A stretch of 64,000 nucleotides of DNA from Ignavibacteriota bacterium (GTDB lineage: Bacteria; Bacteroidota; Ignavibacteria; UBA10030). Made by a program: the position numbers and the translations under genes. Positions 1 to 64,000 of this stretch are shown here, one piece after another. The stretch lies in the NCBI GenBank assembly GCA_963701295.1, contig OY969585.1, positions 3,360,001-3,424,000 of the forward strand, written 5' to 3'. Positions within the stretch are counted from its first letter, which is position 1; every line of letters starts with the position of its first letter. The notes below the pieces were generated by a model that saw only the letters and a list, made by a program, of their open reading frames with translations, was not told where the DNA came from and ran no database searches.

Positions 1-2
1 CA

Positions 3-1292
3 CGATTGGTACGAGCTTTGCCATTGTTGTTGGATGAATTCATTCCTGTTATCAAGGGATGTGAAATCAACGATAATCCATTTCAACCCGTATGCAAACA
101 CTGCAGAGATCTTCTTCAGCAACATGGAGATCGTGTCGAAATCGAATGGATGGGAAGAGACCTCCGCTTTTCTGAAAAACTTGCCACACCCGATGTAACG
201 ATCGCTGATTTGATCGGTGATATTGATCCTATTAAAGCAGCAACACAGCGGCTTCACTATGCACACGAAGGAGCGATTCACTTCGGGATTATTCCTCGCA
301 CCAATCGCGGTATTTTTGCAATTAACGAACTTCCCGATCTCCAACCCCGAATCCAGGTTGGATTATTCAACATTATGGAAGAGAAAGATATTCAGATTCG
401 CGGTTTCAATATTCGAATTCCCTTAGATCTGTTTATCGTCTTTACAGCCAACCCTGAAGACTATACAAATCGTGGAAATCTTATTACTCCATTAAAGGAT
501 AGGATTGATTCTCAGATCATCACACACTATCCTAAGAGTTTGGAAGACGCTATTGCGATCACAAAACAGGAGGCTTGGATTCATCGCAATGGCCGAGATA
601 TAAAGATGCCTCTCTACTTTAATGAAATTATAGAACAGATTGGTTTCGAAGCACGGATGAGCGAATTTGTAGATCAAAAGTCCGGTGTCAGTGCCCGCCT
701 GACTATTTCTGCGATAGAGAATTTTATAAGCAATGCTGAACGGCGAGCAATTCTTTTAAGAGAATCTATGATTGTCCCTCGTTTCTGCGATCTGCTGTCG
801 ACATTGCCTGCAATAACAGGAAAAGTTGAACTTGTCTTTGAAGGCGAGCAAGAGGGTTCTGTGAAAATAGGCAAGGCATTGATCGGAAAAGCAGTGCGTT
901 GTATCTTTGAGAAATATTTTCCCAATCCTCTACAGCGAAGACAAAAATCCAGCAGACAAACAGGCGTACACGAAGAAGAAAAATCTGATTATAATTCGAT
1001 CCTCAGTTGGTTTGGATCAGGGAATAAAATTGAGATTGCAGACGACATGCCGTTTGGCAATTATCGCAATGAACTAGGCAAAGTCAAAGGATTACGTGAA
1101 GTAACAGTGAAATATTTGCCTCACGTGAAAGATGATCCCTTCATATTGGCAACGACGATGGAATTTGTACTTGATGCACTTCATCAATATTCCAAAATTG
1201 CCAAGGATGTTGTTGACAGTACAACTGTCTATAAGGATCTCATCGGCAGTATCTTTCAACGACAAGAAGAGACTTTTGAAGAGGAACCTTAA
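3..1292 (+). CDS. Mg-chelatase/MoxR-like AAA+ ATPase (5' end outside window)
   Basis: EKLATPD, NRGIFAINELPDL (Walker B-like), TANPEDY and LKDRI motifs; frame open to window start; followed by a VWA gene. Confidence 0.8.
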   Translation, partial: RLVRALPLLLDEFIPVIKGCEINDNPFQPVCKHCRDLLQQHGDRVEIEWMGRDLRFSEKLATPDVTIADLIGDIDPIKAATQRLHYAHEGAIHFGIIPRTNRGIFAINELPDLQPRIQVGLFNIMEEKDIQIRGFNIRIPLDLFIVFTANPEDYTNRGNLITPLKDRIDSQIITHYPKSLEDAIAITKQEAWIHRNGRDIKMPLYFNEIIEQIGFEARMSEFVDQKSGVSARLTISAIENFISNAERRAILLRESMIVPRFCDLLSTLPAITGKVELVFEGEQEGSVKIGKALIGKAVRCIFEKYFPNPLQRRQKSSRQTGVHEEEKSDYNSILSWFGSGNKIEIADDMPFGNYRNELGKVKGLREVTVKYLPHVKDDPFILATTMEFVLDALHQYSKIAKDVVDSTTVYKDLIGSIFQRQEETFEEEP

Positions 1293-1294
1293 CC

Positions 1295-2395
1295 GTGCGG
1301 TTTCGTTATAGTCGATGGACAGATAAGTCGAGAACAGACGAACAACGCCTTCGGGAACTCATGAAGGTTTTCAGTTTTCTAACGCTCAAGACAAACGGCG
1401 ATGTTCAGGAAGCGCTTGAGTGGCTCCGAGAATTGGCGGAGCGGTATGGAATCTTTGGTCAAGGTCTCACATTCCAAGATCTCATCGAGAAACTTAAGGA
1501 AATGGGAATCATCGAAGAAATAGTGGGCGTTCCAAACCTTACTCCTCGTGGAATCAGAAAAATAAGGCAAGATGCATTGCTGCAAATATTTTCTTCACTC
1601 AAAAAAGCCCCAAGTGGGAGTCACGAATCGCCACATACAGGACAGGGCGTCGACCGTTTAAATGACACGAAACATTGGACATTCGGAGATCAGCCGACAA
1701 ATATCGACCTTACTAGTACACTCACGAATGCATTCCGCCGTGACGGGATTGACAATTTCCGATTGCAGGAAGAAGATCTCGAAGTGTACGAGACAGAGCA
1801 CATCACTGGTTGTGCCACAGTTCTGCTTCTCGATATCAGCCATAGTATGGTTCTGTATGGTGAAGATAGGATTACACCGGCCAAACAGGTAACACTCGCA
1901 CTTGCGGAATTGATACAATCAAAATTTCCGAAAGATTTTCTTGCGCTTGTAGCGTTTGGCGATGAAGCCCAGCTTGTAAGCATCGGTGAACTTCCCTTTC
2001 TGACTGTCGGGCCATTTCACACGAACACACGAGCCGGATTACAACTCGCACGCAATCTGTTACGGCGATCAGGAAATATCAACAAACAAATCTTTATGGT
2101 AACCGATGGGAAACCGTCTGCAATTTTCGATGACGCCGGACGTCTCTATAAAAATCCTTATGGCCTTGATCCGCGTATAGTAAATAAGACTCTTGACGAA
2201 GCTGTGCAGTGCAGGCGTGAAATGATCACAATCAGTACTTTTATGATTGCACAAGATCCGTCATTGGTCGAGTTTGTTGAGGAACTTACGAAGGTCAATC
2301 GAGGGCGAGCGTACTATACATCTCTTGAAAACCTTGGCGATTTTGTTTTCGTCGACTACATCAGGAACCGACGTAAGAGATATACCTCCCAGTAA
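1295..2395 (+). CDS. VWA domain-containing protein, partner of the AAA+ ATPase
   Basis: MIDAS DISHSM motif, TNT and VTDGKP motifs. Confidence 0.85.
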   Translation: MRFRYSRWTDKSRTDEQRLRELMKVFSFLTLKTNGDVQEALEWLRELAERYGIFGQGLTFQDLIEKLKEMGIIEEIVGVPNLTPRGIRKIRQDALLQIFSSLKKAPSGSHESPHTGQGVDRLNDTKHWTFGDQPTNIDLTSTLTNAFRRDGIDNFRLQEEDLEVYETEHITGCATVLLLDISHSMVLYGEDRITPAKQVTLALAELIQSKFPKDFLALVAFGDEAQLVSIGELPFLTVGPFHTNTRAGLQLARNLLRRSGNINKQIFMVTDGKPSAIFDDAGRLYKNPYGLDPRIVNKTLDEAVQCRREMITISTFMIAQDPSLVEFVEELTKVNRGRAYYTSLENLGDFVFVDYIRNRRKRYTSQ

Positions 2396-2527
2396 ATCCA
2401 TTTACATTTCAGATAGAGGTTTCTTGTTGTTTCTTGAATCTCGACGATTTTTTCTGCATTTTAGCTCAGCAAATAGTTCTTCTGCATGTGGTTAATAATG
2501 AGCTTTTTATTTCACGAGAGCGACAGA

Positions 2528-3292
2528 ATGATTCTTATTTATCCAGCAATAGAAATTAGCCATAATTGCTGTGTCGAAATTGTGCACGGTATCCCCGGTT
2601 CGGAACACGTGTATTCAGTTGATCCGGTTCAATTGGCAGTCATGTGGCGTGGTGAAAATGCTAAGACTCTACACGTCGTTGATTTGGACGGAATTGCTGA
2701 GGGACGCATTGTAAACGAAGATGTTATTCGAAGAATGGTCAAAGCAGTTGATATACCCATCCAAATGGGTGGTGGATTGCGAACTTACGATGAGATTAAG
2801 AGAGTTCTTGATCTCGGCGTGTATCGGGTTTCGATTGCCACTGCTGCCGTCGAGCAGCCGGGACTTGTGGAACGATTAGTAAAGGAATTCGGTACACGGA
2901 AAATCGATATTGCAATTATTTCAGAAGGTGGCAAAGTGTCAATTAAGGGAGGCGCAGAGGCGACAAAAATCACGCCGCTCAATCTTGCTTTGCAAATGAC
3001 TCGGCTCGGCGTATCACGGATTCTCTATGGTGAACGCGAAGATGGAGTACATGATAAATCATTGCCCTACGATACTCTCAAAGAATTAGCAATCAAGACA
3101 GGTGTTCGCATTACAGCTCGCGGTGGCGTTTCGAATTATAAAGACCTTATGCGATTGCAGGAACTCGAAAAGTACGGTGTCGATTCGGTCGTTGTCGGAA
3201 AACCGTTATACGAAAATCATTTTCCATGCCAGGCACTTTGGCGCTTAAACGAATTAGCGCTTACTGATCTCGGACCAACACGAAGAATCTAA
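2528..3292 (+). CDS. hisA: HisA/HisF-family TIM-barrel protein (diverged HisA-like)
   Basis: YPAIEI, LHVVDLDG, IQMGGGLR, GGVS and VVGKPLY motifs; ATG at 2528 preferred over the ORF-track start 2486. Confidence 0.7.
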   Translation: MILIYPAIEISHNCCVEIVHGIPGSEHVYSVDPVQLAVMWRGENAKTLHVVDLDGIAEGRIVNEDVIRRMVKAVDIPIQMGGGLRTYDEIKRVLDLGVYRVSIATAAVEQPGLVERLVKEFGTRKIDIAIISEGGKVSIKGGAEATKITPLNLALQMTRLGVSRILYGEREDGVHDKSLPYDTLKELAIKTGVRITARGGVSNYKDLMRLQELEKYGVDSVVVGKPLYENHFPCQALWRLNELALTDLGPTRRI

Positions 3293-4270
3293 ATGATTAT
3301 CACTGTTATCGGACATCTCTCTAAAGATGTTGTCCATCTGCTGGATGAAAAAGAAAATCAACAAGAATCTTTTGGTGGAATTTTGTTCACCGTGCTCACG
3401 CTCGCCAATGTGATGAGTGAGAAAGACCGGATTCAACCAGTCTTTGGTGTCGGGCAAACGGATTACGAACTGTTGATGGAACAAATCAAGCAATATAAGA
3501 ATATCGATACGAGCGGAATTTTTAGAATTAAAGGTCAAACAAATCAAGTACATTTTTTCTATCAGAAAGATGCTCAAACGAAAATCGAGTGTTCCAAGTA
3601 CATCTCCGCACCGATTCCCTTCAACCGCATCAAGCCATATCTTGACGGTGACGCGGTGCTGATCAATATGATTTCAGGATCGGATATCACGCTAGAAACA
3701 CTGGATTACATCCGTATGGAAATCCGCGAACGGAAGATTCCCATCCACTTCGATTTCCATTCACTCACACTTGGGATCGATCAGGAGTTTAGACGTTTCC
3801 ATCGTCCCCTTACTGATTGGCGCCGTTGGTGTTTCATGCTCAACTCTATCCAAATGAGCGAAGAAGAAGCTTTTGGACTTTCGGCAGAACGGTACGATGA
3901 AACGACACTCACCAACCATGTAATGACATTGATGGTCGAGACACTGGTAATTACACGCAGCGAGCGTGGAGCAACCGTCATTGTGCAGGACATCCATAAA
4001 AAACTTTCGCGCAAAGATTTCGCAGGCGTTTCATTCGGTACTGCAATCGATACGACCGGATGCGGCGATGTTTTCGGCGCGGCATTTTTATATCACTATC
4101 TTAAATCTAAGGACAGCTTCGTCGCAGCTGAGTTTGCAAACAAGGCAGCGGCTCTTAATGCAACCTTCAAAAATGCTCAAGAGCTTGATGGCCTTCGTAC
4201 CAAGCTTGAGCAACTTGGAGTAGCCATTTCCAAGCCGGCAACCAACGGGAAACCAACGAACGGCTCTTGA
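3293..4270 (+). CDS. PfkB/ribokinase family carbohydrate kinase
   Basis: C-terminal DTTGCGDVFGAAF signature. Confidence 0.85.
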   Translation: MIITVIGHLSKDVVHLLDEKENQQESFGGILFTVLTLANVMSEKDRIQPVFGVGQTDYELLMEQIKQYKNIDTSGIFRIKGQTNQVHFFYQKDAQTKIECSKYISAPIPFNRIKPYLDGDAVLINMISGSDITLETLDYIRMEIRERKIPIHFDFHSLTLGIDQEFRRFHRPLTDWRRWCFMLNSIQMSEEEAFGLSAERYDETTLTNHVMTLMVETLVITRSERGATVIVQDIHKKLSRKDFAGVSFGTAIDTTGCGDVFGAAFLYHYLKSKDSFVAAEFANKAAALNATFKNAQELDGLRTKLEQLGVAISKPATNGKPTNGS

Positions 4271-4291
4271 TCGCCGAGGAGATTTTTTTGC

Positions 4292-5140
4292 ATGATCTTA
4301 AAAGAACGAATTGAATTATTTTTCACACAAGATATTGATAAGATAGATCGTCAATCTGCGATACAGACATTCAACGAATTGAAGTTCTTTTTGAATGTTG
4401 GTGATGTCCGGGCAGCTACACCATCGTCAACCGCAGGAAATCACGGCGGTTGGATTGTCAATGAATGGGTGAAGAAAGGCATTTTGCTCGGCTTTCGACT
4501 TGGCGAACTTACGGATGTTTCCATTGACGAACATTTCAAATATTTTGACAAGAATACATATCCATTAAAAAAAATTACGCTGGAAAACCAGATACGGATC
4601 GTACCTGGTGGATCATCTATTCGTGATGGGTCTTACGTCGCTTCTGGAGTTATGGTCATGCCTCCGGCTTATATTAATGTTGGCGCATATGTTGGCAGCG
4701 GCACCATGGTTGATTCACATGCACTGATTGGTTCATGTGCACAAGTCGGGGAACGCGTTCATCTCAGTGCCGCGGCACAGATTGGTGGTGTTTTGGATCC
4801 CATCGGTGCCATGCCTGTGATTATCGAAGATGATGTGTTTGTCGGCGGTAATTGCGGAATCTTCGAAGGAACGATTGTAAAACAAAGAGCAGTTATTGCA
4901 GCAGGTGTTATCATGACCGGTTCGACTCCTGTGTATGATCTGGTAAACTCAAAAATCTATCGAAAAACAAAAGACACACCACTCATTATTCCTGAAGGCG
5001 CAGTTATTGTTCCCGGAAGCCGAGGTCTTGATGCGCCCTTTGCACACCAGCATCACCTCGCTCTCTACGCGCCCATCATCGTCAAGTATCGCGACAGCAA
5101 TACACACGCTGCTACGGTGCTGGAAGAAAGCCTTCGATGA
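4292..5140 (+). CDS. dapD: Tetrahydrodipicolinate N-succinyltransferase
   Basis: WVKKGILL, RIVPGG, YINVGAYV, GSCAQVG and hexapeptide repeats. Confidence 0.95.
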   Translation: MILKERIELFFTQDIDKIDRQSAIQTFNELKFFLNVGDVRAATPSSTAGNHGGWIVNEWVKKGILLGFRLGELTDVSIDEHFKYFDKNTYPLKKITLENQIRIVPGGSSIRDGSYVASGVMVMPPAYINVGAYVGSGTMVDSHALIGSCAQVGERVHLSAAAQIGGVLDPIGAMPVIIEDDVFVGGNCGIFEGTIVKQRAVIAAGVIMTGSTPVYDLVNSKIYRKTKDTPLIIPEGAVIVPGSRGLDAPFAHQHHLALYAPIIVKYRDSNTHAATVLEESLR

Positions 5141-6048
5141 AGCGGATTCTCATCTGCGGAGCTAATGGGCTTCTCGGTCAACGTCTTTCCCTTATGCTCA
5201 GTACACAAACCGATTATGAAGTATTGAATACTTCCATCGAGCGTTCATTTGTTTTTGATAATATGTTGTTCGATTACAACCAGCTGGATATCACAAATCG
5301 GAGTGATGTAAAAAGTCTTGCGTCAAGCTTTCAGCCGAACGTGATTTTCAATGCTGCTGGCGCAACTAACGTCGACTGGTGTGAATCGAACCGCGAAGAG
5401 ACATGGAAAGTCAATGTGACCGCAGTTGACAATCTTGCCGATGCAGCGCGAAAAGTCGGGGCCAGACTTATCCATGTCTCAACAGATTATGTGTTCGATG
5501 GAAAGAGTGGTCCGTATGATGAAGGGGCGCAACCTCGTCCTATTGGATATTATGGTAAAACGAAGCTTGCCAGTGAGAATGCCATTCGAACTGCCGGTAT
5601 TCCCAATGTCATTCTTCGCACGATTGTTCTGTATGGAAGTGGTATCGGTGTAAAAGCGAATTTTGCCTTATGGGTGATTAACAACCTTAAATCCGGAAAG
5701 CAAATAAATGTGGTCGATGACCAGATTGGTAATCCAACGTATGTAGGTGATTTAGCTCTCGCAATGATTAAGTCATTCGAGTTGAATCGCGAAGGCATTT
5801 TTCACATTGGCGGCGGCGAGCAGCTGAGTAGATACGATTTTGCCATACAGGCCGCAAAGGTTTTCGGTTTGGATGCGTCTTTAATCAAGCGAGTCAAAAC
5901 AGGCGATCTGAACCAAGCATCACCTCGCCCATTGATTTCCGGCTTCATCACATTAAAAGCCGAAACGCAGCTTGGTATGCGCTTCCTGAACACAGAGGAA
6001 GGATTGACGTTGCTGAAACATGAACTTCAGCATATCGGCAGGAATTGA
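5137..6048 (+). CDS. rfbD: dTDP-4-dehydrorhamnose reductase
   Basis: GANGLLG, STDYVFDG, YGKTKL and DQIGNPT motifs. Confidence 0.9.
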   Translation: MKRILICGANGLLGQRLSLMLSTQTDYEVLNTSIERSFVFDNMLFDYNQLDITNRSDVKSLASSFQPNVIFNAAGATNVDWCESNREETWKVNVTAVDNLADAARKVGARLIHVSTDYVFDGKSGPYDEGAQPRPIGYYGKTKLASENAIRTAGIPNVILRTIVLYGSGIGVKANFALWVINNLKSGKQINVVDDQIGNPTYVGDLALAMIKSFELNREGIFHIGGGEQLSRYDFAIQAAKVFGLDASLIKRVKTGDLNQASPRPLISGFITLKAETQLGMRFLNTEEGLTLLKHELQHIGRN

Positions 6049-6066
6049 AAAAGAGGGATAACAATT

Positions 6067-7332
6067 ATGTTGGACTTAAAATTTATCCATGAGAATCGCG
6101 ATTTGGTTCGCGCCGGTGCAGAAGCAAAAGGCATCACCGTCAACCTTGATACGATATGTGCTATCGACGACAAGCGCAAAGCACTTATTCAGGAAGGCGA
6201 TGCCTTAAAAGCGAAACGCAACCAGGTATCTGCTCAAGTTGGAAAAATAAAAAAGGAAGGCGGCGATGCAAGCGGGGTCATTGCGGAGATGGAATCTGTG
6301 AAAACCCGAATTCAGGAAATCGATAGCGAGATGCGCGAAGTTGAAAAGAATCTAAACACGCTCTTGCTTACTGTACCGAACATTCCGCATCCTTCTGTCC
6401 CGCTCGGAAAAACTCCTGCAGACAACAAAGAGGTCTTCCGCTGGGGCGAGGTGCCTAAGATGGACTTCCCTATGAAACCGCATTGGGAGTTTACCGATAA
6501 GTTCGGCATAGTTGATTTTAATCGTGGCTCGAAAGTTTCCGGAGCAGGATTTCCATTTTATGTCGGCAAAGGTGCCACTTTAGAACGCGCACTCATCAAC
6601 TTTTTTCTCGATCAAGCGGCGCAACGCGGTTATAGAGAGATTATGCCGCCTATTATTGTCAACGAGGATAGCGCTCGCGGCACCGGGCAAATTCCGGATA
6701 AAGAGGACTTGATGTACATTGTAGAACGGGATCAACTCTACATAATTCCGACTGCTGAAGTGCCAGTCACCAACTTCCATCGTGACGAACAAATTGCTGA
6801 GCAGGATCTCCCGATTCGATATGCCGCTTACACTCCATGTTTCCGGCGGGAAGCGGGTTCGTACGGCAAAGATGTGCGGGGCTTGAATCGACTTCATCAG
6901 TTTGATAAGGTCGAGTTAGTGAAGTTTGTTCATCCTTCAAAATCGTACGACGAATTAGAATCGCTGCGACAAGATGCCGAACATCTTCTCCAGCTTCTTG
7001 GCCTTCCCTACCATACACTTCTTATGTGCACAGGCGATATGGGATTCACACAAGCAAAGAAATACGATCTTGAAGTCTGGGCACCGGGCCAACAAAAATG
7101 GCTGGAAGTATCATCATGCAGCAACTTTGAGTCGTTTCAGGCGCGGCGGATGAATATCAAATTCCGCCCAAGGAACGGCGGCAAACCGGAAATTGTTCAT
7201 ACTTTAAATGGATCGGGTTTAGCACTGCCGCGTGTTGTCGCAGCTCTCATAGAGCATTATCAAACACCGGAAGGAAAGATCATTATTCCAAAGATTTTAC
7301 ACCCATACACAAAATTTGAAGTAATCGGATAA
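6067..7332 (+). CDS. serS: Serine--tRNA ligase
   Basis: PTAEVP, CFRREAGSYG, RLHQFDKVE and HTLNGSGLA motifs. Confidence 0.97.
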   Translation: MLDLKFIHENRDLVRAGAEAKGITVNLDTICAIDDKRKALIQEGDALKAKRNQVSAQVGKIKKEGGDASGVIAEMESVKTRIQEIDSEMREVEKNLNTLLLTVPNIPHPSVPLGKTPADNKEVFRWGEVPKMDFPMKPHWEFTDKFGIVDFNRGSKVSGAGFPFYVGKGATLERALINFFLDQAAQRGYREIMPPIIVNEDSARGTGQIPDKEDLMYIVERDQLYIIPTAEVPVTNFHRDEQIAEQDLPIRYAAYTPCFRREAGSYGKDVRGLNRLHQFDKVELVKFVHPSKSYDELESLRQDAEHLLQLLGLPYHTLLMCTGDMGFTQAKKYDLEVWAPGQQKWLEVSSCSNFESFQARRMNIKFRPRNGGKPEIVHTLNGSGLALPRVVAALIEHYQTPEGKIIIPKILHPYTKFEVIG

Positions 7333-7341
7333 ATACATTAC

Positions 7342-9102
7342 ATGAGGCCTCTTCTCCGCCTTAAACCATATATCGTTCGTTATAAAAAGACGCTTCTTTT
7401 CGGACTGTTAACAGTCATCGGCAGCAACGTTTTTACTATTGTCCAACCGATGTTCCTTGGTAAGGCTGTGGATGAGTTGAAGCGCGGCATCGAAATGCGC
7501 ACATTCGTCTCTAGCGATTTACTCATGTGGGCTGGACTCATCGTTGGTTTTGCACTGATCGCCGGTACGTTCACGTTCTTAACGCGTCAGACAATTATTG
7601 TCGTATCGCGGCATATCGAATATGATTTACGTAACGATTTTCTCTCTCATCTTCAGAGGTTATCGCATTCATATTTCCAGAACAAGCCAACTGGCGATTT
7701 AATGGCGCATGCTACCAATGACATCAGTGCTGTGCGAAATGTCGTTGGCCCTGGAATCATGTATCCATCCGATACAATCATCACACTGACATTCGTTCTG
7801 TTCATGATGTTTATGAGTGATTGGCAGCTCACATTGTTAGCACTTATTCCCATGCCGCTTGTGTCATTTGCCGTGTACAAACTCAGTAAATTTGTGAATA
7901 AGATATTTACAGAACGCCAAGAACAATTTTCACTCCTCACAACTCAAGCTCAAGAGACTCTTTCCGGCGTTCGTGTCGTGAGAGCATATGTCCGGGAAAC
8001 ATACGAGGAAGAACGATTCCGTAAACTCAGTTATGAATATCTCAAGAAGAACCTTGTTCTCGCAAAAGTACAATCGATCATGTGGCCCTTAATGTTTGTG
8101 CTCATCGGCTTTTCACTTGTCATCACAATTTACTTTGGCGGACTCAAAGTGATCGACGGGCAAATGACGATAGGCACACTTACCGCTTTCACAGCCTATC
8201 TCGGCATGCTCATCTGGCCTATGATTGCCTTCGGCTGGGTTGCCAATTTATTGCAGCAAGGCGCCGCCTCAATGGGTCGCTTGGCAACCATTATGGATTC
8301 TGAGCCTGAGATTAAAGACATTGAAACGACAAACCATTCAATTGAGAATATTCATGGTACTATCGAATTCCGCAATGTTTCATTTATGCATAAGAATGCT
8401 GCTCAGCCGACATTGAAGAACATCAATCTCAAAATTAAATCCGGAATGACGGTTGCAGTCGTTGGCTATACGGGAACAGGAAAATCCACTCTTATAAATC
8501 TCATTCCACGGCTCTATGATATTACAGGAGGCGACTTGTTGATTGACGGAATTGACATCCGAAAGATTCCACTAGAAATCCTGCGTTCCAATATCGGCTT
8601 CGTCCCTCAAGAAACATTTCTCTTCTCAGAAACGATTGCAGAAAATATTCGATACGGTGTTGACAGTCATAACGAAGTAGATTTAAACATGGCTGCAGAG
8701 ATATCCCAGATTGCAAAAGAGGTGACGGAATTCCCAAACCGATATGAAACTATGATCGGTGAACGAGGAATCACTCTTTCCGGTGGACAGAAACAACGGT
8801 CCAGCATCGCGCGTGCCATTATGCGCAATCCAAAGATACTGATTCTTGATGATGCCTTATCAGCTGTTGACACATATACTGAGGAAAAGATTCTCCATCG
8901 CTTACGTGAATATATGAAAGGCCGTACAAGCATTATTATCAGTCACCGCATATCGACTGTGAAAGATGCTGATTTGATCGTCGTCCTCCAGAATGGTGAA
9001 ATTGTTGAACGCGGAACTCACAACGAATTGGTGGAAATCAACGGCATTTATGCCGATCTACATGAGAAACAGCTTTTGGAACAGCAATTGGAAGAAATGT
9101 AG
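7342..9102 (+). CDS. ABC exporter ATP-binding/permease subunit (MdlA/YheI-like)
   Basis: Membrane domain, GYTGTGKS, LSGGQKQR and degenerate Walker B LDDA. Confidence 0.9.
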   Translation: MRPLLRLKPYIVRYKKTLLFGLLTVIGSNVFTIVQPMFLGKAVDELKRGIEMRTFVSSDLLMWAGLIVGFALIAGTFTFLTRQTIIVVSRHIEYDLRNDFLSHLQRLSHSYFQNKPTGDLMAHATNDISAVRNVVGPGIMYPSDTIITLTFVLFMMFMSDWQLTLLALIPMPLVSFAVYKLSKFVNKIFTERQEQFSLLTTQAQETLSGVRVVRAYVRETYEEERFRKLSYEYLKKNLVLAKVQSIMWPLMFVLIGFSLVITIYFGGLKVIDGQMTIGTLTAFTAYLGMLIWPMIAFGWVANLLQQGAASMGRLATIMDSEPEIKDIETTNHSIENIHGTIEFRNVSFMHKNAAQPTLKNINLKIKSGMTVAVVGYTGTGKSTLINLIPRLYDITGGDLLIDGIDIRKIPLEILRSNIGFVPQETFLFSETIAENIRYGVDSHNEVDLNMAAEISQIAKEVTEFPNRYETMIGERGITLSGGQKQRSSIARAIMRNPKILILDDALSAVDTYTEEKILHRLREYMKGRTSIIISHRISTVKDADLIVVLQNGEIVERGTHNELVEINGIYADLHEKQLLEQQLEEM

Positions 9103-9108
9103 ACGAAT

Positions 9109-10914
9109 ATGCACGAAGAGGAAGTCTTAGGAAAAGCATATGATGCTCGGCTGATGCGGAGACTTATTAAGTATCTAAAGCCGTACCACTGGCACGTCGC
9201 TTTCGGGATCGTTCTCAGCCTGCTTGTCAGTGCAATGGAAGCAGTGCGTCCATACTTCACCAAGATTGCTGTGGACACTAACATTGCCCAGAACGACAAA
9301 CAAGGCTTGCTCATAACGACTGCAATATTCTTGTCAGTCATGGTCGTGCGGGGATTCATCCAATATGCCAACGCCTACCTGACACAATGGATCGGGCAAC
9401 GCACTATCTTCGACCTCCGGATGGAAGTCTTCCAGCACCTCCAACGGCTATCATTGAAATTCTACGACCAGAATCCCATCGGCAGACTTATCACTCGCCT
9501 CACTAACGATGTAGAAGTACTCAACGAAATGTTTTCCTCAGGCATCGTTATGGTCTTCAGCGATGTCTTTACCATTATCGGCATATTCTACTTCATGTTT
9601 ACAATGAATTGGAAATTAGCACTCGTTACACTGAGTGTACTGCCATTCCTTTTCTATGGCACATTTCTCTTCCGCAAAAAAGCAAGAGAAACCTACCGAG
9701 ATGTTCGCATACAAATTGCACGTATTAACACGTTCATGCAGGAACACATCACCGGCATGCTGGTGGACCAAATATTTAATCGTGAGAAGAAATCGTACAC
9801 AAAGTTCACCAACATCAATGCCGCACATCGTGATGCAAATATCAGATCTATTTTCTATTATGCAGTTTTCTACCCGAGCGTAGACTTAATCGGTGCAATT
9901 GCTGTAGGCCTCATCATCTGGTATGCCGGGCATAATGCACTCGAAGGCATCGTAACAGTCGGAACCGTCATGGCATTTGTTCAGTTTAATGAAATGTTCT
10001 GGCGTCCAATCCGTGATCTCTCAGAGAAATACAATATCCTGCAAACTGCTATGGCATCTTCAGAACGACTCTTTCAATTATTGGATGACAAGACGACTTT
10101 GAATATCCGCCTGAACCCGCAACGTTTGGAACACGTCCGCGGCGACATTGAATTTCGTAATGTCTGGTTTGCCTACAATCCGCCTTCCGATGGAACACAA
10201 TCACCGGAATGGATTTTAAGAAACGTCTCTTTTTCTATCAAACAGGGGCAGAAAGTTGCCATTGTCGGACATACTGGTGCAGGAAAAACAACTATCATCA
10301 ACATCCTCAGTCGATTTTATGACATCCAACAAGGGGAGATTTTCATTGATGGCATAAATATCCAAAATGTTCATCCACACGATCTTCGCAAACACATCGC
10401 TGTGGTTCTGCAGGATGTATTTCTCTTTTCTGGTGATATTCAGAACAATATCCATCTGGGTGATGAAAAGATTTCTCAAGATCGAGTAAAAGCCGCCGCT
10501 CGTATGGTTGGAGCGAATAGATTTATTGAAGCACTGCCGAATACGTACAACGCTGAAGTCAAGGAACGAGGGGCAACATTGTCGGTCGGACAGAAGCAGT
10601 TACTCTCTTTCGCGCGCGCGCTCGCATTCAATCCTCGCATCCTTATCCTCGATGAAGCAACGTCCAGTGTAGACACGGAAACCGAATTACTGATTCAGCA
10701 AGCAATTAAGAAAATGCTGGTTGGACGTACATCTATTGTCATTGCACACCGGCTTTCAACCATTCAAAGTGCCGACAAAATCATCGTTCTCCACAAAGGT
10801 GAAATCCGCGAGATGGGCAATCATCAGGAATTGCTGGCACTCAATGGCATCTATCGCAAACTGTATGAACTTCAATACAAAGATCAAGAAACCAAAACAC
10901 CAAGGCAATCTTGA
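9109..10914 (+). CDS. ABC exporter ATP-binding/permease subunit (MdlB/YheH-like), heterodimer partner
   Basis: Membrane domain, GHTGAGKT, LSVGQKQ and LDEATS. Confidence 0.9.
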   Translation: MHEEEVLGKAYDARLMRRLIKYLKPYHWHVAFGIVLSLLVSAMEAVRPYFTKIAVDTNIAQNDKQGLLITTAIFLSVMVVRGFIQYANAYLTQWIGQRTIFDLRMEVFQHLQRLSLKFYDQNPIGRLITRLTNDVEVLNEMFSSGIVMVFSDVFTIIGIFYFMFTMNWKLALVTLSVLPFLFYGTFLFRKKARETYRDVRIQIARINTFMQEHITGMLVDQIFNREKKSYTKFTNINAAHRDANIRSIFYYAVFYPSVDLIGAIAVGLIIWYAGHNALEGIVTVGTVMAFVQFNEMFWRPIRDLSEKYNILQTAMASSERLFQLLDDKTTLNIRLNPQRLEHVRGDIEFRNVWFAYNPPSDGTQSPEWILRNVSFSIKQGQKVAIVGHTGAGKTTIINILSRFYDIQQGEIFIDGINIQNVHPHDLRKHIAVVLQDVFLFSGDIQNNIHLGDEKISQDRVKAAARMVGANRFIEALPNTYNAEVKERGATLSVGQKQLLSFARALAFNPRILILDEATSSVDTETELLIQQAIKKMLVGRTSIVIAHRLSTIQSADKIIVLHKGEIREMGNHQELLALNGIYRKLYELQYKDQETKTPRQS

Positions 10915-10989
10915 CAAACAATTGTATTGCATGCAAATCGCGACAGACTTTTCTAAATTCATCCAGAATGATTTATTAAATTATAAGCA

Positions 10990-11583
10990 ATGATAGAAGA
11001 TCAACCTGTAACCGAAGGTACATTCGTCGTTGTTGACGTTGAGACTACCGGGCTTAGTCCAATGGAAGACCGCATCACAGAAATCGCTATGATGAAGGTG
11101 AAAAACGGCGTTTTGCAGGATGAGTTTTCGACGTTGATCAATCCACTTGTGACCATCCCTGCTTCCATCACAAACCTAACTGGCATTGACAATCTGATGG
11201 TAGTGGATGCACCGACCGCACGGGAGGTGGCGCCAACTATTGCAGACTTTTTGGGAGATGCAGTGTTTGTTGCTCACAATGCACCATTCGATTGGGGATT
11301 TGTCTCTGAGACAGCGATGCGTGAACGAGGTATTGAGCTTTCTAATCGGCAATTATGTACGGTCAAGTTAAGCAGAAGGATTCTGCCACATTTAACAAGT
11401 AAATCGCTTGGTCCGGTCACTTCTGCCTTGAATATCAAAATCCCTGAACGGCACCGCGCATCAGGAGATGCATACGCAACCGCATTAGTACTAGTGAAAT
11501 TTCTTTCTTATCTCCAGCGTAAACATGACATTCATATGATGAGCGAATTGCTTCGTTTTCAGAATGGTTGGTCGCCCCCGTGA
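10990..11583 (+). CDS. DEDDh 3'-5' exonuclease (DnaQ-like)
   Basis: DVETTG, AHNAPFD and HRASGDA Exo I-III motifs. Confidence 0.9.
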   Translation: MIEDQPVTEGTFVVVDVETTGLSPMEDRITEIAMMKVKNGVLQDEFSTLINPLVTIPASITNLTGIDNLMVVDAPTAREVAPTIADFLGDAVFVAHNAPFDWGFVSETAMRERGIELSNRQLCTVKLSRRILPHLTSKSLGPVTSALNIKIPERHRASGDAYATALVLVKFLSYLQRKHDIHMMSELLRFQNGWSPP

Positions 11584-11617
11584 CTATCAAGATAGAACAA
11601 GCTTTTTCTTATTCTTC

Positions 11618-13057
11618 CTACTCCACCTGCTCAACATTAATTGTATCGGTTGTTCCCTTTGCCAGTAACGGCAGGCCGGCAGTGAAGACAACAAAGTCTC
11701 CCTTTTCGACATATCCTTCCAATTTAAGCCGCTCAATAATTTTTTTGAATGCAGTATCTTGATTGTGGATAAACTCATGGCTTTCAATTCCATGCACACC
11801 CCAAACGAGGTTCAGCTGACGAAGAATTCTTTCCTGACCTGTAACAGTGATGATCCTCGCTTCAGGCCGATATTTACTAATCCGTATTGCCGTTGCGCCT
11901 GAATGCGTAATCGGAACAATCGCAGTTGCATGAACCTGCCGAGCCAATACGCATGCTGCCCGTGCCACTGCATCAAAGACATTCTCCTGTATTTCTGCCG
12001 GCACCTGTTTAATTCCGAGGTGATCGTGCTTCCGCATTTCTGAGCGCTTAATGATATTATCCATCGTGTGCACTGTCTCAATCGGATATTTTCCAACAGA
12101 TGTTTCAGCGCTAAGCATGACAGCGTCTGCGCCATCGAGCACTGCATTGGCAACATCACTTGCTTCTGCTCGTGTTGGCCGCGGATTTTCAATCATCGAT
12201 TCGAGCATTTGCGTAGCGATAATGACGGGGACACCAGCTTCATTACATTTCCGCACGATCATTTTTTGAAGAATCGGCACGTCTTCCGGCATCATTTCCA
12301 CACCGAGATCACCGCGAGCAACCATAATAGCATCGCTTTCACCAATAATTGCATCGATGGAATCGATGGCTTCTTTCATTTCGATCTTTGCTATTATTGG
12401 TATCTTCAAACTTGTCTGCTGCTGAATGACAGACCGAAGATGCCGCAGATCATCTGCAGAACGCACAAATGAAAGTGCCACATAATCAATGTCGTGCGTC
12501 AAACCAAACTTCAAATCCTCTATGTCTTTTTCTGTCAACGATGGTGTGCTCAGCTTCACACCGGGAAGGTTCATGCCTTTATTTTCTTTTAGAATACCGC
12601 CTGTGACAACAACACATTCTACATCTGCTGTTGTCTTGGATACTACCCGAACCGCAAGATTACCGTCATCCAATAAAATAACATCGCCTTCCTTGACGTC
12701 CTGTGGCAACTCCCGGTACGTCGTTGATACTCGCTTCTCATTTCCCACAATATCGTCAATCGTGAAGAATATTTTTTCGCCTTCTTTTAATTCAACCTGC
12801 TTATTCTTTAATTTGCCTGTGCGGATCTTCGGACCACAGAGATCCTGTAAAATTGCGACATGCTCGCTGGTTCGCTTGCTTGCTTCCCGTGCATTTCGAA
12901 TCGCTGTCAAATGATCATCGTGCGTTCCATGGGAGAAATTCAATCTCGCAACATCCATTCCGGCATCAATCAATTCCACCATCCGATCAACACTTTGCGA
13001 TACAGGCCCGATCGTGCAAATGATTTTTGTTTTAGCAAATGTCTTTTTATCTCTCAT
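11618..13057 (-). CDS. pyk: Pyruvate kinase
   Basis: TKIICTIGP, RLNFSHG, MVARGDLG and ATQMLESM. Confidence 0.97.
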   Translation of the reverse strand: MRDKKTFAKTKIICTIGPVSQSVDRMVELIDAGMDVARLNFSHGTHDDHLTAIRNAREASKRTSEHVAILQDLCGPKIRTGKLKNKQVELKEGEKIFFTIDDIVGNEKRVSTTYRELPQDVKEGDVILLDDGNLAVRVVSKTTADVECVVVTGGILKENKGMNLPGVKLSTPSLTEKDIEDLKFGLTHDIDYVALSFVRSADDLRHLRSVIQQQTSLKIPIIAKIEMKEAIDSIDAIIGESDAIMVARGDLGVEMMPEDVPILQKMIVRKCNEAGVPVIIATQMLESMIENPRPTRAEASDVANAVLDGADAVMLSAETSVGKYPIETVHTMDNIIKRSEMRKHDHLGIKQVPAEIQENVFDAVARAACVLARQVHATAIVPITHSGATAIRISKYRPEARIITVTGQERILRQLNLVWGVHGIESHEFIHNQDTAFKKIIERLKLEGYVEKGDFVVFTAGLPLLAKGTTDTINVEQVE

Positions 13058-13803
13058 ATATATTTTCTCGTTTCTTCCAATATGGTTATGAGCTGTGGCA
13101 GTACTTCTCCTGCTTTACCTAAAAGAGTTTCATTAACTGTAGGTGATACTTCTGTCGGCTCGGTGTTCACTTCTACAACATAGGCGCCTTGATTCCTTGC
13201 AGTCATCGGAAGACCAGCAGCCGGATATACCACTGCTGACGTACCGATAGTAAGAAATAATTCGCACTGACGTGCTGCCTCTGTTGCCGCTTCAAAAACA
13301 CCTTCCGGCAGCATCTCTCCAAACCACACAACATCAGGGCGAATAAGCCCATTGCAGAACGAACATCTCGGCACTTTCTTCTCCGTTGTGACTTCGACAT
13401 TCTCTACAAATTTTCCGCAGTCAATGCAATAGCTGCGTTCAATATTGCCGTGGAGCTCGAGTACTTTTTTGCTTCCTGCACGAAAATGCAGATTATCAAC
13501 ATTCTGTGTTACGAGCGTGAATACCTTCACAAGTTCTTCTAATCGTACAAGTGCGTAGTGCGCAGGGTTCGGTTTCACATCATGAACAATTTGTCTTCGG
13601 TAGTTATACCATTCCCAAACCAACTCCGGATTGCGCATAAATGCGTCAAAATTGGCAAGTTCTTCTGGCTTCAACTTTGACCACAAACCATCTACTCCGC
13701 GAAATGTCGCTACACCGCTTTCTGCAGAAATCCCAGCGCCGGTTAAGACGCTTATCGACTCTACTCGTTGAAGTAGAGATCGAAGTTTATTGGAAATCGT
13801 CAT
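13054..13803 (-). CDS. cobB: NAD-dependent protein deacylase (sirtuin)
   Basis: GAGISAESG, TQNVDNLH, two CxxC pairs and RPDVVWFGE. Confidence 0.95.
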   Translation of the reverse strand: MTISNKLRSLLQRVESISVLTGAGISAESGVATFRGVDGLWSKLKPEELANFDAFMRNPELVWEWYNYRRQIVHDVKPNPAHYALVRLEELVKVFTLVTQNVDNLHFRAGSKKVLELHGNIERSYCIDCGKFVENVEVTTEKKVPRCSFCNGLIRPDVVWFGEMLPEGVFEAATEAARQCELFLTIGTSAVVYPAAGLPMTARNQGAYVVEVNTEPTEVSPTVNETLLGKAGEVLPQLITILEETRKYI

Positions 13804-16217
13804 GGAATTGGTTTCAGTGTTAAAACATCACGGCAAGTTGATTCTACTACAGACTTTTGCATCGGTCTTGTTTTATAACCACCGTTTAGCCAGAGCATAA
13901 CTTGATTCTTATAATACCTTGTAAAGATTTGACCGGATTGGCCCGGAGGAAGAACCGTGCGCGTGTCATTGATATCGGCTAGATCGAATATTTGCCGCAT
14001 CGACGGTCCTACAGCACTTTCATATGGATGGGCAAGAAAATACTGTCCGACATTGACTGTTGCATGCGATCCCCCGACAGGAAACGGACCGACATTGAAG
14101 AAGCCGGCTAGTAATTTGTTCACACCAAACACATGCCCAAAGGTCACTGTGTGCAGCCTTCCCCACTGCCATTCTTTGAGTTCACCGCCCAGGCGCGTTT
14201 TCAGATCGCTCAATGCATCTGAGACACTTTTCCGTATACAATCATCCCTTGTTTCGCGTTCAGGCGTTTTCCAATCGTCAAACCACTCCGAATTCGGATT
14301 CTTTAACAAATGAGATAACGCTGAGAGCGGTGTGCTTGCAAGTGTATCGTACAAACTGTACAGTCGGTCGCCCATTTTGTTATGAAAAATATTGTAAACT
14401 AATTTGGTTACAGTAGCTTGGAAGAGTGTCGTACTCACATCTTCTTTCCTCATCTCAAAAGTCCAGGTACGAAAATATTCCAGCATTGTTTTCAGATTAG
14501 GATCTGTCACTGCAACACTATCGTACGCATGGAGAATGTACGGCACAAGTTCACGTGCTTGTGTCGACAAAAGATCGAATTGAAGCCGTTGAATATCTTC
14601 CATCGTGAATTTTTCCTGCTCACGAAGCACTTCACTAATACGGATCGACCGCCATGGCGATTCCCAGTGGTTGGAGACATAGTACGGATAGGAATCGTCG
14701 ATAATTTTATTATTCGCTGTAGCGATAAATCCTTCCGGAGGATTGAAAACATGCGGCATCTGAATGAAAGGAACAAATCCTTTCCAGTCATATTCATCAG
14801 TCCATCCGGGGAAAGGCAGTGTTGGCCCTTTCGTTTTTCTAATAGGCAGTCTGCCACCTGTGCGATATCCGATGTTCCCATCGACATCCGCATAAACAAA
14901 ATTCTGTGCAGGCACGGCAAATAATTTCAATGCTTCCTGAAATTCTTGCCAGTTGGATGCTTTGCTCATGCGATAGAAGGCACCCGCCTCATTCGAGATT
15001 TCATACCCTATCCAATGCATGGAAATAAGTGATGTAAGAGATTGTGCCGTTGGTTCCATTTTATTTACAATGGGACCGCGGTGTGTACTATAAATAGAAA
15101 TTACTACCGGCAGCGATCCCTTGACGATAATAGTATCAATCAATTCGAGAATCGGCCGCCATTCATTATTGAATTTGTAGCGCGTGGGATGATTGAGGGA
15201 ATCGACCTCTTCAAAATAATAATCGTTATCATCTACCATCGCGTTTGCGACACCCCACGCTATGTGTTGATTCCTTCCTGCAACAACAAATGGAACACCG
15301 GGAATCGACATTCCAGCGACATCAAATGTTGGTGCTGCAATATGGATTTCATACCATCGTCCCGGCGACATCAGCAAGAGGTGCGGATCGTTCGCAAGAA
15401 TCGGTTTGCCTGTTACAGATTTTTTTTCGGACACGGCCCACGCATTACTTCCGGATTCAAGGGCATGGAAACCCAGAAGCGAACGATATTCCCCTTCTGC
15501 ATCAAACAATGGACGGAGATCATTGGCGATAGATTTCCCTTTTAGCTCTTTGGGGATAATAAAAGGTGCATCTTCCGGCCAATATGGAAATATTTCTTTC
15601 GCCTTTTCTTCTCCAAATCGCTGCACTAGTTCAGCAAGGAGTAAATCCACCCACCGCGAATAGTTGAGTTCCCATGCCATTAACCGGCTGACGAGGAGCG
15701 AATGTTCGACGGTCCATGGCTCCGGTTCGATATTCAACATGTCGAACTCAATCGGGTATTTGCCGGTGTGCGTGGAAACAAATTGATTCACACCATCAGC
15801 ATATGCCTGCAATGCTTTTCGTGTGTCTTCATCAATGAACTGAGAAAGTTTCTGCGCGTGCCTCCAAAGACCAAGTGTCCGAAACATCTTATCTATTTTC
15901 AACGTCGGTTTGCCCAGCACTTCAGATAAACGGCCGGAACCAGTCCTTCGCATCAAATCCATCTGCCATAACCGATCTTGTGCGTGCGTGTACCCAACCG
16001 TAAAGAAAGCATCATACTCTGATTGAGCACTAATATGAGGAACGCCATATTCATCGCGATAAACTTTTACCTCATGCGTAAGTCCTTGTACTCGTATAGT
16101 ACCTGAAATCTTTGGAAATGATCGTGTTACCAGATAATAGCCAATCACTCCCACGGCGAGCATAATAATTATGATCGTTGCAACAGTTCCGATAATTCCT
16201 TTTTGTGTGATTCGCAT
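13800..16217 (-). CDS. Penicillin acylase family Ntn-hydrolase, membrane-anchored
   Basis: RDEYGVPHI, AQDRLWQM, GSNAW nucleophile, ANDPHL and PGQSG. Confidence 0.9.
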   Translation of the reverse strand: MRITQKGIIGTVATIIIIMLAVGVIGYYLVTRSFPKISGTIRVQGLTHEVKVYRDEYGVPHISAQSEYDAFFTVGYTHAQDRLWQMDLMRRTGSGRLSEVLGKPTLKIDKMFRTLGLWRHAQKLSQFIDEDTRKALQAYADGVNQFVSTHTGKYPIEFDMLNIEPEPWTVEHSLLVSRLMAWELNYSRWVDLLLAELVQRFGEEKAKEIFPYWPEDAPFIIPKELKGKSIANDLRPLFDAEGEYRSLLGFHALESGSNAWAVSEKKSVTGKPILANDPHLLLMSPGRWYEIHIAAPTFDVAGMSIPGVPFVVAGRNQHIAWGVANAMVDDNDYYFEEVDSLNHPTRYKFNNEWRPILELIDTIIVKGSLPVVISIYSTHRGPIVNKMEPTAQSLTSLISMHWIGYEISNEAGAFYRMSKASNWQEFQEALKLFAVPAQNFVYADVDGNIGYRTGGRLPIRKTKGPTLPFPGWTDEYDWKGFVPFIQMPHVFNPPEGFIATANNKIIDDSYPYYVSNHWESPWRSIRISEVLREQEKFTMEDIQRLQFDLLSTQARELVPYILHAYDSVAVTDPNLKTMLEYFRTWTFEMRKEDVSTTLFQATVTKLVYNIFHNKMGDRLYSLYDTLASTPLSALSHLLKNPNSEWFDDWKTPERETRDDCIRKSVSDALSDLKTRLGGELKEWQWGRLHTVTFGHVFGVNKLLAGFFNVGPFPVGGSHATVNVGQYFLAHPYESAVGPSMRQIFDLADINDTRTVLPPGQSGQIFTRYYKNQVMLWLNGGYKTRPMQKSVVESTCRDVLTLKPIP

Positions 16218-16239
16218 GAATGATCCCTGCGTATACAAT

Positions 16240-16281
16240 AAAAATTCCGTCCTGATTGATTAAATCAATCATGACGGAATT
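16240..16281 (-). terminator. Intrinsic terminator after the FadL-like gene
   Basis: Long inverted repeat AATTCCGTC-TGATTGAT / ATCAATCA-GACGGAATT with a T tract on the minus strand. Confidence 0.7.
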
Positions 16282-16315
16282 AATGTAAGCAAACTTAAAA
16301 AGCAGTGCAACTCGG

Positions 16316-17749
16316 CTAAAATCGGTAGGACAGTGTCAGATTAAGGTTACTGGTAGTAACCGTTTCATCAGTTCCTGCATCATACGTAATACCAGATACA
16401 GTATATGAATAGTTTGTTCGGAGGGTTTTCCACGTTCCATAAGCATACGCAGCATTAAGAACAGTTCGCTCATCAAGCTGCAGTCCAATGCCTCCGGTAT
16501 AATATAATTGATCTCGACTGCTTGGATCACCTTTCCATGGAGATGGATTGTCAATGATTCCGCCACGGAGCTTCAAGCCTAAGCTAAATAGCGAGACTTC
16601 AATTCCCCCTCGAAGATTGGTTGTGGCTCGCATTTCATTTTTGATCCGAGAATTTTCTTCAATAAGAGCTGCATTGTCCGTATTAAAGTCCATCTGTGTC
16701 CAATCTGTATACTCTACATCCCCTGCTAACAAAAGCCAATCAAGTGGCTGAATTGATATTCCACCACTGAGAACATAAGGTGCAGTAACTTTATAGTGTA
16801 TTGAATTGGCTGTTGAAGGATATTGAAAATAACCAGCACTGTCCGCTTTTAATTGACTCGATAACTGACTTGACGCAGACTCTGTAAACGTTTCAGATAT
16901 ATCATAGACAGTGGCTGTTCGGATAGCAACACCTATCGAATATTTTCCAGGTTTTCTGTACATCAACCCAAAGAGTGCATTGAATCCATTAATATCATCA
17001 TTAATTGTACTCTCATAAGTGAATTGATAAAAATTATTAGGATCGTTTTCGTTTACAGTCTGATCATACGAATATGATCCAGAAGCAAAATTGAGCGAAA
17101 CACCCACAGACAGATTTGGACCAATATCCATTGCGCCACCAAAAGTCCAATGGTTCAATCCGCCTCCTTCCAAAACATTTATAGTTTGTTGTACATTACC
17201 ATTCACAATTGAGACCAACTTTCCACTCATAGTATCGATATTCGCTAAAAATAATTGATAAGGAATATTATTGTCTAAAGGTTGATTGAGTAGACTTGCT
17301 GATTGAGAAAAAGAACTTGAAGGATTAAACGCGTTCATCGAAGCAGTTGTTGTGTAATTTGCTGCTCGGTTAAAACCGAATGCAAATGTCAGGCTCCCCT
17401 GAACCGTTGGAATTGGATAAACTATGCCAAGGTTGTTGAGATTCACCGCGCTATTATCTGAGGACGTTTTCGTTCCGAGATAAGACACATCGTTTGAGTA
17501 ACCAAGTCTTGATAACCCAAAAGAGAATTCATAATCCCGCTCAAGAGCCAGTCCGGCCGGATTCCAGAAGAGTGCAGAATAATCATTCACACCGCCGACA
17601 GTAGCATTACCCATCCCAAGTTCACGGGCTCCGACACCCAATCCAAGCTGCGAATATCGAAGTGCATCTTCTGCAAACTGTGCTTGCGTTATTTGAAGTC
17701 CGATCGTAATGAGGATCGCTAAGCAACATATTTGAGATCTTTTTATCAT
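16316..17749 (-). CDS. OmpP1/FadL-family outer membrane beta-barrel
   Basis: Signal peptide, GARELGMGNA and ALFWNPAGL motifs, C-terminal LSYRF. Confidence 0.8.
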   Translation of the reverse strand: MIKRSQICCLAILITIGLQITQAQFAEDALRYSQLGLGVGARELGMGNATVGGVNDYSALFWNPAGLALERDYEFSFGLSRLGYSNDVSYLGTKTSSDNSAVNLNNLGIVYPIPTVQGSLTFAFGFNRAANYTTTASMNAFNPSSSFSQSASLLNQPLDNNIPYQLFLANIDTMSGKLVSIVNGNVQQTINVLEGGGLNHWTFGGAMDIGPNLSVGVSLNFASGSYSYDQTVNENDPNNFYQFTYESTINDDINGFNALFGLMYRKPGKYSIGVAIRTATVYDISETFTESASSQLSSQLKADSAGYFQYPSTANSIHYKVTAPYVLSGGISIQPLDWLLLAGDVEYTDWTQMDFNTDNAALIEENSRIKNEMRATTNLRGGIEVSLFSLGLKLRGGIIDNPSPWKGDPSSRDQLYYTGGIGLQLDERTVLNAAYAYGTWKTLRTNYSYTVSGITYDAGTDETVTTSNLNLTLSYRF

Positions 17750-17785
17750 ACTACTTTACTCCATTCTTTTCTTTCCATTGTCATT

Positions 17786-18616
17786 TTATCGTTGTGATCT
17801 GCCGGAACCGCTGCTATGCTGTCCGCCACCACTATTTCTTTGTGAAGGTGAGCTTTGTGAGCTCCTTGGCGCTGATGCGCTCGAATGCGATTGTCTTACT
17901 CCTGATTGACTGCGACCTTGAGAATTACCACTCCGATGTAAGGTTGTACTTCGACCTCTCGTAATTCCTTTTGAATTGCCTGAATAAGCGGTGCCTCTAC
18001 GATGTGACTTCAATGTGCCAGTACCGCCTAGTTGTGTCCTCGTGCTTGATGCCCGAGGAAGATTGATGCTTCCACCAGTCGATCCAACTCGGCTATTAAC
18101 TATCGTTCCTGTTCCTGCATTTCCATATGATGAGAATCTCCCATCACCGAAGTTTCGCAGATTATTCCCTCCTCTTTGGTAACCGGAGTTACGTGTCATA
18201 AACGAACGATAATAGTTTGAATGTCCATAGCCATATCTTGGATAAGAATCCCAATAACCCCAAGAATGCGGATAATACGCATAGCCTACATAGAACGCAG
18301 GACCCCACCACAGTGGATCCCAGTATGTCGGATAGACACATCCATAATCCCACGCCCAACAAGAACGCCAACCGGGATAATAGTATGAGAATCCGATATA
18401 ATTATGTGGTTGCCAAGTATCATAATCTTCGTAATTCGTACTATCATAGGCAGTGCTGTCGGATCGAACCGGGTTTTGCCCTTCTTGTTCGTAGGAAGAT
18501 TCGTTTTCCCTTATTGTTGCAAACTGCGTATAGCAACCTTGAAAAAGAACCGCCATTAATCCTAAAAATAGCGGAAGCGTGAATAATAATTTGATTGTTT
18601 TCATAAATGACCTCAT
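17786..18616 (-). CDS. Hypothetical lipoprotein with Tyr/Trp-rich core and Arg/Ser/Gly-rich tail
   Basis: Lipobox FQGC; low-complexity composition. Confidence 0.7.
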   Translation of the reverse strand: MRSFMKTIKLLFTLPLFLGLMAVLFQGCYTQFATIRENESSYEQEGQNPVRSDSTAYDSTNYEDYDTWQPHNYIGFSYYYPGWRSCWAWDYGCVYPTYWDPLWWGPAFYVGYAYYPHSWGYWDSYPRYGYGHSNYYRSFMTRNSGYQRGGNNLRNFGDGRFSSYGNAGTGTIVNSRVGSTGGSINLPRASSTRTQLGGTGTLKSHRRGTAYSGNSKGITRGRSTTLHRSGNSQGRSQSGVRQSHSSASAPRSSQSSPSQRNSGGGQHSSGSGRSQR

Positions 18617-18839
18617 GTATTAGACTCTTATGAATGACTCAAGTTTCTTGCCAGTAATCAAAAAAATTGAGTTACAATATTTGCTTATTTTCGCCACTTT
18701 CAAGGTTTCTAAGTATCACCCAAATCTATATTTGTCTACAGAACTAATCGCCACTGTCCACAGATTTGCACACTTGGATATTCTGAAATATTTACGGATT
18801 TATCTACTGAAAACCTTTATGAAATGAGATAAAGATAGA

Positions 18840-19622
18840 TTAAAATTCACCAATATAATCAATCTGAATCGTCCGGTTTCCAACATTTACATTGTTCTGG
18901 TTTTTACTAATATCTTTAAGATCAAAGCCGACAATAAGTCCTTTTCCCCAAGCCCAACGAAAACCGAAGTTGAGGTAACCATTTCCCTTGCCAAGCGCAT
19001 TCCCATGGTTATCATTCACTCCAAAATCATATTCCAGCATGATTGAGATATCTCTGCTCATTGATTTTTCCACGCCAACGAACATATTGAGATCTCCATC
19101 ACCGTCTCCAGTTTCTAAGGATTTGTTGAATCCGCCATGGATACTGAGATTCCCGAGAATTGCATAATTTTTACTTGCTACGACATACACACCCGGTGAC
19201 TTGATTGTATAACGCTTCAAAGAATCAGCACTAAGGTATGGTTCTTTGCCTTGAGAATCGAATCCGATAGCCAAAGCAGGCATCAAAATGCCTTCGCCCA
19301 CCAGACGCAATTTAGCATTTACTCCAGGCATCGGATTCATATTAATACTGTCTTTCCCTATAATACCTGTGCCGCCATATGATATTCCAAATGTGAATGG
19401 TTCAAAAATACCCACTGTGATACCGAAAAGCATACCGCCTCTCTGAAAGAAATTCGATGAGACGGAGTACGACCCGCGCTTCAACAAACCAGCCGTTGGT
19501 TTATCAACAAGCATTGTCGGTTCAACATCTGCTGCGCTCCCTGCGTAGCTTTGCGCCATCACCAAATTATGAGTTACTGCAATCAATATACTGAGAATGA
19601 GGAAGTTGTTCATTGTTTTCAT
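18840..19622 (-). CDS. Putative outer membrane beta-barrel (YjbH-like)
   Basis: Signal peptide, DKPTAGLL motif, amphipathic strands, terminal Phe. Confidence 0.6.
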   Translation of the reverse strand: MKTMNNFLILSILIAVTHNLVMAQSYAGSAADVEPTMLVDKPTAGLLKRGSYSVSSNFFQRGGMLFGITVGIFEPFTFGISYGGTGIIGKDSINMNPMPGVNAKLRLVGEGILMPALAIGFDSQGKEPYLSADSLKRYTIKSPGVYVVASKNYAILGNLSIHGGFNKSLETGDGDGDLNMFVGVEKSMSRDISIMLEYDFGVNDNHGNALGKGNGYLNFGFRWAWGKGLIVGFDLKDISKNQNNVNVGNRTIQIDYIGEF

Positions 19623-19645
19623 TGATTTTCCGTTTCAAATATTAA

Positions 19646-21172
19646 TCATACTTCATCATCACCAAATATTTTCCGAACATTGTTCGGCAGCTTACTCGTT
19701 ATATTCATCGATGCATCAACTTTTCTTTCGTAATCGGTAGGAGCTGTCTCTTTTCGCACGATTTGAAACCTTTCTTTGTAGGACAACTCGTTTGCCGAAG
19801 TTTCGTTTTCGTCTTTGCGTGGTGTTGAAAGTTGGAGGACGGAAGCTGATGTCGGTACGAATGTTTTTTTTTGCCCGCTGACCTGCAATATTTTCCCTAA
19901 AACCGCTTGACCTTCATGTATCAAATCATCTTCAGAATATGTAAGAAGATGTCCTTCGCGAACATAGAACTCACCGTTAATTATCACTTCACTCACTTGG
20001 TGCGATGTTGCTTCCTGCAACATAACGTCAAGCATCCTTTCAATATTCTCATCGGCAAGGACAGTATTCATACGGAATTCCGATAGATCAAGAAAAACAA
20101 TATCAGCTTTCTTTCCTATCTCAATTGTTCCAATTTCAGTATCCAACCCAAGTGCACGTGCTCCATTTTTTGTATGAAGCGCCAGCAAGTCATATGCCTT
20201 ATCCACCGGTAAACTAAGCATCTTTAGAAGAGAAATATAGGATTGAATATTTTCTAAAGGCTGTGCTGTTCCCCAATCACTGCCAAGCGCCAATGTCACA
20301 TTGTGTCGAAATAATTCTTCAAAAGGAGGTATATCTGTTCCCTTCCGAAGAATCGACAGTGGAGATAGGACTAACGGTGTGCCGGACTTTCCAATAATTT
20401 CTGCGTCGCCATCGTCAAAGCATGCAAGATGTGTCAGATGTACAGGAAAGTCAAATACATGATAATCGGCATATAGTTGCGCTACAGATTTATTGAAGTT
20501 CTTTCTCACCGTATCAAACCCATGCTGAGTTTGTCCTAAATGCAACATAACAGGCCATTGAAGTTCATGAGCAGTTCGGATTGTGGATTGGAAATTGTAT
20601 GTCGTGAGATTTTCTTCATCGGTGATAGCACATGCAAATCGAGATGAGGTCTCACGGAGCATTCGAGCAGCATCAATCTGATCGCCGTTATGCAAACCAA
20701 TGACACCTCTCACGTTCGCTTGTCGTATTGCTTCAAGTGCTGCTGAAAAGGAATGTTCTGGAGTATCGAAGCCATATTCTGCTATTGTGGTTACACCGGA
20801 TTTAAGAGCTGCACAGTATGACAACCTGTATAGATCCAAAAATTCTTCGTACGTGGCTTCCTTCCGTAAATAATCGATAGCAAGGCTGACAGCCGAATTC
20901 TTATTCCACAGCGACATCGGTTGTCCAGAGGTAATATATCGCAAAATAAACGACTCGCCGGTATGATGTGCATCCACAAATCCCGGAAGAAGAACTTTGC
21001 CCTCTGCATTAATGATTTCTGCTGAAGGATGCAATGATTTCAGGATCTGTACAGGTTTTCCAATATCGACGATTCGTCCTTTCTGGATGAGTAAAGTCAA
21101 TCTTCCCGCATGATGTTGTCTATCACCGGTGAAGACAAACCCGTTTTCAATTATTTTCGTTGATTCATTCAT
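19646..21172 (-). CDS. Amidohydrolase family protein (degenerate metal site)
   Basis: PGFVDAH, ALGSD, GARALG and GTIEIGKKADIV motifs. Confidence 0.8.
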   Translation of the reverse strand: MNESTKIIENGFVFTGDRQHHAGRLTLLIQKGRIVDIGKPVQILKSLHPSAEIINAEGKVLLPGFVDAHHTGESFILRYITSGQPMSLWNKNSAVSLAIDYLRKEATYEEFLDLYRLSYCAALKSGVTTIAEYGFDTPEHSFSAALEAIRQANVRGVIGLHNGDQIDAARMLRETSSRFACAITDEENLTTYNFQSTIRTAHELQWPVMLHLGQTQHGFDTVRKNFNKSVAQLYADYHVFDFPVHLTHLACFDDGDAEIIGKSGTPLVLSPLSILRKGTDIPPFEELFRHNVTLALGSDWGTAQPLENIQSYISLLKMLSLPVDKAYDLLALHTKNGARALGLDTEIGTIEIGKKADIVFLDLSEFRMNTVLADENIERMLDVMLQEATSHQVSEVIINGEFYVREGHLLTYSEDDLIHEGQAVLGKILQVSGQKKTFVPTSASVLQLSTPRKDENETSANELSYKERFQIVRKETAPTDYERKVDASMNITSKLPNNVRKIFGDDEV

Positions 21173-22728
21173 CCTTTTTGATTTGTCCTATGCCAACCCG
21201 TTCCATCTTTTTTATCTTCTAAGATTATACCAACCGACTTTAATTCATCGCGGATTTTGTCTGAAAGCAACCACAGCTTGTTTTCACGTATTTCTTTTCG
21301 AGTTTCAATAAGTAAGTTAATAAGCTTTGAACTAACCGAGTCGTCAAAAACGTTTTGAGCCTTAAAGCCCAATCCTTCTAAGAATTCCATTATTTTCTCA
21401 TTTTGCTTTTGCGGTTCATCTATTCTTTGAGCTTTTTTCAATAATTCTATTGATTCAGAGAGTTTATTTGATTTGGATGCTTGTGGAGAAATACCAAGAA
21501 TATCTTCATATTCCAATAGAAAAAATAACAAGTCCAACAATGAACTAGCTGATTTGGATTCTTTCGTCGCTAAATAGGTATTTGTTGCCGATACAAATTC
21601 TTGTAGAACTGCAATTGCTTGAGGAGTATTAAAATCGTCATTCATTGCCTCTTCAAATCTATTTTGATAATCTTCTATACCAACAAAACTAACACTTCCA
21701 TTTTTCCTCTTCTCGATTTCTTCGCCTAATCTGTTACGGACATTCTTTATTCTTTCGAATCCTTTTTCGGAAGCTTCAAGCGCCTGTTCACTGAAATCTA
21801 ATGTACTGCGATAATGACTTTGCAAGATAAAAAATCTCACAACCAGCGGGTCATATTTCTTGAACGCATCTTTCAGTGTCACAAAATTGCCGAGTGACTT
21901 CGACATCTTTTTTCCGTTCACCGTTACAAGATTGTTGTGAATCCAGTATTTCACAAACGGTTTTCCAGTAGCGGCTTCACTTTGAGCAATCTCACATTCA
22001 TGATGCGGAAACTGGTTATCCATTCCGCCGCCGTGGATATCGAATGTTTCGCCAAGATACTTCATGGACATTGCTGAACACTCGATGTGCCAACCGGGAA
22101 AACCCTCGCCCCAGGGGCTTAGCCAATGCATAATATGTCCGCTTTCAGCTTTTTTCCATAATGCAAAATCTGCCGGATGGCGTTTCTCAGAACGCGATTC
22201 CACTCGTGTACCTTCCACTGCTTCATCCAAAACCCTTCCTGAAAGTTTTCCATACTTTTTAAATTTCTGCACATCATAATACACGGAACCATTCACTTCA
22301 TATGCGAAACCCTTTGCAAGAAGCTGTTTCACCATTTCGATTTGTTCAATAATATGTCCCGATGCACGAGGAGAAATATCCGGACGCAACACACCTAATT
22401 TATCCATGTCGTCAAAGTAGCTGCGTGTAATCGTTTCTGCAATTTGCATAGGATGGACTTTTTCAATTTTCGACTGCTTCAGCATCCTATCTTCGCCATC
22501 ATCTAATAAATGTCCTACATCAGTGATATTCTGAATATATAATACTTTGTTGCCAAGATAACGCAAGTATCTGACAATCACATCAAAAGAGACATAGCTT
22601 TTACCATGACCAATATGCGAATCACTGTATACAGTGGGTCCGCAGACATACATGCCTACGAGTCCTTCATGAATCGGTTTGAATTCTTCTTTTTGTCGAG
22701 TGAGGGTATTGTAGATAACAAGGGCCAT
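21169..22728 (-). CDS. cysS: Cysteine--tRNA ligase
   Basis: [20 protein letters not shown] and KMSKS. Confidence 0.97.
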
Positions 22729-22733
22729 AGCTG

Positions 22734-22768
22734 ATTAGGTCTCAGGTGTTAGGTTTTAGGGATTGGGT
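22734..22768. repeat. Heptamer tandem array, 5 units (left arm)
   Basis: attaggt ctcaggt gttaggt tttaggg attgggt. Confidence 0.75.
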
Positions 22769-23153
22769 TCGAAGCGACTTTCTTGTATTTCTTCCCGCTT
22801 CTTTCTCTTACGCTTGATATAAAGCTATTAAGCATTTTTTGTTCTTCGATGAGCAATTGAAGAATAAGAACCACTTTATTTTTTGAAATAAGGTTTACAT
22901 TTTCAGTAATTGTCAATTGAGTTTCAAGTTCATAAGTCGAGCCAATCGCAATCTCCAAAAATCTTTTAAAATCAGGTTCACTATTCCGGCTGCACCCTTC
23001 AGCAATATTTGAAGGGATAGAAACTGCTGCTCGCTGTAACTGAGTCTTCAATCCATATGTTTCATCCTTAGGCAATAAAGCCGTAAGCTCATAGACACGA
23101 ATGACAATATCCATTGCTTTTTGCCATACAGTAAGTTCTCGAAAATTTCTCAT
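22749..23153 (-). CDS. Four helix bundle protein (23S rRNA IVP-like family)
   Basis: FRELTVWQKA, LPKDETYGL, QLQRAAVSIPSNIAEG and GSTYELETQL; ATG at 23153. Confidence 0.93.
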   Translation of the reverse strand: MRNFRELTVWQKAMDIVIRVYELTALLPKDETYGLKTQLQRAAVSIPSNIAEGCSRNSEPDFKRFLEIAIGSTYELETQLTITENVNLISKNKVVLILQLLIEEQKMLNSFISSVRERSGKKYKKVASNPIPKT

Positions 23154-23166
23154 TCCAGTTCCTGTC

Positions 23167-23201
23167 ACCCAAAACCTAATACCTAAAACCTTTTACCCAA
23201 T
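23167..23201. repeat. Heptamer tandem array, 5 units (right arm, inverted relative to left)
   Basis: acccaaa acctaat acctaaa acctttt acccaat. Confidence 0.75.
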
Positions 23202-23205
23202 CCCT

Positions 23206-24957
23206 TCATTTCAATCCAATTAATTCTTTTGCCCCGCTCAGGCTTGCTTCTGTCACCTCTTCTCCGCTGAGGAGTCGTGCAACCTCTCTAATCCGTTCTT
23301 CTTCATTCAACTTGCGGATAGACGATGATGTACGATTCTTCGATTCTCTTTTCTCCACCGTAAAATGACAATCAGCAAATCCTGCAATCTGCGGCAAATG
23401 TGTGATAGAAATAACTTGATGAAACTGCGATAGGCTCTTGAGACTCTTTCCAACTACTTGAGCAATCCTTCCACTAATGCCGACATCTATTTCGTCAAAG
23501 ACAAGCAATGGCAGGCGGTCTGCTTTAGCAAGGATTGTTTTCAATGCAAGCATAATGCGCGAAATTTCACCGCCGGAAGCGACTTTCACTAATGGTTTTA
23601 CGTCTTCGCCGGCATTGGTTGAAAGATAGAATTCTACGAAGTCGATACCATTTGGTGCCGTTTCGTAATAATCACGTCCAAGTTTAACATATGCGTTGGC
23701 AGCTTCTCCATCGGATTTGCCCATTATACGATTCTCAATTTTTACATCGAATTGAGCATGAGCAATACCTAATTTTGCCAATTCCGTACATGCCGACTTA
23801 CCGATTTTGCTCACTAATTCCCGCCGTTTTGTCGAGAGGCGTTGTGCTGCAGCAGAACATATTTTCCGTTCAGATTCGATTTGTTCCTGTAACTTCTGAA
23901 TTTCATTTTCAAAATTTTCTGCCATTGCGAATTCTTTGCCGATTTTTTCCCGTTGATCGATTACCGTATCCAAAGAACCGCCATATTTCTTTTTAAGAAG
24001 TGTGATCTGACCTAACCGTTCCCGGATTTGCTCAAGCCGTTCTGGATTGAATTCTATTTTCGAATTATAGCTTTGAATAAACTTCGTCAACTCTCCAATG
24101 ATCGCCGCTGCAGAAGCACATTCATTTTTCGAATCCTCAAATGCCTTGTCAATTCCGGCAAGATCTTCCAATTGGTTCCGAGCCTTAACGAGAAGATCAT
24201 ACACCGACTGCCCGCTGATATTCTCTGCACCTTCGGGGTTGGGCTCGCCTTCATACAAAGACTGGTAGAGCTGAGATGTTGCTTCATAAAGTTTTTCTGC
24301 ATTCTCCAAAATTCGCAGTTCGTTTTCTAAATCCCCCTCTTCACCTCTCCGCGGATCAACAGCATCAATTTCTTTGATCTGGAATTCATACAGATCTCGT
24401 TTTTCCTTGAGTTCATTTTCTTTTCGAGTTAGCGCTCGGAATTCCGTGAAGAGCATCGTCAAACGATTATAGGATGTGCGATGTTCATCTGCTAGACCAT
24501 CAAGACTTCCGAATTCATCTAAAAGCCCGATATGTGTCTCCGATCGAAGCAAAGATTGATGTTCATGCTGGCCATGAAGATCAACAAGATGATCACCAAT
24601 TTCTTTTAAGATGTTCAGCGGAACCGGCGAATCATTCACAAAACATCGTGATTGGCCTTTCATAGAAACTTCTCTGCGGAGAATGAGGTCATCTTGCACT
24701 TCAATCTCATTTCGTTCGAGCAATATTTTTACTCTCTGATTTCCAGCAATTCCTAAAATTCCTTCAACGATGGCTTTCTCGCTTCCTTTTCGGACGACCT
24801 CGGCACTGGATCGATCACCGAGTATGAGACTGAGAGCATCGATGATGATAGATTTGCCTGCACCGGTCTCACCTGTGAGAATGTTGAGCCCGCTCTCAAA
24901 TTCGATATCCACAGATTCGATGAGAGCATAGTTTCGAATAGAGAGAGATTTAAGCAT
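23206..24957 (-). CDS. recN: DNA repair protein RecN
   Basis: LTGETGAGKS, HGQHEHQ, ASGGEISR and FDEID; start at MLKSL. Confidence 0.96.
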   Translation of the reverse strand: MLKSLSIRNYALIESVDIEFESGLNILTGETGAGKSIIIDALSLILGDRSSAEVVRKGSEKAIVEGILGIAGNQRVKILLERNEIEVQDDLILRREVSMKGQSRCFVNDSPVPLNILKEIGDHLVDLHGQHEHQSLLRSETHIGLLDEFGSLDGLADEHRTSYNRLTMLFTEFRALTRKENELKEKRDLYEFQIKEIDAVDPRRGEEGDLENELRILENAEKLYEATSQLYQSLYEGEPNPEGAENISGQSVYDLLVKARNQLEDLAGIDKAFEDSKNECASAAAIIGELTKFIQSYNSKIEFNPERLEQIRERLGQITLLKKKYGGSLDTVIDQREKIGKEFAMAENFENEIQKLQEQIESERKICSAAAQRLSTKRRELVSKIGKSACTELAKLGIAHAQFDVKIENRIMGKSDGEAANAYVKLGRDYYETAPNGIDFVEFYLSTNAGEDVKPLVKVASGGEISRIMLALKTILAKADRLPLLVFDEIDVGISGRIAQVVGKSLKSLSQFHQVISITHLPQIAGFADCHFTVEKRESKNRTSSSIRKLNEEERIREVARLLSGEEVTEASLSGAKELIGLK

Positions 24958-25026
24958 GTCTACTTGCTCAAATGTAAGCAAAAAAGATGGAATTCCAATG
25001 AAGGAGGATGAGATACCGGTAATAAA

Positions 25027-25860
25027 TTAATTTCTTGATGGATTTCCCAATTCAAGATCAAAGTACCGAATTTCCGGCACATCCCCAATAACAGTATGGT
25101 AATATGCATATTGAATAAATTCTGTCAAGCTCTCTTCTTCACGTTTACCCAAGTCGTGGGAAAACGACGAGAGATACTGTGTTGTCTCTCCGATAGGAAG
25201 ATTTAGCTTCCGTGCAACTTCTTGAGCAATCTGTAATTGCAGAAGTACACCATTGTTCTTTGCAGTGAGTAAAGCTCTCGCTTCTTGTTCAGTCAGTTCT
25301 TCTTCACGTCCTACCCAGAAACCATGAACATACGGTAAATCGGTCAGATCATTCCACTCTTCGACAAGATCGAGTGTGAAGACACCCGATTTCTTATATG
25401 AATTTGGAATTTCATTCACCACCAATGCAGCATCTGCCTTTGCAAGCATTGCATCGATATCTGGCATCATCGGAACAAATTGGAGTTTTTGATGGGACGA
25501 GGAATCGCGATACTTTTCTTCCAGAATAATCTTCGCGAGAATTATTTCCGACGTAAAGCGAACATCAACTGCAATGCTATTGATGTCACGCAGATCCAAC
25601 TTCAAAATGAGTTGAATGGTGTTTGTTGGAACAGATGAGGCAACACAGATATTCGGTATGATGCAATATTCTGCTCCATGCCGTGCATAGTCGATAGGAG
25701 ATAAAAAAGCGTTCCGAATTCCTTCGGAACGCTGGCTGAGTTTCAATGCATTTTGTGCGGGTATGTCTACAACCAGATCAAACGGAGATTCCGTTCGATC
25801 TAAGCCAAACAAGAGCGGCTTCAGGTAGAGCGCATCGGACACTGCAAGCCGCGATTTCAT
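25027..25860 (-). CDS. mqnA: MqnA-like chorismate dehydratase (futalosine pathway)
   Basis: KPLLFGL, SPIDY, TS motif and DLVEEWNDLTDLPYV. Confidence 0.7.
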   Translation of the reverse strand: MKSRLAVSDALYLKPLLFGLDRTESPFDLVVDIPAQNALKLSQRSEGIRNAFLSPIDYARHGAEYCIIPNICVASSVPTNTIQLILKLDLRDINSIAVDVRFTSEIILAKIILEEKYRDSSSHQKLQFVPMMPDIDAMLAKADAALVVNEIPNSYKKSGVFTLDLVEEWNDLTDLPYVHGFWVGREEELTEQEARALLTAKNNGVLLQLQIAQEVARKLNLPIGETTQYLSSFSHDLGKREEESLTEFIQYAYYHTVIGDVPEIRYFDLELGNPSRN

Positions 25861-26201
25861 CAGGCATTCGTTTTTTGCGCAACTGCTTTTGTAGCGAGTT
25901 CGCGCACATAGTAAATCTTCGAACGGCGGGCTCTGCCGTCTTTTATCTTCTCGATTTTTGCAATTCGGGGGGAATGCAGTGGGAATATTCTTTCGACACC
26001 GACTCCGTCAGAAATTTTTCGGACGGTAAATGTCGCATTGATACCTGATCCGCGCTGTCCCATGACAATACCCTGGAATTCCTGGATGCGTTCTTTATCG
26101 CCCTCTTTCACCTTCACATGCACGTTCACGATGTCGCCTGATTTGAATTTTGGGACATCTGTTTTTAGTTGAGTTGCCTCAACAAGCTTCAACTTATCCA
26201 T
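25860..26201 (-). CDS. rplS: 50S ribosomal protein L19
   Basis: [16 protein letters not shown] and GVERIFP; operon context. Confidence 0.97.
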
Positions 26202-26260
26202 TGGTGTTTTACTCCGCTAAATCAATATATCGTGTATTTGTATTCTCTACTCTTCTTTAT

Positions 26261-26939
26261 TTATGGTGCGGAACTATCATCCCGTAACCGCCTTGTTCTT
26301 TGCTCACGCTGTTCTAAGCGCCATTTGTCAATTTCTTGATGATTTCCTGAAAGCAACACATCTGGAATGGTCATCCCACGATATTCTGCCGGTCGTGTGT
26401 ATTGAGGACAGCCAAGCATCCCATCCTGAAATGAATCGGTCAATGCTGACTCGCCATCATTCAAGACACCTGGGATAAGCCGTACAACTGCATCTACCAC
26501 AACCACTGCTGCCAACTCACCGCCTGTCAAAACATAATCGCCAATAGAAATCTCGCACGTAGCCAACGCTTCGCGTACTCGCTGATCAACGCCTTTATAA
26601 TGACCACACAACAATATGAGATTCTCTTTCAGCGATAACCGCGTTGCAATCTTCTGCGTGAACACTTCGCCATCGGCTGCAAGAAATATTGTTTCATCGT
26701 ACCTGACGTTGTGCCTTCAGGGCTTCAACACATTCAAAGAACGGTTCTGGTTTCAGCACCATCCCTGCGCCGCCGCCATAGGGCGCATCGTCAATGGTGT
26801 TGTGCTTATCGTGCGTGTATGCACGGAGATCGTGTACAACAATCTCAACAATCTCTTTATTCTGTGCCCGTTTCAGAATACTTTCCTGCAATGGGCTTTC
26901 CAACAGCTTCGGCAATCCTGTTAAAATATCGATGCGCAT
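26261..26939 (-). pseudogene. trmD: tRNA (guanine-N1)-methyltransferase, split by a one-base frameshift near 26702
   Basis: [11 protein letters not shown] in one frame; [21 protein letters not shown] and YTRP in the next; removing one G from CAGGTAC restores QRQYDETIFL. Confidence 0.85.
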
Positions 26940-27445
26940 CACTCAAGCAATCCTTCCAAAGCGTGGATAGTGATGCGTTTCATCTTTACATCTACCTTTC
27001 GAATGATCGCTTTGACTGCCGGAATTAAAAATTCCTTTGTGCCATTCCGAACAACCCATATATCATTTGCTGGAAGCGAAAGAAGATCAGCTACTCTTCC
27101 GACATTCATTTGCTCTTCAGTAACTACTTCACATCCGATCACATCGTCCATGAAGTAGCTCCCCGTACGGAGTTTTATTGTCTGCTCTTTCGGAACGAAT
27201 AGATATTTATTCCGAACCTCTTTTGCTTCATGCGGTGTCTCAATACCATTCAGACTGACAACAACCTGTTTGGTATCAATCCTCACTGCGAGAATATCCC
27301 ATTGTTCCACTCTCGCAGCATCGTGTCCCACCCACACCGACTGTAAACCTGCAAATCGCTGTTTGTCGTTTGTCAACGGAAGAACTTTCACCTCGCCCTG
27401 ACTACCGATCGATTTGGAGATCCTTCCAATCGCAATCAAATCCAT
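26939..27445 (-). CDS. rimM: Ribosome maturation factor RimM
   Basis: IGRI, GEVKV, ANDIWVV and LIPAV; operon context. Confidence 0.92.
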
Positions 27446-27499
27446 ACAAAATATCCCGCCATCCATCCCGGATTCAGGGCACTGAGCTCATCGAACTAC

Positions 27500-27730
27500 T
27501 TAGCCAATGATGTCCAAAACCGCTCGCTTGCCTTCTTTTGCAGCGACCGCTTTTAGGAGGACACGCAAAGAAGTCGCTGTTTGGCCGCGTCTACCAATAA
27601 CTTTTCCGATCTCTCCTTCAGCTACCTTGAGTTTGAAGATGTGCTTGTTTTCTTTTTCTTCTATCTCAATAGCGACGCTTTCCGGATGATCCACTAGATG
27701 TTTTACAACGAACTCTAGAAATTCCTTCAT
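27500..27730 (-). CDS. khpA: KH domain RNA-binding protein
   Basis: LVDHPE and GKVIGRRG; located between rpsP and rimM. Confidence 0.92.
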   Translation of the reverse strand: MKEFLEFVVKHLVDHPESVAIEIEEKENKHIFKLKVAEGEIGKVIGRRGQTATSLRVLLKAVAAKEGKRAVLDIIG

Positions 27731-27940
27731 CGTTCCACCTCGGTATCAGTTGCTCTCCAGGCGTTTGCAGGTTATCTTTACCTCTACGATCCCAGTGTAC
27801 AACCATTTCAATTGTGGAAACTACGTTAGTGCCTTGCTTCTGCCCTAACTGTGGATTAATAAACTGCTGTGGAAAAATCAGTTGTCAAAATCCGTTCGAT
27901 GGAAAAACCATCAAGTGTGTAGTCAGATTCGCTGACTGTA

Positions 27941-28363
27941 TTACGCAGCAGCCGGTGCTGGAACTGGAGTTTCTGCCTGGGGAACGGCTTTTTTCTTCCG
28001 TTCTGCTCGTCGTGATTTCCGGTCGGCTTCGCGCTTTGGTTTTTCAACCTGAAGCATATGCCAGCGTTCCATCACACTCTTCACCGTCGCCTCATCTTTG
28101 CCCTGGCGCGTGAGTGTCCAGTGCAGCCAAAAACCTGTACGCCTTAATAATGAACGTACTGTATCTGTCGGTTGTGCACCTTTGCGCAGCCAAAATTCAA
28201 TGCGCGGCTCTTTTAATGCTAAGGTGATAGGATTTGTGTGCGGATCGTATTGCCCGAGAGCTTCGAGATATCCACCATTGCGAGGAGAACGGGAATCTGT
28301 CGCCACCAACCTATAAATTGGATGCTTCTTCTTTCCCTCTCTCCGCATTCGAATTTTAACCAA
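27941..28363 (-). CDS. rpsP: 30S ribosomal protein S16 with C-terminal extension
   Basis: VKIRMRR, DSRSPRNG and GAQPTDTV. Confidence 0.96.
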   Translation of the reverse strand: MVKIRMRREGKKKHPIYRLVATDSRSPRNGGYLEALGQYDPHTNPITLALKEPRIEFWLRKGAQPTDTVRSLLRRTGFWLHWTLTRQGKDEATVKSVMERWHMLQVEKPKREADRKSRRAERKKKAVPQAETPVPAPAAA

Positions 28364-28425
28364 TGTTATTACTCCTGTGTTTTACTTGACTCAGTTATCA
28401 AAATAGTTATTTTCATAATCGATTG

Positions 28426-29754
28426 CTAATTCATTGGAAATTGCATGCCGTGCATGGCACGACGCATATTCCCTTTTTTAAGCCGTTTCATCATCTTTTG
28501 CATCTCATCGAACTGCTTCAACAGTCGGTTGACATCCTGCACCGTCGTACCACTTCCTAGTGAAATACGGCGTCTCCGATTTCCGTTGATCATTGATGGA
28601 TGCAACCGTTCTTCTGCAGTCATCGATTGAATAATCGCTTCAATACGTATAAGGCTCTTCTCGTCAATCTCGGCATTTGTCGGGAGTCGGTTCATTCCCG
28701 GAATCATCCCCATCACTTGACTGAGAGGTCCCATTTTCTTGACCTCCCGAAGTTGATCTAGAAAATCTTCAAAGGTGAATTGCGACTTCCGGAGCTTTTC
28801 CTCCATTTTGATCGCTTTTGCTTCGCCGAAATGTTCTTGCGCTTTCTCAACGAGTGTCACAATATCGCCCATACCGAGAATGCGGGACGCAATGCGATCT
28901 GGATAAAAGGGTTCCAGTGCGTCTAACTTTTCGCCGATACCGATGAATTTAATCGGTTTTTGAACTACTGCCCGTATCGAAAGTGCAGCACCACCGCGAC
29001 TATCACCATCAAGTTTTGTAAGAATAACGCCATCGAAATTCAAACGATCATGAAACGCTTTTGCCGTATGAACAGCATCCTGTCCAGTCATCGCATCGAC
29101 CACGAACAAAATTTCATGCGGCTGTGCTATATCACGAACTGCTTCCACTTCCTTCATCATCTCTTCATCGACATGTAAACGACCCGCCGTATCGATAATG
29201 ACTGTATCTCGAACATTCTTGCGTGCAAAGTCAATAGAGTTTTGTGCAATTTTCGCTGCTCCAACCCCGCGTTCCGCATATACTGGAATCTCTATTTGCC
29301 TTCCCAACATCTCCAATTGATCAATAGCAGCAGGCCGGTGAACATCTGCTCCAACGAGTAATGGAAATCGTCCTTTGCTTTTCAAATGATTCGCCAACTT
29401 CGCAGAGAACGTTGTCTTTCCTGATCCTTGTAATCCCGCCACCAAAATAACCGTCGGCGGAGCTTGCGCTGTTACAACATCTGCCTTCGACTCACCGAGC
29501 AGATTCACCATCTCATCATAAATAATCTTTATGATAAGTTGCCCCGGAGTAAAACTCGCGAGGACTTCCTGACCCACGGCACGCTTTTGAACATCTTCAA
29601 TGAATTGCTTAACAACCTTATAGTTCACATCTGCATCGAGCAAAGCACGGCGTACTTCGCGCAAAGATTCCTCAACATTCTGAGGCGTAATCTTTCCCTG
29701 TCCCCGAAGCTTTTTAAATGCCGTTTCTAACTTCTGGGTAAGGCTCTCAAACAT
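28426..29754 (-). CDS. ffh: Signal recognition particle protein
   Basis: GLQGSGKTT, DTAGR, TKLD and Met-rich M domain. Confidence 0.97.
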   Translation of the reverse strand: MFESLTQKLETAFKKLRGQGKITPQNVEESLREVRRALLDADVNYKVVKQFIEDVQKRAVGQEVLASFTPGQLIIKIIYDEMVNLLGESKADVVTAQAPPTVILVAGLQGSGKTTFSAKLANHLKSKGRFPLLVGADVHRPAAIDQLEMLGRQIEIPVYAERGVGAAKIAQNSIDFARKNVRDTVIIDTAGRLHVDEEMMKEVEAVRDIAQPHEILFVVDAMTGQDAVHTAKAFHDRLNFDGVILTKLDGDSRGGAALSIRAVVQKPIKFIGIGEKLDALEPFYPDRIASRILGMGDIVTLVEKAQEHFGEAKAIKMEEKLRKSQFTFEDFLDQLREVKKMGPLSQVMGMIPGMNRLPTNAEIDEKSLIRIEAIIQSMTAEERLHPSMINGNRRRRISLGSGTTVQDVNRLLKQFDEMQKMMKRLKKGNMRRAMHGMQFPMN

Positions 29755-29955
29755 TCGCTTTCCCTCGTCAATAGTACAACAAAACTTCTTTTGCCTCAGC
29801 GTTATTAAAACCGAGAGCGCCAGAAGTTCATACGAGTTTACTAACTAAAAAATAGCGAAAAAATGGGAGGCAATCAAGAAGTTATTTGGGATTTTCATCG
29901 CCGATGAGATAAAGATGCGATCGGCTTTTCCTTAAACTTTCTTATAGCCAAACGC

Positions 29956-31254
29956 TCAACCGAGCACGCGTACTACTTCTTGCAGTGTTGTTACGCCGGT
30001 GAGTGCTTTACGGACAGCATCCTGCCGAATTGCCTGGAATCCGCAATTAACGGCCTCTTGACGCATCTTCAGAATCGATTCTTTATTAATGATCAAATCG
30101 CGTAATATCGTGCTAATCGTAACGATTTCGCTGATGGCAGCCCGGCCTTTATAGCCAGTTCCAAAACAATTTTGACAACCACGACCGCGGAAAAGTTTGA
30201 GATCAGATGACCCCATTGGTGCACCGACCATTTGAAGTTCATCGGGTGAAAGCTGATATTCTTCCTTGCAATTGAGACAGATTCTTCGGATTAAAAGTTG
30301 ATAAACAATTCCAGCCAGTGATGATGCGAGCCAGTACGGGGGAATACCAAGGTTGTAAAGGCGATGAATAGCACCAATTGCATCATCAGCAAGCATAGTA
30401 CTGAGTACCAGATTTCCGGTCAGCGCAGCTTCCGCAGCCACGATACCGGTTTCTGCATCACGTATTTCACCAATCATAATGACGTTGGGATTCTGCCGAA
30501 GAATTGCTCTGAGTGCATCAATAAAATTAAATGATTTATCAGCCGGCAGGTGCACTTGACTGGCATATGGCAGACGAAACTCTACTGGGTCTTCAACGGT
30601 GATAACACATTTTTCCGGGGTCTGGACATGGTTTACCGAAGCATAGACGGTTGTTGATTTGCCGCTTGCGGACGGTCCAGTGACTAAAACCAATCCACGC
30701 GGACTTCGGAGCAATGTTCGCAATCTATCAAGATTCTCTTTACCATATCCAAGTTCGTCAAGCCGAGAGATGGTCGCCGTCTTCCTCCATAATCGTACCA
30801 AACATCGTTCGCCTGAAAGGACTGGAATTACATTAAGGCGAAAATCAAACGGTTCATTTCCATACACTGAAGAGAACCGTCCTTCCTGTGGTTTCTTTTT
30901 CTCAAATTGATTCAATGTTGCTTTTGTTTTCAAAATACTGATAATAGGCTCATTCATATCAGGTGAAAGAGATACAAGTCTCTTCAATGTTCCTTCATGC
31001 CCAAGGCGAATCTGGAGTTCACCTTCTATCGGTTCGAAATGGATATCTGTTGCACCACTTTGAATAGCTCGGATTAAGATTTCCTCGACGATTTGATCCG
31101 CTGTGGGCAACTTGCCCAGGCGAAACAACTCTCGAATTTTGTCTTTCGATAGAGATTTTATATCAAGCTGTTCGAGGGCAATCCGCTGTAGAACTTGCCC
31201 AGGTTGTCCAGGTATTTGACGCGGTGGTACGGGTTGTTGTGGTGTGACTGCCAT
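29956..31254 (-). CDS. GspE/PulE/PilB family secretion ATPase (orphan)
   Basis: ATDIHFEP, PQEGR, GPSASGKST, TVEDPVE, LRQNP, GEIRD and two CxxC pairs. Confidence 0.9.
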   Translation of the reverse strand: MAVTPQQPVPPRQIPGQPGQVLQRIALEQLDIKSLSKDKIRELFRLGKLPTADQIVEEILIRAIQSGATDIHFEPIEGELQIRLGHEGTLKRLVSLSPDMNEPIISILKTKATLNQFEKKKPQEGRFSSVYGNEPFDFRLNVIPVLSGERCLVRLWRKTATISRLDELGYGKENLDRLRTLLRSPRGLVLVTGPSASGKSTTVYASVNHVQTPEKCVITVEDPVEFRLPYASQVHLPADKSFNFIDALRAILRQNPNVIMIGEIRDAETGIVAAEAALTGNLVLSTMLADDAIGAIHRLYNLGIPPYWLASSLAGIVYQLLIRRICLNCKEEYQLSPDELQMVGAPMGSSDLKLFRGRGCQNCFGTGYKGRAAISEIVTISTILRDLIINKESILKMRQEAVNCGFQAIRQDAVRKALTGVTTLQEVVRVLG

Positions 31255-31380
31255 TGTTTTTCTCCACCAAAGTGACGGCTCAACGGTACTTTACACATTG
31301 AATTTTTTTCAATCTTCCTTCAATAGACCGCTTCTCAATTTCTCACGATGGTTTTTTGAATGGAGATTGTTTCTGCGTTC

Positions 31381-32280
31381 TTAACTTGCTTTCTTCAACG
31401 CTTCTGCCCCGCTAACGATTTCGAGCAGTTCTTTCGTAATACTTGCTTGCCGTTCCTTGTTGTACGATAATGTATAATCACGGATAAGCTCTTTCGCATT
31501 TTCCGTTGCGTTATTCATCGCTGTCATTCGGGCGCCTTCTTCTGCCGTACTGGACTCCAGCAAAATGCGCCACATTTGGAAGTTCAGGTGTTTTGGCAAT
31601 AGTACATCGATAATTTCCCTAATGGACGGCTCGTAAATATAGTCGACCTGGGCAAGTGCGTGAAGATCCTTGGTCTCTTGAATTTGTTCTGGGGGGATCG
31701 GCAAAACTTGCTCAACAATAATCCGCTGTTGGATAACCGATTTGAATTCGTTGTAGACAACTTCCACTTTATCGTACTCACCCTTGAGATACTGATCCAC
31801 TATCTGCTGAATGATGGTTCGCGCATGACCGAAGTGGAGACTCCCAAAAATACCGACATGTTTCGCATAGAGAGCGTAATTTCGTTTCGAGAAAAAATCT
31901 GTTGATTTTTTCCCCACTGTCACGATCCGAACTCCATCGGGTTCCCTCAGCAAACGTTGATACTGTGAGTTCATATGATCGATAGCTGCTTTGATAACAT
32001 TGCCATTGAAGGCACCGCACATGCCCCTATCTCCCGATACAATCACAAGCAGCACACGCTTGACTTCACGTTCTTTTAGCAAGGGATGAATCGAGAGATC
32101 AATTCTGGTTACCAAACGGCGAAGGAGATCGTTCATTTTGCGTGCATACGGACGTGTTGAAACGAGTGCCTCTTGAGCACGGCGAAGTTTTGCTGCTGCG
32201 ACCATTTTCATCGCTTTGGTAATTTTCTGTGTGCTCTTAACGCTTGTGATCCGGCGCCGTATTTCTCGAAGTGTTGCCAC
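31381..32280 (-). CDS. atpG: ATP synthase F1 gamma subunit
   Basis: KITKAMKMVAA, ARMTAM and RQASITKE. Confidence 0.97.
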   Translation of the reverse strand: MATLREIRRRITSVKSTQKITKAMKMVAAAKLRRAQEALVSTRPYARKMNDLLRRLVTRIDLSIHPLLKEREVKRVLLVIVSGDRGMCGAFNGNVIKAAIDHMNSQYQRLLREPDGVRIVTVGKKSTDFFSKRNYALYAKHVGIFGSLHFGHARTIIQQIVDQYLKGEYDKVEVVYNEFKSVIQQRIIVEQVLPIPPEQIQETKDLHALAQVDYIYEPSIREIIDVLLPKHLNFQMWRILLESSTAEEGARMTAMNNATENAKELIRDYTLSYNKERQASITKELLEIVSGAEALKKAS

Positions 32281-32283
32281 AGA

Positions 32284-33837
32284 TTACTTCACCGTTCCTT
32301 TAAATTTCTGAACGAATTCTTTTGCAATCGAATGGAGTTTCGTTTCTATCTCTTTAGAAAGCTCTTTCGTCTCGGCGATTGTTTCAAGGACATCTGCATA
32401 TTTCATGTCCATCATCTCAAGAAAGTCTTTTTCAAATCGCTGTACTTCTTCTAACGGGAGATCATCTAAATATCCATTCGTACCTGTGAACATACTCGCC
32501 ACTTGTTTCTCGACCGGCATCAGAACATATTGACCTTGTTTAAGCAACTCAACAAGATGAGAACCACGGCGCAATGTTTGCTGAGTCGATTTATCAAGAT
32601 CAGAACCGAATTTCGAAAACGCTTCCAACTCGCGATACTGGGCAAGATCCATGCGCAGACGTCCCGCTACTCGTTTCATCGCCTTGATCTGTGCGTATCC
32701 ACCAACACGTGATACCGAGATACCGACATTGATTGCAGGACGAACGCCGGCGTTAAACAAGCCGGGTTCAAGATAAATCTGCCCATCAGTAATAGAAATG
32801 ACATTGGTTGGTATATATGCAGAAACGTCACCTGCTTGCGTTTCGATAATCGGTAATGCAGTGAGGCTTCCGCCGCCGAGTTCGTCATTAAGCTTTGACG
32901 CTCGTTCTAATAAACGTGAGTGCAGATAGAATACATCACCAGGATACGCTTCACGTCCCGGAGGTCTGCGCAACAGTAACGACATCTGACGATACGCTTG
33001 CGCATGCTTTGATAAATCATCGTAGATTACAAGTGCATGACGACTGGAATCGCGAAAATATTCTCCCAGCGTGGCACCTGCATAGGGAGCGATAAACTGC
33101 AACGGCGCAGAATCGCTCGCAGATGCATGAATCACCGTCGTATATTCTATTGCCCCATTTTCTTCTAGTGTTGCTACCACCTGCGCAACAGTCGATCCCT
33201 TTTGACCGATAGCGACATAAATGCAATACACCGGCTTGATGTCTTCTTTCTTCGCCTTCTCTGTGTGTGTATATTTTTGATTGATAATCGTATCAATCGC
33301 AATCGCGGTTTTCCCTGTTTGGCGGTCTCCAATAATCAACTCTCGCTGTCCGCGCCCAATCGGGATCATGCCATCCACCGGTTTGATGCCGGTCTGCAAA
33401 GGTTCTTTCACTGGACTTCGAGCAATAACACCGAGCGCCTTGCGTTCCAACGGAAGGAATGTATTAGTCTTGATAGGACCTTTTCCATCAAGCGGTTGAC
33501 CAAGTGGTGTCATCACACGCCCAAGCATCTGTTCACCCACGGGCATGGATGCGACACGACTCGTTCGCTTCACGGTGTCGCCTTCCTTGATATGCGTAGG
33601 ATCACCAAAAATCACGCATCCGACATTGTCTTCTTCGAGATTCAACGCCATACCGAATACGTTGCCTGGGAATTCCACTAACTCGCTCGCCATAACTTTC
33701 GAGAGACCATAAACGCGTGCGATGCCATCACCGACTTGCAGGACGGTTCCGACATCATATACATCTACTTCCTTTTCAAAACCTGAAAGTTGTTTTCGTA
33801 ATATTGCTGATACTTCATCTGGTCGTACTTCTGCCAT
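32284..33837 (-). CDS. atpA: ATP synthase F1 alpha subunit
   Basis: GDRQTGKT and [13 protein letters not shown]. Confidence 0.98.
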
Positions 33838-33916
33838 TTTCTTCCTCTATGTATCTCCAGCACAAATCTACTGGATGATATTGAACAAATATTATTTAAT
33901 AATTATTATTTGAAAA

Positions 33917-34468
33917 TTATGCAACAGCAATCTCCTCCTCAAACCTCTTGCGAAGAAGTTCAAGCTGTCGCTTCACGCTGCCATCAAACATCGTATCTCC
34001 GATGCGAGCTATGAAGCCGCCAATTAATTTTGGATCCAAGCTTATGTCGACGCGAACTTTCTTCTTTGAGTACGCTTCAAATCTCTGCTCAAGTTGTACT
34101 GTTTGTTGTGCCGATAATTCTGCTGCTGCATTTACGTGCACATTGACGATTCCCAAAGCCTCATCCTGCAGACGAAAGAAAGCCTCAATGATGTTCAAAA
34201 GAATATCCTCCCGCCTCTTTTCAGCAAGAAGAAATAAGAATTTTAGCGTGAGCGGTTGAATCGCCTCGCCAAACGTCGCTTCAAACACCTGCTGTTTCTT
34301 CTCCTTTTTTATGATAGGGCTCTTCAAGAACAGCTGGAACTCGTGCGATTCATTGATACTCCGCCGGAGAACAGTGAAATCATCGCTCACACGTTTAAGT
34401 ACTTGGAGTTCTTCAGCGGTGGTCATCAACGCTTCGGCATAACGATTTGCTGTTCGCAGATTACTCAT
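33917..34468 (-). CDS. atpH: ATP synthase F1 delta subunit
   Basis: RYAEAL, DPKLIGG and DGSVK. Confidence 0.95.
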   Translation of the reverse strand: MSNLRTANRYAEALMTTAEELQVLKRVSDDFTVLRRSINESHEFQLFLKSPIIKKEKKQQVFEATFGEAIQPLTLKFLFLLAEKRREDILLNIIEAFFRLQDEALGIVNVHVNAAAELSAQQTVQLEQRFEAYSKKKVRVDISLDPKLIGGFIARIGDTMFDGSVKRQLELLRKRFEEEIAVA

Positions 34469-34474
34469 AATCTA

Positions 34475-34960
34475 TTAGTTCTTCGGAAGTTGATTCATTA
34501 CAGAATCTATGAGTTTCTTTTGCCTCTTCTCGTCTAGTGTTTCTTCGAGAATTTTTTCTGTCGCTTTGATTGCAAGATCGGCGACTTCTGCACGAAGCTG
34601 CAGTTTCGCTGCATCCACATTGCGTTGGATTTCTTCCGTCGCCAGTTTCAGTTCTTGCTGAGCTTGTTGTTTTGCCTTCGTTACAATATCTTCCTTTAAC
34701 TTTTCGGCAAGCGCCTTACCTTCGTGGATCATCTTTTGGTATTCTTCTTCCGCGCGGGCAAGATTCTTTTCATTTTGCTTCAGCATCTCCGCTGCTTCCG
34801 CTCGCGCACGATCCGCTTCTTCAAGCGCATTGCGAATCTTGCTCTCACGCTCCTCAAGCATTTTCAAAATCGGCTTCCAAGCGAATTTTTTCATCACCGA
34901 CAAGAGAACAAGAAACGTAATTATTGTCCAGACGATAAGTCCGGGGTTAATCTCAAACAT
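34475..34960 (-). CDS. atpF: ATP synthase F0 subunit b
   Basis: N-terminal TM helix, AWKPI and coiled coil. Confidence 0.95.
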   Translation of the reverse strand: MFEINPGLIVWTIITFLVLLSVMKKFAWKPILKMLEERESKIRNALEEADRARAEAAEMLKQNEKNLARAEEEYQKMIHEGKALAEKLKEDIVTKAKQQAQQELKLATEEIQRNVDAAKLQLRAEVADLAIKATEKILEETLDEKRQKKLIDSVMNQLPKN

Positions 34961-34979
34961 TGATCAGCGTTCCTTTTCT

Positions 34980-35210
34980 TTATACTTTAAGTGCGAGAAT
35001 AATGCATATCGCAAGTGCAAAAAAAGTAGCACCTTCGATAAGCGCTGCAGCAATCAACATTGACACACGTACTTCTGCGGCAACTTCCGGTTGACGACCA
35101 CTAGCTTCCATTGCGGCGGCGGCAAGTTTACCGATACCGAATGCTGCACCAAGAACAACAATTCCTGCTCCAAATCCTGCGGCGAGATATGCTATTGCTG
35201 TTGCTGACAT
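34980..35210 (-). CDS. atpE: ATP synthase F0 subunit c
   Basis: RQPE loop and ALIEG; GGAGG upstream of ATG 35210. Confidence 0.96.
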   Translation of the reverse strand: MSATAIAYLAAGFGAGIVVLGAAFGIGKLAAAAMEASGRQPEVAAEVRVSMLIAAALIEGATFFALAICIILALKV

Positions 35211-35255
35211 CGAAAAATCCTCCAAATATGGTTAAAGTGATTTTGATTTTTTTAT

Positions 35256-36173
35256 TTAGTGTTTCAAACCTTCTTCATGACTGCTCGCTGGCATACCCAA
35301 ACCCATGAACAACGAAGTGAGCATAGTAAAAACGTACGCCTGCAAAAATGCTACAAATAATTCCAGCATATATATTCCAACAATAAACATCAAAGGTAAG
35401 GGTGCAACGATATACGATTGGAACATCAAAACCAATCCGAAAAGAGAAAGAATAACAATATGCCCACCTGTCATGTTTGCGAATAAACGCATACAGAGTG
35501 CAAATGGTTTTGTAAAGAGACTAAGAATTTCAATAGGGATCATTATGATCCAGAGATACCAAGGGGCTCCACCTGCGAGATGTGCTAAATAATGCTTAAG
35601 CCCTTGGGCACGTATGGCAGAAATCTGAATCATACAAAAAGCTATCAGCGCAAGACCGGCAGTAACCATAATATTACCGGTAGACGTGGCACCATAAGGG
35701 ATAAGTCCTGCTAAATTCATGATTAGGATATAAAAGAATGTTGTTAGTAAATACGGCATGTATCTCAAGCCGGCTGGTCCCATATTGGGAAGCACCACTT
35801 CATCACGAAGGAATACTATTACCATTTCTATTAAATTCACAAATCCTTGAGGTACAAAACTTTTCTTGTAAGACCTCGCAACATAGATCATAGCAATGAG
35901 GAGCAGAACTCCGCACAATAAAAGAAAAAAAACATGCTTGGTCATCGAAAGATCTATTGCGGTACCACCAAAATGAACCGGTGTAAACTGCGGTAAGGAG
36001 ATATGCCCAAACGGAATTTCGACGCTCCGTGAATCTTTCATATGGTCGAGGAGGTGTATAAAGTTAAAACCCTCACCATGCTCGCCAGAAGTATGGGCGA
36101 CTGCCGCAGTATCTGCCAGCGCATGAGCCGCATGCTGAAGAGTATCTTGCACTATTGGATTCTCGAAGATCAA
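35256..36173 (-). CDS. atpB: ATP synthase F0 subunit a
   Basis: RLFANMTGGH and LQAYVFTMLT. Confidence 0.96.
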   Translation of the reverse strand: MIFENPIVQDTLQHAAHALADTAAVAHTSGEHGEGFNFIHLLDHMKDSRSVEIPFGHISLPQFTPVHFGGTAIDLSMTKHVFFLLLCGVLLLIAMIYVARSYKKSFVPQGFVNLIEMVIVFLRDEVVLPNMGPAGLRYMPYLLTTFFYILIMNLAGLIPYGATSTGNIMVTAGLALIAFCMIQISAIRAQGLKHYLAHLAGGAPWYLWIIMIPIEILSLFTKPFALCMRLFANMTGGHIVILSLFGLVLMFQSYIVAPLPLMFIVGIYMLELFVAFLQAYVFTMLTSLFMGLGMPASSHEEGLKH

Positions 36174-36185
36174 TACTTTCTCAAT

Positions 36186-36578
36186 CTATTTTTTTGTGGA
36201 GACTCTTTTTTGAAGATAATAAATTTCTAATCCCAAATTCATCACATAGAAAAATAACAATGTCAGCATTAACGATGCTGGATGGAAGCCGAATATTCGA
36301 ATGAGTAGTAAAAATGCTCCCCACATCAACATCAACCGTCCGACCATTCCACCTAACACATATTTCAAAAAAGTTGTATGTGATCGCTCGAAAGATGCTT
36401 CAATTGCCAAATATCCCAATAATAAATTCGCAAGACTCATGATGCTGCCCGCAATAATACTGTGCATCACTTCTCTTGTTGCAAACTCCGAAATCGGATA
36501 ATAGGTGAGTGCCGCCGTACAAGTGAAACAGAACAATACTAATCGCAGAAATGACCAATCAATTTTCACGCTTATCAC
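36186..36578 (-). CDS. atpI: ATP synthase subunit I-like membrane protein
   Basis: Four TM helices with GMVGR motif; position before atpB. Confidence 0.7.
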   Translation of the reverse strand: MISVKIDWSFLRLVLFCFTCTAALTYYPISEFATREVMHSIIAGSIMSLANLLLGYLAIEASFERSHTTFLKYVLGGMVGRLMLMWGAFLLLIRIFGFHPASLMLTLLFFYVMNLGLEIYYLQKRVSTKK

Positions 36579-36855
36579 TCATTCGATTTCGTTCTTCATC
36601 CGCAATCATTGAAGCAACCGATTTGAAAAATTTTACAAATCCTCCTACCATTCCTACCAACGTTCCTACTAATTTTCCGATCGGTGCAATTCCGTATCTT
36701 TTATCAATCCAATCACCAATAAAAAAGAAGACAACAACCGCTGCCGCCAATTGAAATCCTAGCGTCAGGTACGGTCCATATTGACGATACGTTCCTTGGA
36801 TTTCAACTTTTTTCTTTTTGTCTTGCGTTCCACTATTCGGAGATTCAGAGTTCAT
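36559..36855 (-). CDS. AtpZ/AtpI family (ATPase gene 1) membrane protein
   Basis: GDWIDKRYG motif, two TM helices, first gene of the atp cluster. Confidence 0.8.
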   Translation of the reverse strand: MNSESPNSGTQDKKKKVEIQGTYRQYGPYLTLGFQLAAAVVVFFFIGDWIDKRYGIAPIGKLVGTLVGMVGGFVKFFKSVASMIADEERNRMSDKREN

Positions 36856-36886
36856 CCCGTATCCTTGGTCTCCGATTTTATTCCAA

Positions 36887-37252
36887 TCAGTGTTTCACTT
36901 CATACGTCGGAGCTCTATCAGTCATAGAAACTTTACCGTCGAAAATCGACCCCTCATCAATGACAAGGCGAGTGGCACGGATATCGGCACGTACGACCGA
37001 TTTTCCTTCAAACACAATTTTTTCTGCAACATTGATCGTACCGCGCACTTTTCCACCGATGGTAACATTTTTCGCGGTAACATTCCCATCGATCTCGCCG
37101 GTAACGCCTACGGCAAGCGATTCACTTGCTGTCACTTCACCGACTAATTTTCCATCCACACGTACGCTGCCTTGGCTTCGAATCTTACCTTCCACAACTG
37201 TCCCGGCGCCAATGATGTTCATTTCTTTGATGGGGTCAATTTTCGTAACCAC
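36887..37252 (-). CDS. Bactofilin (polymer-forming cytoskeletal protein)
   Basis: Beta-helix repeats IIGAGTVVEG, VRVDG and IDEGSIFDG. Confidence 0.92.
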   Translation of the reverse strand: MVTKIDPIKEMNIIGAGTVVEGKIRSQGSVRVDGKLVGEVTASESLAVGVTGEIDGNVTAKNVTIGGKVRGTINVAEKIVFEGKSVVRADIRATRLVIDEGSIFDGKVSMTDRAPTYEVKH

Positions 37253-37261
37253 AGATCACCT

Positions 37262-38152
37262 CTAGAGATAATAATTAATCATATAAACGGATGGATCCAC
37301 CGAAACTCCATCTTTCCAAATTTCAAAATGCAGATGCGGACCAGAACTCGTGGCTCCAGAATTTCCCAAGGTTGCAATTGGTTCGCCTCGCCGAACGAAC
37401 GAACCGGCAGATTTCAACAACGTTTGATTGTGCTTGTAGAAACTCAAAAAACCGCCCGCGTGTGATATAATGACTATATATCCATCGTTGGATGTCCAAC
37501 CGGAAAAAACAACGTTTCCATCTGCGGCTGCATTAATGAGCGTGCCTATCTTTCCGGCAATATCCAGCCCATAATGGTTAGACTCAGGCTCGTATCCACG
37601 TGTCATATATCCTTCGGTCGGAAGAATTGCAGGAAATGATACTGCACTTCGCCCGTCTGTTTCAGACTTCGTAGTCTGGGTTGGAATCATCCGCTGTGCG
37701 GAATTCATCAATCGGACTGATCTAGCAGTTATTTGTCCTTCCTGTAACAAATCACTTTTTTCTGCCTGAGAAGTTCGCGAAGTTACTTTGACACTTCCGG
37801 AATCAGATAACGTAATATTCTCTCCAAATGCCCGTCGGAGTTTGATGTTATAACTTCGTAACTCGACAAGCTGCTCCATCAAACTCATCATTTGTTGGTT
37901 CAAAGAGACCAACTCTCTGCTATACCTATTTTCAAGTCCTTTATTCGACAATGGGAATACCTGACCTAATGGAGTATAGGTCAGAGCGAGCACCACGATC
38001 ATTACTGCCAATACAGCGAAAAGCACGAATCCTGTTACCAATTGCCAGAAAGCTAGTTGGAAGTTTTTAGTTTTGCTGGCATCTTCATCCGGCACCAGTA
38101 CAATCGTGTATCGGTTTTTTTTCGATTTATGGTGCTGACGATCTGCTGCCAA
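37262..38152 (-). CDS. M23 family metallopeptidase
   Basis: HYGLD, YKH and GPHLHFE motifs; adjacent to bactofilin. Confidence 0.92.
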   Translation of the reverse strand: MAADRQHHKSKKNRYTIVLVPDEDASKTKNFQLAFWQLVTGFVLFAVLAVMIVVLALTYTPLGQVFPLSNKGLENRYSRELVSLNQQMMSLMEQLVELRSYNIKLRRAFGENITLSDSGSVKVTSRTSQAEKSDLLQEGQITARSVRLMNSAQRMIPTQTTKSETDGRSAVSFPAILPTEGYMTRGYEPESNHYGLDIAGKIGTLINAAADGNVVFSGWTSNDGYIVIISHAGGFLSFYKHNQTLLKSAGSFVRRGEPIATLGNSGATSSGPHLHFEIWKDGVSVDPSVYMINYYL

Positions 38153-38234
38153 ACGCTACTTTTCACCTCATTTGTGACTTATATTAGATATAAAGTATAA
38201 TAAAAAAAAGGTGAAAATCAAAATTATGCGTTGC

Positions 38235-38263
38235 TTGACTTCCCTGTCGATTTTGCGTATATT
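38235..38263 (+). promoter_or_regulatory. Putative sigma70-type promoter for the Zn-ribbon gene and rpsU
   Basis: TTGACT-N17-TATATT. Confidence 0.55.
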
Positions 38264-38350
38264 TAAACAATTAGTTGGCTAACTTTTGTTTTCTCCATAT
38301 TGAATCAGCCAACCTCATGCAACCCAAAGAAGGGTTAATAGGGAATCAAA

Positions 38351-38749
38351 ATGGCAAAGACAAAATACATCATGCACCAATGTGCATACTGTCGGCGGGA
38401 AACAAAGATGGAATTCATAGGCGGCCAGCCATCTGAGGATACCAACACTGAGATTATAAAGGTTTGGTACCGCTGTGGTAAATGCAAACACAGTGCGTTA
38501 CTCACACTCTCTCCTGCAAGTCAGATGAAGAAGAAACGTGCTGTTGCCATTAACCGTGAACTCTGCACACCATACGCCAAAGAAAAGATATTCTCGGTTG
38601 GTGAAAACATTTATCACTCAGAATGGGATGATGTCGGAAAGGTCGTCCGAAAAGACAAAATGTCGAATGGAATTCATTCTATTGTCGTTACATTCGAAAA
38701 AATTGGTGAGCGAAAGCTGCTGGAAAACATCCAGGCATTATCAGAATAA
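38351..38749 (+). CDS. Hypothetical protein: Zn ribbon plus Tudor-like domain
   Basis: CAYC and CGKC pairs; C-terminal FSVGENIYH...VGKV...VVTFEKIGERKL. Confidence 0.7.
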   Translation: MAKTKYIMHQCAYCRRETKMEFIGGQPSEDTNTEIIKVWYRCGKCKHSALLTLSPASQMKKKRAVAINRELCTPYAKEKIFSVGENIYHSEWDDVGKVVRKDKMSNGIHSIVVTFEKIGERKLLENIQALSE

Positions 38750-38802
38750 GTATTTAGAGACTAAGTTGTGTTGTTGTTACCCTGAGCGAAGGAGGTGATT
38801 TC

Positions 38803-38997
38803 TTGGTCGGCATTATTATAGGTGAAAATGAACCAATCGACCGTGCTATACGACGTTTTAAGAAGAAATATGAACGATCAGGCATTCTGAAAGAAGTAAA
38901 GAAGCGTGCATTCTTCACTAAACCTTCGGTCAAGAAACGCATGAAGCAAGCGAAAGCAATTCGCCGGTCTCAGCGTGCAGCATCAGAAGAATTGTGA
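38803..38997 (+). CDS. rpsU: 30S ribosomal protein S21
   Basis: AIRRFKK, GILKEVKKR and KPSVK; AAGGAGG SD before TTG. Confidence 0.96.
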   Translation: MVGIIIGENEPIDRAIRRFKKKYERSGILKEVKKRAFFTKPSVKKRMKQAKAIRRSQRAASEEL

Positions 38998-39017
38998 TCG
39001 TATGCATGATAGTAAAC

Positions 39018-39054
39018 GAAAAGCCTCTTCAACTTTCAGTTGATGGGGCTTTTC
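39018..39054. terminator. Bidirectional intrinsic terminator
   Basis: GAAAAGCCTCTTCAACT / AGTTGATGGGGCTTTTC between convergent genes. Confidence 0.8.
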
Positions 39055-39073
39055 TGATTTGAAGTGCGTTTTT

Positions 39074-39613
39074 TTACTTAATATTCTGTCCAGCCGATTC
39101 CTCACGTTGTCGTGCCACTTCCATCAGATGGTGAATAGTCTGAAAATCTGCTGAACGCTGAGAGTGCACTACCATCCATCGATTATCCCGTCGTTCAAGA
39201 ATAAAGGTAGTAGGCAGATATTCGTCCATCATAATTCCATTGAGTGAATATGTCTGCCGGAGAATAAAGAACGCATAGGCACCATCGTTATACACCTTGA
39301 CATTCATGCTTTCTAAACGGTTTTTATACTCTTTGATTCCAGACATTGCGCGGCGCATGCGCGATTTTGTAGTATCAATCGGCTCTGTCATCCCCCAATA
39401 CGTTACATAATAGACATCCTTATCAAAGAAATTGTCTATCAAGCTATCAGTGTTCACTGGAATGCCAGTATAAGCCCGTTTCAGCGCTTGATAGAAATCA
39501 GCAATTTCACGTTCGATGAGTGCAGCATCCTCAGATATATCATCCGATGATTTCTTTTTTTCTGAGGTACAGGAGATCACCAGCACTAAAAGTAACGATG
39601 CTATAATTCTCAT
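39074..39613 (-). CDS. NTF2/SnoaL-like fold lipoprotein
   Basis: Lipobox VISC; TFILERRDNRWMVVHSQRS C-terminus. Confidence 0.75.
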   Translation of the reverse strand: MRIIASLLLVLVISCTSEKKKSSDDISEDAALIEREIADFYQALKRAYTGIPVNTDSLIDNFFDKDVYYVTYWGMTEPIDTTKSRMRRAMSGIKEYKNRLESMNVKVYNDGAYAFFILRQTYSLNGIMMDEYLPTTFILERRDNRWMVVHSQRSADFQTIHHLMEVARQREESAGQNIK

Positions 39614-39661
39614 GTATTGCCTCTTCTCAATATTTTCGGATACAAAATTTTTGTTGTTTCC

Positions 39662-40630
39662 TTACCGGTAAAAATTTCGTTCCCACTTATGCTTGCGAAT
39701 TTCTTCAATCATTCTATCGCTCAACTTTCTTCCATCGGAAAATCGACAATTCGCCTCGACGTTTGCAACACTGCGCATTCCCGGTATAACTGTTGATACA
39801 GCAGGATGATGTAAGCAAAAACGTAATGCTAACTCGGGTAATGTTGCCGCTTCCTTGCCAAGAAGCTGCGTGAGTGCATTTGTTCGTTCGACAATTTGTT
39901 GTTTCCGATCATCGCGGAAGTAATGATTGCGGAAATCTCCTGCAGGGAATTTTGTCTCCGTTGTAATCTTCCCTGTCAATCCGCCTTCGTCCAATGGCAC
40001 ACGGATGATAATTCCGATATTCTTTTCCTGGCAAAGCTGGAAAAGATTTTTCTCAGGAGTTTGATCAAAAATGTTATATATTACTTGAAACGAATCCACT
40101 AATCCCGTTGCAGCAACTTTCAATGCATTGTCCGGCTGGTGGTCATTAATAGAAATCCCGAAGAATCGTATTTTCCTTTGTTCCTTTAACTTGGCGATAG
40201 CATCTTGCCATTCAGCATCCGGCGTCCAATCATCATCCCACACATGGAATTGCTGAACATCAATGGTGTCAATGTTAAGGTTTTTCAAACTAGTTTCAGT
40301 GGATTTGATAATATGATCGTAAGGATATGCTTCACGCAGTTTTGTTCCCGATGGTGCCGGCCATTTTCCGTTTTTGGGAGGAATCTTCGATGCGATATAC
40401 AATCGTTCCTTCCGCTCCTTTATCACCTTTCCAACTAAATTCTCAGAGTGCCCATCGCCATACACCAAAGCCGTATCGATGAAGTTCAATCCAAGATCAA
40501 CGGCACGGTGTAAGGCACGAATTGATTCATCATCCTTTGCGCCATACCATAATGTCCCACCAATGCCCCATGCACCAAAACCAATTTCTGAAATCTTAAG
40601 ACTGGTTTTGCCAAGTTTTCTGAATTCCAT
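39662..40630 (-). CDS. Aldo/keto reductase
   Basis: IGFGAW, DTALVYG, SLKNL and STVIPG. Confidence 0.93.
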   Translation of the reverse strand: MEFRKLGKTSLKISEIGFGAWGIGGTLWYGAKDDESIRALHRAVDLGLNFIDTALVYGDGHSENLVGKVIKERKERLYIASKIPPKNGKWPAPSGTKLREAYPYDHIIKSTETSLKNLNIDTIDVQQFHVWDDDWTPDAEWQDAIAKLKEQRKIRFFGISINDHQPDNALKVAATGLVDSFQVIYNIFDQTPEKNLFQLCQEKNIGIIIRVPLDEGGLTGKITTETKFPAGDFRNHYFRDDRKQQIVERTNALTQLLGKEAATLPELALRFCLHHPAVSTVIPGMRSVANVEANCRFSDGRKLSDRMIEEIRKHKWERNFYR

Positions 40631-40645
40631 GACATTTTTCCTTTC

Positions 40646-40879
40646 TCAATTTTCTTCATCGGTCAGCTTCTTCCACTTTTCTTCAAGGGCTTGTTTGGAA
40701 TTCTTTGGGAAAAACTTTGCATGGAGTTGCTTCAACTTCGCCATGGTGAGAGAATCAAGTTCTTCGTCGTCACGATCTCTCTTGAGCATCATCTCAAACG
40801 ATTGTCGTTCATCCGAGCTCATTTTCGTCATCACTTGCTTCAGCCGCTGAGCCATCTTGCGTTGTTCAACCGATGTCAT
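40646..40879 (-). CDS. Small helical hypothetical protein
   Basis: AGAGG SD; co-oriented within an apparent operon. Confidence 0.65.
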   Translation of the reverse strand: MTSVEQRKMAQRLKQVMTKMSSDERQSFEMMLKRDRDDEELDSLTMAKLKQLHAKFFPKNSKQALEEKWKKLTDEEN

Positions 40880-40903
40880 GTATGTTCCTCTGATGAATGA
40901 AAA

Positions 40904-41404
40904 TTATTTCGCCCACTTCTTCAGAAACGCAAAGACCTTTGTTTTATCGTGTCCTTTGTATGGATAATCTTTAGGAAATTCCAATTCTCCCGTGTCCTGT
41001 GAGTGTATCAGTTGACCGTTTTTATTAAGAATAAAGATATGCGGATACCCTGCAACTTTCGGATACGTCGAAAGAACTGCTTGGTTCTCATTCTCCTTGC
41101 TTACATTGATCTTAACAACAACGTAATTCTTGATGAGATAGTTTTCAAGGTCTTTATTCTGAATGAAAAGACTATCAAGACGATGACACCAGATACACCA
41201 CTCACCGCCAATATCAAGAAGAATGCGCTTGTTAGATTTCTTCGCCAGTACAATAGCATCTTGAATATCTTTCTGTGCATCGCGTGCGGGATCAAACTTC
41301 TGGTGTTGTTCAGATGCTGGTTTTGTGGAACCAATAGGTTGTGCAAGAATAAGCGAACTGGTTAGCACAATGAATATAAACAGTGTGAAAATCGTTATTT
41401 TCAT
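40904..41404 (-). CDS. Exported thioredoxin family protein
   Basis: Signal peptide, WCIWC and GYP cis-Pro motif. Confidence 0.9.
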   Translation of the reverse strand: MKITIFTLFIFIVLTSSLILAQPIGSTKPASEQHQKFDPARDAQKDIQDAIVLAKKSNKRILLDIGGEWCIWCHRLDSLFIQNKDLENYLIKNYVVVKINVSKENENQAVLSTYPKVAGYPHIFILNKNGQLIHSQDTGELEFPKDYPYKGHDKTKVFAFLKKWAK

Positions 41405-41788
41405 AAAAAAATCTCCCAGTCACTTTTTAACACATCTAAATAAAATCTACTATATCTACTTTCCAATAGCAAACAAAAAACCTTGACGCACTACATAATG
41501 CCGGAGTAATGGAGACAGCTCATAGTAGCGCCTGCAACTATGAACTTATAACTGATGTATCTTTTAGGAGGGAGGTACTGGTTTTCCCCTCGTTAAAACA
41601 TAGATAGTACACACATGAACAATGAAGTACAATCACGCTTCTTGTATTAACCACGGAAGTCAATATAATCTTAGAGCTGTGAGAAGATATTTATTTTCTC
41701 TCTCCCTCCCGAAGGTTCGCATAGAGAGGCTTATTACAACTAGCTCTGTCCTTCCCGCTTGCACCACTATCCTTCGTAATCAGGGATG

Positions 41789-43423
41789 TTATTCGTTTCC
41801 ATAGCCAATCTGGAATTCATACGACATCGGCTGATTCGTTCCAAAGCTTTCCGTACCGCTTCCTTTGACGAAACTTCCAACTTCCATCGTGATTGTCCCT
41901 TTTACATGCATAGCGATGAGCGATGAAACCAAATTTCCATAAATGGGAACATCTACGCTTGTTGGCGGGCCAGTTTGATATACACAGTACCACGTAAAAT
42001 CTATGGGTGCAAGTTGTGGGTTGAATTCGACATACAGCGATTTTCCGCTCTTTGTAACCGTTCCAGTCGGTGTGAAATCAGGCGCACTAAAACCGATGAC
42101 GGAACAATTATCCTCCTCTGAAGAACAGGAGGCGAAGTGGCTTCCCTCTCCGCTAGTGACAGTCACGTTTTCATCCTTGATTTTGATTTTCAGCGTCATT
42201 GTGACATCGTCATTGAATGTCCATATCTCTTTTACATCGGAGATTTTCACAGTCGCGTAGATATAGGGTATAACAGTATCGACCACGATAGTGGCAGTAG
42301 TGGAATTTTTTGTAGGTTTTAATTGACAGGTTTGCACTTCGGCCTGTATTGTCGATGTGCCTTTGGTGTCCACCGTGTACGTGCCCATTACTACTCCTGC
42401 GGCATCGGTCGGTGCTAAGGGAGGATCTACTTGACCCGGGCCGCTTGCCACGACGAGTTTAACCGATTGTCCGCTGAATGGTGTATTACCGCACGTCACT
42501 TTGACGTCCACACCTGCTGTTTTCCCCTGATCATCCGGAACAAAGAAATGACTCTGTGATACACTAAGGTTCAGATCCGGATCGCATACACTCCAGCATA
42601 CCTTAATTGCAATATATACATGATATCCATCATCAGGAGTTCCTTCGCTGTAATTCTGGTTTTCGGTCATATCACAACTTCCCTGATTTCCGATTCCCTC
42701 CGCATATACATCGTTGTATCCCGGGGAGGAATAAAAGAATTTGAATATGACATCTTGCAATGTAAAGCAGCAATCATTGACCTTTTTTTTCGTCCCGATA
42801 CCTCCAAGACTTTTCACGAAGCCGTACTCCCAATCATTTATTGCAGTTTGAAAACTGAGCCAATTATTGATACCACTGAAACTTTTTTCACCACCGTTGT
42901 ATCCTCCAGGTGTGCCGGATCCGAAGTTAGTGAAATGCGCTACTGAAGCCTGTAAGTGCAGACCGTCTGTAGTAACAATAGCGGGAGTCCTCATCATTTC
43001 CCAAGAGGAGCTGTCAGAATTATAAATATAGAGATTTGCCGTATCTCCAGCCCGGTAGGTAATACCCGACGTTACCGGAAGAACGATAGTGACGGGCTGT
43101 AGAAATGTGGCACCCTTCGGTAGACACTCGATGATATTTCCCACTACAGTGGATTGCAATTCTGAGGGGACCGAATCAGTGCGCAGGGTACGGACGCTGA
43201 TGGTGATACTTGATGAGAGAGCTCCAGCAGGGACATTGATAGAGGCGCCGTAGCTATCTTCCACTTTCCCACCGGATGAACCGATCGTCAGTTGAGAAGA
43301 AGAACCGGTCGGTTTAGTCTGGCTGGATTCGACAGGTCCAGGTTCTTTTTTGCATGTCACTACAAATAACATAACAGAAGAAAAAAGAAGTAAAAGAATT
43401 ATCGGATAATATCGAGTACGCAT
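41789..43423 (-). CDS. Cys-rich lipoprotein with ZU5-like and Ig-like (Big_1-like) domains
   Basis: Lipobox VVTC; IGSSGG, VPAGAL, PKGATFLQPV and HFT (ZU5-like); TDAAG (Ig-like). Confidence 0.7.
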   Translation of the reverse strand: MRTRYYPIILLLLFSSVMLFVVTCKKEPGPVESSQTKPTGSSSQLTIGSSGGKVEDSYGASINVPAGALSSSITISVRTLRTDSVPSELQSTVVGNIIECLPKGATFLQPVTIVLPVTSGITYRAGDTANLYIYNSDSSSWEMMRTPAIVTTDGLHLQASVAHFTNFGSGTPGGYNGGEKSFSGINNWLSFQTAINDWEYGFVKSLGGIGTKKKVNDCCFTLQDVIFKFFYSSPGYNDVYAEGIGNQGSCDMTENQNYSEGTPDDGYHVYIAIKVCWSVCDPDLNLSVSQSHFFVPDDQGKTAGVDVKVTCGNTPFSGQSVKLVVASGPGQVDPPLAPTDAAGVVMGTYTVDTKGTSTIQAEVQTCQLKPTKNSTTATIVVDTVIPYIYATVKISDVKEIWTFNDDVTMTLKIKIKDENVTVTSGEGSHFASCSSEEDNCSVIGFSAPDFTPTGTVTKSGKSLYVEFNPQLAPIDFTWYCVYQTGPPTSVDVPIYGNLVSSLIAMHVKGTITMEVGSFVKGSGTESFGTNQPMSYEFQIGYGNE

Positions 43424-43471
43424 ATGAATATTACCTCCTATCTATAGTATATAATTCTTCTAATGCTTTTC

Positions 43472-43765
43472 TTAATTTACTTTGTCATTCGACTCCATAT
43501 GATTGTGTTCTGCTTGTATCAGAAAATGCTGTTTTAAATTCTTGAGTGATTTCCATATTTTGTTCCATCGTGGTTTCATGAACAGGGAATCAAGCATAGA
43601 GCCAAAAAGAGGCACCAGCAAATCATATTCAAACGCATTGGTAAACTTCGAGCCGTCATCGAGTGGTTCAAAGATCCACTGCGTGCAATGCAGCATGCCT
43701 TTGGTTGCAACTCCCTTCCAACCGCGGTTCTGTGCAAGAACATGCGTCTCAACTAACGGACATTG
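43472..43765 (-). pseudogene. 5'-truncated SRPBCC-family gene remnant
   Basis: QWIFEP...EYDL...G...D...SLKNLK resembles an SRPBCC C-terminus; in-frame TGA upstream and no N-terminus. Confidence 0.5.
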
Positions 43766-44282
43766 TCAGAACACACTTTTTCTGCTGTACATCATCATTC
43801 AACAGATCATTGTGTGTTCTGAAAAGTTTTAACGGGAATTCGTCGGCGTCGGAGCTGTTTTCTGGATTGTCCATCCGCTCATCAAGAGATAAGCCTGTTA
43901 ATATGGCGGACAAGCCGGCGTTCGTACACAACTGGCGAAAAAGTAAATACTTTCAATTTCAAATGCAAGAGATATTTTTTTTGCAGGCAGAGACTGTGCA
44001 ATAGCCTTTAAATGGAACATTTTATGACCTTTTTCTAAATCCAAATAAAAATTTCAGAAATCGATCTGCCATAAGGGAATAAAAAAAATCCAGAAAAAAT
44101 AATAGCGAAACCACTTTGGCTTTCGGTTTAGATTGATTCCTCTCCTATATCGATGTAGAAGCAACTTGCTGGATCTTCTGTAACGCTTAAAAGCGGGTCC
44201 CAGCCGCCATCCGTTAGAACGTATGAATTATTTATTGCGTATTATACCAATTATATGCCATATGTGAACATGGAGGTTTTGT

Positions 44283-44837
44283 ATGAGATACCTTTCCATA
44301 ATGCAACTTTGTCTGACCATGATTGAATTTGGTTGCAAGGAATCGACAACGAGTCCATCACAAGCCGATGAAAACTTGTTGACCAATTCCACCTTCGAGT
44401 TAACCGGATCCCCATCATTGTACAGTTGGGTCGTCTCGGATTCGTCCAATGTCCGTTTCTCTACGGATACACCTTTTGATGGTTCGGGTCGTACGATTGC
44501 CCTTGACGCTCAGTGGTTTGCGCCGTGGCCCAACGGGTCGATTTATCAAATAGTGGTTCAACCTACAGGGACTCATCGTTATCGTCTTTCAATATTTGGC
44601 AAAAGTTCTGGTGTTGCAGGTTTTGTTGAGGTGAATCTTGCCCGTCCATCGAACAATGGTTCAATTCTCCGAATGTCACTCCAGATTTCCGACACTATTT
44701 GGACGTTCTACTCGCTCACCGATACCATTACTATGCATGTAAGTGACAGCCTCTTCATTACTATCAGCGGCGGTGGAACTGAGATTCTTCGGGGAACATC
44801 ATACTTCAACACATGCAAGTTTGAGAAGTTAGAATAG
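44283..44837 (+). CDS. Hypothetical lipoprotein, carbohydrate-binding-like beta sandwich
   Basis: GGAGG SD, FGC lipobox, NLLTNSTFE motif. Confidence 0.65.
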   Translation: MRYLSIMQLCLTMIEFGCKESTTSPSQADENLLTNSTFELTGSPSLYSWVVSDSSNVRFSTDTPFDGSGRTIALDAQWFAPWPNGSIYQIVVQPTGTHRYRLSIFGKSSGVAGFVEVNLARPSNNGSILRMSLQISDTIWTFYSLTDTITMHVSDSLFITISGGGTEILRGTSYFNTCKFEKLE

Positions 44838-45082
44838 TGCTCACATTAACACATAACACCGGAAAAGACGCCACTACCTCTGTGATCAAAGTTCATTGTG
44901 CTCGTTAATTAAATATTCTACCGCGTGTGTTCTCCCCCGCCCGTTCTTTTAGACTATAAATGTAATCAAGCTCAATGGGCACCGATGTCTATCAAGCTTA
45001 CATATCGGTTTTCCCGTTCCACAACGACGATGTAAGGGCAATTTGTTCGAGCTTGTCCATTGCTCGAACGAGATGAAGTCAG

Positions 45083-45110
45083 AGAAGCGGCGATGTAGGT
45101 TGCCGTTTTC
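45083..45110 (+). repeat. Dispersed hairpin repeat, copy 1 (partial)
   Basis: AGAAGCGGCGATG-TAGG-TTGCCGTTTT. Confidence 0.7.
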
Positions 45111-45279
45111 TTATAATTTGAAATTCAATGGATTTTCATATGAGATTTTACAGAAAATTATTTTCTTATGATGGGCTTGATTCCTGAATGCCAATACATT
45201 AAACTTTAGTACATTAAGTCAAGATTTCAAAAAGTTTTCCTGCATACAATTATAACTATCAACAAAGAGGAGTTATAAG

Positions 45280-48156
45280 ATGGATCAGAGAAATATATTT
45301 TGCCATGCCAAGAAACACCAGCTGCTGGTAATGATAGCAGCAGTCATTATATCCTTCCCTATATATAAAAGCAATGCCCAGTTTTATTTGGATACGACGG
45401 CAACCATTGAAGCAAGGGTAGATTCACTGCTCAGCATAATGACGCTCGATGAAAAAATCGGCCAGATGGTCCAACAGGAATTTATTGGACTGGGAAACCT
45501 ATCAGACATACAAACTTACTGCCTCGGATCTGTACTCGCAGGGGCCAATGACTCTACTACTGATCACAGTCCAGAAACGTGGGCGAATTACTGTGATTCA
45601 CTGCAATCGTTTGCCTTAAAAACTCGTCTTGGAATTCCTCTTCTGATTGGCTTGGATGCGATTCATGGAACAGGATCGGTGTACGGTGCGACACTGTTTC
45701 CTCACAATATCGGAATGGGATGTACACGCAATCCTGAACTTCTTACACAGGCGACACAAATCACGGCACAGGAAGTAGCGGCAACCGGATTCAACTGGAC
45801 CTTTAGCCCTATTGTAGCGGTTGCCAGAAATGAGAATTGGGGACGGACATACGAGTCGTATAGCGAAGATCCAAATTTGGTTAAGGAAATGTCAGGAGCA
45901 GCTGTACTTGGATATCAGGGTGATACCTCAGCAAAAAATATAACCATATTGGCATGTGCAAAACACTTCATCGGAGACGGAGGGACGACGGGTGGAATAG
46001 ACGGCGGGAACACTCAGGTTGATGAAGCGACGCTGAGAGCAATCCATTTACCCGGATATCTTGCCGCACTTCAGCAAAAGGTCGGTTCGATCATGGTCTC
46101 TTTTAGTTCCTGGAATAGTGTTCCTTGTGTTGGGGATAAATATTTATTAACAACTCTTCTCAAAGAAGAATTACAATATAAAGGCTTGCTCATCACCGAT
46201 ATGGAAGGCATATTAGGAGCTCCTGGACCAATATATGGTGGAGAACAATTTAGCAATGCAATCAATGCCGGGATCGACATGGCGATGTTGGGTACATATC
46301 CGCCGCAGTTTTATTCCAGGTTTATCGATTCACTCCGAGCGAGTGTTGGACAAGGGAATATATCGTTAGATCGAATCAACGATGCTGTCAGGAGAATTCT
46401 CACACAAAAATTCCGGTTAGGATTGTTCGAGCATCCGTTTGCAAAACGATCTCTCCTCAGCCAGGTTGGTTCGCCGGCACGCCGTCAAGTAGCAAGAACA
46501 TGTGTCCGGCAATCATTGGTTTTGTTGAAAAAGAAAGACGGCATTCTGCCAATTTCAAAAAATATCAAACATATTTACATAACCGGCCGACTTGCAGACA
46601 ATATGGGATATCAATGCGGCGGCTGGACAATCACCTGGCAAGGAGGAAGCGGCCCTACCACCATCGGCACAACAATCATGCAAGCTGTCCAACAAGCTGC
46701 TCCAAGTGCGAGTGTCACCTATTCAGCAGACGGGTCTGGAGCAGATAACGCCGATATCGGTATAGCTGTCATTGGAGACTATCCTTACGCGGAAGGTAAT
46801 GGAATGCTGCCCCTCAACACTTTGGACATTGAGGCTGTTCGAAAATTAAAAAGTTACAATATTCCAGTTATCGTCATCCTCATTTCCGGCCGCCCTCCCA
46901 TTCTCGATCCAATTTTATCGTACAGCGATGCAGTAATAGCGGCATGGTTACCCGGGCCTGAAGGTGAAGGAATTACCGATGTGCTCTTTGGCGATTATCA
47001 GCCGACAGGTATTCTTTCGCGAAGGTGGCCAAAAGATGCTTCGCAATATGTGATGGACGTTGGTGATACGAATTATCATCCTCTCTTCCCGTTTGGATAT
47101 GGTATTACTTCTTTGAATAATTCTCCGGCAGGCTCTCCTCCCGAAGTGTATTCAGCAAGTGTCAGTGCATCCTCAAATTATAAAATGGAGATTTCTTTCA
47201 ATAAGAAAATGGCCGCCCCTTCAATTGCGCCCGGAGGATTTTTGGTATTAGTGAATGGAACAACTCCTATGAATATCACTAACCTGAGCCTGAAGAATAA
47301 TGATTCAACTATAATTCTAGTAACAGTAGATAGCGGTCTTGTCAAAGGAAGTACGTACGCCATTTCTTACTCCCCTGGAAGTATCCATTCTTATGACGGT
47401 GGAACATTAGCTGCCTTTGAGAACGCACAGATATACAACATTTTAAATGAATATTCTTACGTTCATGCTATCCCAAAAAAAATCGAAGCAGAAGAATGTT
47501 TTGCCCATCAAGGTTTAAATATATCGGCGTGTTACGATAATGGGTCAGGGAAATGTCTTGCTAGTATCAATAATGGATCGTGGGCTGACTACTATGTTGA
47601 GGTCTCTCAATCAGGTAAATATATATTGAATTATCGTATATCAAGTCCCGCGGACACCGGACAAATTCAATTAATTACTAACGGTATTGTCATATCTACT
47701 TCTCATGTGCCAATGACCGGATCTTATTCTGTCTGGCAAACCGACTCAACCACGATCGAGCTTTCTGCAGGGTCTCAAATCATAAGAATGTATGCTTCTC
47801 ATGGAGGGTTCTATCTCAATTGGATACAATTCTCTTTGTCGACTACTGGCGTGAAAGAACAGGCTGCCGCTCCGCAAAGTTTTCAATTGTTCCAAAATTA
47901 TCCCAATCCGTTTAATCCCAGCACGACTATCCAATATGCTTTGCCGACTCGAAGCAAAGTAAGGCTTCGGATTTATAACGTACTAGGACAAGTTGTTACT
48001 GATCTCATCAACACAGAACAATCAGAAGGATGGAATCAAGCCGTGTGGAATGCAAATGTCTCTTCGGGATTATATTTCTATCGGATCGAAGCCACATCAC
48101 TGGACAATCCAAGCAAGCGGTTTATCGAAACGAAGAAAATGCTATTACTCAGATAG
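45280..48156 (+). CDS. GH3 beta-glucosidase with CBM6-like module and T9SS C-terminal sorting domain
   Basis: DAIHG, WGRTYE, AKHF, ITD nucleophile and AWLPG; KIEAE module; QNYPNPFNP...KKMLLLR. Confidence 0.92.
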   Translation: MDQRNIFCHAKKHQLLVMIAAVIISFPIYKSNAQFYLDTTATIEARVDSLLSIMTLDEKIGQMVQQEFIGLGNLSDIQTYCLGSVLAGANDSTTDHSPETWANYCDSLQSFALKTRLGIPLLIGLDAIHGTGSVYGATLFPHNIGMGCTRNPELLTQATQITAQEVAATGFNWTFSPIVAVARNENWGRTYESYSEDPNLVKEMSGAAVLGYQGDTSAKNITILACAKHFIGDGGTTGGIDGGNTQVDEATLRAIHLPGYLAALQQKVGSIMVSFSSWNSVPCVGDKYLLTTLLKEELQYKGLLITDMEGILGAPGPIYGGEQFSNAINAGIDMAMLGTYPPQFYSRFIDSLRASVGQGNISLDRINDAVRRILTQKFRLGLFEHPFAKRSLLSQVGSPARRQVARTCVRQSLVLLKKKDGILPISKNIKHIYITGRLADNMGYQCGGWTITWQGGSGPTTIGTTIMQAVQQAAPSASVTYSADGSGADNADIGIAVIGDYPYAEGNGMLPLNTLDIEAVRKLKSYNIPVIVILISGRPPILDPILSYSDAVIAAWLPGPEGEGITDVLFGDYQPTGILSRRWPKDASQYVMDVGDTNYHPLFPFGYGITSLNNSPAGSPPEVYSASVSASSNYKMEISFNKKMAAPSIAPGGFLVLVNGTTPMNITNLSLKNNDSTIILVTVDSGLVKGSTYAISYSPGSIHSYDGGTLAAFENAQIYNILNEYSYVHAIPKKIEAEECFAHQGLNISACYDNGSGKCLASINNGSWADYYVEVSQSGKYILNYRISSPADTGQIQLITNGIVISTSHVPMTGSYSVWQTDSTTIELSAGSQIIRMYASHGGFYLNWIQFSLSTTGVKEQAAAPQSFQLFQNYPNPFNPSTTIQYALPTRSKVRLRIYNVLGQVVTDLINTEQSEGWNQAVWNANVSSGLYFYRIEATSLDNPSKRFIETKKMLLLR

Positions 48157-48183
48157 TATCACATTAAATTATGTGTAGTTTAA

Positions 48184-48261
48184 CAAGCCCCATCATCATC
48201 GGTGGGGCTTTTGTTTCATAGTTCGAACCAGAAGCGGCGATGATTGCCGCTTTTATTTACT
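48184..48261 (+). repeat. Terminator plus hairpin composite repeat, copy 2
   Basis: CAAGCCCC..GGGGCTTTT followed by ACCAGAAGCGGCGATG-A-TTGCCGCTTTTATTTACT. Confidence 0.8.
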
Positions 48262-48340
48262 GGTTGAGAGGTAGAGTTCTTGTAGTCAGATCAATAAGTT
48301 ACTCACAATGCATCGGGATGAGTCTATAAACAATATAAAC

Positions 48341-48856
48341 TCACTTCATCAACACCAACTTCTTCAGAAGCGTCTTCTCATTATACTTCAGCCGGGAGAA
48401 GTACGCGCCGCTTGCTAACTGCGAAGCGTCAAATGTTGCCCTCTGGATGTAACCAGCTCTTGCCTCTCCATCAAACACTGTCGCCACCAATTGGCCTAGT
48501 GAGTTGTAGATCGTCAACGACACATGCCCATCTTTCGGCACAGTAAATTCAATCGTTGTCGTCGGATTAAATGGGTTGGGATAATTCTGCGCCAGTGACA
48601 ATACTCTGGGTGCGGTGAGCAAGGTCGTGGTCGTTTCCACGGAAAGCGGTGCTTGGCATTTTGTCCCACTGCCAGACCACGTGCCGTTGATGACTATATT
48701 ATCAGCACATATATCTGCTCCTGCCTGGACTGTTATATCAGTTCCGGCATCAAAAGTCATAGTGCTCTTGCTGATAGGCACTATCTGGCTGTAGACCAAT
48801 GAAGAAGCAAATACTATGGCTAAAGATATAATTGTTGTTTTCATTTTCGTACTCAT
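48341..48856 (-). CDS. Small T9SS type A sorting domain protein
   Basis: Signal peptide, ~50 aa domain with two Cys, then QNYPNPFNP...KKLVLMK. Confidence 0.88.
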   Translation of the reverse strand: MSTKMKTTIISLAIVFASSLVYSQIVPISKSTMTFDAGTDITVQAGADICADNIVINGTWSGSGTKCQAPLSVETTTTLLTAPRVLSLAQNYPNPFNPTTTIEFTVPKDGHVSLTIYNSLGQLVATVFDGEARAGYIQRATFDASQLASGAYFSRLKYNEKTLLKKLVLMK

Positions 48857-48910
48857 TATTTGTTATTAAAATATTTTTTTGCTGTCCGCTTAATGCGGGC
48901 ACGTGCATGT

Positions 48911-50245
48911 TCAATTGCCATTCCGAACCTGTTTGAATTCTGCGTCTTTCGATTTCAGTTGTTCAATCTCACTTACTAATACATTTTGCATCCGCTCAAA
49001 CTTATCGAGTTTATCTTTCAGTTCAATATTTTCCGCTTTAAGTTCTTGAATAGCTTTTACCATAACAGGCAGGAGATTGCCCGGTGTTGCTTCAAGTTTC
49101 TCGGGATTATTTTTAAGAACAAGATCAAGCCAGTCGGCATTCTCTTTGGTCTGGACTTCATCAAGCTCTTGTGCAATGAATCCCGCACTCGGCATTTTCT
49201 GCATCTTACTTCCATCTGATTTATTGTCTTTATACCACTCTCTTTTATCCCAGTTAAACAGTCGAGGTCTCAATTTCATTAAGAAATCAATTCCTAAGCT
49301 GAGATCGTGAATATTTTTCTTATCCCGCGCATCCGATAAGGTAGTAATTGTTGTAACTGCACATCGAAGAGAAGTAATATTGCCAGCGCCAAGCGTGATC
49401 TCATTAGATATGGTTGCCACGGACGGTTGAGCTTCGAAACCAATGAAAGTATTATTTGTGCCTGTGGTTATGGTTGCACCTGCATCTTTCCCAACTGCTG
49501 TGTTATAATCGCCAGTAGTGTTGTTTTGTAAAGATTGGAACCCCAGTGCTGTGTTACAATTGCCGATCGTGTTCTTATATAAAGAAGCAATTCCCTCTGC
49601 TGTGTTTTGAATTCCGGTCGTATTGGCATTTAAGGATGCATATCCCACTGCTGTGTTTTCACTGCCGGTCGTGTTGTCATATAAAGAAGAGAACCCTTCA
49701 GCTGTGTTCCAACCGCCGGTCGTGTTGGAACCTAAAGAAAACGTTCCTACTGCTGTGTTATGATAACCGGTCGTGTTGAAACCTAAAGATGACAACCCCA
49801 CTGCTGTGTTATAATAACCGGTCGTGTTGGAATATAAAGAAGACACTCCCACTGCTGTGTTATAATAGCCGGTCGTCAGGCTTTGAAGCGAGCTAAAGCC
49901 AATTCCGGTATTATCGCTTGACTGGCTACCGGTACCTGACATTGTGAAATTTCCTGAATTAATGCCAACAAATGTATTATAACCACTGGTTCCGGAAGGC
50001 GCAAAATCGTGTATGAATCTGTTTCCACCTTTCATAATAACCCCGAGTGATGAGCTGGTTGTATTCAGCAGGGATAGGTTCTTGTTCAAAGATAAAAGCC
50101 CGTTTGTCTGGCTTAATGTCAAGTAACTATTTGATGCATCCTTGATTATAAATATTCCGCCCGTACCAAGTGTATTGGTTATGTTTTGAGAATACGCCGA
50201 CAGGGCGCATACTGTCAAAACCAGGATGAATGTAATTGTTTTCAA
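48911..50245 (-). CDS. Secreted fibre-like repeat protein with C-terminal peptidase S74 chaperone domain
   Basis: Signal peptide, 17-aa NTAVG..SL..NTTG repeats, SDARDKKNI, GFIAQE and coiled-coil end. Confidence 0.85.
   Translation of the reverse strand: MKTITFILVLTVCALSAYSQNITNTLGTGGIFIIKDASNSYLTLSQTNGLLSLNKNLSLLNTTSSSLGVIMKGGNRFIHDFAPSGTSGYNTFVGINSGNFTMSGTGSQSSDNTGIGFSSLQSLTTGYYNTAVGVSSLYSNTTGYYNTAVGLSSLGFNTTGYHNTAVGTFSLGSNTTGGWNTAEGFSSLYDNTTGSENTAVGYASLNANTTGIQNTAEGIASLYKNTIGNCNTALGFQSLQNNTTGDYNTAVGKDAGATITTGTNNTFIGFEAQPSVATISNEITLGAGNITSLRCAVTTITTLSDARDKKNIHDLSLGIDFLMKLRPRLFNWDKREWYKDNKSDGSKMQKMPSAGFIAQELDEVQTKENADWLDLVLKNNPEKLEATPGNLLPVMVKAIQELKAENIELKDKLDKFERMQNVLVSEIEQLKSKDAEFKQVRNGN
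49495..49910. repeat. Intragenic 51-bp tandem repeat, about 8 units
   Basis: CTGCTGTG recurs every 51 bp (e.g. 49750, 49801, 49852). Confidence 0.85.
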
Positions 50246-50633
50246 TTTTAATTCTCCTTCTGATTAATATGATTTATGTTTTTGTGATATTGCAACGATT
50301 TGATTGAGCGTTTTTATCTTGAACTATGAATATTCTCTCTCTTGTATAACGCTCTTCAGCGATTGGAGACATTTATGCCTGTTTACCTTGTAGTAGAAAT
50401 TATGCGATAAGAAATAATGAGGAGTGAATGAGTAGGTTTACAGATCGGATAGTAGCACCTTAGCAACACACCGACTCATTACTGCCCCATTGAACCTGAA
50501 TGATCGCTGCTTTAATGGAATTCCGTATATAACATACAACACTTCTTATGATGTGTCAATAAAAATATTCCAAAATTCTCGCCCAAATATTCTTACGCAG
50601 TATTAAAAGATTTCTCCATGTTGAAATAGCTAT

Positions 50634-50709
50634 CAAGCCCCGTCATCGATGGGGCTTTTTATTGCTCAAACCAGAAGCGGCGATGAGAGTGTTGCCGCTT
50701 TTATTTACT
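50634..50709 (+). repeat. Terminator plus hairpin composite repeat, copy 3
   Basis: CAAGCCCC..GGGGCTTTT followed by ACCAGAAGCGGCGATG-AGAGTG-TTGCCGCTTTTATTTACT. Confidence 0.8.
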
Positions 50710-50821
50710 TGAGATTCAAAGAAATAAAATGTAAAGTTCTGCAGGTGCTCTGCCGATACGTCGTTCTACTGATATCCCACTATACGGCAGTAGAATTAAT
50801 AGTTAGGGTGCATATTCAAGA

Positions 50822-51337
50822 ATGAGAAGGTTACTCATGATATTGAAACGATTTAAAAATAAATGTTTCTATCCAGTCGCTATTGATCGACAACAATTAT
50901 TAAAAGGCTTCCTATTAGCATCGTTTGGAAGAAGAGCCGCTGCTTTTGCAATCGATATGGGTATTGTTATCTTGTTTCTCGGTTTATTGTCTATACCTGA
51001 GGCTTTGCGATCCATAGCTGCAACGGGAAATTCTCATATAGAAATTAATCCTTATCACGGCTGGCAGCTCTTGAGTCTTCCGCTTTACTTTGGTTTGTGG
51101 ACATACTTTGGTCATGGCCAAACTCTGGGTAAGAAGTTGCTAAAGATACGTGTCGTTTCCGTTACACATGAACATTTGAGTCTTTGGCATTCTATAGAAC
51201 GTTCTTTGGGTTATGGTGCTTCAATTTTAGAGGGAGGTTTCGGTTTCCTGCAATACTTTATTCATCCGAATAGACAAACTGTTCATGATAGGATTGCTGA
51301 AACCATCGTTATCAAAGTCGAGAGACCCGCTGCCTAA
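50822..51337 (+). CDS. RDD family membrane protein
   Basis: RRAAAFAID, GQTLGK and QTVHDRIAET. Confidence 0.92.
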   Translation: MRRLLMILKRFKNKCFYPVAIDRQQLLKGFLLASFGRRAAAFAIDMGIVILFLGLLSIPEALRSIAATGNSHIEINPYHGWQLLSLPLYFGLWTYFGHGQTLGKKLLKIRVVSVTHEHLSLWHSIERSLGYGASILEGGFGFLQYFIHPNRQTVHDRIAETIVIKVERPAA

Positions 51338-51350
51338 CCAGGCTCAAGCT
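51332..51350 (+). repeat. attC-like left half-site
   Basis: Stop codon inside GCCTAAC, followed by CTCAAGCT. Confidence 0.55.
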
Positions 51351-51385
51351 TTGCTGTATCTTTAAATTATTCTTTGGAGACTATA

Positions 51386-51577
51386 ATGAGTGATGAATCA
51401 CAACAATCTAAAAACAAAAAGCCATTAGCGAGGGGAATTGCGCTTGGCATTGCACTTGGCGCAGGAATTGGTGTTGCTATGCACGACGTTGCACTCGGAG
51501 TGGGTGTTGGGCTTGCACTCGGAGCTGCGATTGGTGTTCTGATTAGCCGGAAGCAAAAAAATAAGAACGCCGCCTAA
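51386..51577 (+). CDS. Small glycine-zipper-like membrane protein
   Basis: GGAG SD; GxxxG repeats in two TM helices. Confidence 0.75.
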   Translation: MSDESQQSKNKKPLARGIALGIALGAGIGVAMHDVALGVGVGLALGAAIGVLISRKQKNKNAA

Positions 51578-51627
51578 CCGGCAACTCAAACTGACCAAAG
51601 GAAGCGTGTGCAATTTAAAGGTTAGCA
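51572..51627 (+). repeat. attC-like site
   Basis: Stop codon inside GCCTAAC, then CTCAAACTGAC; GTTAGCA at 51621. Confidence 0.6.
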
Positions 51628-51741
51628 CCATTAGCCAGCCAAACAAAGTTGAGACAGCTTATAAATATTATATTTGTTCTGATATGTAATTCAGTTGCGA
51701 GAACTTGTTATAGCATACAAACGATAAGAAAGTCAAACAAT

Positions 51742-53010
51742 ATGAAAACGGTAACATTAATTCTACTTACATTTTTGACATCATTAACTATGTTCGGGCA
51801 AGACATCACCGGACAATGGAATGGAATATTAAAAGTTCAAGGAATACAATTGAGGATTGTATTCAATATTATTAAAACGGACAATGGTTATAGGTCAACA
51901 ATGGATAGCCCAGACCAAGGGGCAAATGGAATTCCTGTAACTACCACAAGTTTTGAACATTCAATTTTAAAACTTGCGGTAATAAATGCAAAAATCGAAT
52001 ACGAAGGAACTTTAAAAGAAAATAATAATATTATTGGAAATTTTATGCAGGCAGGGCAATCTTTCACGATGAATTTAACAAGAGAACAGATTGAAACAGT
52101 AAAAGCAATAAGAGATTCAATAAATAAAGACACAAATTTTGTAGAAACACAACTTATCTTACAGACTAAAACAGGACAAATCTTTGGGACATTGACAACT
52201 CCAAAGGAGTTTACCAAAATTCCTTTGGCATTAATTATTGCAGGCTCTGGACCAACGGACAGGAATTGCAATGGTCCTATGATAAAATGTGATGCATACA
52301 AAAAACTTGCTTATAGGCTTGCTGAAAATAATATAGCTTCTTTACGCTACGACAAAAGAGGCATTGCAGAAAGCAAAGCAGCAATGAAAAATGAATCCGA
52401 TATTCGTTTTGATGACTATGTGAATGATGCAAAAGAGTGGATACGAACATTAAAGCAGGACAAGCGTTTTTCAAAAGTTATTGTAATAGGACATAGTGAG
52501 GGTTCACTAATTGGAATGATTGCTGCAACTACTGCGGATAAGTTTATTTCTATTGCTGGTGCAGGACAATCGGCAGATAAAATTATTAAAGAGCAATTGA
52601 GCGCTCAACCTAAAGAAGTTCAGGATTTATCTTATCCCATTATTGATAGTTTAACAAAAGGAAAAACAGTAGACAATGTGAATCCAATGCTTAATTCTCT
52701 TTTCAGATTAAGTGTGCAACCTTATTTGATTTCTTGGTTTAAGTATGACCCACAAATCGAAATACAGAAACTAATCATTCCAATTCTTATTATACAGGGA
52801 ACAAACGATATTCAAGTAACTGTCGCAGATGCAAAACGACTTTCAAAAGCAAGTCCTAAAGCCAATCTGATATTGATTAACAAAATGAATCATATTTTTA
52901 GAGTTGTAGATGGTGACAGACAAGCTAATATTGCTTCCTATAACGATGCTTCCCTACCATTGGCGGATGAATTGGTAAAAGACATAACAAGTTTTAGTTT
53001 GACAAAATAA
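51742..53010 (+). CDS. Secreted alpha/beta hydrolase
   Basis: Signal peptide, AGSGPTDRN, RYDKRG, GHSEG nucleophile, QGTND and MNH; AT-rich. Confidence 0.9.
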   Translation: MKTVTLILLTFLTSLTMFGQDITGQWNGILKVQGIQLRIVFNIIKTDNGYRSTMDSPDQGANGIPVTTTSFEHSILKLAVINAKIEYEGTLKENNNIIGNFMQAGQSFTMNLTREQIETVKAIRDSINKDTNFVETQLILQTKTGQIFGTLTTPKEFTKIPLALIIAGSGPTDRNCNGPMIKCDAYKKLAYRLAENNIASLRYDKRGIAESKAAMKNESDIRFDDYVNDAKEWIRTLKQDKRFSKVIVIGHSEGSLIGMIAATTADKFISIAGAGQSADKIIKEQLSAQPKEVQDLSYPIIDSLTKGKTVDNVNPMLNSLFRLSVQPYLISWFKYDPQIEIQKLIIPILIIQGTNDIQVTVADAKRLSKASPKANLILINKMNHIFRVVDGDRQANIASYNDASLPLADELVKDITSFSLTK

Positions 53011-53055
53011 ATAAATGAAGAAAGCACTATAAAATATATTCATAACCGGTTGGCT

Positions 53056-53080
53056 GCCTAACCGAGCGGCTCAATCTGAC
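53056..53080 (+). repeat. attC-like left half-site
   Basis: GCCTAAC-CGAGCGG-CTCAATCTGAC. Confidence 0.6.
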
Positions 53081-53210
53081 GCGATAAAGTCCTGCTTAGT
53101 TTTAATAATACTCACATCAGTATCTTTTTGGGTTGATTGAGCTCTTTACCAGGCCCCGGTATCTTTTTCCTTTCTTTTTCGATTGAAGGGTTTACTGTCG
53201 GGGAACTGCA

Positions 53211-53495
53211 ATTCGCCATTTCGACAACATCCTATATAGATTGTGGCGAGATGGCAAGATGTATATTGCCATATTGCCAAATGGCAAAACAGTATGGCAA
53301 GATGACAAGATGGCGAAATGTGTTTTGACATTGCCACGCTTTTCTTATAGGGATTGGCAAACTGGCAAATCATATTCCTACTTCGCCAGTTCGACACTTC
53401 GACACAAAACTTCGCCATTTGGCAAAGTGACAAAGTAGAGTTCGACATTGCCATCGATCTATAGGGGTTGTGGCAAAGTGGAAATGGCAAAGTCC
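53211..53495. repeat. Iteron-like tract of TGGCAA/TTGCCA/TTCGACA short repeats in both orientations
   Basis: Many TG(G/A/T)C(A/G)A motifs, often at 8-bp spacing, around three TATAG cores about 114 bp apart. Confidence 0.75.
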
Positions 53496-53574
53496 TGATA
53501 CTTGCTATCATCACTTTCCTTATCTCCTGCTCGCTTACAGGAACTGTGGTGCATGCTGGTGCGTGATATTATAA

Positions 53575-54582
53575 TCAGTTCATATTTAAAGTTATCCTAT
53601 CTACAGCGCTGTGCAATTCTCCACCAGAGAGATGAGAATATACTTGAGTAACGACAATCGATGTGTGCCCAAGAAGCTTCTGCACCTCATAAATCCCTAC
53701 CCCGTTCTGAACAAGCCAAGTTGCGAAGGTGTGACGTAAGCTGTGGAAATGTAATTTCTTATCCAATCCAGAAGCAATTACTGCTTGTTTAAAAAGGTGC
53801 GAGATTCTTGCCTAGTCCAGATTCCATCCTTTCTCACCTACAAATACAAATTCTGATCTATGTGGAAGTGATTCTAATATTCCAAGGGCAACTACGTTCA
53901 GAGGAACGACTCTTTCTTTACCGGTTTTCGTATGAAAGCTTTCTGAATTCATTATATAGATCTGCTTGTGTGAAAAATCGACCTGATCCTACTTGAGATT
54001 TGCTATCTCACCTCGGCGCAGACCTGTATTAACAGCAAACAACACGACATTCTTGAACCATTGTTTAGGAATAACAGTAAGGAGTTTATTCATCTCCTCC
54101 CTGTTTAAATAAATAGGACGTTGATGTGGAATAGTCAGAAGTCGAATAAACTTGAAAGGATTCTTTTCGAGAATCTGCCAACGAACAGCTAATCCGAATA
54201 TTGCTTTGACTGTTCGCAGATCAATATTCACTGAAATCGGTTTTAATCTTTTTAAGCGATCAGCTTTAAAGCATTCGATATCAAGGGGAGTAACTTTGTC
54301 GAGATGTTTGTCGCCAACTGACTTGATGAAGAATCTCATCGCATAAGTTGCCTTATCAGTAGTTCCTTTTGCATGATGAATCTTAGAATATTCAAGAAAC
54401 TTCTCGAAGAATTGTGATAAGGTTAGATGAGGATAGATCGAACTTTGTTGACCTTCAAACTCTTTTAAGAATTTCTTTGCATCAATTTTATTTTTAGTTT
54501 TTGTGGATATGCGCTGCCATTTGCAGGTGCTGTTAAGATAGCAAAGGTAATAGAATCCATTTGTTCGCTTGCTGAGATACAT
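53575..54582 (-). pseudogene. Tyrosine recombinase/integrase with two in-frame TAG stops
   Basis: TGLRRGEI, TKTGK, HSLRH, LLGH and TQVY in one frame; TAG at 53989-53991 and 53812-53814; adjacent to the tRNA-Leu 3' end. Confidence 0.88.
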
Positions 54583-54713
54583 TGCAACCTCCTCAAGAAG
54601 TGTGGATGAGGTGACTGCATAGGAACAAAATAGGAACACTATGGGGTTTTTAAGACAGGAGTTTTTGAAGTAAAAATTTCAATTCGATAACTTCAATTGT
54701 ATTATCAACTTTG

Positions 54714-54799
54714 TGCCGAGGGCGGGACTCGAACCCGCACGCCCTTTGCAGGACACAGGATTTTAAGTCCTGTGCGTCTACCAATTCCGCCACCCCGGC
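54714..54799 (-). tRNA. tRNA-Leu (TAA)
   Basis: GCCGGGG acceptor, CAGGA-CTTAAAA-TCCTG anticodon arm, long variable arm, GTTCGAG T loop. Confidence 0.95.
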
Positions 54800-54804
54800 A
54801 GGGT

Positions 54805-54877
54805 AAATGCCGATTTCTGATTCCGAATTGTGGATTACTTAAAAAATCCAAAATTGAAAATTCGCATTTCGCAATTT
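54805..54877. repeat. Inverted heptamer arrays forming a hairpin with no gene inside
   Basis: gccgatt tctgatt ccgaatt gtggatt / aatccaa aattgaa aattcgc atttcgc. Confidence 0.65.
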
Positions 54878-54881
54878 ATTG

Positions 54882-54953
54882 AGGCGCCGGGCGGATTCGA
54901 ACCGTCGCATAAAGGTTTTGCAGACCTCTCCCTTACCACTTGGGTACGGCGCC
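54882..54953 (-). tRNA. tRNA-Cys (GCA)
   Basis: GGCGCCG acceptor, CTGCAAA anticodon loop, GTTCGAA T loop, U73. Confidence 0.95.
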
Positions 54954-55190
54954 ATTCAACAACTTCTTTAGTTCTTCTCTTCCTTTTCCACTCTTCAAAA
55001 ACCTTTCACTTTTTTTTGCTTCATCTTCTGACTGAAATTGCTCTGAGTATATTAACTCAAATGGACGACGTCGTCTTGTGGATTCTGTTTTCCCACTATT
55101 ATGCTCAGCCAACCTCCGGTTAACATCTGAAGAATATCCTGTATAGTATTTTTTATCCTTTATACTTTTCAACACATAAACTTTGTTCAT
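54933..55190 (-). CDS. Small GIY-YIG nuclease family protein overlapping tRNA-Cys
   Basis: VYVLKS, YYTGYS, RLAEHN, RPFELIYSE and ERFLKSGKGR; last codons and TAA lie inside tRNA-Cys. Confidence 0.9.
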   Translation of the reverse strand: MNKVYVLKSIKDKKYYTGYSSDVNRRLAEHNSGKTESTRRRRPFELIYSEQFQSEDEAKKSERFLKSGKGREELKKLLNGAVPKW

Positions 55191-55195
55191 TTTGA

Positions 55196-55243
55196 CTCTC
55201 CCTTACCACACTTGCCCGCCGAAAGCGGGTGCGGTACGGCGCC
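55196..55243 (-). pseudogene. Duplicated 5' half of tRNA-Cys interrupted by a palindrome
   Basis: GGCGCCGTACC[GCACCCGCTTTCGGCGGG]CAAG[TG]TGGTAAGGGAGAG versus 54926-54953. Confidence 0.85.
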
Positions 55244-55328
55244 AGTATTTACATTATCAATGTTAGAACAAAAAACCCACTGCCTGAGAGGTAATGAAGC
55301 AGCGGGGCATATTCAAGCATTATACGCT

Positions 55329-55404
55329 TGGAGCGGGAAACGGGGCTCGGACCCGCGACCTCAACCTTGGCAAGGTTGCGCTCTACCAACTGAGCTATTC
55401 CCGC
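55329..55404 (-). tRNA. tRNA-Gly (GCC), CCA encoded
   Basis: GCGGGAA acceptor, TTGCCAA anticodon loop, variant T loop TCCGAGC. Confidence 0.93.
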
Positions 55405-55433
55405 ATTCATATTTCATTATCATCATTAATAAC

Positions 55434-55489
55434 GCAAGGAGTTACACTCTTCTCCGCTAAACGCGGATAGGCATCTGAGCTATTCCCGC
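55434..55489 (-). pseudogene. Duplicated, decayed 5' half of tRNA-Gly interrupted by a palindrome
   Basis: GCGGGAATAGCTCAG[ATGCCTATCCGCGTTTAGCGGAGA]AGAGTGTAACTCCTTGC. Confidence 0.8.
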
Positions 55490-55501
55490 TGAACTACCAC
55501 T

Positions 55502-55530
55502 AATATACCAAAAACGTCTGCACTCCGCAA
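55502..55530 (-). promoter_or_regulatory. Putative promoter of the Gly-Cys-Leu tRNA operon
   Basis: TTGCGG-N17-TATATT on the minus strand. Confidence 0.6.
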
Positions 55531-55591
55531 GAGATTTTTCTTTAAACTAATTAATTTGGGCATCACTTGATGACAGGTTTCGCATCTTTTT

Positions 55592-56026
55592 TTATCTCGC
55601 ACGTAGAAGCAGATCGGAGTAAGAGACCGCCACTGTTGCTGAGCGCTTTATTTCAAATCGTGCTGAAAGAAATTTCAATAATGTCTGTGCTTGTCGTTTT
55701 CCATACTTCACCAGTACTTCAAACTCAATAAATGCTCCAAGTCCACGCACATCATCCAGACAGAATGCATTTGTTATTTTCGGATTGGAAACAGGAAGTA
55801 CGCAGTAATCGGAGTATCGATGACCTTTCTTGTCCGGCCGATTGTAGTAGATCAGTTCTGCTTCATAAGTATTGATGATCCGCAGCTTGAACCGCCCATG
55901 AGGGACATTCTAATACACATCACGTTGATGGAGAATTCCTTTTAAACGCGTATGAAGACTTCTCGCAGCACGAACGCCTTCGGATATTGATGAAATTCGA
56001 GCTTTCAATTCTAAATTCTGAGATAT
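55592..56026 (-). pseudogene. CYTH/class IV adenylate cyclase (CyaB-like) pseudogene
   Basis: Manual translation gives NLELKAR, HQRDVY*, GRFKLR, ELIYYNRPD, LDDVRGLGAFIEFEV and SYSDLL; start codon is ATA, TAG at 55910-55912. Confidence 0.8.
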
Positions 56027-56115
56027 AACTAATTAAAAATGATAAAGCACGGATTGGATAAACGATGATGGTTGCGTGGGAGCATCTCGACAGCACATCA
56101 TCGGTACAAGTGCTA

Positions 56116-56601
56116 CTACCGACCAATTTCTATGATTTTATATTCCAATATGCCGGCGGGTACTTTTATTTGTACGGTCTCTCCCTCTTTCTTTCCAAGC
56201 AATCCTTTGCCTATTGGTGAGGTAACAGAAATTTTATTCTTCTCAAAGTCAGCTTCCTCAGGTGCGACGAGTCGGTACTCGATGGTTTGTTTGGTTCGCA
56301 GGTCCTGAATCTTGACAAGCGAGAGAATATAGATTTTATCTGTCGGTAAAGAAGCGATATCAATAATCTGTGTTCTCGAAAGGGTTTCTTCCAACTTGGC
56401 AATACGTAATTCAAGATGTTGCTGTGCCTCTTTCGCTGCATCATATTCAGCGTTTTCACTCAGATCGCCGTACCCGCGTGCCTCAGCTATTTTGGCAGCC
56501 ATATCAGCACGACCATTCGTCTTCATCTCACGAAGCTCATGTTCAAGCTCTGTGAGCTTTTCACGTGTCAGATATACCTTACCGTTATTATGATCATCCA
56601 T
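56116..56601 (-). CDS. greA: Transcription elongation factor GreA
   Basis: GDLSENAEY and SPIGKGLLG. Confidence 0.96.
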   Translation of the reverse strand: MDDHNNGKVYLTREKLTELEHELREMKTNGRADMAAKIAEARGYGDLSENAEYDAAKEAQQHLELRIAKLEETLSRTQIIDIASLPTDKIYILSLVKIQDLRTKQTIEYRLVAPEEADFEKNKISVTSPIGKGLLGKKEGETVQIKVPAGILEYKIIEIGR

Positions 56602-56618
56602 ATTAACTCCTTAGAACG

Positions 56619-56733
56619 AAAAAAATCCCCTCAGCAAAATGTCTCTGAAGGGTAAATGCAAAAACAATAGCCACCATCCTGTGGATGATGGCTATTTTAA
56701 AATTAAAGTAGGAGATAAATCAATGAGACGCAA
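56619..56733 (-). promoter_or_regulatory. greA promoter followed by two terminator-like hairpins
   Basis: TTGCGT-N17-TACTTT, then hairpins at 56666-56696 and 56626-56653, each with a T tract. Confidence 0.55.
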
Positions 56734-56748
56734 GAATAATTTTGCCGC

Positions 56749-57990
56749 CTAACTTTTTTTTCCTTCCGCCGAGTTTTTTGCGTCTATCAGAATCAAATGG
56801 CCAAGTTTATCTCGTTTGGTCGTGAGATATCGCTCGTTATGCTGATTCGGATGAACCTCAAGAGGAACCCGCTCCACAACTTCAAGTCCATAACCGGTGA
56901 GGCCAATAATTTTTTTCGGATTGTTCGTCAGCAGGCGCATTTTACCGACACCAAGATCACGGAGAATTTGCGCACCTATTCCATAATCACGCAGGTCAGC
57001 GCGAAAACCGAGTTCCTCATTCGCTTCAACCGTGTCGAGTCCCTCATCCTGTAAATTGTAAGCTTTCAGCTTGTTTAATAATCCTATTCCGCGCCCTTCT
57101 TGCCGCATATAAAGGACTATTCCACATCCTTCCATTTCCACTCGTTCCATCGATGCAACTAGTTGTGCATTACAATCGCAGCGGAGAGAACCGAAGACGT
57201 CACCTGTTAAACATTCTGAATGGACACGAACAAGTGTCGGTTTCTCCGGTGAGATATCTCCTTTGACCAGCGCAATATGATCCTTGCTGTCCGTCTGACT
57301 TCTGAAAAGGTGCATTCGGAATTCTCCATACTGCGAAGGAAGCCTTGTTGAGACAATTCGCTGTACGAGTTTTTCACGGCGTATCCTGTACTCAATCAGC
57401 GCACGCACCGTGATGATTTTTAAATCAAATTGTTCTGCAATCTTCAACAACTCCGGAACACGCGCCATTGTACCATCCTCTGCAAGAATTTCGCATAAAA
57501 CTCCAGCCGGATACAAACCAGCAAGTTGACAGAGATCTACCACTGCCTCGGTGTGACCGGCACGGCGCAAGACGCCACCTTCCATGGCACGCAATGGAAA
57601 AATATGCCCCGGACGCGCAAAATCATTTGCTTGAGCTTTTGGGTCAACAAGTGCGCGCACAGTAGCGGAACGGTCTGCTACAGAAACACCAGTTGTTGTT
57701 CCGTGGAGATAATCAATTGAGACAGTAAAAGGCGTTTCGTGAAGTGAAGTATTTGCATCTACCATGAGATCAAGGTTTAATTCCTTTGCCCGAGGAGTCG
57801 TTATCGGTGCGCATACAACTCCGCGCCCTTCCTTCACAAAGAAATTAATCGCTTCCGGTGTTGTCTTCTCTGCTGAAAGGACAAAGTCGCCCTCATTCTC
57901 ACGATCTTCATCATCCACAACAATAAGAATTTTCCCCTGCTGGAAATCTTCAATTGCGGCTTCAATTGTATTAAATTTTTCTTGTGCCAT
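56749..57990 (-). CDS. ribBA: Bifunctional DHBP synthase / GTP cyclohydrolase II
   Basis: [26 protein letters not shown] and QEGRGIG. Confidence 0.97.
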
Positions 57991-58017
57991 GTGTATGCGA
58001 CTGCAGCTTATAATTTT

Positions 58018-58353
58018 TTATCCAATCTTTTTATCCGATTCAGGTTCCGAAATGATTGTTGCAATCGAACTTCTGTCCAATTTTACTTTTACATTGTCGG
58101 CAATCTGAACGAGAACAGTCTTCTCATCCAATCCAGCAACAGTACCATACATACCACCAGATGTGATAACCTTATCACCCTTCTTCACACTCTCCAATAA
58201 CTTCTGGCGTTCTTTCGCCCGCTTCTGTTGAGGACGAATAATCATAAAATAGAAAATAAGAATGATGGAACCAAAGAGAATGATATTTGACATTAGCCCT
58301 GGACCGCCGTCGTTTGTTGATTGAGCCATGAGAATTGTGAAGTGATGAAACAT
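58018..58353 (-). CDS. yajC: Preprotein translocase subunit YajC
   Basis: FYFMIIRPQQKR and GDKVITSGG; follows tgt. Confidence 0.96.
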   Translation of the reverse strand: MFHHFTILMAQSTNDGGPGLMSNIILFGSIILIFYFMIIRPQQKRAKERQKLLESVKKGDKVITSGGMYGTVAGLDEKTVLVQIADNVKVKLDRSSIATIISEPESDKKIG

Positions 58354-58372
58354 TGTATCCTCCTGTTTCTTT

Positions 58373-59961
<1,589 letters not shown>

Positions 59962-59965
<4 letters not shown>

Positions 59966-61542
59966 GTAGTACCTCCTACTTCTATGCTTTGCAACGCGGA
60001 AGGTAAATATTCTATGATATCATTCGCTATAAGACTTCGTTCTCCTATTCTTTTTGCAATAATATCTCCGGATAATCCATGAAGGTACACACCAGTCCAA
60101 GCAGCTTGTAGATCAGACATTCCCTGCGCCCATAAACCTGCAATAATTCCAGAGAGCACATCGCCCGCGCCAGCAGTCGCCATGCCGGGATTTCCTGTAG
60201 AGTTGAGAATTGCAGAACCATCCTTTGAGGCAATAATCGTTGGAACGCCTTTAAGAACGATTGTGACACCAATCCTTTTCGCTAATTCACAAGCGACATT
60301 GACACGATGTTCTTCGACATTGTTCGTTGATATCTTGGAAAGACGAGAGAATTCTCCAACATGCGGTGTAAGGATAAGCTGTGCTCGTAATGAATGGAGT
60401 TTAGTTATTCCATGGACAGCAAGAGCATTCAATCCATCGGCATCAATAAGTGCCTTGCCACGATATTCAAGCAAAATTTTTAAAATCAATTGCTGGGTTT
60501 CAGAATTTTGCGATAAGCCTGGACCGATGACGAGCACATCCGCCCAAGAAAGTCTTTCACGAATTGTATCCAGCGCGGCAAGGCTCAGTGTTCCAGCACT
60601 TGTCGCCGATAACGGAAACACCATCGTCTCCGTCAACTTTCGAGCAAGAATTGGATACACTGACTCTGGTGTTCCTAGCACAACTGCACCAGCACCAATA
60701 CGAAGCGCAGACATACAACACAATGCCGCGGCACCGGTCAATCCTTTCGAGCCAGCTAACACCAACACTTTACCCACACTGTACTTGTGTGCGTGAATTG
60801 ATCTCTTCGGAAGAATTCGCAGAACATCTGATTTCTCAACAAGAAAAGTTTGCAACCGTTTATCTTCTGAGACCATAGGGGGAATGCCGATATCTACAAC
60901 ACGAACGGAACCAATCATCTCACGTCCATGATTGCAAAGCAGTCCGGACTTAAGACATCCAAATGTTACAGTCACGTTTGCATGAATGGCACAATTCTCC
61001 ATTACACCTGTTGTGCCATTGATACCTGACGGAATATCCACAGCTACTACCTTTACCTGCTGTTGATTCACCCATTTAATCATATCTGCAAATGGTTTGT
61101 GCACGGAACCTGTGAAGCCGGTGCCAAACATCGCGTCCACAATAATATCCGGTTCAGGAATTGTTGCGAGAAGTCGTTTTGAATATCGCCGAATAGTGAT
61201 CCGACCTGTCGATTTCTTAGCGAATGTCTGAAGAATCTTGAAATTTGTTTTCGCATCACCTTTCAATTCTGAAGGTGAAGCTACCAGCAGAACACTGATG
61301 TGCGTACAAGAATTCAAGAGCATTCTTGCAACAACGAATCCGTCACCGCCATTATTCCCTTTACCGCAAATAATAAGAATGTGTTTAGATTCGAGCGGGG
61401 AAAATTCTTGTTTAAGGATCTCGACAACACCGCGTCCGGCGTTTTCCATCAACAGCAATCCCGGAACGCTATATGTTTTGACGGTGGTTTCATCACACCA
61501 TTTCATTTCTTCAGCCGAAACTACATGCTTCATAGAAGTCAC
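59962..61542 (-). CDS. nnr: Bifunctional NAD(P)H-hydrate epimerase/dehydratase
   Basis: LMENAG, GKGNNGGDG, DIPSG, DADGL, TPHVGE and GAGDVL. Confidence 0.95.
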
Positions 61543-61554
61543 TCATACTATAGT

Positions 61555-62979
61555 TTAGAAATAACGTTGAGCAGTCTGAATAATTATCGAAGGAAATAAT
61601 CCAAGCAATAGCACAAGAAAAGCAAAAATCACTATCATCATCAACACTATTTTCGACGGGGGGATTTCAACATTGGCGCGCCCTTCGCGGAAAAACATAA
61701 GCACGACAAGTCGCAAATAGTAATATGCAGACACAAGACTTGTGAGCACACCGATAATCGCCAGCCAAACCATCTTGGCTTTAATTGCTGCAAAGAAAAT
61801 ATAATACTTTCCAAAGAATCCAGCAAACGGCGGAATTCCAGCTAATGCGAACATGAAAATCGCCATCAATGCGGCAAGCAATGGTTGTGATTGACTCAAA
61901 CCTGCATAATCATCCACCAAAAGGTTTTGATCTTCTTTATATTCGACAAGACTGATAATAGCAAACGCACCAAGATTCATCATTGCATAGGCGACAAGAT
62001 AAAACATCACACCCACTTGGCCCTCAAGTATCCCAGTAGCAATGCCGGCAAGCATATATCCGGCGTGCGCTATGCTTGAATATGCAAGCATACGCTTAAT
62101 ATTCCTTTGGGCAATTGCGACAATATTGCCAAGAATCATTGAAGCTGCAGCAAGGATGGTGAGAAGTTCGTTCATATTTCCGCCAATGAAATCAAATGTT
62201 CGGATAAAGATTGTAATGAACGCTGCAAATGCTGCCGCCTTAGCTCCTGTTGACATAAATGCTGTCACTGGTGTCGGTGCACCTTCGTATACATCCGGCG
62301 CCCACATGTGGAACGGTACTGCAGCTGCTTTAAACCCTAATCCTATCAATAAAAATCCGGCTCCAATCACAAACAGAATGTTTGTCGATACAACAGCAAA
62401 GACATTCCTGATCATCGTTAAATTTGTAGTTCCAACGGTACCGTAGATCAGTGCAATGCCATACAGGAGAAATCCCGTTGCAAACGCACCAAGCAAAAAG
62501 TATTTGAGTGCTGCTTCATTTGCACGTTCCTTTGTACGGATAAATCCCGCGAGCACGTATAAGCAAACGGACATAAGTTCAACACCAAGGAAGACGATGA
62601 TGAGATCATTCGCAGATGCGATCAACATCATACCGATAGTAGCAAAGAGCAAGAGAATATAGAATTCACCGCGATGATATTTCTGCCGTTCAAAATAATT
62701 TCTTGAAAGGATAACTGTGGAAAAAGAAACAAAACAAAAGAGTGCTCCAAAGAAATTTGCATATCCGCCATGAAGCATCATCCCGCCAAAGCTCGGTCCT
62801 TCAACCGTGAGATTCGTAAAAGCAAACACCGCTGCAAAAGCTAATCCAGTCAAACTTACATAGTAAGTAGCAACTGGTCGTGTTTTGCGCACTGCTTCAA
62901 CAAGCATCGCTACTAAGACTGTAATGGTGATAATCATCACCGGTGCATTTGCCGCCAGATCGTTCAGATAAGAATTCAT
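61555..62979 (-). CDS. nuoN: NADH-quinone oxidoreductase subunit N
   Basis: EAALKYF, PFHMWAPDVYEG, KRMLAYSSI and AGIPP. Confidence 0.95.
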   Translation of the reverse strand: MNSYLNDLAANAPVMIITITVLVAMLVEAVRKTRPVATYYVSLTGLAFAAVFAFTNLTVEGPSFGGMMLHGGYANFFGALFCFVSFSTVILSRNYFERQKYHRGEFYILLLFATIGMMLIASANDLIIVFLGVELMSVCLYVLAGFIRTKERANEAALKYFLLGAFATGFLLYGIALIYGTVGTTNLTMIRNVFAVVSTNILFVIGAGFLLIGLGFKAAAVPFHMWAPDVYEGAPTPVTAFMSTGAKAAAFAAFITIFIRTFDFIGGNMNELLTILAAASMILGNIVAIAQRNIKRMLAYSSIAHAGYMLAGIATGILEGQVGVMFYLVAYAMMNLGAFAIISLVEYKEDQNLLVDDYAGLSQSQPLLAALMAIFMFALAGIPPFAGFFGKYYIFFAAIKAKMVWLAIIGVLTSLVSAYYYLRLVVLMFFREGRANVEIPPSKIVLMMIVIFAFLVLLLGLFPSIIIQTAQRYF

Positions 62980-63010
62980 CGTTCTCTGTTTAATTCATAA
63001 AGAGTAACAC

Positions 63011-64000
63011 TTACATCCTGAAAAAGAAAAACCAAACGATTGCAAAAATCGGAATCAAAATCGGCAGCGAGTACCGTATGATATAGCCGAAGAAACTGGG
63101 ACATTCAACTCCCCATTGTTCAGCAATCGACTTCACCATAAAATTCGGTACATTACCGATGTATGTAACAGCACCAAAGAATACCGAGCCGAGCGAAATT
63201 GCCTGTACATATCGCCATGTTTGAGCTGTAATCTCCATTGCTCCCGGATGCAAAGGGTTAGGCGAGCCAATTGTTGCAGGGGTTGTTAAACCAAGCATCA
63301 AGTTCATATCATGAATATTGTTCACATTTGCTCCGTGCAAGCCAAATGCGGCAGTCAAAAAATTAAGATATGTCGGTGCGTTATCAAGCACGCTTGACAG
63401 TATTCCCGATCCCCAGAAATATTGTCCCGGTGTTACTAAGCCGATACTCGCAGCATTCAGTTCTAACCAATCCTGTACAGGAATCATCGTTACAAAAATA
63501 CCGGCAAAGAGAATCGTAACTTCTTTGATCGGAATGAAGTTAAATTCGTTTTTTTCATAAATCTCTTTCTTCGTGGTAATAAACGATGCGATAGCCGCAC
63601 TCCACATAATTGCTTCCCTCATCATCAAAGGAGCTGGAGATTTGAAAAACACAGCCGATAGAATAATCATAAGAAATACGATATTATGTAATCCTGATAT
63701 TTCCGCTTCATCAATTTCTGAGGCCACCTTTTGTACCAATGATGATTCTTTTCGGAAGTAATAAATGTCCAACAGGTAGAATACAAGGAGCACCATTCCT
63801 ACGGTGAGTAACCATATTTGAGAGACTCGCGGGATGAGCCAGAAGAACGGAATACCTTTTAGAAATCCTAGAAACAAAGGCGGGCCACTAATCGGCATTA
63901 ATGCACCACCGATATTACTGACGATAAAAATGAAGAACACGGTATGGTATCCCTTGATACGGTACTTATTCATCCGCAGGAAGGGACGAATCAACAGCAT
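63011..64000 (-). CDS. Putative sodium:proton antiporter (ion-transporter superfamily), 5' end outside window
   Basis: SNIGG, PPLFLG, LDNAPTY and TYIGN motifs. Confidence 0.8.
   Translation of the reverse strand: MLLIRPFLRMNKYRIKGYHTVFFIFIVSNIGGALMPISGPPLFLGFLKGIPFFWLIPRVSQIWLLTVGMVLLVFYLLDIYYFRKESSLVQKVASEIDEAEISGLHNIVFLMIILSAVFFKSPAPLMMREAIMWSAAIASFITTKKEIYEKNEFNFIPIKEVTILFAGIFVTMIPVQDWLELNAASIGLVTPGQYFWGSGILSSVLDNAPTYLNFLTAAFGLHGANVNNIHDMNLMLGLTTPATIGSPNPLHPGAMEITAQTWRYVQAISLGSVFFGAVTYIGNVPNFMVKSIAEQWGVECPSFFGYIIRYSLPILIPIFAIVWFFFFRM

Follow-up and report, generated by a model that had tools for sequence, protein, structure and literature searches.

Between the genes for tRNA-Gly(GCC) and tRNA-Cys(GCA) of an Ignavibacteriota bacterium (assembly GCA_963701295.1, contig OY969585.1), a reading frame of 85 codons lies between an intact tRNA-Cys gene and a broken copy of that gene's 5' half, which raises the question of whether this small arrangement is debris, a host gene or a mobile element in its own right. 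The analyzed window comprises 64,000 nucleotides (positions 3,360,001 to 3,424,000 of the contig), and coordinates given without a contig name refer to it. The minus-strand tRNA cluster reads Gly(GCC)-Cys(GCA)-Leu(TAA), and the 85-aa GIY-YIG ORF is located between Gly and Cys. The initial annotation interpreted the arrangement as a selfish, tRNA-targeting unit of about 290 bp, and this interpretation is supported in part, by empty alleles, patchy occurrence and the linkage of the whole family to tRNA genes. Judged from its sequence and that of its relatives, the unit probably represents a very small selfish mobile element, and no published description of its kind was found; when all readings as a selfish element are taken together, such a nature is very probable.

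The unit spans 290 bp (54943..55232, minus strand), as defined by the joint from 54942 to 55233 in contigs of the metagenome runs X1 and X2 and by empty alleles in three relatives (G009, G001 and G004). Its ends slide by 12 nt, so that 54955-55244 describes it equally well, because of a 12-nt direct repeat that copies tRNA-Cys nt -1 to 11 exactly (55244-55233 versus 54954-54943). The upstream repeat copy (55233..55244, minus strand; repeat search), whose flank is that of the empty alleles, is joined to ancestral sequence and is likely the crossover zone. A second exact repeat, of 14 nt, covers tRNA-Cys nt 15-28 (55209-55196 versus 54939-54926). The upstream copy had been annotated as the first 28 nt of the tRNA; these nucleotides are present, but not as one block, the 12-nt and 14-nt parts being separated by 20 extra nt (an 18-nt insert and 2 nt). 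The insert (55215..55232, minus strand; alignment and fold) follows tRNA nt 11 and contains a G+C-rich palindrome of 15 nt (55229-55215). Together with the flanking D-arm letters it is predicted to fold into one long compound hairpin in single-stranded DNA (z -1.7 for a 61-nt stretch), the 3' arm of which is the copy of tRNA nt 12-28 with the 2 extra nt (55196..55214, minus strand; repeat search and fold). The same copy holds a purine-rich, SD-like stretch corresponding to tRNA nt 21-27 (about 55203-55197) that ends 6 nt before the ATG.

The ORF itself (54933..55190, minus strand; PF01541, with an Slx1/UPF0213-like fold) runs into the intact tRNA-Cys(GCA) gene (54881..54953, minus strand; tRNA call), which is the only tRNA-Cys called in the genome, and its six C-terminal codons and stop are nt 1-21 of the tRNA. 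The tRNA calls, the ORF, the PF01541 match and the repeats all agree with the annotated picture of a GIY-YIG gene placed between a tRNA-Cys 5' copy and the intact gene, with the latter supplying the last codons and the stop. RNase P, which cuts at the 5' end of tRNAs during their maturation, would take the stop codon off the ORF message. As proposed in the initial annotation, the unit may borrow the tRNA promoter; a promoter scan found nothing upstream of the unit on its strand. Just upstream, between tRNA-Gly and the unit, lies a terminator-like hairpin with a U run (55270..55306, minus strand; fold z -3.3), which is a host feature present in the empty alleles of relatives and was not listed by a scan with a loop limit of 8. 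Much of the order retains this hairpin between tRNA-Gly and tRNA-Cys, and its loop is conserved in part. Inside the 290 bp, neither an integrase nor a terminal inverted repeat was found, and the PF01541 gene is the sole ORF; the annotated absence of these features thus holds for the unit itself, but a broken tyrosine-integrase gene is situated 240 bp beyond tRNA-Cys. The unit displays neither the hallmarks of insertion sequences (terminal inverted repeats with a DDE or HUH transposase) nor that of tRNA-integrating islands (their own tyrosine or serine integrase between att sites). An Rfam search returned tRNAs only, an NCBIfam search no family, and an Atlas search GIY-YIG clusters only.

As expected of a mobile element, filled and empty alleles with precise ends occur among close relatives. 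In G009, G001 and G004, which are 91-92% identical to the source genome (G000) over a linked 2.75-kb marker, the same upstream flank is joined directly to an intact tRNA-Cys, and contigs from runs X1 and X2, originating from two studies, skip exactly the 290 bp between 54942 and 55233, with 12 letters at the joint fitting either side. The tRNA-Cys of the filled allele is identical to that of the empty alleles in G009 and G001. A tRNA-Cys match was obtained in 15 of the 16 genus genomes and only G000 carries the ORF at the site (1/15), so the gene is not fixed there, and the empty alleles sought in relatives were clean in all three genomes and both runs. Since G000 resides inside an unresolved five-genome clade (support 100/100) as the sole carrier of the ORF, one gain is the simplest reading. 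A related unit without an ORF precedes tRNA-Gly(GCC) (55405..55489, minus strand; 85-bp offset) and consists of a copy of nt 1-15, a palindrome (55467-55453) and a spacer. It is also found, with different loops, in G009 and G010, and because it is cleanly missing from G004, precise loss of units probably happens; the empty alleles at tRNA-Cys may be such losses rather than never-filled sites. A worn, ORF-less half copy with a different spacer is located at tRNA-Cys in G010 and G006. Nine metagenome proteins, known from protein sequences alone, are 81-88% identical to the query. Like the missing tRNA-Gly unit of G004, these half copies and proteins speak against a single gain.

The 85-aa protein matches PF01541 with 61 bits (cut-off 22.6) and possesses the core of the GIY-YIG superfamily (two Tyr, Gly, Arg, His and Glu) in the form of Y5, Y16, G18, R26, H30 and E62; among 44 proteins, Y16, G18 and H30 are invariant, and Y5, R26 and E62 are found in at least 90%. 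AlphaFold2 predicted a GIY-YIG fold with confidence (mean pLDDT 85), the tail encoded by the tRNA being disordered. The best sequence matches are the UPF0213 proteins 1ZG2 and 1YWL, the best fold matches are 1ZG2, HIGLE and Slx1, ahead of I-TevI and UvrC, and the protein is nearer to Slx1/UPF0213 than to I-TevI (E 7e-5 versus 0.16). It is a single domain without a separate DNA-binding part and so departs from the modularity of homing endonucleases, the homologs searched being 46-149 aa long. A tRNA-encoded tail ends 28 of 43 homologs, and five more read into a second hairpin half (by eye). The borrowed stop codon emphasized in the initial annotation is used here but is optional, as 8 of 15 members with the ORF 5' of the tRNA read into it and 7 of 15 stop before the intact gene.

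The source genome harbors four small paralogs detectable by tblastn, all at tRNA genes (Cys, Leu-CAA, Ala-GGC and Ser-CGA) and with hairpin-broken tRNA pieces on the far side; two of the four look decayed. The unit at tRNA-Leu(CAA) (G000:C1 3297422-3297830) has the ORF on the 5' side, two hairpins and no clear start codon. The units at tRNA-Ala(GGC) (G000:C1 2356095-2356550) and tRNA-Ser(CGA) (G000:C1 2067090-2067541) have it on the 3' side, the former with an intact ORF and a hairpin in place of the anticodon arm, the latter with a frameshift. Short ORF-less D-arm duplications are furthermore seen just upstream of tRNA-Leu(TAG) and tRNA-Thr(CGT) (G000:C1, near 857645 and 2036513). Matches occur in 126 of the 151 genomes of the order, at 0-20 copies per genome. 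The association with tRNA genes was quantified in 100 loci, comprising 10 from genome contigs, the best 30 matches (query included) and the next 60 of 150 listed, with 429 weaker matches outside the set. A tRNA is found within 600 bp in 85 of these (1.5% for random G000 stretches), on the strand of the ORF in 85/85, and part of the adjoining tRNA is duplicated in 81 of the 100 loci, compared with 107/1700 in an other-isotype control; duplication of tRNA parts, noted at first for a single locus, is thus shared by most of the homologs examined. In the metagenome set (n=80), 64 loci are beside a tRNA, 63 on the same strand and 43 with a duplicated part. The 15 of the 100 loci without a tRNA consist of 10 with a sister inverted-repeat element, two behind tmRNA, two cut by a contig end and one that is featureless.

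Two layouts are apparent among 118 non-identical loci with a partner tRNA, the ORF being 5' of the tRNA in 57 (5' layout) and 3' of it in 61 (3' layout). In the 5' layout, the copy begins at tRNA nt 1-3 in 53 of 57 loci and extends to the 3' end in 4; in the 3' layout, it extends to the 3' end in 48 of 61 and begins at nt 1-3 in 7. From this pattern we infer a unit composed, in order, of a tRNA piece, the hairpin, a further tRNA piece and the ORF, and a rule of one crossover on either side of the hairpin, with only intact-tRNA outcomes surviving. Inserts of at least 10 nt are present in 99 of the 118 tRNA copies, and for 98 of 154 inserts the fold is better than that of any of 20 shuffled versions. 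A preference of the hairpins for tRNA loops was considered and dropped, as 91 of 154 inserts outside stems versus 2611 of 5205 junctions is a weak excess. Dead tRNA copies often contain several hairpins that are unrelated to one another, and one type of hairpin turns up at more than one position of the tRNA; Ser, Pro, Val and Leu loci share a double-hairpin type that sits in the D, anticodon or T loop, at a short pyrimidine-purine step, a recurrence that suggests hairpins moving on their own within dead copies.

The branching of the proteins reflects their target tRNA far more strongly than the family of their host. The tree has 162 rows (177 minus near-duplicates, 3 of 180 having been dropped for internal stops); the target isotype changes 31 times on it versus 85 when shuffled, and for the 75 order-level rows the target changes 12 times versus 47 and the host family 34 versus 43. 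The query belongs to a clade of 19 rows from four families of the order, all beside tRNA-Cys(GCA), which is kept intact in either layout (15 members in the 5' layout, 4 in the 3'). The 5'-half duplication proposed in the initial annotation consequently holds for 15 members, but it is only one of two layouts. Support for the clade is 99 with FastTree (79 columns) and 75/78 with IQ-TREE (five outgroups). Its members carry the NCBI label of Bacteroidota MAGs, and tandem units exist at tRNA-Cys in G019, G123 and L132.

Purifying selection acts on 18 ORFs of the clade, whose synonymous sites are saturated (pN < pS in 153/153 pairs; median pS 0.85, pN 0.23). The hairpin was compared by eye in 21 copies from 16 of 18 loci, collected with a search pattern that favors consensus copies and missed 2 of the 18. 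Within this list, the 3' stem arm is identical in 18 of 21 hairpins and the 9-nt 5' part in 16 of 21, and the 3-nt loop takes 11 forms. Because the hairpin half is nearly unchanged while the silent sites of the ORF are saturated, it is likely a working cis-site and not debris. The earlier view that the palindrome disables the upstream copy is right in that the copy is hairpin-broken, but 'disabled' understates a strongly constrained sequence. On the 3' side of the hairpin, the few letters closing the compound stem are kept in every member, and the SD-like run is often lost. The block of nt 1-11 usually matches the host's own tRNA variant (L042, L131, L132, L136), as would be expected of a crossover zone. 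Protein and hairpin covary within a target (rho 0.43) but not across targets (rho 0.08, with 40 of 200 permutations at least as high), so the covariation may be plain co-inheritance. A role of the hairpin as a genome-wide REP sequence was dropped, G000 having 8 loose matches versus 1-3 in three Markov simulations, and 1 strict match. The exact clade pattern is found in 4 of 401 class genomes, one copy each, with one genome of another order.

Several described systems share features with the unit, and the comparisons below refer to the available portions of the papers cited. Ssn nucleases, as exemplified by SsnA with its NTS/SRM hairpins, are single-domain GIY-YIG proteins of <100 aa beside a G+C-rich hairpin. 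The 85-aa protein has the same catalytic spacing, its catalytic positions aligning with the tested SsnA residues Y6, Y17 and E64, and the IS-like layout suggested by the Ssn authors is a further likeness (PMC11893778). SsnA binds its own hairpin in single-stranded DNA, needs both sequence and structure, and cuts just 5' of it (PMC11893778, Chenal et al. 2025), and Ssn genes are flanked by SRM motifs on one side in 71% and on both in 42% of cases (PMC11893778). In contrast, the unit lacks an SRM motif, and its single-copy hairpin lies inside a tRNA fragment and flanks the gene on just one side. The SRM flanking motif was found on one side of 2 of 180 loci and on both sides of none, with a published pattern that also misses the repeats at G000's own Ssn-type gene. 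Identity between the 85-aa protein, whose best matches are UPF0213 proteins, and this Ssn-type protein, labelled as such by its repeat-rich flanks, is 27%. The available text of the Ssn paper makes no mention of tRNA (PMC11893778). The Ssn-type gene of G000 (L250, G000:C1 about 2938880-2939190) resides amid many hairpin repeats unmatched by the published SRM pattern.

Resemblance to SegB, a free-standing GIY-YIG homing endonuclease of T4/T6 phages, lies in the position at tRNA genes and in tandem repeats; SegB of T6 cuts within tRNA genes, and tandem tRNA-segB repeats arise via microhomology with the tRNA 5' end (PMC13096335). SegB, however, is phage-borne and makes double-strand breaks at many sites, whereas the unit is chromosomal and couples an 85-aa Slx1-like domain with a fixed, hairpin-broken tRNA half (PMC13096335). 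No close phage or plasmid matches to the 85-aa protein were found, those obtained being distant (<=48%), and neither the protein profile nor the hairpin pattern detected a relative in viral contigs that could point to a phage or plasmid vector. Fungal mitochondrial mORFs insert into genes, carry a replacement part and make hybrid genes, and the unit likewise combines a nuclease ORF in an essential gene with a duplicated part that leaves a working gene; mORFs are organellar, have protein-coding targets, are mostly of the LAGLIDADG type and about 1 kb long, in contrast to 290 bp at bacterial tRNA genes (PMC3630166). The diverged replacement part of mORFs is also missing here, the intact tRNA being that of the empty alleles, with G104 as the exception. 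Tyrosine-integrase islands (Islander) similarly split a tRNA gene, restore it and leave a displaced fragment behind, but the 290-bp unit has no recombinase and its displaced fragment carries a conserved hairpin (PMC4383910).

The best sequence and fold matches are UPF0213/prokaryotic Slx1-like minimal GIY-YIG proteins (PDB 1ZG2, 1YWL), for which a housekeeping or repair role is considered likely; the portion available makes no mention of a mobile layout linked to tRNA genes, and prokaryotic Slx1 homologs are predicted to act in DNA repair (PMC1564403). Slx1, among the fold matches, is a structure-specific nuclease. The enzymes of IS200/IS605 and REP/RAYT systems are HUH tyrosine transposases. 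Like the unit, these systems pair a small enzyme gene with hairpins in single-stranded DNA (PMC11893778; PMC3733652), but the enzyme of the unit is a GIY-YIG protein, a term that does not appear in the accessible part of PMC3733652. The initial annotation knew of no system with this layout, and a full-text literature search, with subscription papers and supplements largely outside its reach, likewise returned no description of a tRNA half, a hairpin and a GIY-YIG gene in combination. By its features, the unit appears to work like Ssn/SRM, since it pairs a minimal GIY-YIG protein with a hairpin, and to resemble mORFs and tRNA islands in that the broken gene is made whole again; as it fails a defining test of each known system, it appears to be an undescribed variant of a mobile nuclease that restores its own target.

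The observations suggest a model of how the unit may move. Close relatives either carry the unit or lack it cleanly, a 12-bp repeat marks the joint, and tandem copies exist; purifying selection preserves the GIY-YIG catalytic residues, and the hairpin half has changed far less than the silent sites of the ORF. By analogy with SsnA, the protein would recognize the hairpin of its own unit when the DNA is single-stranded and cut just 5' of it, which would place a nick in the 11-12-nt repeat; recombination between the tRNA-matching end and the tRNA-Cys gene would follow. If one crossover fell within the tRNA-matching letters 5' of the hairpin, the present layout would arise, and if it fell 3' of the hairpin, the mirror layout; only outcomes with an intact tRNA would survive, and with the target rebuilt each time, arrays would be possible. 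Targeting would come largely from the tRNA letters carried by the element. Spread between lineages would occur by incoming DNA, possibly on integrase islands using the same tRNA, and loss by recombination between the repeats. We regard this nicking model as the likeliest single reading, with not quite even chances of being correct. Against it, the Ssn motif is missing and identity to G000's own Ssn-type protein is low, a nick on the 5' side accounts for the 5' layout only, and a match of 11-12 nt is short for RecA. Somewhat more tentative is the proposal that the unit represents a new class, namely an autonomous bacterial element of ~300 bp that would be DNA-addressed and integrase-free, with an 85-aa Slx1-like GIY-YIG protein as its sole enzyme recognizing an element-borne hairpin, a target set by the tRNA fragment around that hairpin, and separate clades for many tRNA genes.

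The main rival is movement of the homing type: a cut by the nuclease at the D arm of the intact tRNA-Cys gene, whether duplex or folded single strand, would be repaired from a filled allele, with the unit copied in the process. The unit would bring the part of the tRNA that was lost, and the hairpin insert would keep the displaced half from being cut again. The target specificity of the clades is in keeping with this, rebuilt targets would explain the arrays, and precedents exist in SegB, with its cuts in tRNA genes and tandem tRNA-segB repeats (PMC13096335), and in the insertion of fungal mORFs with a replacement part (PMC3630166). We nevertheless consider homing less likely, as an intact tRNA-Cys identical to that of empty alleles gives the filled allele no visible immunity, upstream flanks differ between hosts, a blocking insert alone would need no conserved stem with a free loop, and the protein is without a DNA-binding domain and nearer to Slx1/UPF0213 than to I-TevI. 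The dead copies with several unrelated hairpins, and the appearance of one type at different tRNA positions, would fit a passenger role, where hairpins are independent REP-like inserts piling up in spare tRNA copies, the gene is a mobilizer or hitch-hiker, and the whole unit moves only by host recombination or integrase islands. The ORF-less half copies at Gly, Leu and Thr in G000 and at Cys in G010 and G006 point the same way, as does the tandem unit of G019, which follows a 270-300-bp stretch shared (76-87%) with the end of an integrase island in G010. A passenger role is still improbable: the clade hairpin is not dispersed, with one pattern match per genome, at the element (L259 included), the G000 unit sits in native flank with no island end, and the 4.7 kb that precede the G019 unit yielded no integrase.

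Even less probable is that the gene serves the host as an old, vertically inherited nuclease for repair or maintenance of the tRNA locus that is often lost by recombination between the repeats. The purifying selection would be compatible with such a function, as would the predicted role of prokaryotic Slx1 homologs in DNA repair (PMC1564403), the precise loss that seems possible from the missing tRNA-Gly unit in G004, and the non-rejected monophyly of own-family members (p-AU 0.127). The ORF is, however, absent at the site from 14 of 15 genus genomes, copy numbers range from 0 to 20 per genome with two of four G000 paralogs looking decayed, tandem and deleted copies occur, and the clades are tied to tRNA isotype. 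An assembly artefact or chance repeat, finally, has a negligible probability and is refuted for the family. In a search for the filled allele, circles or transcription, none of 8 read runs (of 24 listed) covered the ORF, but independent assemblies, including genomes of four families of the order and metagenome contigs, show this layout with an identically placed hairpin, and 33 of 43 homologous proteins end in residues from tRNA-Cys or a second hairpin half (by eye). The sequences compared confirm that the layout is more than chance and no artefact of assembly, an explanation the initial annotation had considered.

If the nicking model is true, thousands of small genes labelled 'GIY-YIG putative endonuclease' would encode mobilizers and not repair enzymes, and the units would be among the smallest gene-carrying elements in bacteria, able to occupy essential single-copy tRNA genes and leave them functional. 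The origin of some tRNA gene fragments, as a class, would be explained, hairpin-directed cutting of single-stranded DNA would extend beyond Ssn to the Slx1/UPF0213 branch, and many natural nuclease-hairpin pairs would be on offer. The new-class reading, if true, would give a large set of 'putative endonucleases' a function. The locus lends itself well to testing: its ends are precise, its empty alleles are clean, the 19 members of its clade share one target and one hairpin, and the predicted cut site is sharply defined.

Patchiness (4/401) and the foreign-type dead tRNA of G104 suggest horizontal spread between lineages. The dead full-length tRNA-Cys copy of G104 differs from the host's own at several paired positions (by eye), as expected of imported DNA, and a genome from a different order also encodes the protein of locus L137. 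In an AU test, monophyly of the own-family members was not rejected, which lends no support to horizontal transfer, and repeated layout switching was likewise unsupported (p 0.19). Integrase islands may act as carriers. In G010, an island of ~76 kb (L247, L232; G010:C2 283457-359502) with a tyrosine integrase at each end resides in tRNA-Cys, leaving the 5' 41 nt of the gene behind and supplying a new 5' side. The annotated statement that integrases usually duplicate 3' ends of tRNAs, not 5' halves, thus has a counter-case at this very gene, in the nt 1-41 left by the island. Its end sequence also precedes tRNA-Cys in G005, G002, G012 and G019. Empty 5' halves marking the other island end were sought in G005, G012 and G019, with none within 2 kb of tRNA-Gly, and only G002 has a worn fragment. 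The broken tyrosine-integrase gene of the window (53575-54639, minus strand, in two frames; profile search), directly behind tRNA-Leu(TAA), looks like a separate element and is 36% identical to the integrase of G010's tRNA-Cys island. Near tRNA-Cys of G012, a tandem repeat has a period of about 240 bp (L240 2296-3089).

A sister clade (9 rows, support 99*) comprises the same small GIY-YIG proteins away from tRNAs and with terminal inverted repeats of ~13 bp (L074, L080, L082, L094, L099, L100, L109, L111, L121 and L123). Six of the 10 loci are inside integrase-like coding sequence, and L099 and L111 also contain ORF-less versions of the repeat pair. The sister element resembles an insertion sequence whose single gene encodes the GIY-YIG protein; with such single-gene units, small GIY-YIG proteins would travel as the only gene elsewhere too. 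In L038 and L039, related small GIY-YIG genes are found directly behind tmRNA, within long imperfect inverted repeats.
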